From: Mustelus asterias
Lineage: Eukaryota
Length of the DNA stretch: 64,000 bases
Assembly: GCF_964213995.1 (NCBI RefSeq)
Contig: NC_135823.1
Coordinates: forward strand, 35,154,001 to 35,218,000
Direction of reading: 5' to 3'
Of this stretch, positions 1 to 64,000 are shown piece by piece. Both the position numbers and the translations under genes were made by a program. The stretch's first letter is position 1. Each line of letters opens with the position of its first letter. The notes under the pieces are model-generated. The model was given only the letters and a program-made list of their open reading frames with translations. It was not told the DNA's origin and searched no databases.

Positions 1-2476
1 GATGTAAAAATAAGAGGTGCATAATTAAATTAGGTGATTTCAACTTTCCTAACATTAATTGGGATAGCCATCATGTTAAGGGCTTAGATGGAGTAGAGTT
101 CTTAAAATGTATACAACTTCTTCGATCAATACGTAGAGGATCCAACAAGGGAAGGAGCTGTGCTGGACCTAATTCTGAGGAATGAAGTCAGACAAGTGGT
201 TGATGTGTTGGTGGGGGAGCATTTTGGTGATAGCAACCACAACATGATTCAATTCAAATTTGTTATGGACAAAGAAATTGACAAGCTGCAGAAAAAGGTT
301 TTGTATTGGGGGAGAGTAGATTTTAACAAAATTAAGACAGGATCTGGCCAAGGTAGACTGGAATGAGTTACTTGTGGGGAAATCTACAGAAGAACAGTGG
401 AGAGTGTTCAAAGATGAAATGGGGAGGGTACAGGCCCAACATGTTCCCTCTAGGGTAATAGGAAGGTGTAACAAATCCAGAGAACCATGGATAACCAGAG
501 GCATTCAGGATACAGTGAGATGGAAAAGAGGCTTTTAACAAGTATAAGGGGAGTAAGTCTGCGGAGGCATTAGTGGAGCACAGAAAGTGCAGGATGGAGC
601 TTAAGAAATCAGTAGGAGTGCAAAGAGGGGATATGAGAAAGCTCTGGCTCGTAAAAGTAGGGAAAATCCTAAGATATTCTATAAGTATGTCAATGGGAAG
701 AGGATAAGCAGGGAAAGAGTAGGGCCTGTTAGGGACCAAGAGGGAAATTGGTGGAGGCAGAGGACATTGGTAGGGTATTAAATGAATATTTCACATCTGT
801 CTTCACCCATGAGAATGAGGAGGTAGTTATGGAACTCAGGGAGAGAGACTCGAGAAAATCATAGGGAGTGATAACGTATTGGCAGGCTTAAAAATGGACA
901 AATCCCCACGTCCGGATGAATTGTGTCCCAGGCTGCTGTGGGAGGCAAGGGAGGAAATTGCAGGGGCTCTGACCCAAATTTTTAATTCCTCCCTGGCTCC
1001 CGGGGAGATGCCAGAGGACTGGAGAGCAGCTAATGTGGTCCCACTATTTAAGAAAGGTTGTAGAGACAAGCCAGGGAACTACAGACCAGTGAGTCTCATG
1101 TCTGTGGTTGGGAAACTACTGGAGAAGATTCTGAAGGAAAGAATCTATCTCCATTTGGAGAGGCAAGGTTTGATCAGGGATAGTCAGCATGGTTTTGTCA
1201 GAGGGAGGTCATGCCTAACAAATTTGATTGAATTTTTTGAGCATGTAACCAAGTGTGTGGATAAGGGTTGTGTGGTTGATGTAGTTTACATGGATTTCAG
1301 CAAAGCCTTTGACAAAGTCCCACATGGGAGACTTATTAAGAAGGCTCATGCACATGGGATACAGGGTGATCTGATAAGGTGGATACATAATTGGTTTAGT
1401 AGTAGGAGACAGAGGGTGGTCACAGACGGCTGCTTTAGTGACTGAAGGCCAGTGACCTGTGGCGTACCACAGGGATCCTTGCTGGGTCCCCTGTTGTTTG
1501 TCATTTATATAAATGACATAGATGACTACGTGGGAGTAGGATCAGTAAGTTTGCCAATGACACAAAGTTTGGCTGGGTGGTTAACAGTGAGGTTGAGTGT
1601 CTTGGGTTACAGGAAGATATAGATGAGATGGTCAAATGGGCAGATAAGTGGCAGATAGAATTTAGCCCCGATAAGCGTGAGGTGATGCACTTTGGAAGGA
1701 GTAATTTGACAAGGAAGTATACTATGAAAGGTCTGACACTGGGAAGTTCTGAAGAACAAAGGGACCTTGGTGTGTTTGTCCATAGATCTCTGAAGGCAGA
1801 AAGGCAGGTAAATAGGGTGGTGAAAAAAGCATATGGCACACTCGCCTTTATCAATCAAGGTATAGATTACAAAAGCAGAGAAGTCATGATGAAGTTTTAT
1901 AGAAATTTGGTGAGGCCACAGCTGGGGTACTGTGTGCAGTTCTAGTCGCCACATTATAGGAAGGACATGAACGCTTTGGAGGGGGTGCAGAGGAGATTCA
2001 CTATGATGTTGCCTGGAATGGAACATTTAAGTTATAAAGAGAGGTTGGATAGGCTTGGACTATTTTCTCTGGAGCAGAGAAGACCAAAGGGTGACCTGAT
2101 TGAGGTGTTCAAGATTATGAGAAGCATGGACAGGGTGGATAGGGAGCAGCTGTTCCCCTTAGTTGAAGGGTCAATTACGAGGGTTCACAAGTTAAAAGTG
2201 AGGGGTGGGAGGTTTGGGGGGGATTTGAGGAAAAACATTTTTACCCAGAGGATGGTGATGGTTTGGAATGCATTGCCTGGGAGAGTGGTGGAGGCGGGAT
2301 GCCTCACATCCTTTAAAAAGTACCTGGATGTGTACTTGGCATGCCATAACATTCAAGGCTATGGGCCAAGTGTTGGCAAGTGGGATTAGGTGGACAGGTC
2401 AGGGCCTTTCATGCGTTGGTGCAGATTCGATGGGCCAAAGGGCCTCTTCTGCACTGTAGGTTTCTGTGATTGTGTG
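1..2476 (+). mobile_element. CR1/HER1-type LINE, ORF2 (end of endonuclease, RT, 3' tail), decayed
   Basis: ORFs 879-1445 (KSPRPDELCPRLL...PGNYRPVSL...YMDFSKAFDKVPH), 1577-1945 and 1967-2389 are consecutive CR1 RT pieces broken by stops/frameshifts; typical tail gatgggccaaagggcctcttctgcactgtagg. Confidence 0.92.
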
Positions 2477-2934
2477 AAAATGCTTCGCAGCCAATTAAAT
2501 ACGTTTGAAGTTTTGTAACGTGTGGAAAGCAAAATTTGTGCAAAGTAAGGTCCCATAAAATGCAATGTGGTGAGTAATCACTTATCCCATCTGAGTAGTA
2601 CTATCGCCACCAATTAAAACAAACCATTTTCCATTTTCACAAATATCAATTTCAAAATTGCCACTGATAGTATCTTAAGTGCTCAGTTTAATTTGGGCAG
2701 AAGCAACAGATTACTCATTCACAACTCTTTCAGTTGCACTAAACAAGTAAAAACACTTCTAACTGTTAACTTACGTTAGTATATTTTATAACCCCCTCTT
2801 AAGTGGTATGTGGTTGCAAATTTTAATTAATTTAAATAATGTAAATCAGAGTGAATCAATACAGGAGGTATATTCCTGCCATTTACTAAAATAATGCTAT
2901 CATGCTATATTGATAGCTATTTGCTCGTACAGAA

Positions 2935-3612
2935 TTTGAATATTGCAGCGAAAAGAGATATCAAAGTTTTTGGTCTTGCTCTCATCAGACACTGCAAGAA
3001 TTCCAGTATAAAGGGAAAACAACAATTTATACTGCATGAAACAAGAATGCTGACTGGTTGGCAAACGGACTTTGATTGGTAGAGATTTTCTACCCTACTT
3101 CAGCTCTGAAGAAGTCATACAGATTCAAAACATTAATTCTGTTTGTTTCTCCATAGATGCTGCTGAATTTATCCAACATTTTCTGTTTTTATTTCAGATT
3201 TCCAGCATCCGCGGTATTTTTCTTTTATCTTGGCAGTTATTTATCAGTCACCTGTCTGTGACTGTCGGTTATCTGACAGGTGATTGATAGATAGCCATTC
3301 TCCATGGCTATAAGACTACAAGACATAGGAGCAGAATTAGGCCACTTGGCCCATCGAGTCTGCTCCGCCATTCAATCATGGCTGATGTTTTTCTCATTCC
3401 CATTCTCCTGCCTTTTCCCCATAACCCCTGACCCCCTTATTAATCAAGAACCAAGATGGCAACATCTCTACTAATCAGAGCCCACTTGCCAACAAATCAG
3501 CATTCTCTTCTCATATAGTATATTTGTTGTTTTCCCCTTATACTGTATTCTTGCCAGGTGTATTGGTGAGTGCAAAGCCAAAGGCTTTGATAACTCTTTT
3601 TTTCAGCAATAT
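2935..3612. mobile_element. Penelope-derived non-autonomous repeat, two inverted arms (2935-3085 -, 3463-3612 +), with nested insertions (3101-3230 repeat, 3310-3450 CR1 tail)
   Basis: The two arms are degenerate reverse complements (aagggaaaacaacaatttatactgcatga vs tcatatagtatatttgttgttttcccctt); left arm has a CTGATGA motif on the minus strand; related copies at ~28330-28550 and ~58340-58600. Confidence 0.55.
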
Positions 3613-4456
3613 CCATGTTATGTTGATCGTAATGGGCAATCATTATAACATGATTGCCTATAACATCACAACAGTGCCTGCTATAAGCGGTGGGAACTAA
3701 ATTAACTGAAAGCTGAGCACTTCCATTGAAAAGATGCCGTGAGGCCTTTTAAAACAACCTGACCAAGACTTTGGTTAACAATGGGATTGACAAACTACCG
3801 AAATGCAAGAAGCACATTTGTCCCACAAATCCTTTTGTAGAGTATAGTCAGCCAACACTTTCTTCATGTTGCCTTCAACTGGAAGCAGTACAAAAGGAGC
3901 TTTTTAAAAGAAAAAATGCATCCACAACAGCAATGTGAAGTAGGTGGATTGCTGGCACTTTAGAATTCAGTTATAAAATAGAATACAAATGGGCATATTC
4001 CTCATGTAGAGTCATAGAAGTTGGCATCGGTACAGGTGAAGTGCTACTGTGTTGCCATGTGTTAGGACAATTTCTTCTATGAGGGACTATTCCACTATTG
4101 GCAGGGAAAGGGGACAGATAAAATGAGGCAATGTGGTACTGTCTTATCTTAGTTGGAAATGTTGCTTGAGTCTGTATGTGGTGTCACTGTCTACCCATGA
4201 AAATGGTAAACAAGAGTAATTCAACCGCTTCCCAGAAATGCTCTGATTACGGGTAAGGGACATTGGCCCAAAAGTCTGCCAATAGTGATCTGACTCTAAG
4301 AAACAGATATCTGTAGGCACAACCCAAGCTCTGAAATGGCCCTTCTAAACCTCTCTAACTTTAAGACACTGTTTAAAACCTAGATCTTTGACCGAGTGTT
4401 TGGTCAGCTACTCAAATGTATCCTCCTTTACATCTGTGTCAAATTCTGTCTGGTAA

Positions 4457-5288
4457 CCATAAGAACTAGCAGAATTAGGCCATTTGGCCCATTGGGTTTG
4501 CTCTGCTTTTTCAATCATGGCTGATAAGTTTCTCAACCTCATTCTTCTGCCTTTTCCCCATAACCTTTGATCCCCTTGCCAATCAAGAACCTATCTATCT
4601 GTCTTAAATACACAAATGACCTGGCCTCCACAGCCTTCTGTGAAGATGAATTCCATTGATTCACCACCCTCTGTCTGAAGAAATTCCTCCTCATCTCAGT
4701 TCTACAGGGTCATCCTTTTACTCTGTGGCTGTGTCCTCAGATCCTAGTCTCTCCTACTAATGAAAACATCTTCCCCATGTCCACTCTACCCAGGCCTGTC
4801 AATATTCTGTAAGTTTCAATGAGATCCCCTCTCATTCTTCTAAAGTCCATCAAGTACAGACCCAGAGTCCCTCAAATGCTTCTCATCCATCAAGCTTTTC
4901 ATTCCCGGGATCATTCTCGTGAACCTCCTCTGGACCCTCTCCAAGGCCAGCACATCCTTCCTTAGATACGGGATCCAAAATTGCTCACAATATTCCAAAT
5001 GTGGTCTGATCAGAGCCTTATAAAGCCTCAGCAGTACATCCCTGCTTTTATATTCTTCCTCTCGAAATGAATGCTAACATTGCATTTGCCTTCCTAACTA
5101 CCAATTCAACCTGCAAGTTAACCTTAAGAGAATCCTGAACTAGGACTCCCAAGTCCCTTTGCACTTCTGATTTCTGAATTCTCTCCCCATTTAGAAAATA
5201 ATCTACGCCTCTATTCCTTCCAAAGTGCATAACCTCACATTTTTTCACTTTGTATTCCATCTGCCACTTCTTTGCCTACTCTCCTAAC
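4457..5288 (-). mobile_element. CR1 LINE 3' fragment
   Basis: ORF 5048-5260 (KCEVMHFGR...QRDLGVLV...KANAMLAFISRG) plus CR1 3' tail. Confidence 0.88.
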
Positions 5289-5764
5289 CGGTCTTGGGGC
5301 ATTTTACTATGTTATAGTTATATATTTGCTATTGAAACAGTAAAGAAATTCATCCCTATTCTATTTCAATCTGAATCCCCTCTGAAGAGACCTAGCATGT
5401 CATTCCGCTATTAATGACTATGGCAATTGAATAGGAAGTAATGTCTCCCTCACATTTCTGTGAGCAAATAAAAAGGTTAAGCACAAAAAAGAAACAAATG
5501 TGGACAGATCATTAATTTCATGACGTGTTGCCAATATTTGTGTACTCTGCAGTTAGAAAGAATAAATATACCAGAGTTCAGCCTCAATGACTCAGCCACT
5601 CTGTCACAGGGCTGGAGTGGAAGCTTGGTTTCCCTCAATTTATAAACAATAGCCATCACTCTTACGCTAAGAATCTAGAACCTTGTGGAATCCAGCTCAA
5701 CCAGATGGTGCAGATTTAGCTAGGGCATGACTCAAGGTGTGGCGAAGCCGACAGGTCACAAATG

Positions 5765-5886
5765 ACCTGTTTGTGAACAGAACTCCCACTTACCTGACGA
5801 AGGAGCAGCGCTCCGAAAGCTAGCGGCTTTTGCCACGAAATAAACCTCTTCGACTTTAACCTGGTGTTATGAGACTTCTTACTATC
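5765..5886 (+). mobile_element. Penelope-like element terminal repeat fragment with hammerhead-like core
   Basis: cctgacgaaggagcagcgctccgaaagct...aataaacc...gactttaacctggtgttatgagacttcttact; same family as 8340-8580. Confidence 0.7.
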
Positions 5887-6879
5887 ACTCAAGGTGACAG
5901 ACATTTCCAAATACTGAGAAACTCTGGCCTCTAAGCTCAATGCTAACATTTGTGAGCTAAGAATTGAACTATTGAATTGCTACCAGTGTTTTCAAGATGG
6001 CCAGTATTTACAGTTACATAAAGAACTGCCAAACAATCATTCCTTCTTGCTTGTCATGTACTGTACAAATACAAGAAGCAAAACCTTTACAGATGAATTA
6101 TATACTGTACCAACTGCAGCCATTCAAGACCCACCATCTCAAGGGCAGCTAGAATCAGACAATAAATGTTGATCTTTCCAGCGACACACACATCTCAAGA
6201 ATGAATTTTGTAAAATGCTTATCTTTATATCTTCAAACAAAAACAAGGGGATAGACTTTCCGTTTGTGGCCTGTCATTGTAGATTGGCCATCCTTCGTAG
6301 ATTACTTATTTTCAAATTGCATAATGTTTGGCCAAAACGCCAGGGAGAAACTCCCTTCTCTTCAGATAGTATCATGGGATATTTTATGTCCACTGAAGAG
6401 GGCAGAACGTCAATTCAATGTCTCATAAGAAACATGGCACTTCCAAGAGTATGTGCTGGTCACATGCCCGGCCTCTAAGTAACATCTTTCACAACCGAAT
6501 TCTTAGACTAATAGGCACCAAGAAGTCACGGCCTCTCCACAACTCCCATTTCCCCCTATTCCATTAAAACACACGCGTGTAGTAAACGGCACGTCATTAA
6601 TGCAGTGTGAAAACAAATATCATATTACAATTAAGAGAAATCTTTAATTTGAACTTGCAGAGGCCCTATATTAAACTGGACAGCCTTTGGCACAGCATCC
6701 ATACTCTGTGTGTTAATCCACTCTGCCAAGGTCAATATCTCAATACAATAAAACATATGTTCAGCAGAGCAGAAAAAACTACTCCGGCCAACCTGCGTTG
6801 TGCGGGGCATCCAGATATCCAAATCCAATGGCACACACACACATCCGGCTCACTATCAATTCAGACTGCAGATAATATC

Positions 6880-7600
6880 TGCTGACACCCCCGCCTCCCA
6901 TCCTTGCCCCAATTTCCAATGTTTTTCTGAACTCATAAGAAAATTGGGGAAAAATCAAATGCCTCCGCGATGTTTCTCCTGGCAGCTGCGCTCGGGGGGG
7001 GGGGGGGGGATGTTTAAACCCTGGGAGAGGCAGGACATTGCTTTGGGGTTGACACCTTGTCACCGTTGGGACTGATCCCGCCGAGGGGCAAGTTGTGAAT
7101 CTGGAGTCGGCAAAATATCATCTCCTTGTAATGTGCCAGGAACCCCCATGGTGGCTCTTGGTTGTTCAGCATTAAGGCAGTGAGTTATTCAGTAATTTGG
7201 GGGTGGGGGGGGACCCCGGCTGAGGAGTTTGAGCCACTCGGATCTTTGCGAGACTCTAATCACGGTGGGCCGAATGGCCTCCTTCTGCGCCGGAATAATT
7301 CTGTGATTCTGCTCCGATCTTCTACCCCCGTTCCCCAAATACTCACCTCGCCCTCGCCCCCGCCGCTCAGGTATCGCCGCTCGTCGGTTCCGTGTCGACC
7401 AATTTTGTCCTTCCTTTCCGCCTCCAACAGCCCATTTAAAGCGAGTCGTTCAGTTTCCCGCTCTGTTTCAGCTCCAGCTTCGGTCTCCCTCCTGAGCTCC
7501 CTGCCTTGAGACAGCCGCTCATAGCATCCCCCACCCCCAAAAGCTCCAGCTGGCATTTACCGTCCTGGGACCTAAATTCCTCCTACCTGCCTTAAAGCGA
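6880..7600. promoter_or_regulatory. CpG-rich island / probable promoter of a minus-strand gene
   Basis: Visibly high GC and CpG density relative to flanks; even the CR1 tail fragment at ~7263-7310 retains its CpGs. Confidence 0.65.
7347..7556 (-). other. Probable first exon of an unidentified minus-strand gene (either 70 codons MPAGAFGG...GGEGE or non-coding 5' UTR)
   Basis: Strong donor GAG|GTGAGT at 7347/7346 inside the CpG island; an in-frame ATG at 7556 has weak Kozak context; peptide not recognised. Confidence 0.45.
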
Positions 7601-7899
7601 CAGTGGCTTATCCAGTAGGCCCGTTACAAAATGTATATTGTAAATTTTCAATGCAGAAAAATTCTAATTTATAATATATTATTTGCTCTCTACATATTTA
7701 AACTAGATAAAATCTAAAAGCCACAAAATAACCCCTTATTTCAGTGAATGGGTGAGCATTTTCACCCTGTGGTCATCTAAACTGTGGAGATCACTCAATC
7801 TTAGATTCTACCTTGAAATACTTGTGTGTATGTGGAGAGTCTCTTGAAATGTATATGTTTGTGATAAAGTACCGTTGCTCAAGGACTGGTTCTCCTATT

Positions 7900-8010
7900 T
7901 AAAATAAATAAAATAGCCTGAGCAAATAGACTAAGGGATAAATTAAGGGGCAGCCCCTTAAAGGTTTGCTGCCTAAAACAAAACGCAAATCACAAATGAA
8001 ACCTAAAACG
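7900..8010 (-). mobile_element. Tx1-type LINE 3' UTR fragment (degenerate)
   Basis: aattaaggggcagccccttaaagg resembles aattaaaaggggcagctccccaaaagg in the Tx1 copy at 56266-56463. Confidence 0.4.
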
Positions 8011-8339
8011 TTAGACCAATGTTTAGACCATTCTAATGTACTTCACATGATTTTACTGTTGGACTATTATAAGTAAATAAGTAAAAATGTACAATTTCAA
8101 TTTATTTACAAAGGGGATAAACTTCCTCTGATACAGAAAGGAAGAATGCTGGATGTCCCAAAGTGCTTCCAGGCCAAGTAATTACATTTAAATGGTTGTC
8201 CCTATTGTACTGTAACACAACAGCAAGGTTTGACATAGAACATTGAGATAACTGACTAGATATATTTTTGTGACGTTGATTGAAGGATAAGCCAAGAGAA
8301 CCTCCCCCCCCCCCCCCCCTCCCTCCCTGTTCTTGTAAA

Positions 8340-8580
8340 GTCATGATGTGGAGATGCCGGCGTTGGACTGGGGTAAGCACAGGAAGAGGTCTCACAACAC
8401 CAGGTTAAAGTCCAACAGGTTTATTTGGTAGCAAATACCATAAGCTTTCGGAGCACAGCTCCTTCGTCAGATGGAGTGGATATCTGTTCTCAAACAGTGC
8501 AAACAGACACAGAAATCAAATTACAGAATACTGATTAGAATGCAAATCTCTACAGCCAGCCAGGTCTTAAATGTACAGTT
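8340..8580 (-). mobile_element. Penelope-like element terminus with minimal hammerhead ribozyme core (8438-8474)
   Basis: Minus strand reads CCAT-CTGACGA-A-GGAGC-tgt-GCTCC-GAAA-GC-TT-ATGG, then AATAAA and ...CCCCAGTCCAACGCCGGCATCTCCACATCA. Confidence 0.75.
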
Positions 8581-8609
8581 GTCTGTACATTTTTTCTATG
8601 TAAAAAATG

Positions 8610-8865
8610 TTTTCTATGGTGCACCTGTAAAAGTTGGTGAGAGTCGTAGCGGACGTGCCAAATTTCATTAGTCTTCAGAGAAAGTAGAGGCATTGGTGGC
8701 TTTCTTAACTATAGCGTTGGCATGGGGTGATCAGGACAGGTTGTTGGTGATCTGGACACCTAAAAACTTGAAGCTCTCGACCATTTCTACTTCGAACCCA
8801 TTGATGTAGTAGATAGGGGCATGTCCTCCACTACGCTTCCTGAAGTCAATGACTATCTCCTTCGT
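8610..8865 (-). mobile_element. Rex1/Babar-type LINE fragment
   Basis: Reverse complement matches the element at ~44040-44300 (ggagattgtcatcgacttcaggaag...catgcccctatctac). Confidence 0.8.
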
Positions 8866-10572
8866 ATGTGTTCACTTGATCCTGAATTCAGTGCAGTTTG
8901 TATTCACTTGGTCCTGCATTCGGTGCAGTTTGTGTTTGCTTGGTCCTGCATTTGGTGCAGTGTGTGTTTGCTTGGTCCTGCATTCAAAGCAGTTTGTGTT
9001 AGCTTGGTTCTGAATTCAGTGCAGTTTGTGTTAGCTTGGTTCTGAATTCAGTGCAGTTCGTGTTAGTTTGGTTCTAAATTCAGTGCAGTTTGTGTTCACT
9101 TGGTTCTGAATTCAGTGCAGTTTGTGTTCACTTGGTCCTGCATTCAGTGCAGTTTGTGTTCACTTGGTTCTGAATTCAGTGCAGTTTGTGTTCACTTGGT
9201 TCTGAATTCAGTGCAGTTTGTGTTCACTTGGTCCTGCATTCAGTGCAGTTTGTGTTAGCTTGGTTCTGATTTCAGTGCAGTTTGTATTCACTTGGTTCTG
9301 AATTCAGTGCAGTTTGTGTTCACTTGGTTCTGAATTCAGTGCAGTTTGTGTTCACTTGGTCCTGCATTCAGTGCAGTTCGTGTTAGTTTGGTTCTGAATT
9401 CAGTGCAGTTTTTTCTGAATTCAGTGCAGTTTCTGTTCACTTGGTTCTGAATTCAGTGCAGTTTGTGTTCACTTGGTTCTGCATTCAGTGCAGTTCGTGT
9501 TAGTTTGGTTCTGAATTCAGTGCAGTTTGTGTTCACTTGGTTCTGAATTCAGTGCAGTTTGTGTTCACTTGGTCCTGCATTCAGTGCAGTTTGTGTTCAC
9601 TTGGTCCTGCATTCAGTGCAGTTTGTGTTCACTTGGTCCTGCATTCAGTGCAGTTCGTGTTAGTTTGGTTCTGAATTCAGTGCAGTTTGTGTTCACTTGG
9701 TTCTGAATTCAGTGCAGTTTGTGTTCACTTGGTCCTGCATTCAGTGCAGTTTGTGTTAGCTTGGTTCTGAATTCAGTGCAGTTTGTATTCACTTGGTTCT
9801 GAATTCAGTGCAGTTTGTGTTCACTTGGTTCTGAATTCAGTGCAGTTTGTGTTCACTTGGTTCTGAATTCAGTGCAGTTTGTATTCACTTGGTTCTGAAT
9901 TCAGTGCAGTTTGTGTTCACTTGGTTCTGAATTCAGTGCAGTTTGTGTTCACTTGGTCCTGCATTCAGTGCAGTTCGTGTTCGTTTGGTTCTGAATTCAG
10001 TGCAGTTTGTGTTCACTTGGTTCTGAATTCAGTGCAGTTTGTGTTCACTTGGTTCTGCTTTTGGTGCAGTTTGTGTTCGCTTTGTTGTGAATTCAGTGCA
10101 GTATGTGTTCACTTAGTCTTGCATTCAGTGCAGTTTGTGTTAGCTTGGTTCTGAATTCAGTGCAGTTTGTGTTCACTTGGTTCTGAATTCAGTGCAGTTT
10201 GTGTTCACTTGGTTCTGAATTCAGTGCAGTTTGTGTTCACTTGGTTCTGCTTTTGGTGCAGTTTGTGTTCGCTTGGTTGTGAATTCAGTGCAGTTTGTGT
10301 TCGCTTGGTTGTGAATTCAGTGCAGTTTGTGTTCACTTGGTTCTGAATTCAGTGCAGTTTGTGTTCACTTGGTTCTGAATTCAGTGCAGTTTGTGTTCAC
10401 TTGGTTCTGAATTCAGTGCAGTTTGTGTTCACTTGGTTCTGCTTTTGGTGCAGTTTGTGTTTGCTTGGATCTGAAATCAGTGCAGTTTGTGTTCGCTTAG
10501 TCTTGCATTCAGTGCAGTTTGTGTTCACTTGGTTTTGCATTTGGGGATGTTTTTGTCCGCTCGGTCCTGCAG
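8866..10572. repeat. Minisatellite, 32-bp unit TTCAGTGCAGTTTGTGTTCACTTGGTTCTGAA, roughly 50 copies
   Basis: Directly visible head-to-tail array with variant units (GGTCCTGCA, CGTGTTAGTTT) and degenerate ends; no spacers. Confidence 0.97.
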
Positions 10573-10936
10573 GACGACATTACATTTTCATATAGCACAT
10601 GGAAAGCACTTTCAGGTGAGGCAGGCAGAAAATCAACAACAGGAAGGTGAGAAGCATTTGTCCGAGTTTTTAATTTGCAGGGTGTTATTTCCTCATGTCT
10701 TGGCAGGGAATTGACTTTGATGAGAAGAAAAAGCACCAGTTGATGGCTGTTTCACTTTTCCCTGGTACACAATGATTGAGAAGTTACTGCACTTGAAGAG
10801 TTGCAAAGGGAAATCACTTTGTGTTGTGAAGGAGCCTCAGGGGATCCTGGTTTTCACCCTTGAAAATCTGGTCACCTCAGGAATATTCTCCATTTGCTTG
10901 GATGAGTGTAGCTCATATAGTAATGAAATTCAACAC

Positions 10937-11207
10937 TGTGATAACCCCCATGATCTGCATGGGGAATCATTAATTGACCTCCCAGTTGGGCTCATTGAAT
11001 ACGAACTCCCTGGGGATTGGTAATTAACCAATCAGGTAGAGCTCATTTAACGAGCCCTGTATAAAGCAAGATCATGAGAGGGTCCATTAACCTTTTAGTC
11101 CTGGTTGAGACTCTGCTGTGTTCACCACAGGATTGTGGTATTGTTTATTTTCATTTTGTGTAATAAAAGCACGTTTCCTTCACAGTTGACTCCTGGAATT
11201 ATTATAA
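10937..11207 (+). mobile_element. Solo LTR inserted in an L2-like LINE fragment
   Basis: Starts TGTGATAACC, contains TATAAA (~11060) and AATAAA (~11162); flanked by (A)ACAC duplication; second copy inverted at 50634-50890. Confidence 0.65.
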
Positions 11208-11949
11208 ACACCAGAGAGGGCAAAGCAGCCCACTTGATTGGCACCCCATCTACCACGTTAAACAATTACTGCCTCTATCAATGGTGCACAGTGGTTGCAG
11301 TATGCACCATCTACAACAAGGAGGTGGGAGGGATAGAGGTCTAAGCCGGCACCCACCTTCGTCAATATCCAGCAGGGACTGGGGGAGGGGTCAATATCTG
11401 GTGAGGGGAGGGGTTAGTTATATTAAAATCTATGCAAATTCATGTAAAGCAGCTTCTTGCCAGTTTTGCTCATGAACCTGATGACATCACTGGTGAGAGG
11501 TGAGGAAGTTCTCACCCAAGAGAGCTGCGACTTCTGGATCTTGAGCCCCCGCCGGCATTCACTTGGACAGCGAACATGGGCTCAAGGTCGCTCCCATAAT
11601 TCCAAATGTGGTTTCACCAACACTCTGTAGTGAAATGTCCCTACTTTTGTATTACATTTCATATATCTTCCTGATCACTTGCTGTACCTGCTTACTGACT
11701 TTTTGTGATTCAAGTACATGGACACACAGGATCATATACCAGGATCCCCCATATCACAGAGTTCTGCAATCACATTCATTTTAAATAGTATACTGTTTTT
11801 CTATTCTTCCTGCCAAAGTCGATTAGTTCATATTTTCCGACATAGTTCATCTGCCAAATTTTTGCCTACTCACTTAATCTACCTGTATCCCTTTGCAGGC
11901 TCCCAAGGTCCTCTTCAAAACTTACGTCCCTACCTATCTGTCTGTCATA

Positions 11950-14540
11950 AGCATATTTATCAGGAAATGGAAGGGAGGGAATCAAGAAAATAACAATCAC
12001 TTGGGAAGTGGTACTGAGCAAATTGTTGGAGCTACCAGCTGAGAAGTCTCCAGATCCTGATTGACTTAATTTGAGGGTCTTAAAAGAAGTGGCCTGTGAG
12101 ATAGTTGAAGCATTAATTTTAATTTTCCAAAACTCCTTAGATTCCAGGAAGGTTCCGTTGGATTGGAAAGTAGCAAGTGTAACTCCTTTGTTCGAAAAGG
12201 GAGAGTGGCAAAAAGCAGGAAACTACAGGCCAGTTAGCTTAACATCTGTCAAAGGGAAATGTTAGAAGCTATTATTAAAGACACTAAAGCAGGGCACATA
12301 GATAAGTTTAAAGTAATCAGGCAAGAGTTCACATGGTTTTGTGAGGCGGAAATCATGTTTAACTGATTTAGAATCATAGAATCATAATGACAAATGCGAG
12401 GTTATTCACTATGGAAGAAATAATAGCAAATTGGATTATTATCTAAATAGAAAAAAATTACAACATGCTACTGTGCAAAGGGACCTGGAGGTCCTTGTGC
12501 ATGTGACGCAAAAACCCAGTCTGCAGGTGCAACAGGTGATCAAGAAGCCAAATGGGATGTTGGCCTATATCGCAAGGGGGATAGAATATAAAAGCAGAGA
12601 TGTCTTGCTGCATCTGTACAGGGCATTGGTGAGGCCGCAGCTGGAATACTGTGTGCAGTATTGGTCCCCTTATTTGCGGAAGGATATATTGGCCTTGGAG
12701 GGAGTGCAGAGAAGGTTCACCAGGTTGATACCAGAGATGAGGCGTGTTGATTATGAGGAGAGACTGAGCAGATTGGGTTTGTACTCATTGGAATTTAGAA
12801 GGCTGAGGGGGGATCTTATAGAGACCTATAAGATAATGAAGGGGCTGGATAGAGTAGAGGTGGAGAGATTCTTTCCACTTAGAAAGGAAGCTAGAACTAG
12901 AGGGCACAGCCTCAAAATAAAGGGGGGCCAGTTTAGGACAGAGTTGAGGAGGAACTTCTTCTCTCAGAGGGTGGTGAATCTCTGGAATTCTCTGCCCACT
13001 GAAGTGGTGGAGGCTACCTTGTTGAATATGTTTAAATCACAGATAGATGGATTCCTGATCGGCAAGGGAATTAGGGGTTATGGGGATCAGGCGGGTAAGT
13101 GGAACTGATCCACTTCAGATCAGCCATGATCTTATTGAATGGCGGGGCAGGCTCGAGGGGCTAGATGACCTACTCCTGCTCCTATTTCTTATGTTCTTAA
13201 CAGCCCGGAGACAGGTCCTTCAGCCCAAACTGGGCCATGCCGACCAAAGTACCCATTTAAGCTAACACCATTTGCCTGCATTTGGCCCATATCCCTCTAA
13301 ACCTTTTCTATCCATGTATCTGTCCAAATGCCTTTTATTGGATTTATAGGAGTTGTTTGAAAAATATATGTAATGAATAAAGCGGAAATGGTGGATGTAC
13401 TACACTTAGATGTCTAGAAGGCATTTGATAAGGTGCCACATCAAAGGTTACTGTGGAAAATAAAATGTAGGTGTAGGGGGCAATATATTGAAAATCTGAT
13501 AGAAGATTGACTGGCTCACAGGAAACACAGAGAAGACATAAATGGGTCATTTTCTGGTTGGTAAGATGTAATAAGTGGTGTGCCACAAGGATCAGTACTG
13601 GGGCCTCAACTTTTTACAGTTTATATAAATGTTTTGAACGAAGGGACCAAAGATATGGTTGCTAAATTTGCTGATGGTACAAAGATAGATAGAAAAGTAA
13701 GTCGTGAAGAGGGCATAAGGAGGCTACAAAGGGATATAGATAGGTTGAGTGACTAGATAAAGACCTAGCAAATAGAGTCTGATATGGGAAAATGTGAAAT
13801 TGTCCTTTTCAGCAGGAAGAATGAAAAAGAAACATACTATCTAAATGATGAGAGATTGCAGAGCCCTGGATGCAGAAGGATCTGGGTATTCTAGTGCATG
13901 AATCCTAACAGGTTAGTATGCAGGTACAGCAAGGATTTAGGAAAGTAATAGAATGTTATTGTTTATTCCGAAGGGGAAGAAATACAAAAGTAAGGAGGTT
14001 ATGCTTCAGTTATACAGAACACTGGTGAGACAACATCTGGAATACTGGTCTCCTTATTTAAGCAAGGATATAAATGCATTGGAAGCAGTCCAGAAAGGTT
14101 TACTAAACTAATACCAGGAATGGGTGGGTTGTCTTATGAAGAAAAGTTGGATAGGCTAGGCTTGTATCCGTTGGAGTTTAGAAGATTAAGAAGCAACTTG
14201 ACTGAACATATAAGATCCTGAGGAGTATTGACAGGATGAATGTGGAAAGGATGGTTTCTCTTTTGGGAAAATCTAGAACTAGGAGTCACTGTTTAAAAAT
14301 AAGGAGTCATCCATTTAAGCCAGAGATGAGGAGAATTATTTTCTTTCAGAGGGCAGTGAGTCTTTGGAACAAAAGGTGGTGGAAGCAGAGTCTTTGAATA
14401 TCTTTAAGGTGGAACTAAATAGATTCTTGATAAGCAAGGCGTAAAAGGTTATCATGAGAATTATGAAGTTCAGATTACAATGATCTTATTGAATGGCAGA
14501 GCATGCTTGAGGTGTCGAGTAGCATTCACCTGCTCCTAAT
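11950..14540 (+). mobile_element. Nested CR1 LINEs: old copy (11950-12370 + 13340-14540) containing a minus-strand CR1 tail, itself split by a younger CR1 (12388-13198)
   Basis: ORFs 12071-12265 (LIFQNSLDS..VPLDWKVASVTPLF) and 12431-13108 (uninterrupted 225-aa ORF2 C-terminus); old RT resumes after 13340. Confidence 0.88.
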
Positions 14541-14696
14541 TCATATCCTTGAATGTGATAAGTTATCCCCTACACCATGAGCTCTTATTTTGTGGAATAA
14601 CCTTTGATGTCCCACCCTATTACTTGTCCTTTGGAAATCCAAGTACACCACAACAGAAGGTTCTCCTTTATTCACATTGCTTGTTACTTCCTCAAA

Positions 14697-15068
14697 TAAT
14701 TTGATTTGATTTGATTTATTATTGTCACATGTATTAACATACAGTGAAAAGTATTGTTTCTTGCGCACTATACAGACAAAGCATACTGTTCCTAGCGAAG
14801 GAAATGAGAGAGTGCAGAATGTAATGTTACAGTCATAGCTAGGATGTAGAGAAAGATCAACTTAATGCAAGGTAAGTCCATTCAAACGTCTGACAGCAAC
14901 AGGGAAAAAGCTGTTCTTGAGTTGGTTGGTACGCGACCTCAGAGTTTTGTAGCTTTTTCCCGACGGAGAAAGGTGGAAGAGAGAATGTCCAGAGTGTGTG
15001 GGGTCCTTAATTATGCTGGCTGCTTAGTCAAGGCAGCGAGAAGTGTAGACAGAGTCAATGGATGGAAG
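14697..15068 (-). mobile_element. Rex1/Babar-type LINE 3' end with (AAATC)n tail, inserted in a CR1 fragment
   Basis: Matches the reverse complement of ~44620-44955; ttgatttgatttgatt tail. Confidence 0.82.
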
Positions 15069-15985
15069 TCCAGTAAATTAGTCAAACATGATTTCCCTTT
15101 CTCAAGACCATGTTGACTCTACCTGACTGCATTAATATTTTCTAAGTGCCATGCTGTAACTTCCTTAATAATTGAACTAAGTATCCAAGATTTCAAAGTT
15201 TGTCTACTTTAAACAAAATGTTACTGGTCCCTAACTGGTCATAACAAGATACACAGCCTTTGAGTCATAGAGGTTTACAGCATGAAAACAGGCCCTTCGG
15301 CCCAACTTGTCCATGCCGAATATTTTTCCTATTTTTGCAATTCTGGCATTATCTGCTGCCAGTCATAAATTAGTATGCTCTGTACCTTCCTGCCATTCTC
15401 TGATTATCACTAAGGTAAGAACCTTACTCTAGGTTTGTCCTTTCCCTTTAATCTACCACGTCTTCCATTAGGTGTTATCCCCCCTGCCCCCAACAATTTA
15501 CTTTAAAAGCCCTCATAGTTTGAGGAAATGAATGGAGTCAAAGGAGAAGTTGCTCAGCCAATGGAGGAAAGTGGTGGTGGAGGGGGACTGATTGAACCTC
15601 TGTTCAAAGGAGAAACAAAGAGTCCTCAGGCTATTCTGGTGGAACTTGGAGGGAAAAAGGAATTGGATGTCCATGACAAAAGTAAATCAGTTAGGGCCAG
15701 GAAACAGGAAACTGTTGAATCAACAAAGGGCACCAGAAGATGTAGGTGGAAAAAAGACTGGACAAATGTAGAAAAAATAGAGTGAAATAGGAAGAAATCA
15801 GTTCCATGGGGGAAGAACAGTTTGAAATTATGAGTGTTGCAGGACAATCCTGTTTCTGAGTCTTCAGAAAAAGTTAGAGATTTACTGTACATAGTTGGGA
15901 CAGAATGAAATTGGCAGACATGGAAGGTTGATCTTCAATTGAGATTAGATCAATGACAATTTGGGAAACAATGACTTGGGCCTTA

Positions 15986-16026
15986 ATTTTCATAAAGACA
16001 GAGAGCCTCTCTGTCTTTATGAAAAT
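15986..16026. repeat. Perfect inverted repeat, 20-bp arms, 1-nt spacer
   Basis: attttcataaagacagagag-c-ctctctgtctttatgaaaat. Confidence 0.95.
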
Positions 16027-16905
16027 GACTGTGGAGGCCTAAATCAGGTAGTCCCACCCTGAACATGGCGTTTCATGGGGAAGGGGGGATGGTGGATTCT
16101 AAGTTGCATATTCATGGTTCATGGAGGTAGCTGCCCATGTAAAACAGCAGCTGCCTCCAGTCATGTCAGATTTTCGTCAGCTCGGAGTGATGTGACCTGA
16201 TGTGCGAAAATTAGACCTGGTAGAAGCAAGTCTCAACCTTGTTGAGTTATTTGGATACGTGATATATATATATATATATAGCCTTTTGGAGATGTAAGCT
16301 ATCCTTTGGGGTATGGTCCTGACCTTTTGGAGAGATAAGGTGTTCTTTAGAATTGTTAAAAGTAGGTATGGATGTGTGTAAAAAATGCATAATTCAATAC
16401 TGTCAAAGGGAACTGTCAAGGCATTTAAAACTCCCGCCCCTCAAATAGTTTTTTAAATTATTTGCTTGTTATTTCACTTTGTTAACATAATGCTGCATGA
16501 ACAAATTCAAAGCCTTTCATTATTATTGTTCTGTGCCTTTCCCTTCAGTCGGATTTATAGCTCCAGGTGGCTACAGACTCTTTGAATTCCAAGCAAAAAC
16601 AGAAAATGCTGGAAAAACTCAGGTCTGACAGCTTTTTGGAGAGAGAATAGAATCAATGTTTGGAGTCTGGATGACCCTTCATCCAGAGAATTGTTTTTTT
16701 TTTAAATCAATGAAAGCTTTTTAAGTAGTGAATTCTTCAATTGATATTTAATATCTTTATTTTATTTCATCTCAGCATGGTCCTGAGGTCTTCCCATGGT
16801 GGATACTGGGTGAGTTGGCAGGGTAGGTGGCGGGGGGAGGGGGCATAAATTTGCTTTGTTGTTAGAGGGTCTATAAAGCACCATGGGGATGGATAGAGGA
16901 GCACA

Positions 16906-17203
16906 ATCATAGAAATCATAGAAACCCTACAGTGCAGAAGGAGGCCATTCGGCCCATCGAGTCTGCACCGACCACAATCCCACCCAGGCCCTACCCCCAC
17001 ATATTTACCCGCTAATCCCTCTAATCTACGCATTTTAGGATTCTAAGGGGCAATTTTTAATCTGGCCAATCAACCTAACCCGCACATCTTTGGACTGTGG
17101 GAGGAAACCGGAGCACCCGGAGGAAACCCACGCAGACACGAGGAGAATGTGCAAACTCCACACAGACAGTGACCCGAGCCGGGAATCGAACCCGGGACCC
17201 TGG
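16906..17203 (-). mobile_element. HE1-type V-SINE (5' truncated)
   Basis: V-domain tgtgtggagtttgcacattctcctcgtgtctgcgtgggtttcctccgggtgctccggtttcc and CR1-derived tail. Confidence 0.9.
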
Positions 17204-17699
17204 ACAAGTTGGCATGGAGGAAAGAGAGGCTATTGGGAATGGTTAGAGGGGCATGGAGCATATGAAGGGCTATGGAGATGGTGGGGAGCTTTGATTTAGA
17301 AAAATGGTTGGACATGGGGAGTGAGTGGGTGATGTAGTAAGGACTGGAAGACTTTTATTTTTTTAAATCCAGAGTACTGGTGCACCGAAGGAAGCCTTCC
17401 GCCCAGCCTATCTCTGCACCCGGCAGCCTTTGGACTTGTTCTGGGGTCGCCCCCATTGTTATTCCCACCCTCCAGCCCCGAGTAAAAATCTTGATCTTCC
17501 AGGGCACTTACTCACTTTTTGGATTTGCAGAGCCAGAAAATGTTTCTAATCTGCGTTCCTCACCCAGGCCCTTTGACCCTCAGTGATAATAAACACAGGA
17601 ATTACGACCTGAAAAGGTGGTAGAAGTAGATTCTGCGGGAAATTTTAAAAGACAACTGGATATGTACTTGAAGAGAATTAATTTGCAGGGTGGGGTGAA

Positions 17700-18305
17700 A
17701 ATGCTGGGGAACCTCGCTGCTGGGGACGAGGCAGCAGGTCGGAGCATTTAGAAGACAGGACCGGCTGACACATTTAGAGACGGACTAGGCCTGTTGTGGG
17801 CTGACAAAGTGAGGAAAGGGGAGCAGCAGGAAAAACTACAGCGGTGCTCGGCTGAGCCGGGGGAAGAGGAGGGAAACGCGGCCACTCCCGCGGGGTAAAC
17901 AGTGTGTGGGGGTTGGAAATGAGCCCAGGAATGGCAGGGGGGGGGGTGAGACAGAAAGCAGCCCAGGCCCGTGGGGAAGGGAAAGAGTGTGGGCGTGAAA
18001 GGGGAGGGTCTGGGTACGGAGCCTGGGGAAGGAAGGTGAAAAATTAGTCCCAACGTGTCGGGTAGCGGATACAAGCTGGGTGGGGCAAGGGAGGGAGATT
18101 TGCTCCAGGTATATGGAAGAACAGGGTGGGGAAGCGGATGTGACCTGGAGTTGGGGCGGGTCTTTGCTAGCATACTAGAGAAAGGGGAAGGAGCAGGAAA
18201 AACAACAGCGGTGCCTGGGCTGAGCCGGGGGAAAGTTAAAATTGGTACAGTTAGAGTAAGGACAGGATGGCAGCTTTGGCCGTGATACTGACATTCTTGT
18301 TGCAG
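17700..18305 (+). promoter_or_regulatory. GC/G-rich probable MLST8 promoter, non-coding first exon and 5' UTR intron
   Basis: CpG cluster at 17715-17900, possible donor cggg|gtaaac near 17895, and acceptor ttgttgcag| at 18305 upstream of the ATG. Confidence 0.55.
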
Positions 18306-18332
18306 GTGTGAGTGACTGATCCAGGCCTCACC

Positions 18333-18461
18333 ATGAACACAAGCCCCGGCACAGTGGGCAGTGATCCTGTCATCCTGGCCACTGCTGGTTATGATCACAC
18401 CGTCCGCTTCTGGCAGGCGCACAGTGGCATCTGCACCCGGACTGTGCAGCATCAGGATTCT
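18333..18461 (+). CDS. MLST8: MLST8 coding exon 1. Full model join(18333-18461,25397-25448,26001-26163,29442-29517,37597-37749,37997-38121,40444-40607,41503-41621) = 981 nt, 326 aa WD40 protein LST8
   Basis: [43 protein letters not shown] matches the human MLST8 N-terminus as recalled; Kozak caccATG; donor GTATCCTT. Confidence 0.98.
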
Positions 18462-18530
18462 GTATCCTTGCCGCCTGGCCCCAGCCAATTTGCACATGGC
18501 GAGGTCCTAAAAACATCAAATGTGCTGAAA

Positions 18531-18865
18531 GAATCATAGAAACCCTACAGTACAGAAAGAGGCCATTCGGCCCATCGCGTCTGCACCGACCACAATCCCA
18601 CCCAGGCCCTACCCCCATATCCCACCCGCTAATCCCTCTAATCTACGCATCCAAGGACACTAAGGGGCAATTTTAACATGGCCAATCAACCTAACCCGCA
18701 CATTTTTGGACTGTGGGAGGAAACCGGAGCACCCGGAGGAAACCCACGCAGACACGAGGAGAATGTGCAAACTCCACACAGACAGTGACCCAAGCTGGGA
18801 ATCGAACCCAGGTCCCTGGAGCTGTGAAGCAGCAGTGCTAACCACTGTGCTACCGTGCCGCCCCG
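18531..18865 (-). mobile_element. HE1-type V-SINE, full length (tRNA head + V domain + CR1 tail)
   Basis: Head gggcggcacggtagcacagtggttagcactgctgc...gggttcgattccc with A/B boxes. Confidence 0.93.
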
Positions 18866-19460
18866 ACAAATTGAGTTGATTTAGTTATGTTAGTTGAGGG
18901 ATATTTATTGGCCAAGACAGACAAGTGATCTCACCTGCTCTTCAGATAATTCCAAGGGACCCTTTACATCCACCTGAGATGGCAGGTGGCACCTCCATTT
19001 AATGTCTCTTCTAAAAGACAGCACCTCTACTTATGCAGCATCCCCTCAGTACTGCACTGGAGTGTCAGCATAGATATGTGCTCAAGTTTCGTACTTTTGT
19101 AATTTTTTTCCATAAAATTTGATGCGATTAAATATAATCAGATTTCCTGTCTCAGCAGCTGGCAATCAATTAGGTCAGTATTTCTTAAACTGTTTTGGTT
19201 GAAGAACGCCTTTTCAAATAGATTAATGCTCATGGAGCTTCCATCTAAATTATAAACTTAATACGAATGAGTTGCATTTTGTGTCCTTTCTTTGCGTTTA
19301 TATTGTACTTAAGAACATAAGAAATGGCTAGAGTAGGCCAGTTGAGCCTGCTTCAACATTCAACAAGATCATGGCTGATCTTTTGCCTGAACTCCTCCTT
19401 CCTGCACTGACCACATATCTTTTAATTCCCTCAGTACTCAACAGCCAAGCATCTAGAGTT

Positions 19461-22400
19461 TTTAAAAATTAATTTGTGGAACATGAGCGTCACTGGCTGG
19501 CCAGCATTTATTGCCCATCTCTAGTTTCCCTTGAGAAGGTGGTGGTGAGCTGCCTTCTTGAATCGCTGCAGTCCGTGTTCTGTGGGTTGAGCCACAATGC
19601 GGTTAGGGAGGGAATTCCAGGATTTTGACCCAGCGACTGTGAAGGAACGGTGATATATTTCCAAGTCAGGATGGTGAGTGGCTTGGAGGGGAACTTGCAG
19701 GTGGTGGTGTTCCCATTTATCTGCTGCCCTTGTCCTTCTAGGAAATGGTCGTGGGCTTGGAAAGTGCTGTCTAAGGACCTTTGGTGAATTGCTGCAGTGC
19801 ATCTTGTAGATAGTACACACTGCTGCTACTGAGCGTCGGTGGTGGAGGGATTGAATGTTTGTAGATGTGGTGCCAGTCAAGCGAGCTGCTTTGTCCTGGA
19901 TAGTGTCAAGCTTCTTGAGTGTTGTTGGAGCTGCACCCATCCAGGCAAGTGGGGAGTATTCCATCACACTCCTGACTTTTGCCTTGTAGATGGTGGATAG
20001 GCTCTGGGGAGTCAGGAGGATGAGTTACTCACCACAGTATCCTTAGCCTCTGACCTGCTCTTGTAGCCACTGTTTATGTGGTGAGTCCAGTTGAGTTTCT
20101 GGTCAAGGGTAACCCCAAGGATGTTGACAGTGGGGGATTCAGTGATGGTCACACTATTGAATGTCAAGGGCAGTGGTTAGAGTGTCTCTTATTGGTGATG
20201 GTCATTGCCTGGCATTTGGTGTGGCATGAATGTTACTTGCCACTTGTCAGCTCAAACCTGGATATTGTCCAGATCTTGTTGCATTTGAACATGGACTGCT
20301 TCAGTATCTGAAGAGTCGCGAGTAAATAGAGTTTTCCTGGGTAGAAAATTGAAAAGATTCACAAACCTCTGAATGGATAAATTTCTCTTAATCTCAGTCC
20401 TAAATGGCCTGAGCATTTTTGATTGTTCAGCCAGGAGGAACACTTTTGCTGCGTCTATCCTGTCAAGAAACCTCCCATCCATTGACATTTCTACACTCCA
20501 CGAGAGTGGAGGATATCATGGATCATGAGGTTACAGATTATGAAGGAATTTCATTCTGCTGTTTCTAAGGCTCACAACGCTTATGGATGTCCAGTTTTGA
20601 TCTGCTAGATCTGTCCTTAAGAACTTTATATGATTCAATTAGATCGCCTCTGATTCTTGTAAACTCTAGAAATATAGGTTTAGTCTATATATTCTTTCTG
20701 CATAGGGCAATCCCATCATCCTACTAACTCTTGTCGTTTAATCTCTTCTGTCATTCGTCCTGTCACTGACCTTCCTTTTCGTTCTTTTCCCAAGCCTTCC
20801 CCAACCCCACCCCTTTTACTTGTCTAATACCTTTCACACTCCTAACTTTTCCTATTTCTGATGAAGGGACATTGACCTAAATTGTTAACCCTGTTTTACT
20901 CTCCACAGATGTTGCCTGACCTAAGTATTTCCAGCAATTTCAGTTTATTTTGCCCCTCATCCCAGGAGCCAACATTTGTTGCACTCCCTTTAGGTAAAAT
21001 ATATTCTTCTTTGATTAGGAGACCAAAACTGCATGCTACTCCAGGTGTTGCCCCACTTGTATTCTGTAAACTTTCTTCATTTGTATATTCTAATTCCTGT
21101 GTAACAAAAGTTAGCATACTGTTCTGCTTCCATTTTTATTCATTCATGGGATGTGAGCATTGACGACCAGTCCAGCATTTATTGCCCATTCCTACTTAGC
21201 CTTGAGAAGGTGGTGGTCAGTCAGTGCTTTGAACCACTGCAATTCGCGTGCTGTAAGTGCACCCACAGTGCTGTTAGAAAAGGAGCTCCAGAATTTTAGT
21301 CCAGTGACAGTGAATGTATGAAAATATAGATTTAGGTCAGGGTGATGCATGTCACGGAGGGGGACTTGTTGGTGGTGGTGTTCCCATGTGTCTACAGCCT
21401 TTGTTCTTCTAGGTGGTAGAAGGTAGTGTTACATGCTAGCCAGGGTGTAGAGAAAGATCAACTTAATGCGAGGTAGGTCCATTTAAAAGTCTGATGGGCA
21501 GAAGCTGTTCTTGACTCGGTTGGTACGTGACCTCAGACTTTTGTATCTTTTTCCTGACGGAAGAAGGTGGAAGAGAGTATGTCCAAGGTGTGTGGGGGTC
21601 CTTAATTATGCTGGCTGCTTTTCCGAGGCAGTGGGAAGTGTAGAAATGTCAATGGATGGGAGGTTGCTTTGAGTGATGGACTGGGCTTTGTTCACGACCC
21701 TTTTGTAGTTTCTTGCGGTCTTGGACAGATAATTGACTCCTTGCTGACTTTTTCCTATTGTTTATCTCCAGGCAGCTTGGTCATATGATCAAAAATCAAA
21801 ACATGGATATTAATATGAAAGCAAGCTGCTTTTTATCAGAAATCTTTCAGAGAAACATGGACCATTGCAGTGGATTGGCTCTGGGGAGTCAGAAGGTGAG
21901 GTACTCACTGCAGAGTTCCCAGCCTCTACTCTTGAGCCACAATATTTATATGGCTAGTCTAATTAAGCTTCTGAGCAATGGTAACGGCCAGGATGTTGAT
22001 GATGGGTGATTCAGCAATGGTAATGCCTTTCAATGTCAATGACTAGGTTCTTTCTTGTTGGAAATGGTCATAGTCTGGCGCTTGTGTAGCATGAATGTTA
22101 CTTGCCACTTGTCAGCCCAAGCCTGAATGTTGTCCAGTTCTAGCTAAATAAGGGCACAGACTGCCTCAGTAGCTGAGGTGTTACAAATGAGATAGATTGT
22201 CCACTTGATACTTCTGGCAGAAGATGGTTAGAAATGCTCTGCCTTGTCTTTGGCACGGACTTTTCGAATTCCACTTTGAGGATGGTGATGTTTGTGGAGC
22301 CTCCTCCTGCAGTTAGTTGTTTCATTGTCCACCATTGTTACCGATTGAAAGTGGCAGGACTGTAAGAGCTTTGATAGTGTCCGTTGGTTGTGTAATCACT

Positions 22401-23240
22401 TGGATCTGTCTATAGCTTGCTGCTTCTGCTGTTTCATGTGTATTTGGCTCTTTTTTGTAGCTTCACCAGGCTGATGTCTTATTTTTAGGTATGGCAATGC
22501 TGGCAATGCTCATGTACTCTCATTAAACCATAGTTGGTCTCCTGGCTTGATGGTAATACGAGAGTGGAGGATATCATGGATCATGAGGTTACAGATTATG
22601 AAGGAATTTCATTCTGCTATTTCTAAGGCTCACAACGCTCATGGATGTCCAGTTTTGATCTGACCTATATATATCTCATTTAACACAGTGTAGTGACACA
22701 ACATGATGGAGCGTGTCCTCAGTGTAAAAATGGGACTTTATCCCCACAAGGAATGTGTGGTGTTTGCTCCTACCAATATAGTCATAGACGGGTGCAACCT
22801 GTGACAGATAGATTGACAAGGAAAAGATCAAGTAGGTTTTTCCCTTGTTTTTGTTCTCATGCCACCTGCTGCAGGCCCGACTGGCAGATATCCCATTCAT
22901 GATTCGGTCAACTCAGTCAGTATTGGTGTTATGGAGCCATTCTTGGTGATGGACAGTGGAGTGTCCTTGCTACTCTGCTTCTTTCAAGTGGTGTTCAAAA
23001 TGAGGAGCACAGTTTAATTAACTGAGGGAGGGCAGTTGGTGCTAATTAGCAGGAGGTTTCCTTATCCATATTTGATCTAATGTCATCAAACTTCCTGAGG
23101 TTTGGAGCCAATGTTGAAACCTCCCAAGGCCATTCCTGTTTGACTATACCTATGTGCTGGCAGCTCTGGCTGATCTGTCCTGGGGGTGGGATAGGATATT
23201 CCTGTGGATGGCAATGGTGAAGTCTGGGACATTGGCTTTA
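19461..23240 (-). mobile_element. Cluster of L2/Crack-like LINE fragments with interspersed CR1, Rex1 (21425-21728) and Penelope-derived pieces
   Basis: ORF 19521-19967 (MEYSPLAWMGAAPTTLKKLDTIQDKAARL..KSWNSLP) and repeated homologous segments. Confidence 0.75.
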
Positions 23241-23360
23241 CGTTATGGCTGTACCTGCATTTCTGTGTGATTATGTACAAAGACACGGTTGTTCTGAACG
23301 CAAATGTTTCTCTCACTCTCACCATTCAGAAAATATTCTGCTTTTTTATTTTCCCTACCT

Positions 23361-23655
23361 GCGGGCAGCACGGTGGTTAGAACTGCTGCCTCAGCACCAG
23401 GGACCCGGTTTGATTCCCGGCTTGGGTCACTGTGCGGAGTCTGCACGTTCTCCCTGTGTCTGTGTGGGTTTCCTCCGGGTCCTCTGGTTTCCTGCCACAG
23501 TCTGAAAGACGTGCAGGTTAGGTGCATTGGCCATGCTAAATTCTCCCTCAATGTACCCGAACAGGAGCTGGAGTGTGGCGACTAGGGGATTTTCACAATA
23601 ACTTCATTGGAGTGTTAATGTAAGCTTCCTTGTGACACTAATAAATAAACTTAAA
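23361..23655 (+). mobile_element. V-SINE (HE1-related subfamily with a different tail)
   Basis: gcgggcagcacggtggttagaactgctgcc head, V domain, tail cttgtgacactaataaataaac; same subfamily at 35900-36192 (-). Confidence 0.85.
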
Positions 23656-25396
23656 GTGGATAACTTCACAAGTCATCTGCCATGTTCTTGTCCACTCACC
23701 CAACCTTTTTCTCTGCAATCTCATTGCATGCTACTCACTGATAATTTTATCAGCCTTGTATTTGTACAAACTAGAGTATATTACACTCAGTCCCCTCATC
23801 ATTAACATGGATTGTAAATAGCTGACGCCCAAGTATTGACTCTTGCCATACTCAGTTTGTTTACAGCCTGCCAACTTAAATATTTTAATTATTACTTTAT
23901 TATTTTTTGCCTTTTAACCAATCCTCACCATGTGCAAATATATTATTCACAATCCCATGAGTCCTAATTTTGTGTGACAAATTACTGAATTAATTTTGAA
24001 AATCCAAATACACTACATCCATTACTGCATCTGCAAAAAAGCAGATTGGTCAGTCAGGAATCCATGTTGACTCTGTTTAATCATATTATAATTTTCTGGT
24101 CCATGTTACCTCATCCCTAATAATAGGTTCTAGGATTTTGCCTACTACTGATATTAGGCGAACTGACCTATAATTTCCCGTTTTGTCTTTTACTCCTTTA
24201 ATAAACAGCAATGTTATATTGCTCCTGTCCAATCCTTGTGAGTTCTTCTAAAATCTAAGGAGTTCTGGAAAATAAAAACCAGTGCATCTAAATTAAAAAA
24301 AATCTCCCCCTCCTTTAAACAAGGCTGAGCTCCCATCCTCTAACTGCGGGTCGACCTAATGATCTTCCTGTTGCTGTGAGCACCCCTCTGTGCATACTGC
24401 CCAACACACTCTATGCTGCACTTGTGGTGGCTACATCCCACTACCACCACCTGACTTGCACCATACTTGCCTTCAGCTCTTGCTCGTTCATAATTCATAT
24501 TGTGCACAGTCCCTGAAAAGTCTCTGAATCCCCAGATAGCCCCAGTTTGTAAAGCACTAACTTAGATGGACAGTGAATGACCATCACTTTGTTCCATAAG
24601 CAGCATCACCGTGCATATACATGGTGGTCAGATAATTAGTAATTTATTTCAATTACACAGTGAGTGACACTATCCTGCTTTGTAAACCTGATTACAGTTA
24701 TAGAGGGATAAGCAGTAATTGATGTACCATTTTTAATTACAGCGGACATTGTGCTTGGTAATTTACTTCCTGAAACGGCAGGAATATGCAGAATTCAGCA
24801 GTCATTACAATGTTAAATGCATGGTAGCTTCCTGTATAAGACTTCTTGAGGATGAATATGACTTTTACGTGAAACAAGCAAGTTCATTTTGTGTTCAAAC
24901 AATAGGAATAAAGTATAAATATAAAACTGGTAGAAAAACTGAATAGTAATAAACTGAAATAGAGGCAGTTTTGATGCATAATTTCCACAATCTAGAGTCA
25001 ATGTCCAGTATTCTTTATTCCTATTTTAGATTTGCAATATTTTCCCCTCATTCTGTATTCCCTTGCTTTTTTGTAATTTTGCATCATGCTCTGAGCATTC
25101 ATCTTCAGGTGAGAGTGCACAGCTTTAGCTCCAATGTTCTGAACATGCCTTCCCCTTGGTGTCATTGGCCAGGTTCACATCCTGTAGCAACTTGCGAGTG
25201 TTAATCTGTCTCAATGCTCAGAGATGTGCTCAGCTGTACTGTGTGGAGTGAGTGAGGCGACCCTTACCCTTTTCCACCACCTATAGTTACCAGGCACCAG
25301 TGAAACTTTCAGTGTGTTACTTGTGCTAGGAGCTGGGTTGATGAATTACTGTATGTTTCTGCTTCATTCTTCTTGCTTCCTTAACAAAGTTCCCAG

Positions 25397-25448
25397 CAGG
25401 TGAATGCCTTGGAAATCACCCCAGACCGCAGTATGATTGCAGCAGCAG
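25397..25448 (+). CDS. MLST8: MLST8 coding exon 2
   Basis: QVNALEITPDRSMIAAA+G; cccag| acceptor, |gtaagc donor. Confidence 0.97.
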
Positions 25449-26000
25449 GTAAGCAGAGTGGCGAGCACCTGTGTACTCCATTCACCGTGATGCTTTTTAG
25501 ACAGACCTGTGGGTCATGATGCTTGCACCAAGCTTCACACTGAAATGTGTGATTATTGAATGGTATGGTGTAAATCCAAGCATATTTAACACAACTCCTG
25601 TGTAGTTGAAATGGAGATAGAAACTGAAATATAGCTATGTGAAATATACCTAACATGAGGTATTCTAAGATTGATATATCCACTCCCCAATGGGAGAGGG
25701 ATGGAAGGGAGGATTGCATTTTAAATGTTTCTAATCTTGCTAAAGGCTGGAGAATTTTTTGCTTGTGCCCTGAAAGACTTCACTTTGCTGAAAGGTGAAA
25801 ATTAGTGACCGTAGTCGTCAGGGAGATTTGCATAATTTTATGCCCACTTTTCAGAAAAGCAAGGACTACATTTTGACCATGTTGCTGCTCATTCTTAAAG
25901 CATGGAGTACGACTTGAGCCATGTTCTGCAGTGTAAACGGCACTCCCGTTGCAAGTGTCATCTGATGTAATGACGTTTCTTTTTTTGGCCCACCTTGTAG

Positions 26001-26163
26001 GGTACCAGCATATCCGAATGTATGACCTGAATTCAAACAACCCAAACCCAGTCATTAACTATGACGGGGTCAGCAAAAACATCACCTCAGTGGGGTTCCA
26101 TGAGGATGGGCGTTGGATGTACACTGGTGGGGAGGACTGCATGGCCCGGATCTGGGACCTCAG
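26001..26163 (+). CDS. MLST8: MLST8 coding exon 3
   Basis: [53 protein letters not shown]; phases match neighbouring exons. Confidence 0.98.
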
Positions 26164-28728
26164 GTATTTATCAAGAAACAAACAAGTCAGCTGTGGCTTA
26201 TTTGGTAACATTCTCACATTTGAGTCAGAAAGTTGTGGGTTCAGATACCACTCCAGAGACTTTCGAATGCAACATTAAACAGATGCTTTGTCTACCCTCT
26301 CAGATGTATGTAAAATATCCCATGGCATGGTTCTAAAGAAGAGCAGTGTATTTCTTCCCTATGTTCTGATCAATGTATTTATCCCTCAACTACATCACTA
26401 AAATAGATTATTTATTATATTGCTGTTTGTAGGATTTTGCTGTATATGACTTGCTGCTGCATTTCCTACATTGCAGCAGTGACTGTTTCAAAAATTACTT
26501 AATTGTTTAAAGTTTATCAGTGTCACAAGTAGGCTTACATTAACACTGTAATGAAGTTACTGTAAAAATCCCCTAATTGTGAGGTTCTTTGGGACATTAT
26601 GAGGACACGATGGGTGTTGTGTTAATTCCAATTTTTAAAATTCAGGTTGGGGGAGCCTTCTTGAAAAAAATTATAAAAGGAAAGCCCACAGCAATCTTTG
26701 GTGTTCCCGTAACCAAGGAACCATTGTGATCAGAATTAAGTATCACAGTAATAGATTGTCACACACTAATCAAAGACCACAATCCTAATCAGCCTCTTCC
26801 TTGATTAGGTTGCTGCCCCACCAAGTGAAAAGACAGGATCCGCACACTGTATGTTCCCAATTTCTACTGCAGTTGCTAGTTGGAGATGAAGAACTTCAGA
26901 TTCCATAAGAAGTTCTGTTTTGATCATTTGCTTTCACTTTCAATATGGGAGCAACCTGAGACCCTTGTTTGCTGGTCAACACCTCGCAGCAGACCAAGCT
27001 CTGCAGAGTCCTAGAGACAGTAGGAGGAGAAAATATGCTGAATGGGTAAAGGGAGTGGGTGGGGGTGTCCCTGAGCCCTGGCAATATCACAGGTACTCTT
27101 GTGTACTCTGAGATATCTGCACTTTCATTCTGACCTCTTGCACATGATCCATTTTAATTGCTTAAACATTGGTGGCCACGCCTTCAACTGCCTATGCCCT
27201 AAGTGCTGGACTTCCTCCCCTAAAACACTCTATACCTTGTTTTCCTTATTGAAAACACTCTTGAAAACCTACCTCTTTAACCAAACTGTTGGCCAGTTGC
27301 CCTAATATACCTTTGTGTGGCTGATGTCATATTTTGTTGCTCCTGTGAAATATCTTGGGACATTTTATTACATTAAAGGCACTAGATAAATACAAGTTGC
27401 TGTTCACAACCTCAAGATGATCCAAAGCACTTAACCAATGAAATATTTTTTGAAATATAATCTCTACTCTAATTTGAAAAATACAGCAGCTAATTTACAC
27501 ATGTTAAGGTTTCACAAATAGCAATGTATTAATGATCACATCCTTTTACTTAGTAATACGAGTTAAAAATGGATATTTGCCAGGGAGAGCTCTCCTACTC
27601 CCTCAAAATATTGCCATGGGATTTTTTTTTATCACCATTCCACCTGTTAAAACTATATGAATTTCACAAAACCAAAGTTTTACTACCACTGAAAATATCA
27701 AAACACTACAAATACTATGGGTTGATTGACGATGACCCCAGTGCTATACTGCCACTTTTTCCATCATTGAAATAAATGAATTGTACCACAGTGTTATGAA
27801 AGTTGTAGTAAATCTGCTGCTTAAAAGAACTGTTCAGTTAAGGCAGAAGGATTGTTAATTTATAAATCAGAGAAAACACTGAGGTATGTTATGTGTAGCA
27901 TCAGCAATGTCCTCACATAGAATCGCCAGTAGACTGAGTGCCTTCCCCCTCGTTGAATCATGACTTTTAAAAATATCTTACTATCTTGCCCTGGAAAAAA
28001 GTGCACAATCTTAGTGAGATTTGGCGTGAATTTTAATTTGCAAGAGGAGCACTGGTGTATGTATGTATGTGGAAAGTGCTGAAGTGTCGGGAAACCAACA
28101 TGAACCTGTCCATCTTGACATTTAATTGGTGCACAATTCGAAGTGTGTGAAAAAACCCCCCTGAAGCTGGTAGGTTGGGAATGTAGATATGCAGAAAGGC
28201 AATTAACTGAAGTTTTAACCCTCTTTCTCACGTAACTGCCAACATACTGGTCTCCCAACACTCTGAAATTTGTCGGGGTCAACAGGGTTTAGAGTACAAT
28301 GGAGATTGATAGGCCTTTGAAACTGACTGGCCGGAAACCAAAACAGAACATCTGCTTCTTTAGAACAGATTCACACGAATACCAAATTTCAAAGGGAACA
28401 ACAATTTATGCTGCATGAGAAGAGGGTGCTGATTGGTTGGCAAGTGGACTTTGGTGGAGGCTTTTCCATGGAGAATGCACCAGCGAACAGTTAATTGCCA
28501 AGTTTAAATTTAAACCAGGCAGGTTGACTGTGATTGGTCAAAACATTGCCTTTTAAATATTGAGGCTTTAACACTCAGATGTTTCCAGATCCCCCAGGTT
28601 TCACTTGCCTCCTCTTTTTCCATTTGGAGTTTGGTCTCACAAGGACTTCACTTAATTATCCTTATTCACAGAAGAAACAAATGCTGTGCATCCAGCAAAT
28701 GTCTCCACAGTATATTCCTCGACAGATA

Positions 28729-28940
28729 TACAGAAAAATGCTGGAAATGGTTAGCAGGTTAAGCAGCCTCTGTGGAGACAGAGACAAAATTAACATTTCA
28801 GGTTGATGTTCATTCATCATAAGTCTTGAAGCATTAACTCTCTTTCTCTTTCCACAGATGCTGCCCAATCTGCTGAGTGTTTCCAGCAATTTCTGTATTT
28901 ATTTCAGATTTCCAGCATCCGCAGTATTTTGATTTTGTAT
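28729..28940. mobile_element. Two head-to-head copies of a Penelope-derived short repeat
   Basis: aaatgctggaaatggttagcagg...ctgtggagacagag (minus) followed by ctctttccacagatgctgccc...tttccagcaattt (plus); single copies at ~3101, 16590, 20857, 42595, 47195 and 55750. Confidence 0.7.
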
Positions 28941-29441
28941 TAGCCCTCCATAGATATATTTGCTGTTGAATCCACTTTTATTTCTATCTTGAATCTTCAT
29001 ATCTAGTCAACTTGTTTTTGTCAAATTCAAGCATCCATCCATGGCCTTTATCCTTCCTATCTTTGTAACCTTCTCCAGCCCCACAACTCAATGAAATATC
29101 TGCTTTCCTATCGTTCTGGCCTTCTTGAACAACCCCAATTTTAATTGCACCATCTTTGGTGTACATGCCTTTAGCTGTCTGGACTCTAAGCTCAGAACTC
29201 TCTCCCTAACCCTCTCAATGCCTATCTTACATTCCTCCATTAAGACATTACTTAATACCTGCCTGTTTAACCAAGCTTTTGGTCACCTTCCCTAATTTGT
29301 CCTCATGTTACTCAGTGTCATCTTCTGCTTTATAATTCTCTTCTAAAGTGTCTTCGGGACATTTTATTATATTAAAGGTGCTGTACAAAAACAAGTGGTT
29401 GTCCATCTGAAACTGAGCCTGAAATTCTTTTCTTTTGAAAG

Positions 29442-29517
29442 GTCACGTAATCTGCAATGTCAGAGAATCTTCCAGGTCAACGCTCCTATCAATTGTGTCT
29501 GCCTGCATCCCAATCAG
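29442..29517 (+). CDS. MLST8: MLST8 coding exon 4
   Basis: [25 protein letters not shown]; aag| and |gtaagg. Confidence 0.97.
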
Positions 29518-30186
29518 GTAAGGAGTACCACTACCAAACACCAAAACTGGAGGAAAGGCGTTGTTTCCCTACTCACGCTGAGAAGCTCTGTGTTTGGTCT
29601 CTAGTGGAGACATGAAAAGGGCTCAAGCTGCAAATCCATCTTTCATTTGCCCACAGTATGCATTACCTGCCAGTATGTGGCGCTGCTGCACTTTGCAAAG
29701 TCTCTTCATAACTTGTCAGTACTTATTGAATCTGTGATCTGATCCAGCTTGACCTACAAAATCATGATCTAAGGGCTAAACCTGTCTCTGAACCATAAGA
29801 AAATGAAGGTATTGAATGCTCCAGTAATGCTTATGGTGCTACATCAAGTTTTTTAAGTGCTGGAAGCCATGTGTGTAGAGATGATCAGTTTTGATTGTAG
29901 AAAACTGAATTCAATAAATCTGATCATTCATGGGCTTGCACCATTTAAAATGACATGGAGAACCTAACACCTAGCAGGAAAGGGAAGCTGTGCTCCTCAA
30001 ACACCAACATCCCACAATCTGATTTAAACATAATTGCAACATGGCTTAGGTGACTATGCTCTAATTACGCAATTCAAAAAGCATCAAAATATCATAACTA
30101 TATCAGAGCAGCAAGAATGAGCGATAAATGTGGCCTAATGTTAGCTTTATCTCTTGAGGAAATGAAACATAAGGATGCAAATGGAT

Positions 30187-33100
30187 CACAGAATTGTTAC
30201 AGCACAGAAGGAGGCCATTTGGTCCATCGTGTCAGCAATGACTCTCCAAATTAATAATTCACTTAGTGCCTTCTTCCCGATAGCTTGCACATTCTTCCTT
30301 TTCTGATAATCTGATTCCTTTTTGAATGCTTCAGTTGAGCTTGCCTCCACCACAATGTCAGGCACTGCATTCCAGACTTTAAATATTTGCTGTGTGAATA
30401 AGTTTTTTTTCTCGTATTGCTTTTGTTTCTTTTGGCAATTACTTTAAATCTGTTCCTTCTCATTCTCAATATTTTCACTGATGGGAGCTGTTTCTCCCAA
30501 TCTACCCTGTCCAGACCCCTCATAATTTTGAAGACCTCTATAAAATCTCTCCACCTTCTTTTCTCTAAGGAAAACAATCCCAACTTCTTCATACGTGAAA
30601 TTCCTGGAACCATTCTTGTGAATCTTTTCTGTACTTAATGCCTTCATATCCCTTAAAATGCGGTGCCCGGTACTGGACGCAGTACTCCAGCTGAGGTCGA
30701 GCTAATATACGAGTTCAACATAACCTTCTTGCTCTTGTGTGGAGTTTGCGCGTTCTCTGTGTGGAGTTTGCGCGTTCTCCTCGTGTCTGCGTGGGTTTCC
30801 TCCGGGTGCTCCGGTTTCCTCCCACAGTCCAAAGATGTGCGGGTTAGGTTGATTGACCAGGTTAAAAATTGGCCCTTAGAATCCTAAAATGCGTAGGTTA
30901 GAGGGATTAGCGGGTAAATATGTGGGGGTAGGGCCTGGGTGGGATTGTGGTCGGTGCAGACTCGATGGGCCGAATGGCCTCCTTCTGCACTGTAGGGTTT
31001 CTATGATTTCTATGATTTGTACCTTATGCCCTATTAATAAAGCTTAGGTTACAGTATGTTGTATTAACTGCTATCTCAACGTGTCCTGTTACTTTTAATG
31101 ACTTATGTCTACATAAACCCAGGTGTCTCTGCTCCCACAGCTCCTTTAGAATTTTACTGTTTATTTTATATTATCTCACCCTGTTCTTGCTGCCAAAATG
31201 ATTCACATTTCTCTGCGTTGAACTTCATCTGCCACCTATCTTCCCGTTCCACCATCTTTTCTATGGAGGTGATTTTTAGCCTACATTCACTGTCAGAGAG
31301 AATGGCGACGCAGGCTGAAAATCCGGAATCGGGAAACGCAATTTCTGGAGAGAACATGTCACGCGAATTTCCCTGCCCCTCGACAGTGATGTGGTTCATA
31401 CCTACAAAGGATAAGAACCTCAGTTAAATGATTTTAAATGTAAACACTTTTGCCACGTATTTCCCCCTCTGTATTGTCGGTTACAACAGATTAACCCAGA
31501 CGTGAACCTGTCACGGGGATCCCCACATGAGGGCAAAAGTGAGTATGGCACCTGGGGAGAGGGACATGCCTGGGCAGTTCCTAACTGTGCCAACCTGGCA
31601 GTGCCAAAGGTGAACCCTAGTGGGAGCCTCTTTGGGGCGGGTGGGTGGTGCTTGTGTGTGTAGTGGGGAGGAGAGCAGGAGATGCTGGTGATGACTGTTT
31701 AAGGTGTAGGTCGGGGGGGAGAAAGAAAGAGGGGGAGATGCCAGCGATGACTGATGGTTGTGGGGGGGGTGGGGGAATGCTGTGATGTCAGTTGATTGGG
31801 TGGGGGGGATGCCTGTGTTGACCACTGGGGCAGAGGAAAGAGAGAAATACTGGTGTTGATCTTGGGGGGAGATCTCTATTATGCGGGGGGGGGGGGAACG
31901 ACATCTCTATGGTGAGGTGTGGGGGGAGGTTATTTCTTAGTCTGATCAGGGCACTTGATCTCAGCCGCCTTTGCCAGTGTGTTTAGGCCCCGTCCCTCAA
32001 AATGGCAATGTGAAATACACTCCTCTTTTTTTTTTGACAAAGTGCCGTAAGATCCAGCAAGAAAACTACCTGGAGAGAAACATGCCGGTTTTCAGTCAGA
32101 TCCTGATACTTTGCCATTTCCCATGTCTTCTTGAATGTCTTCTTCATCCTTCTCACAATGCTTCCGAGTTTCATATCCGCAAACTTTGAAATAGTGCTAT
32201 GTACACTGAGGTCTAGTTCATTAATTTTTTTTCAGGAAAATCAAGAGTCCCAACACTGACCCATGGGGAACTCCACTGCAAACCTTCCTCCAGCCAAAGA
32301 ACATCCATTAACCATTATTCTTTTTTTCTTGTCATGCAGTCAATTTTGTATCCATGTTCCTACTTTCCCCTTTTATTCCATGAGTTATAACTTTGCTCAC
32401 AAGTCTGTTATGTGGCACTGTATCAAATATGAGCATATGAAATAAGAGCGGGTGTAGGCCATTCAGCCCCTCGAGCTGGTCCACCTTTCAATAGGATTAT
32501 TGCTGATCTCATGTGTTTCTAATTCTACATTCTCATCTATGCCCGATAATCTTTGATTCACTTGCCTAACAAGAATCTATCTATCTCCACCTTAAAAATA
32601 TTCAATAACCCTGCCTCCATGCCTTCTGAGGCAGAGAATTCCAATGTTGCACAAGCCTCCGAGGAAAAACTATTTCTCCTTTTCTCTGTCCTAAAAGGAC
32701 AACTCCTAATTTTAAAACAGCACTCCCTAGTTCTGTACTTGCCCACAAGAGGAAGCATCCTTTCCATGTCTATCTTGTCAATACCACTCAGAATCTTAAA
32801 TCAAGATCTTACTTCAATCAAGCCACATCCCACTCTTCTAAGCTCCAGAGCAAACACGCCCAGTTTGTCTTTCCTCATAAAACAACCCCGTCATTCTAGG
32901 AATCAATCTGGTAAACCTCCTCTGAACTGCCTCCAATGCATTTACAGCCTTCCTTGAATAAGGAGACCAAAACTGCATACCATATTTGAAATGTGGTCTC
33001 ACCAATGCCCTGTATAACTGAAGCATAACATCCTTACTTTTATGTTCAAGCTCTCTCTCATAATAAAGGATAACATTCCATTAGTCGTAATTACTTGCTG

Positions 33101-35770
33101 TACGTGCATACTAACTTATTGTGACTCATGCTAGAGCACCTAGATCCCTCTGCACCTCTCCAGTCCTCTGGCACCTGTGTCTAAGGAAGATTGAAAAATT
33201 ATGGTCAGTGCCTCTGCAATTTACACTTTCACTTCCCCTCAATATCCTTGGATGCATCTTATCTGGTTCTGGTGCCTTATCAACTAAGTACAGACATCGT
33301 TTCCAATACAGCCTCTTTATCAATATGAAACCCTCCTAGTGTCTGAATTACCTTCCTTTTCACCTTGGCCTGGATGGCATCTTCTTCTTTGGCAAAGACA
33401 GATGCAAAGAATTTATTTAATACTTAGCTGTCCCCTCTGTCTCCATGTATAAATTCTCTTTTTGGTCTCTAATCAGCCTTACTCCTTTGACAATTTATAT
33501 GCGTTTAGAAGACTTTGGGATTCCCCTTTATGTTAGAGTCATGGAGGTTTACAGCATGGAAACAGGCCCTTCGGCCCAACTTGTCCATGCCGGCCCTTTT
33601 TTTAAACCACTAAGCTAGTCCCAATTGCCCGCGTTTGACCCATATCCCTCTATACCCATCTTACCCATGTAACTGTCTAAACGCTTTTTAAAAGGCAAAA
33701 TTGTACCCACCTCTACTACTACCTCTGGCAGCTTGTTCCAGACACTCACCACCCTCTGATTGAAAAAATTGCTCCTCTGGACCCTTTTGTATCTCTCCCC
33801 TCTCACCTTAAACCTATGCCCTCTAGTTTTAGACTCCTCGACCTTTGGGATAAGATGTTGTCTATCTAGCTGATCTATGCTCCTCATTATTTTATAGACC
33901 TCTATAAGATCACCCCTCAGCCTCCTACGCTCCAGAGAAAAAAATTCCCAGTCTATCCAGCCTCTCCTTATAACTCAAACCATCAAGTCCCGGTAGCATC
34001 CGAGTAAATCTTACCTGCACTCTTTCTAGCTTAGTATCCTTTCTACGATAGGGTGACCACAACTGTACACAGTGCTCCTTCCTAAAGGTGGCTTTAAGTG
34101 AATAATTAACAACTTATTTTATTGAACCAACTTGGAACTTGAACTAAACCAGTAAAAATTTTAATTAAAGGATGGTTCGACTGAAATGCTGTTCAAATAA
34201 AGACAAGGGTCATTCAGTACCAAAACAGTAATAACAGAATCTTAGTCACTCTCAAAAAAAACTAGATACAGCCAGGTCTGGTGGCTTGGAAAAGATTTGG
34301 AGGTTCTTCTGTTGCTATCCGCTGTCTGTAAGCGCTGTCCGATTGGGTACTTTTCGCTGGTTGAATGGTGAGTTCTCTTAAGACATGTCTGAAGTTGGCA
34401 GAGTTAAGAACTGTTGATCTAACTGCCTTTAACTGCTTCAGCTGATCTGACCCTAGCTGTCAGTCTCTTTTCATACTCCCTCCTTGCTTCTCTTATTTGC
34501 TTTTTTTTTCTCCACTCAGAACCTTCAAGATTCAGCTTAATTCTCAGTTGCGTTTTTTACCTGACATCTGTCTTAATTTCTGTTTCTTCTGTCATAAAGG
34601 GAGTTTGGCTTTGTTCGCCCTATCAAGGGCAAGGCACCTTTCAAGAGAATATACCTTTTGACTGTACCCAAAATATCTCTTCTGTGAAGGAAGCTCATTG
34701 TTCAGCTACCTTTTTACCTGCCAACATTTGACACCAATTAATTAGGCCCAGATCCGTTCTTACCCCATTGAAGTTGGCTTTCCCTCAGTTAATCATTCTT
34801 ACACAGGACTGTTCTTTGTCCTTTTCCATCATCAGCTTAAACCTTATGATACAATGATTACTGTCCCCTAACAATGTTCTCTTGCTGACATTTGATCCAC
34901 CACATTCCTAAGAACCAGATCTAACAGTGCCTCCTTTCTCATTAGGCTGGAACCATACTGTTGTAAAAAGTTTTCTTGAACCCACTCTAGGAACTCTTGC
35001 CCCTCTCTGCCCTTTACATGATTACTAGCGCAGTCTATATGCGGATTATTAAAGCCCCCCATTATAACTACCCTATATTGTTTGCACCTCTGAAATTTTC
35101 TTGCAAATTTGTTCCTCCACATCCTTCCCAGTAGGTGGCCTATAGACTACACCAAGCAATGAAATGTGCCATTTTCGTTCCTTAGCTCTAGCCAAACAGA
35201 TTCTGTCCTTGACCCTCCTCTAGGACATTTTCTTTCTCCAGCATTCAATGCTCTTCTTAATGAGTGTTGCCGCTCCTCCCCTTTTTTCTTCCTTTTTAAT
35301 CTTTCTTGAACACCTTGTATCCAGGAATATTTAACACCCCGTCCTGTTCTTCTGTTTTAGCTACCATACTGTATTTCCACATGGTAATCTGCGCTTGTAA
35401 CTCACCAATCTTATTTACCAGATTCTGTGTATTCACATAAATGCACAGTAAACATGATTTAGACTTTATTATTTACTACTTTACTCTGACCCGACCTATT
35501 AACTTCCTCTTCTTTATTCTAGTGCGATCTATCTCTACCAATAATCTGGTTGCGTTAGAACTCCTCTCTGATATTATCTCTTGATTGCCACACACCTGCC
35601 AAGTTAATTTGAGCCCTCCAAAATAGCACCAGCAAGATTCCCTGCAAGGAACTTAGTCATGATTCTATTTCATTGCAACCAGTCCGGCCTGTACAGGACC
35701 ATTTGCCCCAGAGCTGGTCTCAACGTTCCAAGAAACTAAAGCTCTCCCTCCTGCTCGGCACAACATCGTG
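30187..35770 (-). mobile_element. Nest of CR1 LINE fragments containing an HE1 SINE (30738-31018 +), a degenerate DNA element (~31270-32115) and a younger CR1 (33535-34070)
   Basis: ORFs 30263-30613, 32558-32767, 32838-33026, 33615-33887 and 34868-35122 are CR1 ORF2 pieces. Confidence 0.8.
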
Positions 35771-35899
35771 GGCCGAAGGGCCTGTTCTGTGCTGTACTGT
35801 TCTATGCACCATCTTCCTGGCCACACATTCATCTGCTTTGTTCTCCTATTTCAATACTCAATTGTGCATGGCACTGGGAGTAATCTGGAGATTACTACT

Positions 35900-36192
35900 T
35901 AAAGTTTATTTATTAGTCACAAGTAGGCTTACATTAACACCAATGAAATTACTGTGCAAATCCCCTAGTCGTTACAATCCGGCGCAAGTTTGAGTACACT
36001 GAGGGAGAATTCAGCATGGCCAATGCACCTAACCAGTGTTTCAGACTGTTGGGGGAAACCAGAGCACCGTGAGGAAACCCATGCAGACACGGGGAGAACG
36101 TGCAGACTCTGCACAGACAGTGACCCGAGCCGGGAATCAAACCTGGGTCCCTGGCATTGCAAGGCAGTAGTGCTAATCACTGTGCTGCCCGT
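35900..36192 (-). mobile_element. V-SINE
   Basis: tRNA head gggcagcacagtgattagcactactgcc plus V domain. Confidence 0.85.
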
Positions 36193-37596
36193 GAGGTCCT
36201 GCTTGGTAGCTCACCCAGCTCCCTAAATTCTGACTGTAGGACCACATCACTCTTTCGAGCTATGCTGTTTGTACCAAGTGGACCACGACTTCTGGCTCTT
36301 CACTCCCTCCCCTTTGGGTGTTCTGCAGCCACTCAGTGACATCTGTGACCCTGACACCAGAGAAGCAACATACTATTCTGAATTCATTTCTGTGGCTGCA
36401 GAAATACCTATCTATTTCAGTATCAACTCAGCTATCACTATTGTTTTTCCCATCTTCTTTGTATCTTATGTACAACTGAGTTGGCTGTTGTGCCAAGGAC
36501 TTGGCTCAGGCTATACTCCCCAGATGAATAATTGCTCTTGTCAATATTCAGAGCTGAATACAGGTTACAAAGTAGGATGCACTCAGGAGATTCCTGCACT
36601 ACTTGCTTGATCATTTTTGACTGGTGGTCATCCATTTGCTCCCTCCCTGCATACTCTTAAGTTGTGGGGTGACTACATCTATAAACTTGCTACCCGCGAA
36701 ACTCTCAGATGCAGCACAGTGATATCAACTTCTGCTCAAGTTTCAAAACCTGGAGCTCAAGGTACTACAACTGTTGACACTTCCTGCATAAATGGTTATC
36801 CAAGACATAGGAAGTGTCCTAGAGTTCCCACATAGCACAGGATGTGCACACTAGAGGTTGAAGCAGCCCTGCCATTTCTTTGATAGTTAATACTCTTGTT
36901 ATTTCTAATAAGTCTTACTACTGCAAAGAGGTAGCAATGATATATGGGGAACATGGCAGGGTAGCTCACGATCTGATGCTGATGTATACACATGGGATAT
37001 GGGGAAAATAGAGTTCTTTTAAAGCTTGGATCACTGATAGAATCTGACAACACAGGGAGGCCATTCAACCCATTATGTCAATGCTGTCTCTTTGAAAAAG
37101 CAATCTAACCAGCTCCGCCCTTTCCCCATAGCCCTGTTATTTTTCCCTTTGCATGCATATATCAGATTCCTTTTTGAAAATTAATATTGAATCTGCTGCC
37201 ATCCCCCTTTTTCAATGGTAGATTCAAAATCATGGTAACTTGTATAAAAGGAAAATTTCCCTCATCTCTCCTAGTTCTTTTGCCAATAATGTTTAAGCCT
37301 GTATCCTTTGGTTTCTGATTCTCCGCTTGGTAGAAATAATTTTACCTGAGAAAACTTATCAAAACCCTTATTAAATCTCCCCTTAATCTTCTGTACTTAA
37401 AGGAGAACAACCCCAGATTTTTGATAAGTCCCTTGTTCCTAGAGATGTCTGAATGTCATTGTAGAAGTTATCAGGCATACCATTCAATAACATTAACAGC
37501 AACAGATCTAGGAATCTTCATATGTTCACCCTTTCGTCCTCATTGTGGAAGGTAAATCTCTGCTTTGTACTCTGAACCATGTGAATTATTTTGCAG

Positions 37597-37749
37597 GCAG
37601 AGCTGATTGTTGGTGATCAGAGTGGAGCCATTCACATCTGGGATCTGAAAACTGACCACAACGAGCAGCTGATTCCTGAGCCAGATGTTTCAGTCAATGC
37701 AGTTCACATAGATCCAGATGCAAGCTACATGGCAGCGATCAATAGTTCA
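37597..37749 (+). CDS. MLST8: MLST8 coding exon 5
   Basis: [51 protein letters not shown]; ttgcag| and |gtaagt. Confidence 0.98.
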
Positions 37750-37996
37750 GTAAGTGACTTGGAACCAGGAAAAGTATAGATCTTCATTGGCCTCCAAACC
37801 AGACTAAGGCACAAATTAGAGCAGCATGAATGAGACCTGCAGTTGGATGGGGGGGTTGCATGGGGTGCCAATGACAATGGGAGCTGGAGTTACTGTGCCT
37901 GGAGGGACGCGGACCTACAGGTTGTGTGGTCAATGGTCCAACTGATGTTTCAGTCTAACCCACACCATTTTTTCTCTGCTCTTTCTTCCTCTCCAG

Positions 37997-38121
37997 GGTA
38001 ATTGCTATGTGTGGAACCTGACAGGAGGAATTGGCGACGATGTCACTCAGCTCATTCCCAAAACTAAAATCCCAGCTCACAAACGCTACGCTCTCCGCTG
38101 CAAGTTCAGCCCTGATTCCAC
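37997..38121 (+). CDS. MLST8: MLST8 coding exon 6
   Basis: [41 protein letters not shown]; ctccag| and |gtaggt. Confidence 0.98.
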
Positions 38122-40443
38122 GTAGGTCCTTTCTTTTATGTGATGTACTAACCACTACCAAACTCTCACATTCACTTGTGATACTGACCAGTGAGGGGTG
38201 TCATAAGAAGATTGTCCAACTTGAGGCCGCTGCAAAGTACCTTGCCTGTGATCCAAAACATGACATATTTACAAATTAATCTGTAAAAGAGCATAGTCAA
38301 TTACCCTGCTTCCTGTGAAAGTGTGCTGTAGAACCAGTAAATCCACACATGGGCAGGTAATACAACGATAGAATGTATGTACAGTCAAGATTATTAGAGG
38401 CAAAATTAAGCAAAACTATTAGCAGACTTCACCAGATTATAGTAAAAGATGGATTCCTCATCAACTGTTTCAATACACATCTGAAAACTTTGTAATTTGC
38501 TTAATCCATCTATGCTGTTTCCTTTAAAGTATAGTCTGAGCATTGTACTGAATTGGTGGACTCTGTCTTACAATACTGGCTGTCAGTGTCTTGCTCCACT
38601 AGTTCAAGTACGAAGGCACCGATGCTTCTTATCCTTGTCCTTCAAACTTTGTGTAGGACTACCAGTGATGTTCCTGTGCTTGCCACATTGACACTGCACC
38701 TCCTCGTGCTTCTGCTAATCCTGGTCCTCCTCAGAGAAGGTGATTTTCCCGCTGACATTCCTCCCTTAGTCAATACCCTCAAAAACAGATCAGCAGGTCA
38801 TTCATCTCATAGAATCATTACAGAAGGAAGCTATGTGCCCTTTGAACATGCCTGTTCTCTATCCCGTTCTCCCTCTTTACCCTCATAACTCTAAGTTTAT
38901 TTCCCTCCAATACCTATCCAGTTTTATTTTGAAATCACTGATCACTTACAGCTGCCTCATTGGCAGAGAGTTCCAGGTCATTAGCATTTGATCCATAAAA
39001 TAAATACTTGCTTGCACTCTCCTGTGTATCTCTTGCTCAAAATGTTAAATTGATGTCCCCTAGTCCTTGTGCCTTTAGCTAAATGGAACAGCTTTTTTTT
39101 TTGTCTACCTTTAACCAAACCTGACATAATCTTGTATATATCTATTAGATCTCTTCTCAATCTCCTCTGTCCTATCCTAACCTTATAGCCACGGCATACT
39201 GGAACCATTCAGGCAAATCTTCTCTGCACCTTCCCAAGGATCTTCATATCTTTCCATGCTGTTGAAGGCATTGTTTATTTGCACATGGCTGCCAGGTTTT
39301 CTTACATAACATTTGCTACATTTTCAAAGTAAATAGTTATGTGTGGAGCACTTTAAAATGTTCCTGGAGATATGCTAACATGCCTTATAAGCACAAGTCT
39401 TTCCTCTATTTAAATTGTGAATTGTCATTGCAACGGCCAACTGAGAAAAAAGTAATCTTAATTTGGTACTAGAAGTAAAAGTATAACAATCTCAAAAAAG
39501 TACTTATTACTTGATTTGGCTGTAAAAACTTTTGCCCCACACTCTGTTTATAGAATTTATGAATATGTCAAGTACTTCTGCAGTGGGATTCCTAACTCCT
39601 GCATTAATTCAATGTGGTGTTAGCTCTGAATTTCTGCCTTAAAATGGATTACTAAACCCTTTGTGTGTGGGTTTGTGTGTGCCTGGGTTCATGTGTGCAT
39701 GCGTATATCGGTTATTTAAAATTGTTGATGCTTATTAGCCAAGTCAAAAACATTGCTCAAAATCCTGCTTTAATGTTTCACCTGGATGTGCACAAGACTC
39801 TATTGTAATAAAAGCTGGTGATAGATCTGCGGTGACAGATGGCAGAATAAGGTATTGAGGTGTACAGCTGCTACCTCCCACTATAGATAGTTGGTGTGTA
39901 TTCATCAGTTAGCAGTGCTTAATGCTGCTTGTAGTTTCTTTATCCTCAATCCTTTGCAGTGACTGTTTTTCTAATGAGAGCTATTGCGCCTCCATTGCTT
40001 CTGCTGCTGATTTAAATGTCCCCCCCCCCTCCCAAAAGTTTTGTTCAGTTTTCTAACTGAACACTGGCTGAACATGGGGCAAATGACCAAATGGACCTGG
40101 AAGTGTACAGGCCATTGAAAGGAGACCTTATCGGAGACAAATTAGCTATGTTGAGAATTACCTTTCTGATGAACATATCACCAACATCAAAAGCATCTGA
40201 GTATGTCAGGAAGGCTAAGGCTAATGAAGCCTCACATGTATTTTAGAACAATGCTTCTTTAGCTACCCCAATATTGTGTATTATGGGTTGATTCCACTTC
40301 AAAACACTGTTAACGGTGTGCTTTATAACTATCTTGCTTGAAATCATCATTATACATATCCTAGAGCACTTGCACATTAATTGGCCCTGTTAATATGAAT
40401 CGTATTGCAGTGCCACTATTAGCGTTGTTATCTTTCCTGACAG

Positions 40444-40607
40444 ACTTCTTGCTACATGCTCAGCTGACCAAACCTGTAAAATATGGAGGACTTCAAACTT
40501 CTCCCTGATGACAGAGCTTAGCATCAAGAGCAACAATCCAGGAGAGACGTCACGGGGCTGGATGTGGGACTGTGCATTCTCTGGGGATTCACAATATATT
40601 GTCACAG
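40444..40607 (+). CDS. MLST8: MLST8 coding exon 7
   Basis: [54 protein letters not shown]; tgacag| and |gtaaga. Confidence 0.98.
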
Positions 40608-40879
40608 GTAAGAAGACTACTGTAAAAATAAGCTGGTTCCATTTTAGCATTGTTTACACTGGTGCCGAGCAGGTTTCATGAAGATCGATGCTGAGACACG
40701 ATTGAGTTCCTGGAAGAATTTGGATCTCTGAATAGCCTCATTGATTCCTTACTTTATATCGTGATGCCAAAGTAAAGTCTCACAGGCTAACAATGGAAAT
40801 GATATGTGGCAGACCACTTTGGAAATGTGCTGGGTTTGGAATAAAACTGAAGACTTTGCATACTTTGCTTTGTAAGTTG

Positions 40880-41300
40880 AGCTTTGGCTCAGTGGCCCTA
40901 AATCTAATGTCACGAGGTCAAGTCCCACTCCAGGATTTGAGCACATAATCTAAACTGACACTCCAGAATAATAGAGAGTACTATGTTGTTGGAGCTGCTG
41001 GCTTTAGAAAGAGATGTTAAACTGAAGCCCCAATTTATCTGTTGGATGGATGTAAAATATTCAATGGTATATTTTGAAAACTTGCAGGGAAATTCTCCTC
41101 GCCAACTATTTATCCCTCGACCAACATCACTGAAACATACAGATTGGTGATGTATCTCAAAGCTATTTGTGGGACCTCCTGAAAGGAAATTGGCTGCTTC
41201 TAGTTAAACAATGATTACACTTCAAATGTACTTGATTAGCTGTAAAAAGCATCGGAACATGCCATGGTTGTGAGAAATGCTAAATAAATGCAGATTCTTT
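40880..41300 (+). mobile_element. Old tRNA-headed SINE with L2-type tail (related copies ~26190-26620, ~45065-45490)
   Basis: tggctcagtgg...tcaagtcccactccag head and aaatgctaaataaatgcag tail recur in several diverged copies. Confidence 0.6.
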
Positions 41301-41502
41301 CTTCTAAAAGCACATTAGCCTGACACAACCATTCAGATAGTGCTGATTTTATCCACTAAGTGAGGCTGCTTGTGAGGGTTTTACAATTGAATTAGCTCAA
41401 GCCATTTCTAAAGTGCGTTAAGATGATTTTAATCCATAAATCTAAATATGGCCGATAGGTATTCTTTGCGTACTGAAAGGTAACATTCTTCTTTCCATTC
41501 AG

Positions 41503-41621
41503 CCTCTTCGGATAACCTTGCACGGTTGTGGTGTGTGGAGACTGGTGAAATTAAACGGGAGTACAGTGGCCATCAGAAAGCAGTAGTCTGCCTAGCCTTC
41601 AATGATAGTGTGCTGGGCTGA
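41503..41621 (+). CDS. MLST8: MLST8 coding exon 8 (stop)
   Basis: [38 protein letters not shown], then TGA at 41619-41621. Confidence 0.98.
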
Positions 41622-42388
41622 AGATTTCCATGGGATGCTTGCCTTCTCCCCTCTTTTATTCTTCCATCGCTCTCTTCACCGCTGTTCCTTTTCCAGTTCC
41701 ATGTTGTTGTTGAAACAGCTCCCAGCCAGATTAGTATTTTGGAAGTCTCTGAAAAGACAAAATCAGTCCGAGCTGCTGAGGACTGGAACATTTCTGCATG
41801 CACCTTTGGCAGGCTTGACTATGACGTGACCTGTGAAGTGGTAATGGCCCAGTAAACTTCAGTTCTCACACCAAGATTTCAGCAAAGCACAGAGCTGAGT
41901 GATATTTTCATATCGTGTCCACCTGAACTGTGAAAAGAAATGCCCAGCAACACAATTCTAGATACTGTGCTTCCAAATTTGGACCATCTGAAGCATACCG
42001 TAAGCTTTCTAATACTGGGATGAGGTATTGGTAAGTACAGGTTTATTGCTGGTAGTGATGATGTGAGTGTTTTGAGGGTATAAATTAAGGATATCTTGCA
42101 TAGTGTGAAGTGTAAGCTCCCTGATGTTATTTTTCCTGCTATGTACAAGTACTGATCCAGGAGAGAAGCTAATTAATAACACTAGAATTCAAATTTGTGC
42201 TGGTTTATTTTTACTCCTACAATGGAAGTCGTTTGATCTGCAGCAAGTGAACATATTTATGCCAGTGACACAACCACCTCACAAATTGCACAGAGAGAGA
42301 ATTTGGACCTGTGATTTTACCATGCAGTTCGTGAGCACCTGAATCATCAAACTGCTGCTACGGAGGAAAATCATTAACATTGCACACA

Positions 42389-42394
42389 AATAAA
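42389..42394 (+). terminator. Candidate MLST8 polyadenylation signal
   Basis: AATAAA ~770 nt after the stop with a downstream U/GU-rich tract (ctttcattttttttgtg). Confidence 0.55.
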
Positions 42395-43054
42395 AATTAT
42401 TTCTATACCCGAATGGATGCTGCTTTCATTTTTTTGTGCAAGGGGGTTTTACAAGATTCTATTATTAAGCTGCCATCTTTGGGCTGCCCTATAGAGTCAA
42501 AAGGCACTATATAAATGCAAGTCTTTTTTTTCTCTCTTGTCTCTAAATAGCTGGTGTCATTTTAGAACTAGCTAGTGTCTCTGAAATATATACAAAAGCA
42601 AAAAATGTGGATACTTAATCTGAAATAAAAACAAAATACTGGAAATACTCAGCGGTCAGGCAGCATCTATGGAGAGAGACAGAATTAAAGTTTTGAGTTG
42701 ATGACCTTTCACCAATTGTTTGGATCTGAGATCTGCCCACCTAAACAGATAGGGTGCCATAGAGCATGTGGACCCTGATAAACTGTACAAGGCATTTCTT
42801 CCCTTCCAGTTCAGACTTCTTTGGATTGAATATTATAATTGAGTTCAGGTTAAGGAGAGCCTTTCTAATCAATGCCAGAGCAAATGTGCAAAACAGGTGG
42901 AATTCATTTCAGCCTGTTATTGAATTTGCTACAGATCATCCGTTCCTCCCTCCAAACATTTTTATTTTTAATGCTGCTGTGACCTTTTCAGCCTTCCAAT
43001 TTGATTTGATTCCACGTAGCGAGAGTCCCAGTCTAGCCACACACTCCCCTGCCG

Positions 43055-44960
43055 ATTATGGCAAGATCTGCCAGACATAATAGGCTACGAGATGAAGGCA
43101 TGTAAAATCGCCGGCTCCAACGCACCCCTCCCTGATGAGCTTAATGCATTTTACGCCCGTTTTGAGCAAGAGGTCAGCGAGAGCATGCCCTCCACCCTGG
43201 AAGCCTCGGATGAACCTGTATCTGAGGCCACTGTTGCAGATGTCAGAGCAGCTTTCTCGAAGGTCAACCCACGGAAAGTGACTGGGTACCTGGACGAGCA
43301 CTCAGATCCTGCACGGATCAGCTGGCGTGGGTATTCGCAGACATCTTCATCTCTTTACAACAATCTGAGGTCCCTATCTGCTTCAGGAAGACGACCATCA
43401 TCCCAGTACCAAAGAAAAGCCAAGTAGCATGCCTTAATGACTATCGTCCTGTGGATCTGACATCCATCATCATGAAGTGCTTCGAAAGGTTAGTCATGGC
43501 ACAAAACAGTTCCAGCCTCCCGGACTGCCTGGATCCGCAACAGTTGGCCTACTGCCGCAACACATTCACAGCAGACTTCATCTCCCTGGCCCTGCACTCA
43601 GCCTCAGAACACCCAGATAACAAAGATACCTATGTCAGGCTTCTATTTATTGACTACAGCTCAGCCTTCAACACCATTATTCCCATTAAACTCATTTCCA
43701 AATTCCATGGCGTGGGCCTCGGCACCTCCCTCTGCGACTGGATCCTGAACTTCCTAACTCTCAGACCACAATCAGCAAGGAGAGGCAACAACACATCCTC
43801 CACGATCATCCTCCACACCGATGCCCCACAAGGCTGTGTTCTCAGCCTCCGACTATACTCCTTATACACCTATGACTGTGTGGCCAAATTCCTCTCCAAC
43901 TCTATTTTCAAGTTTGCTGATGACACCACTGTAGTGGGTCGGATCTCAAACAATGACGAGACAGAGTACAGGAATAAGCTAGAGAATCTGGTGAATTGGT
44001 GTGGTGACAATAATCTCTCCCTCAATGTCAACAAAACAAAGGAGATTGTCATCGACTTCAGGAAGTGTAGAGGAGAACATGCCCCTATCTACATCAACGG
44101 GGCCGAAGTAGAAATGGTCGAGAGCTTCAAGTTTTTCTGTGTCCAGATCTCCAACAACCTGTCCTGGTCCCCCCCATGCCAACACTGTAGTTAAGAAAGC
44201 CCACCAATGCCTCTACTTTCTCAGAAGACTAAGGAAATTTGGCATGTCTGCTACGACTCTCATCAACTTTTACAGATGCACCATAGAACGCATTCTTTCT
44301 GGTTGTATCACAGCTTGGTATGGCTCCAGAGTGGTGAATCTGTGGAACTCTTTGCTGCAGAAGGCTGTGGAGGCCAGGTCATTGAGTGTCTTTAAGACAG
44401 AGATATAGGTTCTCGATTGATGAGGAGATCAGGGGTTATGAGGAAAAGGCAGGAGAATGGGGATGAGAAAAAAAAATCAGCCATGATTGAATGGTGGAGC
44501 AGACTCGATGGGCCGAGTGGCCTAATTCTGCTCCTATGTCTTATGGTCCTATGCTCTGCCCAAGATCGCAATAAACTACAAAAGGTCATGAATGCAGCCC
44601 AATCCATCACGCAAACCAGCCTCCCATCCATTGACTCTGTCTAAACTTCCTGCTGCCTCGGCAAAGCAGCCAGCATAATTAAGGACCCCGTGCACCCCGG
44701 ACATACTCTCTTCCACCTTCTTCCGTCAGGAAAAAGATACAAAAGTCTGGGGTCACGTACCAACCGACTCAAGAACAGTTTCTTCCCTGCTGCCTGACTT
44801 TTGAATGGACCTACCTTGCATTAAGTTGATCTTTCTCTACACCCTAGCTATGACTGTAACACTACATTCTGCACTCTCTCCTTTCCTTCTCTATGCTTTG
44901 TCTGTAAGCAAGAAACAATATTTTTCACTGTATGTTAATACATGTGACAAATCAAATCCG
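43055..44960 (+). mobile_element. Rex1/Babar-type LINE (RT to 3' end), frameshifted, with a CR1 tail inserted at ~44327-44547
   Basis: ORF 43451-44194 has [12 protein letters not shown]...APQGCVLS...[12 protein letters not shown] motifs; ends in aaatcaaatc. Confidence 0.9.
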
Positions 44961-46129
44961 TTACACTCTACATTGAGTATTTTCTCTCTATATGCATCAC
45001 ATACAATTGTGCAGCAGCTCTGTTTGCACTTTGCATTAAGTGACATCCCTCTGTCTATATGTCTTAGTTGTCAGCTGAGGCTCAGTGCTAGAACTCACCT
45101 CTGCATCAGAAGATAATGGGTTCAAGCTCTACAAAGACTTGAGCATGTCATTTAAATTGGCACTTAAATGCAGCAGAGTGGGCTTTCTTTTAGATGAGAT
45201 GCTAACTTGGTCGTGTCTACCCTCTCAAGTGAACATAAAAAATCTATGTACTATTCAAAGAGTAGGGGAGTTCTTCCAATATCCTGGCCAATATTGACCC
45301 ATTAACCAGGATTATTCAAACAGATTATCTGGTCCTATTACATTTCTGTTTGTGGAAACTTACCGTGTGTAAATTTAATGCTGTGTTTCTTGTGTTACAA
45401 TAGTGACTATACCTCAAAAGTACTTTGGCTATTACACACTTTGGGACACCCTGAGATCACGAAAGGCACTGAAGAAATGCAAGTTATTTCTTACATCTCA
45501 CTCTTTTTGTGCACATCACTGCATTAATTGACCTGTTTCTCTCCTATCATTACTCCGTTTGTATCTTGCAACAAGTGGCTTCCTTCTTTCTTCCCACTAC
45601 CCTGTTCTGGGGAATGGGTGTACTGTAGTTTTGAAGTAGTGTTGAGTAATGTGATTCAATGTTTGATGTTAGAGATTACGATAGACGTTTATCCATGTTG
45701 ACTTGATCAGTTTTATTGTTGCTTTGAAAAGCTCAAAAACAGATATGTGGATGGTATACATCTCAGTAACACAAACCAGGAAACTGCAAAAAGCAATGGT
45801 AAAGAAACTAGTCTTTTGATGCCATTGTAAGATCTTGAATTTTGGTAATTTTACACATTAATAAAAATGAAAGATTTTAATTAGGAAATAGAAAAACAAC
45901 ATGACTTTTTTAAACAGACCATCAAAAATAACTTCACTCCCCTTCCTTTTCCTCTTTGCGTAGGTTGCAGCTTGTCCTTGCATTGAAGTTCATTAACCAA
46001 TTGCTAAAGTACTGAATAAGAATGTCAGTAAAGGAAAGACTAAGGATTGTATGTTAAATTCTGTTAACAAACTGGCTATGTTCTGTCATCGTTAAGACTA
46101 ACATGAAGAAAAGGTGCAACAAGGGGCGT

Positions 46130-46258
<129 letters not shown>

Positions 46259-46689
46259 TCAGCAGCCAGATGGAATTCAGCCATTTGGATCACTAGCATG
46301 CATTTAATTACTGACTGAATTCAAAAGCACAGCTGCACCCTCTGAGCTGTTCGTGGGCCAGAGTGCTGTGAGGTCATGGCACCATATCATAAAGTTTATG
46401 AGTGTAACAAGCTCCCCTGAGTGGATCTTGTGCAAGTTGCAGGTAGAAATGCATCACTTGTGAAACCACAGAGTCTTGCAGTAAACATTCTGTATTGTAT
46501 TCTTACAGAATGCCTAAGAATCCTAGCAATAGGGTTTATTGTAAAGCTGAGGAAGGAAAATTATACATCTCGCTTTCTGAATTCTGTCAGATATAAATGA
46601 AATGAGTGAAAGGACGTTATTCCTGACCTGAGACTTGCTGTTTAAAAAATAACATTGTTCCATAGTTGTTTTTTAAGTGCAGTACTTAC

Positions 46690-46843
46690 TGTTACTTTTC
46701 TGGAGCCAGTAAACAGGGGTTTGATTGCAGAGACTGTCAATGTGCTGGCCCAGAGTCAGTGGATCCACTTTCTTTCTACTCAGGATTCCGAGATACTCCC
46801 TGGAGAACTGGGTTTCATTTCTCAGCAGCAAAAGCTGGTTGAA
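46690..46843 (-). CDS. BRICD5: BRICD5 coding exon 5
   Basis: FNQLLLLRNETQFSREYLGILSRKKVDPLTLGQHIDSLCNQTPVYWLQKSN (second BRICHOS Cys, C..TP.YW); ttttag| and |gtaagt. Confidence 0.94.
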
Positions 46844-47260
46844 CTAAAATAAGCAATGTTTTCTCTTTATGACTCTTTCCAAACAATAAATTTGATACTT
46901 ATACTCCGTACATCCTGAATTCATGTCCTTGTTTTCAAATCCCTCCATGGCTTTGTCTTTTCCTATCTCTCTAATCTCTTGCTGCCTCACAGCCCTCTGA
47001 GTTATGTGTGCTCCTCTATGCTTGTGCATTTACAATAGTAATTGCTCCACCATCATGTCTTCAGTTGGCTTATGCTCCAGGCTCTGAAATTCTCTCCATA
47101 CACCTCTCCAGCTCATTTCCTCCTTTAGGACACTCCTTAAAATCAACCTCATGAACCAAATGTTTGGTGTTCCGATCTAATATCTCCTTACAAGAACAGA
47201 TAGTGCTGGAAAAACTCAGCAGGTCAAGTAACATCAGTAGGAAGAGAAAAGAGAGCTACT

Positions 47261-47396
47261 GGCTGGAGTTCTCTGGTCATTCACGCCCCACTGGCGCTAC
47301 AAGTGATGATGGAGAATTTGGCACTTGGCCAAATACCCGTTCACTGAAGCGGGACCAGAGAATCCCGCTGGTGTGAACGGCCAGAGAATTCTGGCC
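47261..47396. mobile_element. MITE with imperfect terminal inverted repeats (similar small elements ~53696-53822 and ~58052-58168)
   Basis: ggctggagttctctggtcattcac ... gtgaacggccagagaattctggcc; interrupts a Penelope-derived repeat. Confidence 0.7.
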
Positions 47397-49189
47397 AATG
47401 TTTCAAGTTCATCTGACTCTTCTCCAGAACTAAAGAGAGGGAGAAATGTTAAATTGAGAGATTGTAACAATATATAGCGACCTTACGAACGTGAGATGTC
47501 CTGGTGTGTGTTTGGGGGGGGGGGGGGGGGGTGATTGCATTCAGAAAAATGTATGAGTTATTTTTAAAAATGGATTTAAGATGGAGGAGAAAGGGAGATA
47601 ATAATTTAAGACTGTGACCTATTTGGATTGGTATCTTATAATCTCCTGTGTTGCCTTTATCAAATGTGCTTTGTAAATATATATTGTTGTTATTTAAATG
47701 TTATTCACCCATCACCCCATACCTTCACAAACCTTCACTGGTTCCTTGCCCTCCCATGTATTGATTTTAAAATCTCTCCACAACTTCACCTTTCCATTTC
47801 TTCAATGTCACCCCACCAAACAATTGTCTTATCTGGCATCTCTGTTCTTGGTCTCTGAACTGTTTTGTATTAACCATGATGTCCATGCCCTCGCCCCCAG
47901 TTCACCTTGGTCAGATGAGCCTTCATCCTCCATATCCCCAGAATATGGAGTTCCTTTCATAACTCTCTAAGCAAAACCCATTGTTCTAGCAGACTAAATA
48001 TACCATTGAAGCTCAACCTGTCGCTAATTCACTCCCCATTGAATCCCATGTATCCAGTACATCGTGTTTTACTTAGAAAAATATTGCTTGTTTATCAACA
48101 TTCATTCAAGTTCATCCCTACTGCCTGTCAACTCTCAGTTCATCTCTCAGTTTGGGTTCAATAACGTCAAAGTCTTTGCTTCTCATCTTACTTGGTAGAT
48201 TATTGCAAACATTTCTTACTATTTGAGTGGGAAAAATGCTCCTGTCTTTATGGTGAGTTTGGAGGCTATAAGTGAGAGAGCAATAGAGAAACACCAAAGT
48301 GAGAGCAGAGCCCACAGATCTAAATGCTTGGCCCCTTCTTATTATGAGAGAATTGAGAAATTTGAATTGTTTAAACAAGAGGAGATCTAATAAAAATGTT
48401 TAAAATCTTGAAGGGATTTGATAGTGTGCTTATTTCCTCTAACTGGGGAGTCAGTAAGGGGGTTATTAATTTAAAGTTATCCCTTAAAGAAATGAGGAGA
48501 TGTTAGGAGACATTCCATTATATCTTTAAAAGGAAAACTGAATAAATATTTAGAAGCACTGGAAGGTTAAAACATCTGTAGGATAGGACTAGAGGAACGT
48601 GTATTGAGAGAGCATTGAAAATTGAGGACTATGTCTGCTAAGGAAAGTAACTAATCAGATAAAAATATGGGATGTAAAGTCGGCAAAGCTGAAACCTGAG
48701 AGTTTAAAAACAAACTCCAGGGCATTTAAAAGGAATTTAGATAAGTACATGAGGGAGAAAGTAGTGGGGAGAGGATAGGATTTAACCAAGTAGTGGGGGG
48801 ATGATGATCTTATGTAGCATAAAAACTGCTGAAGACCAGTTGGGCTGAATGGCCTGTTCCATTCTACAAATACTATGTAATTTAAGACATATCTCAACTT
48901 CCACAATTTCGATTTTACTTCCTGATCTTGCCTGCTCCAACCATTATCCTCTTGCACAAGTGCCAGGCCAGACTTCTCTAATGCACAACTTCCTCTTGTT
49001 TGAGGCAACAAACTGAGACTATAACAGACATGGTCATTAGAGAAAGGAGTCCCAACACATAGTCTGGGAGAAACGCTTAAGTTGTTTTATATAGAAGAAA
49101 AAGCAATTCCCATAAGATGCATGATCACAAAGACTGCATGTATGGCTGTCCTTTTTAACAGCAAAGCTCCTTTATAAATGAGTGACAAA

Positions 49190-49556
49190 CATGCCATTAG
49201 GTAAATTAATTGCTGAGAGCAGTTATGAGCCATACAGAACAGAAGGTCTGATTTCTTATTAGTGTTGAGTTAATTGAGCTTAGCCAAGAGAATGGATGTG
49301 GCACAATTGGCTTCAGCAACATTGGATTAGGCTGGCTGAAAATCAGCCTGGGTTTCACGTTCTGATTACTGTACACTGGTCCCTGGAAAGTGGATATCGG
49401 GCAATGCTTTGATCTCTCACACTGTGACTCCTCACCACAGTTGACCAGTTCACTTTATGAGCTCACACATGACGAATAGCTGCTTGGGCGAGGTTACTGG
49501 AGCCTGTGGAACTGTATTTCAGTCATAGTCAGTGCCACCAGGAAAGGAAGGGTGAA
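49190..49556 (+). mobile_element. Deu-domain SINE (AmnSINE1/SacSINE1-like), ancient
   Basis: acaattggcttcagc, aaaatcagcctgggtt, gctcacacatgacgaatagctgcttgggcgaggt and agtcagtgccaccaggaaaggaaggg follow the recalled Deu-domain consensus in order. Confidence 0.75.
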
Positions 49557-50259
49557 CCTTTTGTAGCCTCTACAGATTCAAACTAAATTTCGCTTAAATC
49601 TAGTTCTCAATGACGAGTTCCTTGATTGGAATTGACTTGAAGATGTGAGCTGAGATGATATTTCAGCACAGCATTCCACATTAATGCTACAAGTTTTACA
49701 GCGAGAGTGGAACAAAGTAGGCTTTGTGTTAAATCAATGGCTGCTCATCATGGGATGCATTTCATTCTGGACAACAGCACCCTGTCAAAATACACAGGGT
49801 GAACTCTGCTTGTTGGGTGGAACAGCTTGTGTGAATGTGCTAATACCCATGTAAAATATCACTGCCAGTAACAGTTTAGAATTTTTAATGAATTCAGTGT
49901 CCTGATCCAATGAGAATATTAATGTATTTCTTAATTAGTCATGATCCTATTTAATACAAGAATTGCCTTTGAATATTTGTAAATACGCTGCAACTGCCTA
50001 GCCTGTGTTAATCCTGGTGTGCTGCAGATGGCCAAATAGAAACCCCCATGAGCCCACTCCGTTTGACTTCAAACATTGGATTTTAAGAACGTTATTGGCT
50101 GTTATTGAGTTACTTACACTTCCTGCCAGTGCATGCAAATTAAATACAGTAAATATCACTGGGATTCTAGCAAGCCAGAAGGCTACGGGACAGCGTTTCT
50201 GCTTCAAAATAATCTTCACTGTAACTGCCTTACACTAATAATTTAAGAGTTTGAATTTC

Positions 50260-53200
50260 AAAACATAACTAAAGATAAGAGCAGGAGTTGATATTTTAGT
50301 CCCTTGAGCCCACTCCTCCATTCAATTTGATCATTGCGGATCTGATTCATGGCCTCAACTCCACTTTCCTGCCCCATCCCCACCCAAAAAAAAATCCCTG
50401 TAGATGAACATGCAACCTCCAACCTAGCCCAACCTCCACTAATCTCTGGGGTAGAGAATTCCAAAGATGCAACAACACTGACTCATTCCTCATCTCCATC
50501 TTAAGTAGACCACCTATTCTGGAACTCTGCCATTTAGTTATGGATTTCCCCAGGAAGGAAAATACCCTGTCAAGACCCATCTTAATGTTTTATTTCAATC
50601 AGGCCACCTCTCCTCCTCCTAACCTCCAATAAGTATAATAACTCCAGGAGTCAGCTGTAATGGAACAGTGCTGTATCGCACAAAGTAAAGCAAAATCACA
50701 AGCCTGTGATGAAAACAGGTCCCAACTGGGACATTACAATAATGACCCACTCAGGGGACTGCTTTATACAGAGCTCAGTATACGAGCTCCACCTGGTGAG
50801 TTAATTACCAATCCCTAGGAAACCCGTATTCAAAAGTCCTACAGAGAGGTTAATTAGTGATTTCCCCGTGCAAGATCTCGGGGTTATCAGAGTAAGTAAG
50901 GACCCGAACTCAACATTTATTCACAAGACAACAACTCCATCACAGGAATCACCCCAGTGAACATTCTCTGAACCATCTCCAATATAAGTATATTTTTCCT
51001 TCAATAAGGAGACCAAAACTGTACATAGTACCCTCTGTTCTCATCGATGTCCTACATAGTTTAGTAAGACTTCCCTGCTTTTATACTTCATTGCCCTTGC
51101 AATAAAGGCCAACATTTAATTTGCCTTCCTACTTCATAGAAATAGAAATCATAAAAACCCTGCAGTACAGAAAGATGCCATTCGGCCCATCGAGTCTGCA
51201 CCGACCACAATCCCACCCAGGCCCTACCCCCATATCCCTACATATTTACCCACTAATCCCTCTACAAACAAAGAACAAAGAACAGTACAGCACAGGAAAC
51301 AGGCCCTTCGGCCCTCCAAGCCTGTGCCGCTCCTTGGTCCAATTAGACCAATCGTTTGTATCCCTCCATTCCCAGGCTGCTCATGTGACTATCCAGATAA
51401 GTCTTAAACGATGTCAGCGTGCCTGCCTCCACCATCCTACTTGGCAGCGCATTCCAGGCCCCCACCACCCTCTGTGTAAAAAACGTCCCTCTGATGTCTG
51501 AGTTATACTTCGCCCCTCTCAGCTTGAGCCCGTGACCCCTCGTGATCGTCACCTCCGACCTGGGAAAAAGCTTCCCACTGTTCACCCTATCTATACCCTT
51601 CATAATCTTGTATACCTCTATTAGATCTCCCCTCATTCTCCGTCTTTCCAAGGAGAACAACCCCAGTCTACCCAATCTCTCCTCATAGCTAAGACCCTCC
51701 ATACCAGGCAACATCCTGGTAAACCTTCTCTGCACTCTCTCCAATGCCTCCACGTCCTTCTGGTAGTGCGGCAACCAGAACCTACACATCTCAGGACACT
51801 AAGGGGCAATTTTGAGCATGGCCAATCAACCTAACCCACACATCTTTGGACTGTGGGAGGAAACCGGAGCACCCGGAGGAAACCCACGCAGACACGAGGA
51901 GAATGTGCAAACTCCACACAGACAGTGACCCAAGCCAGGAATCGAACCTAGGTCCCTGGAGCTGTGAAGCAGCAGTGCTAACCACTGTGCTACCGTGCTG
52001 CCCATAGTCTCTTTTACAACTTACTTTCTGTAACTTTGTGATTCATGTATGAGGCCACACTGATCCATCTGTATTGCAGCATTCTGTAGTATCTCTTTTA
52101 AATTATCTGTGCTTTTATTTTTCCTGCCACATTTTCCCATGCAATACTCCGTATGCCAACTTTTTGACCATTCGCTTTTCTGTCCCTTTAGTTCAAAGAC
52201 GGTTCACTCAACTGATTCCTGAGATTGAGGTTATCTTACGGGGAAAGGTTGGGCAGGTTGGACCTGTATCCATTGGAGTTTAGAGAATGAGAGGTGATCT
52301 TATTGAAACACATAAGATCCTGATGGGACTTGACAGGGTGGATGCTGAAAGGATGTTTCCCTTGTAAAAGAGACTAGATCCAGAGGACACAGTTTAAAAA
52401 TGAGTCTTTAATTTAAGACAGATGAGAATTTATTTCTGAGTGTTGTTAGTCTGTGGAATTCTCTACCCCCAGAGATCAGCGAAGGCAGGATTATTGAATA
52501 TTTTAAGGCTGAATTAGTTTATTGATTGACAAGGGGGTCAGATGGTAAAGGAGGTAGATAGGAAAGCGGAATTGAGATCACAATCAGATCAGCATGATCT
52601 TATAAAATGGTGGAGAAGGCTCAAGATGCTGAATGTCGTACTCTGCTTCCAATTTGCACATTTTCAGACTTTGTATCATCAGCAAATTTGTCTACAATAC
52701 ACTCTACCTTCATCCAAGTCATTGTATAGATTGTATATAGTTGAGGCTCCAGCACTGATTCCTGTGGCACCCCTAGTTATAGTTTGCCAACTTGAAAATG
52801 ACCCATTTATCCTGAATTTCTGTTAGCCAATTCTTTATCCATGCTAATATATTACTCCGATCACCGTAAGTTCTTATCTTCCGTCGTAACATTTAATGTG
52901 GTACCTTATCAAATACCTTTTGGAAAACCAAATAAAATACATCTTGTTACTTCTCAAAGATTTCTAACAAATCTGTTAAACATGATTTCCCTTCCATAAA
53001 ATTATGTTGACTCTGCTTGATTTTCTAAATGTCCTACGGCTGCTACTTTAATTATGGATTCCAGCATTTTCCAAATGACAGATGTTTTTCTGTCTCCCTC
53101 CTTTCTTGAATAGAGGTGCTACATTTGCAGTTTTCCAAACAGCTGGGACCTTTCCAGATCAAGAGTATTTTGAAAGATTATAACCAATGCATCCACTCTC

Positions 53201-53660
53201 TGCAGTCAGTTCTTTAAGATCCTAGGATGAAGGCCATCGGCTCCAAGGGACTTGTCGGCCTTCCCCATTTGTCTTCCTGATACTTTTTCTCTAGTAATTG
53301 TTTTAGATTCCTCCCTCCCTTTTACTCCTTCATTTTCTACTATAATCGGGCTACGTTGTTTCTTCTACTATGAAAGCAAATAGAAAATACTCAAAGTGCA
53401 ATTTCCTTGATGTCCATTATGGATTTCCTAGTCTCTTCCTCTAAGTTTACTTTAGCTACTCTTCCTTTTTCATTTACTTTTAGAATCTCTTATATTTTCC
53501 ATTATTTTTATTTCTTGCCAATTTAGTCTTGTAATGTCTCCCTCTGTTATTTCCTTAGTCATCATTTTGCTGGTTTCTAAAGTTTCTCCAATTTTCTGCC
53601 CTACCACTAATCTTTGCAGCATTGTACCATTCTTAATTTCCTTAGATAGCCATGGTTGGT
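50260..53660. mobile_element. Nested cluster: CR1 (-) containing a solo LTR (50634-50890) and an HE1 SINE (51135-52003) that is itself split by a young CR1 3' end (51265-51781); further CR1 fragments
   Basis: ORF 51343-51789 is an intact CR1 C-terminus; the SINE halves rejoin at ccctcta|cctacacatc. Confidence 0.85.
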
Positions 53661-54510
53661 TCATCCTTCTCAGTCTTTTTTCCTCAGTAGACGGTGGCCA
53701 GGATTGTTCTATGGAGGCGGCCCTCCATTTGCCACGGGTTTCCCTGTTGTTTGCACCCTCCACTGCCGGTAACCCATGGTGGGGGGAATCGCTGTCGGTG
53801 GGAACAACTGGAAAATTTGAGCCGATTCTTGAGGGTTGCTAAACAATTCTTTAAGCAATGGCAGACATTTTATCTGCCATCTTACCCTTTAAGGTGTCTT
53901 GTGATTGCCACCTCGTTAATTATTCTGTGCCTTATGTTAAAGGAGATGAGGCGCATTAAATTAAAGTTTACTTCAATTTCATGCTAGGGAATTTCCCCCC
54001 TTTTTCCCCCCACACTTGCTGCTCTCTGGCCCTTTTGTTACAATTCCTGTTTCCAAAGACTTTTTGGAAAATTATGGTCAGCATCACTTCTGTTTCATCA
54101 TTATTTATTCTTGCTATTCTAGAACGTGAACCTGTTGAGACTATGAATGTATCAAATTGAAGTCCATTAAGCCCATTGACAGAGGTAGACAGAGCGAGAG
54201 AGTGCAGGAAGGGAAGAGAAGAGCTAGAAATAAGGTATGTTAAAGGCAGGAATTAGGTGGAATCAGAAATATAAATGAAATTCTCAAGGCCAGGAGGAGA
54301 GCCAAAAGCAATGTCAACAAGGTCTGAGGAAGAAGTCAAGATGGGAGCCTGAGTAAGAATGGAACACAGTGTCCTACCTATCTGGCAAAGACAAGTATAG
54401 GTGTAATGCATGAATAACAATTTTTATTTATAGCTGATTTCATTCATTGCACCTGACCTTTGGTATTCCAATTTGGACTCTTACTCTAAGAGGTGCTAAC
54501 ATTGCCTTAC

Positions 54511-54618
54511 CTTCTGCTCTTGGGCAGTGATAACAGTGTGAATATTCTCCTGGTCGGCAGCCAGCATTTTTCGAATTAGACAGATGTTGCTCCCTCCGAG
54601 CTGGTAACAAACTAAACC
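54511..54618 (-). CDS. BRICD5: BRICD5 coding exon 4
   Basis: GLVCYQLGGSNICLIRKMLAADQENIHTVITAQEQK (recalled human GCICYRPEEHQVCFLRLM); cggcag| and |gtaagg. Confidence 0.93.
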
Positions 54619-56265
54619 CTGCCGAGGGGGGGAAAATCGTTCAGTCTGTGTGCATATGACACCCCGGTAATTTACCTCAGCATCCTTCATTTAAAGCAAG
54701 AAAATCATATATTTCTTCAGGCTCAATGTATGCTGCGCCACTGAGAGGGTTTGAACTGAGCAGTAACATAACGTTTGAGAAAATCAAAGGCCTGGGACTT
54801 TGGTAATATTCTGCTGCTGGGGTGTTTGATTGTACATTTTAGGTGACCTTGTTGTTTTCAAATGTGTTCCAAAAGTATTGCATTAGTTCCATAGAATCCC
54901 TAAGTTAGTGAATGATTTTTTTCTATTATAACAAATATCTAGTGCAGGGTGATCAACTCTTTTAAAATGAGGGATACTTTGACCATTGGACAGTGTGGGG
55001 AGGTGGAAAGGTGAGGATGGTTGTTGGTGACCATGACAGCGGGGGAAGAGACATGGGTAGGGAGGGTTAATTAAAATCATCCAAAACTTAGATTATCATG
55101 TTGAGTCTCAACATTATCACCTCTCCGCTGGTCTACTCACTCACTCGCAGTGCTGATCGAATCACCTAAACCTACACTGCAAACTGCCCAGATCAGTCTT
55201 CCTCCAGCTGTTCTAGAAATAAGGGGCAAAAGGCATACCTTAAGAGACACAGGAAAAACAGTCAAAATATGGGTCAGTCCCTTAAAATATGGGACAGTTG
55301 ATCACTCTGGTCTTGTGATGAGTCAAAAGTTACAAAGTCTGAAGTTATGGGGTAAATTTTAACATCCAGAAACTGGTGTGTTTGAGGGTAAGGTGAGGTC
55401 ATTTAAAAAAAAAATCTCAAACCTGACCTCAACCCATCAATTTCCGGGTTTAACAAAAGAGGGAGAAGGATTGGGCAGACGATCTGGTCTCAGGAGCTTG
55501 GCTGGCAGTTTAAATATTATCATGAGGCTACTTGAGGCATGATCAGCTGAGGCAAGAACAGATTTGGGGAAAAGTTAAGTGTCCATATAACTCTGTTTGC
55601 AGGCTAGAATAGAGCAGGAGTGCTTCCCAAAGCTCTATTCTCCTCATCCCTACATACAAAGTTCAGTGATGTAAGGGATCAGGTACCCATAAAGAGGTCA
55701 TGCATCAGACATCCACCCATCCCCACCCTGCTGCCCCCTCAGTAGCAACAGTAAAAGGATCGTTTAGATCCAAAATGTTAACTCTGTTTCTCTCTTACGG
55801 ATGTGATTTTCCAGCATTCTCTGATTTTATTTGATTTCCAGCATCTGCAGTATTTTGCTCTTATTTTAGTAAAGACCTTCCTACCTGTTCCTGTCATCTG
55901 CTCTGGAGTTTTTTTCCTGCCCGAGTGGAAACCAAGCCTGTCATTCAGGCTGACTTCCAGGTGGGAAATCTGTGAAGAGCTAAAACTCCACAGAATACAG
56001 GGAAACCTGGACTTCCACATTTTCCACCTAAAAGATGTTTCCACTTGTGGGGGAGTCCAAACTAGGGGCCAAAAAGCAACAATCTCTTAAAAAATATCAA
56101 ATAGTAAATTTAGGAGAAACTTCTTACCAAGGGGGTGTTTAGAAGTTGAACTTGCTACCGCATAGTGTTGTTAAAACATGTAAATAGTATAGGGAACAGC
56201 TACTTAAACAATGAAGGAAGGAAATGCTGATAGGGTCAAATGAAGTAAGGTGGGAGGAGGGTTAG

Positions 56266-56463
56266 GTCTTTCTTTTCATACCAACCAAGTAAATGAACTC
56301 AAATTAACTTGGGAGAAAAATTAAAAGGGGCAGCTCCCCAAAAGGCAGGGGAACAGCCCGAACAGAAAACAAAGTGCAAAGGAAACTTAAAACATTAAAT
56401 CATAATGTGATTGTCGGGGTCAGTAATACACCCCAGCCCCTGCAGTGCCCAGCGGGCGTGAAA
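56266..56463 (-). mobile_element. 5'-truncated Tx1-clade LINE with 12-bp TSD GAGGAGGGTTAG
   Basis: TSD at 56254-56265 and 56464-56475; minus strand encodes FHARWALQGLGCITDPDNHIMI* (Tx1 ORF2 C-terminus-like) followed by a T-rich 3' UTR. Confidence 0.75.
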
Positions 56464-56667
56464 GAGGAGGGTTAGATAAAGCATACTTGCTGAAATAGAC
56501 CCGTTGAACTAATTGGCTTGTTTTTGTGCTATTAATTGAATGTAACTGAGACACAGCCTCCTCCATTTGCAGTCTGCGGATTTGTCTGAAAAAGTTCCGA
56601 GCAGCCACTTGTAACTTAATGTATAAAACATTGCTCATCAATGTAGCCACCTCAGCCCCTTACTCAC

Positions 56668-56805
56668 ATTCTTACTGTCAAACAGCACCACTGTTGTGTG
56701 GTTCCTGTCCATTATGTGATAAGTTACCAGATCCTCTTCCTTGTTCACAACTGCTGACTGACTGATCGTGGCACCCTGCACATCGTGAAATGTTATCTGC
56801 ACAAC
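56668..56805 (-). CDS. BRICD5: BRICD5 coding exon 3
   Basis: VVQITFHDVQGATISQSAVVNKEEDLVTYHIMDRNHTTVVLFDSKN (BRICHOS VLFD Asp motif); ccccag| and |gtgagt. Confidence 0.93.
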
Positions 56806-57394
56806 CTGGGGAGAGGCAGAAACTCAAATATTAAAACCAGAGAAAACCTCAAATCAGTGGCTATGATCTCCTCAATCTTGGTTTTACTGAACTGCAACAA
56901 AGGCAAAAAAGGCAGACTCGGACAATACAAATTCACACAGAAAACAGTGATATAAGCAAGAGTATGAATTGTACATGAATCGATGCATTTCTCAGAATCT
57001 CACAATTGTTACGGCACAGAAGGAGGCCATTTGGCTTTCCAAATGAGTATCATGACTTCGTATCATTCCCCATACCTTGCACGTTGTTTCTATTCAAGTA
57101 ATCATCAAATGCCCTTTTGACTGCCTCGATTGAACCCTCCTCCACCACACTTCCAGACAGTGCATTCCAGACCTGAACCACACATTGTGTGAAAAAGTTT
57201 TTTTCTCATCACATTTGCCAATCACTAAATCTGTCCCCTCTGGCTCCTGATCCTTTCACATTTTCTCCCTATCTATTTTGCCTAGCCCCCTCGTGAATTT
57301 GAATATCTCTATCAAATCTCCTCTTAGCTACCTTCTCTCCAAAGAGAGCAGGACTTCAATCTGTCCTCCTAACTGAATTTCTCATCCCTGGAAC

Positions 57395-57707
57395 TATTAG
57401 AATCCCTATGGTGCAGAAGGAGGCTATTCGACCCATCAAGCCTGCACCAAGAACAATCCCACCCAGGCCCCTATCCTCGTAACCCCTTGTATTTACCCTA
57501 CTAATCCCCCTAACACTCCGGGTCAATTTAGCATAGCCAATCAACCTAACCCGTAAATCTTTGGACTGTGGGAAGAAACCGGAGCACCTGGAGGAAACCC
57601 ACGCAGACAGTGGGAGAACATGCAAATTCCAGACGGACAGTCACCCATGGCTGGAATTGAACCTGGGTTCCTGGTGCTGTGAGGCAGCAGTACTAACCAC
57701 TATGCCC
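57395..57707 (-). mobile_element. HE1-type V-SINE within a CR1 fragment (~56995-58020)
   Basis: V domain and tail as in the other copies. Confidence 0.85.
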
Positions 57708-59286
57708 AAAGGTTCCAGGCTTTTTTATTCATTTGTGGGACATGGGTGTTGCTGGCTGGCCAGTATTTATTGCCCATCCCTAGTAAACCACTTCTGCACT
57801 CTCTCCAATGCAATTGCATCTTTCCTATAGTGTGGCTCCCAGAACTGTACACTATATTCCAGCTGAGGTTTAACTAATGTCTTGTATAAATTCAACGTAA
57901 CCTCCTTGCTCTTGTACTCTATATCCCTATTAATAAAGGCCTAAATATTATATGCTTTATTTGCTGCTCTCTCCACCTGTCCTGCCACTTTCAATGAAAA
58001 ATGCACATATATACCCAGATAGGTGGAATCACACCTAACATTGGACACTATGGGCGGGATTTTACAGCCTTGCTCGCGCGAGACCGGAAACTCCTGCCAA
58101 CAGACATTTCCGTTGTCCACCCCTCGCCTGTTCCGATTCCATGGCGGGCGGGATGGTGGAATTCTAGCATATGTATTGTGTTTTGCAATTAACTGAAAGA
58201 CGATTTAAGATTATCAGCCAGGTTCACAATATGGCTCACTTATGCATGCTAGAAGCTACATACATTCACACAGCGGGCACTGTATTTTGAATACAGAAGG
58301 AGCATGCCCACATATTGTGTCTTTTTCAAATAAACAAAAGCTCAGGGGCAGCCATTCCCTGGTTTATTCCCCATGGCAATGTCTTGACCAGTCCGAGTTG
58401 ACCTGCCTGGCTTGAATTTGAACAAATGCTTGGTCATTAACTGTTCCCTGCTGTATTTTCTATGGCAGCGCCTCTACCAGAGTCCACTTGTGAACCAGCC
58501 AGCAGTGTAAATTACTTTTGGTAATCTTGCGAACTGTCCTGATCAGTTCAAGATGAAAAGCTTAGACAGAATGTCTCTTTTTTCAGTGATACTCGAGTTC
58601 TATACTACGAAATGGCTAATTTGAATTAAGTTTCAAAAATCTGGAAAATCAGTGCATTACCTGTGCACTTTTATTACATTCTACAAAGTTTATTCTGGAA
58701 ATAAAAGAGGCAACTTAAGTCACTTAGCAACAGTATAGAATATGCCCAAGGAACTTAAACTTACAGAAAAGATACAATCTGAAACCATCACACTCAAAAA
58801 AGCACCATCTACAAGTCCTTAGTATGGCCTCCTGTGCTACTCAATTCTGTTAAAAATCTCACAATAGTTCAAAGTGTTTTAAAATGAGTCAAAATTAACC
58901 AGTAATTGGAATGAAATGCAGTGTTTTCTGCTAGAGATGGGTAACTTGGGTGTGTAAGATGTTAAGCCAGAGCCACAGACCTGGGGCAGAGATAAAATGA
59001 GTAACCCAGCAAACACACTTCAGCTAAGTCAGAATCTGAGAAATGATCCAGCTACTTGTAAACATTTAAAGGCTCAGAGCTGGTCCCCGTGTTCAGTTCC
59101 TGACTGTTTTTAAAATTCCCAGTTTGTTATAAAGGTCCCTGAACCATAGTGTCATAAATTTACCTCAAACCTGGCCAATAATACCTGCTAGTCTCCAACA
59201 TTTCTCCACTTTTCTAACTCTCCCTAAGCTGTCTAGAGCTGGAACCTAGAGGGCAGGCAGGGAGCATTGCTGAGGATTTAACTTAC

Positions 59287-59424
59287 CTGCCGGTTGCTTC
59301 CTCTCAGATTCAGGATGCCCACGGCTGAGACCCCGATAACTGCAGCCACGACCAGCAAAAATAAAGCTCCACACAAGATGCGCAACCCAATCCCGGCTTC
59401 AGCTCCCAAGCGATCTGCTTGCAC
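59287..59424 (-). CDS. BRICD5: BRICD5 coding exon 2 (type II transmembrane segment)
   Basis: VQADRLGAEAGIGLRILCGALFLLVVAAVIGVSAVGILNLRGSNRQ; ctgcag| and |gtaagt. Confidence 0.92.
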
Positions 59425-59944
59425 CTGCAGTGGGAATGGTATAGGGAGAAAGAGTTTGAATTTTGGCTCTGCAGAATAGACACAGTTTTCAATCGGGTTT
59501 GTTGATTGAGATGGAATTATTTTCTGAATTGCAAGAATGTAGAGGCAGTGTCTGTGGGATGAGCTGCTCAGAAAGGAAGTCTTTCTTTGGTGCAAGACAA
59601 ACTTGGGGCTTAATCAGAATCAAATGCTGAGGGTGAGGACCCATTGACTGAGCTGACTGTGGAGGATCAGCTTCAGAAACCTGCTGCAGTCCCGTGTTAC
59701 TGAGCTTTCAGCCCAACCCTACTTGACATTAAAGTCCAACGTTCTGAAATCATACGACTGGCAGCTGTCAAAGAGACTAGTCACTGGTACTAAAGCAGTT
59801 TCTCTCCAGCTGAGCCAACCTAAGGTGTTGTCGGTCATGTACTGCATGTTGAACATGAAGAAAATCCCTTCTGTACCCACCCCCTCTTCAACCAATTTCA
59901 GGTAACAGTGGATCCTAGAAATGTCACTGATACTTAATACTTAC

Positions 59945-59995
59945 AAATGGGAAAACACCCTTCAGGGTATTTGCGATCCTCCTGCTTCTCTCCAT
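59945..59995 (-). CDS. BRICD5: BRICD5 coding exon 1. Full model complement(join(46130-46224,46690-46843,54511-54618,56668-56805,59287-59424,59945-59995)) = 684 nt, 227 aa
   Basis: agtATGG Kozak, MERSRRIANTLKGVFPF, phase-0 donor |GTAAGT compatible with exon 2. Confidence 0.78.
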
Positions 59996-61407
59996 ACTCT
60001 GAGAATGCTGCCTGCAATTCCCCTCTCCTGTCTGGCTCCTGCTGCTGTGGACATCGACACTGTTCATTGATGGAGCCGAAACTTGTGTGCCTGAACTTCC
60101 TCCCTTCCCTTTCCTGAGCCTCAGCTTGTTCTAGCCAAGGGCTGCAACATGATGCCAGGTCTGATTGATCAACAATAAGTAGAGAACTGAAGAGTGCCAG
60201 TGTTACAGGACAGGAGCCAGAGAGCAGCTGGTGCCAGAGAGTCCCTGAGATGCTAGAGCATGTTCAGGAATGTGAGTGGAGTTAAAGTCTGCTTGGGTGC
60301 ACAACAATGTACAGTCACTGATAACAGAATATGTTCAGATGTATTAGAAGGAGTTTAAAATCTACGGGGAGTAAGAGAATGTTTGGTGTATCTGAAGGGA
60401 GTTGGAACTTGTTCAGATATATCTAAGGGAAGCTTTAATATGTTCCATTGTATCTGAGGTAAGTTAATGTATGTTCCAATCTATCTGAGTGGTGTTGCAA
60501 TATATCTCCCTGGGAGAGGAGGAATGAAACTTTGGAAAATAGAAACAAAATGGAAAACTAACAATCTGCAAAGCAGCAGGAATAAGACAAGAGGCAGTGA
60601 CAGAGTATGGCAAAGGGATGAGGAAAATGATATCAAGTAACAGAAAATGAAAAAGAGGATGCAAGTGAGCAACAACAGCTTTGAGCTGCATCACAGTTTG
60701 TGTCAAAGGTCAGCTCAATGTCACATTAATTCTGATAATTAGTTTTTTCATAGTCAATATCATGCATAATTTAGAATTCTCATTCCCTCTCTAATTGTTC
60801 TGTTTGTCTCGTAATACTGGAAGATTGTTTAGTACTGTGTTTAACATCTGTTGTTTGCCTTCTCTCTTGGGCCCTTTTCTGCATCCTTTGATATATTTTA
60901 ATCTGTTTCAGTAAATTCCTGCACTCCTCTGAGAATTTCCCCTCTTATCTTATGTTTTCTGCAGTTTTTCTTGCTTTCAGTTACCTCATTTATCCACTTT
61001 AGGGATTATTTGTTACGTTGATATTTAATTTTCTTGAGTTGTATACTTATTCTTTTCACGGGAATGTGAGAAACCTTAGTGGTGATATTGATATTCAAAG
61101 ACATGACATTAGTGACAGGGGTTTGGGGGAACAATATTCTAGAGTCATGTCCCTAAGAAGGAAGCCATTCAGCCCATTGTGCCTGTGCTGGTTGCTTGAA
61201 AGGGCTAACCAATTAGTCCATTCTCTTGATCTTTCCCCATAGCCCTACAAAATGTCCCTTCTCGAATATATATGTATTTCAATTCTAACTAGCTCCTTTG
61301 TGTTGATTTTCACAGAGGAAATCATGGGCTCAATTTCTAAAACACAAGTGTAATTTCCAGAGAAGGCTGAAGAAATGATAAGGATGTTAAACACTGCAAA
61401 TAAGACA

Positions 61408-61720
61408 GATCATAAAATCTCTATAGTGCAGAAGGAGGCCATTCAGCCCATTGAGTCTGTACCGACTCTCCTACAGTGCATTGTACCCAGCCCCTATCCT
61501 TGTAACCCCACGGATTTATCCCGCTAATTTTCCTAGTTGATACATCTTTGGACACTAAGGAACAATTTAGCATGGCTAATCAACTTAACCTGCAAATCTT
61601 TGGACTGTAGGAGGTAACTAGAGCACCCGGAGGAAACCCACGCAGACAAGGGGAGAATGTGAAAACTCCACACAGTCACCCAAGGCAAGAATTGAACCTG
61701 GGTCCCTGGCGCTGTAAGGC
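61408..61720 (-). mobile_element. HE1-type V-SINE (further 3' fragment at 61875-62022)
   Basis: V domain and CR1-type tail. Confidence 0.85.
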
Positions 61721-62340
61721 AGATACTCAGAGGAAAATAAGCCATATGAACTGCACTCTAGGCTATTTCTACATTAAAATGGTGACTACACTAAAAGTGC
61801 ATCACTGGCTATAAGCCCCCTGGCAAATCCTGAAGTTGTGAAAGACATGAGGCAAATGCAAGTTCTTTCCATAATTCATAGAATCCCTACAGTATAGAAG
61901 GAGGCCCTTCGGGTCTGCACTGACCTCAATCCCACCCAGGCCCTTTTCCTGTAACCCCACATATTTCCCCTGCTAAACCGCTGACACTAGGGTCAATTTA
62001 GCATAGCCAATCAACCTAACCATAGCTGTCCAATCAAATTAGCACCCTGGCTTTCTCCATGTCTTTGTTACCTCTGGTTTCAACTATTCAATGCTCTCCC
62101 ATCCCACCTCCTAATCCTCCACTTTCCATAAACTTAATCTTGTTAAAAACCCTGTTGCCTGTATCCCCTCGCTTGTTCTGGTTCAACTCTCGCCAGAGCC
62201 TTGCACTTTCCTATTTCTGTGACATCCTCACAACTCATTCCCCCGCTCCACCCTGCCTCCACAACCCTCATCCTCACCCATGCAACAATTTAAAACTCAG
62301 CTCTGAATAAGTCAATGCTCGTCACTCGTAATGTCTCCTG

Positions 62341-62646
62341 ATTTATTTATTCCAATTCAATCAAATCAAGTCCAAATCAGAGTCTCAACAAGTGAGACAT
62401 TCCCGATCCAAGCTGACAAGACAGGGCTCTCACCACCTGTCTTTGGCTTGATCTACATGACCCAAGCTGATTGGAGTAGGCATTGCACCTCCTCCAAGGC
62501 TTGAACGTATTTGCATCTTAGCCAAAAGGCCGAGATGCCGCTTTTAAAAATTGCCTCAAATGAAGCTAAAATGTAACCTAATGACTTCAACCAAGTACAG
62601 CATGTCAATACTACACTTGATCTTAGCCAAAAGGCCGAGAAGCGAT
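62341..62646 (-). mobile_element. U2 snRNA-headed retroposon (candidate SINEU-like element) with 11-bp TSD
   Basis: Starts ATCGCTTCTCGGCCTTTTGGCTAAGATCAAGTGTAGTAT (U2 nt 1-39); second U2 nt 7-27 copy at 62515-62535; TSD AATGTCTCCTG at 62330-62340 and 62647-62657. Confidence 0.88.
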
Positions 62647-62730
62647 AATGTCTCCTGTTATGCCTCGACATCCATTTTTGACTGATTTTGCCCCTGAGGT
62701 ATGTTGGGATTTTTTTTCCTAATAAAGGTG

Positions 62731-62959
62731 CTGTGGCGATTTGTATGATTGTCCCTTTAAGGGCAACATGGCAGAGTAAGGATCACCTGACTTTGAGGAC
62801 CAATTGGAATGCAGAGTGGGTAATCACCCCAGGGGATGGAATCCTCTCTTAGAAGACATTTGGTGGACATGGGCAGCTGTGTGGCTGATGCTGTTCATTT
62901 TTTTCCTTTTAAAATAACTTCTGTGTTTCTAATGAAGTCTGTGAAAGTGCATCATTGCA
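62731..62959 (+). mobile_element. Possible solo LTR
   Basis: TGTGGCG...CATTGCA interrupting an L2-type SINE tail (aaaggtgc|...|ggtgttatataaatgcaagttgttgttg). Confidence 0.4.
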
Positions 62960-64000
62960 GGTGTTATATAAATGCAAGTTGTTGTTGATGGTATCATATT
63001 TTACTAATGCGCCTGCTGTAATTGGCCTCAGTGTGTTGGGCCAGAAAGCGGAATGTCAATTAGATTCCAACTCCTTGCTGTAAAGTGTTCCCCTGAAGTC
63101 ATGCTTGGCTTGGTTATGATGCCTCGATGGTGGTGTAGTTGCCAAAAGTTCACTGAACAGATCCATATATTAAAATAGGCACTGGTAGTCAGCCAGCACT
63201 TGGGGAATTAGGCTACACGATGCTGTCGGCACCTTTTTAGACTAGACTGGAGCACAAATGAGAGGAAATTGAATGAACGTAACAGAAAGAGCATTGACTC
63301 AATAACCTCCAGAGTAATTAGAATGAAGCGTGGCGGCAGCAAGAGGAACACAGGTCACGGGGGACGAAGAAGAGAATAATACCAAGCACAGAGAGTGAAA
63401 AAGAGGAAGTAAATGAGGAACATGATGGGGGGAGCGTTCCCAAACAGTTGGAGGCGAGATTGAAGGCAGCCGGGGTAGGAAAATTGCAAAAAAAATGCGT
63501 TGGGTCGAGATTCTGACATGATCACGTTCCCACTAGATTTCCCAGGGCTGTTCCGTGAATGCAGCAGAGAATTCCGCATAGCTCCAGTGAGAAGCTAATC
63601 GAGGCATTTAAAAAGACATTGAAAGCCGTTTTAAAGAAGCAATGGGTACTTCCCCAACATCGCACGGGTCACATGCTGTGCCTGCAAATCGGCAGTAGAA
63701 GCCGAGTGCAGCGGGAAGTCATTGAAGAGCATGATAATAACACAACGAAGGGTGAAACCGACTGAAGTCAGTGCTGACGAGCAGTTCTTCAGACTAAACT
63801 GAGTGATTTTATGTTGGGACAGTAACTTGATACCAAATTATTTAAGTCCATTGGACAAGCTTCCTCATCTTTTCAAAATGTATTAGTTTCTCAGAGTTAC
63901 AAAGCCAATGTGGTGTGGACAGGGCAAGCCCTTAATCCATCTCCTTGCTTGCTCCAAAAAAAATTTAAATTCAAATTGAGTCCAATTCATGGTCCCCACA

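Follow-up and report, generated by a model that had tools for sequence, protein, structure and literature searches.

A U2 snRNA-headed retroposon family in the shark Mustelus asterias with likely sources at the Keno target site of U2 genes

The window analysed here is a stretch of 64,000 nucleotides from the genome of Mustelus asterias, and near its end it carries a 306-nt element on the minus strand (62646–62341; Table 1). The initial annotation had described this element as beginning exactly at U2 snRNA +1 and following U2 for 39 nt, the whole being bracketed by an exact 11-bp target-site duplication (TSD). Comparison with the genome's own U2 gene confirmed this start and head, beyond which the two sequences diverged. 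Both copies of the TSD were recovered, and a twelfth TSD base was ambiguous with U2 +1. U2 was the sole Rfam family found in the window at gathering score. At E ≤ 1, the element resembled U2 alone, with no tRNA, 5S, 7SL, or ribozyme similarity, and the one further match, at chance level, fell outside it.

All four hairpins named in the initial annotation were found in the element. Its body folded better than shuffled sequences (z = −2.5), with three of 200 shuffles equally good. An internal copy of U2 stem-loop I, identical at 23 of 24 positions (element nt 109–132), had been overlooked. The element had also been said to lack an Sm site, which is correct for the canonical site; however, an A-U5-A4 run lies between two hairpins (nt 95–105), and Rfam aligned it to the Sm position of U2. 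Elsewhere in the window, a weak 66-nt match (74%) to the 3′ part of the element was present on the minus strand at about 60860–60990, approximately 1.3 kb from the element, and is possibly an old fragment. Open reading frames resembling LINE reverse-transcriptase fragments, recognized by eye, occur at 879–1445, 12431–13108, and 43451–44194. Among public sequencing runs, 21 entries from 11 studies contained part of the window, with none listed as RNA, and five large runs from two organisms had about half of its sequence words in common; such matches do not speak to range or expression.

Table 1. Features of the U2-headed element in the window and its flanks.
Feature	Position	Strand	Evidence or remark
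5′ target-site duplication, 11 bp	62647..62657	-	sequence comparison
U2 snRNA head, nt 1–39	62608..62646	-	39/39 vs. own U2 gene; Rfam RF00004
Non-U2 body and tail, subfamily A	62341..62607	-	96.6% identity to subfamily majority sequence
Conserved A-U5-A4 run flanked by two hairpins; non-canonical Sm-like position, Pol III-terminator-like T run	62542..62552	-	exact in 74/97 aligned bodies
Second, internal copy of U2 stem-loop I; perfect 6-bp closing stem	62513..62538	-	
Hairpin with constant stem and subfamily-variable loop	62471..62497	-	
Long interrupted hairpin; A-T/G-C double change (n = 1) between subfamilies, inner stem extension covaries	62405..62453	-	
3′ hairpin	62382..62398	-	
Tail: short T/G-rich repeats, then A-rich run at the end	62341..62381	-	
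3′ target-site duplication, 11 bp	62330..62340	-	

The 18-nt 3′ motif of the element had 5,275 exact matches in the genome and the subfamily-A head/body junction had 698, while reversed-pattern controls gave 0 for both. The junction of the window copy, which belongs to subfamily A, is thus shared by hundreds of copies in a family with distinct TSDs. A DNA search of the same genome returned 2,534 candidates; 40 were scored, and all 40 were near-full-length with 94–100% identity. Since the 18-mer was retained in 19 of 30 copies picked by their junction, we arrive at a rough estimate of 8,000 copies for the family. A truncated U2 pseudogene or a one-off chimera was excluded by the thousands of family members and the 698 exact junction copies. 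The earlier view that the window element integrated as one unit, and is not a simple truncated U2 pseudogene, stood in light of its 11-bp TSD and the genome-wide family.

Among the first 30 motif matches on C1, picked by position, 21 start at U2 nt 1–15, two at nt 29–38, and seven within the body; inspected by eye, none of these 30 extends into U2-gene flank. The collected loci, a biased set, held 109 distinct copies, with a head in 98 and a start at +1 in 40. TSDs of at least 8 bp were found in 50 of the 98 headed copies and were 8–19 bp long in 46 of those 50. Many variants of the head/body junction occurred in this collection. The insertion-target consensus showed a weak AT-rich bias for T before and A after the insertion point, blurred by A-tails. 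A neighbouring copy less than 700 bp away was counted by eye for 23 of the first-listed 100 motif matches, often in the order element-TSD-element-TSD.

Bodies from 97 copies fell into four groups (50, 34, 6, and 4 members) and three singletons, with members 95–97% identical to their group majority and 87–92% identity between groups. For the group majority sequences, folding z-scores ranged from −3.2 to −5.8. The covariation check suggested in the initial annotation gave constant stems and variable loops; a single A-T/G-C double change was seen, and stem extensions covaried. Variation affected eight of 112 paired columns and 26 of 73 unpaired ones, a contrast with some circularity, as the four sequences compared also served to predict the structure. 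Three of the four subfamilies end in AAAGTAT plus a T/A run, as does the LINE described below; subfamily A has no AAAGTAT tail. The element is a short (<500 bp), A-tailed, multicopy unit with a common structure, and represents a real retroposon family of several thousand copies with at least four subfamilies that share hairpins.

U2 genes of two types were located. Type-1 genes lie on C24 in a 1.83-kb tandem array and an 8.03-kb array, and each mapped 8-kb unit holds a 5.2-kb LINE between U2 13–58 and U2 38–191. Type-2 U2, which scored 175 bits over the full model, forms 448-bp units at C21:28.05–28.08 Mb, and in this cluster full-length LINE copies sit seamlessly behind an entire type-2 spacer plus U2 1–33. 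Upstream of U1 (six loci shown) and of both U2 types, positions of about −53 to −42 hold a shared short motif that, by eye, we take to be the PSE. An octamer-like element was noted at about −200 in U1 and about −232/−244 in type-1 U2; the 300 nt upstream of type-2 U2 contained none.

The 3′ flank of the LINE is the published Keno 3′ target, U2 nt 38/39. Its ORF1 encodes ZCCHC3-type RNA-binding domains and a zinc knuckle, and its ORF2 encodes APE endonuclease, RT, and zf-RVT domains; the best solved relative for ORF2 was human L1 ORF2p, and a protein search with ORF1 gave no homologue at E ≤ 1e-10. We call the LINE Keno-like on the basis of its domains and target site. The initial annotation had named both Keno and Utopia as inserting site-specifically in U2; the APE domain of the LINE at the U2 site agrees with Keno and does not resemble Utopia. 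Mapped LINE copies were interrupted or broken, the longest ORF2 stretch being 1144 aa. Specificity appears loose, since the LINE tail had 596 matches genome-wide, mostly dispersed, versus 22 tails adjoining the U2 site (counted with a slightly shorter motif), 15 of which are in one amplified array.

The initial annotation had predicted a copy consisting of U2 upstream region, U2 head, element, and U2 from nt 38 onward, and this arrangement was seen in five places. These copies are seamless at U2 +1 behind a type-1 or type-2 upstream region, and they share their insertion point, U2 nt 38/39, with the Keno-like LINE that is abundant in the same U2 clusters. At C24:43060550, the copy follows a 600-nt type-1 upstream region (98.3%) and is decayed, with an internal deletion and at most 89% identity to any other copy. 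At C21:28064531, the type-2 spacer matches the reference unit, itself derived from this locus, at 100% and its neighbours at 98–99%, and U2 38–185 follows behind. The other copies bearing a promoter region are at C14:62230144, C1:80334615, and C8:80287728. Exact joins of the element tail to U2 39–52 numbered nine (control 0), and are rare compared with the 5,275 motif matches. Neither exact-pattern searches with the two known flank types nor the 40 scored matches turned up a subfamily-A copy that bears a promoter; the nearest link is L103, at 89.5% to the window body.

In several dispersed copies, the TSD encloses 7–93 nt from the upstream flank of a U2 gene together with the element. L103 has U2 6–48 and 36 nt of flank within a 13-bp TSD, and L176 has U2 12–52 and 93 nt within a 16-bp TSD. 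L109 and L110 (U2 8–43, 13 nt of flank, 18-bp TSD) lie in near-identical places and count as one event. L173 has 7 nt of flank and a 16-bp TSD, and is weak alone, because the search pattern already specified five of those 7 nt. L171 and L172 have U2 1–40 or 24–50 plus 4–5 nt of flank, and no TSD was found for them. In L103, L109, L171, L172, and L176, the U2 piece preceding the flank ends at nt 40–52, and none extends above +1. L095 has U2 33–53 in front and U2 38–58 behind, inside a 13-bp duplication (by eye).

Two composites were also observed. On C14, 1.66 kb with three elements lies within an 18-bp TSD, in the order U2 98–185, spacer, element, U2 38–53, 32 nt of flank, element, U2 38–185, part of a spacer, element, and A tail. 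On C1, a 10-bp TSD encloses LINE tail, U2 38–185, spacer, element, and LINE tail. These composites are best read as putative retrocopies of read-through transcripts of the U2 array, in which the promoter region would be carried along with the element. Because U2-gene flank or spacer occurs inside TSD-flanked retrocopies, the U2-embedded copies were sources. This supports, for the family, the master copy in a U2 gene postulated by the initial annotation. The LINE has a comparable dispersed copy, L177, with 92 nt of type-2 flank. The type-2 flank begins at about −92/−93 in both L176 and L177, and this position may be where read-through RNA starts or is processed.

Sequence establishes the family and its TSDs, the seamless position of copies behind U2 upstream regions, the use of one insertion site by both element and LINE, and the retrocopies with U2 flank and spacer. 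From these, we consider it likely that this is a non-autonomous family whose sources reside in U2 genes at nt 38/39, with Pol II transcribing them from the host U2 promoter and the RT of a Keno-type, U2-targeting LINE copying them. Pol II would initiate at U2 +1, or read through from the preceding tandem U2 unit, to give an RNA of head, body, and tail. The LINE ORF2 protein would recognize the poly(A) or tail of this RNA, and Keno ORF2 would reverse-transcribe it mostly off-target, yielding promoterless copies, the window copy included. That copy is probably inert. On occasional landings at U2 nt 38/39, the cDNA of the 39-nt head could anneal to the target U2 gene, restoring a seamless promoter, head, and body and renewing the masters, as postulated for R2. 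The many junction variants would be explained if each such landing could establish a new head/body junction.

An alternative is that various promoters in the flanks drive transcription of the body and that template switching to U2 RNA adds U2 heads repeatedly, the U2-embedded copies being dead ends. Recurrent head addition is documented in Kojima 2015 (PMC4494074) and proposed there for crocodilian SINEU; many junction variants exist in the present genome, and the extra U2 piece 5′ of L103, L109, L171, L172, and L176 could arise in this way. However, one junction is present in 698 exact copies, so heads are inherited, and the flank and spacer in TSD-flanked retrocopies lie outside mature U2 RNA, pointing to a U2-embedded source. 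We therefore regard repeated template switching as improbable. Even less probable is a standard Pol III SINE driven by a cryptic A/B-box promoter within the element. In a scan with consensus box sequences, three of the four subfamily majority sequences had B-box-like 9-mers, but no body had an A box, and the subfamily that was most frequent in the position-picked sample lacked a B box. Every body also has two to three T4–T5 runs in its first 90 nt that would terminate Pol III, and the lack of tRNA, 5S, or 7SL similarity in Rfam likewise argues against such an origin.

It is also conceivable, if rather unlikely, that the U2-gene transcripts are real but that another L1/Tx1-type LINE makes most dispersed copies, especially those of subfamily A, with Keno delivering only the rare U2-site insertions. 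An A-tail and TSDs mostly of 8–19 bp would suit any L1-like enzyme, and subfamily A has no shared tail motif. Against this, the Keno-type tail is itself mostly dispersed, the LINE has similar TSDs, and LINE tails share sites with both A and B copies of the SINE. Two of 30 LINE tails, those listed first on C1, are part of the C1 composite, and five of the remaining 28 have a SINE directly behind them, within about 70 bp; chance expectation is well under 1% at approximately two copies per Mb. Outside the U2 head, comparison of the SINE with one local Keno copy gave no stretch of at least 18 nt above 80% identity, only the short terminal motif being common to both. An internally deleted Keno was excluded by this absence of long homology to the one local copy.

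A bolder extension of U2-gene residence with Keno-type copying is a self-renewing snRNA mimic, which we put forward as a doubtful but possible reading. The head would serve as a homology arm behind U2 promoters, read-through retrocopies would export promoter-bearing masters to other chromosomes, and the conserved U-run between two hairpins would recruit an Sm ring and trimethyl cap, giving the RNA an snRNP route back to the nucleus.

The closest known snRNA-headed SINEs for comparison are SINEU-1, -2, and -3, which Kojima 2015 reported in crocodilians alone, leaving their promoter and transcription as an open question (PMC4494074). The shark family resembles SINEU in being short and A-tailed, with a U2-derived head, repeated U2 pieces, internal oligo-T, and no internal promoter, as well as in its candidate Tx1-type, Keno-related LINE partner and tandem insertions around the TSD. 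SINEU targets Mariner-N4_AMi (PMC4494074), whereas the shark element enters U2 genes at the Keno site and has traceable U2-embedded sources, which set it apart from SINEU as described. In the available text of PMC4640811 and PMC6136364, Keno is a U2-targeting LINE of the Tx1 clade with its 3′ target at nt 38/39 and a U2 head on full-length copies. The present element has the same target, a U2 head, and a short 3′ motif in common with Keno, but it is non-coding and, beyond the head, has no long homology to the local copy. Utopia, as characterized in the available portion of PMC4640811, uses a restriction-like endonuclease at the same U2 site; the local LINE shares that site but has an APE domain.

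By analogy, the closest mechanism may be that of the R2 SIDEs of Drosophila, which the available text of PMC3414825 presents as internal deletions of R2/R1 with an HDV-like ribozyme, residing in 28S genes (Pol I). PMC3774820 postulates that upstream 28S sequence kept in R2 RNAs gives precise 5′ junctions. Both the SIDEs and the shark element are non-autonomous, reside in a multicopy RNA gene, and carry upstream target sequence, and dependence on host-gene transcription is proposed here. Unlike the SIDEs, the element is not a LINE deletion, has no Rfam ribozyme, occupies a Pol II snRNA gene, and is found at thousands of off-target sites. It may thus work like SINEU in its head and like an R2 SIDE in its host-gene promoter. 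Searches of openly available main text yielded no U2-headed SINE beyond crocodilians and no Keno-dependent SINE; a Repbase or Dfam entry is possible. No U2-headed SINE is named in passages of PMC5381603, which reviews vertebrate TEs, of the shark genome paper PMC10468316, or of PMC5786205, and in PMC4176376, "Tx1" refers to mutant names irrelevant to the LINE clade.

If the proposed cycle is true, snRNA-headed SINEs would be represented by a second system, and the R2 SIDE lifestyle would have its counterpart under Pol II. Named source loci in U2 genes, together with retrocopies that record their origin, make the open transcription question for snRNA-headed SINEs testable at five loci. The U2-promoter model also suggests how Keno itself may be transcribed. 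As a young family with clean TSDs, the elements are in addition a source of presence/absence markers.

Additional observations concern the U2 clusters and other snRNA-derived sequences. In the type-1 array at C24:43.02–43.05 Mb, several units have gene-disrupting duplications of U2 nt 15/18–37 (L066:5124–5330, L071:2158–2364, and others), which are perhaps scars of abortive Keno insertions spread by array homogenization. At C24:44.81–44.94 Mb, the 8.03-kb unit, comprising an intact U2 gene and a Keno-interrupted U2 fragment, is tandemly amplified about 15-fold, and ORF2 is broken in the mapped units. At L068:3635–3720, the 5′ end of a LINE lies behind U1-like and U2-like fragments, as reported for crocodilian Tx1-Mar. 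Rough first-look searches of the whole genome gave approximately 60,000 candidates for U1 and 135,000 for U2, and U1-headed repeats may also be present in this genome.
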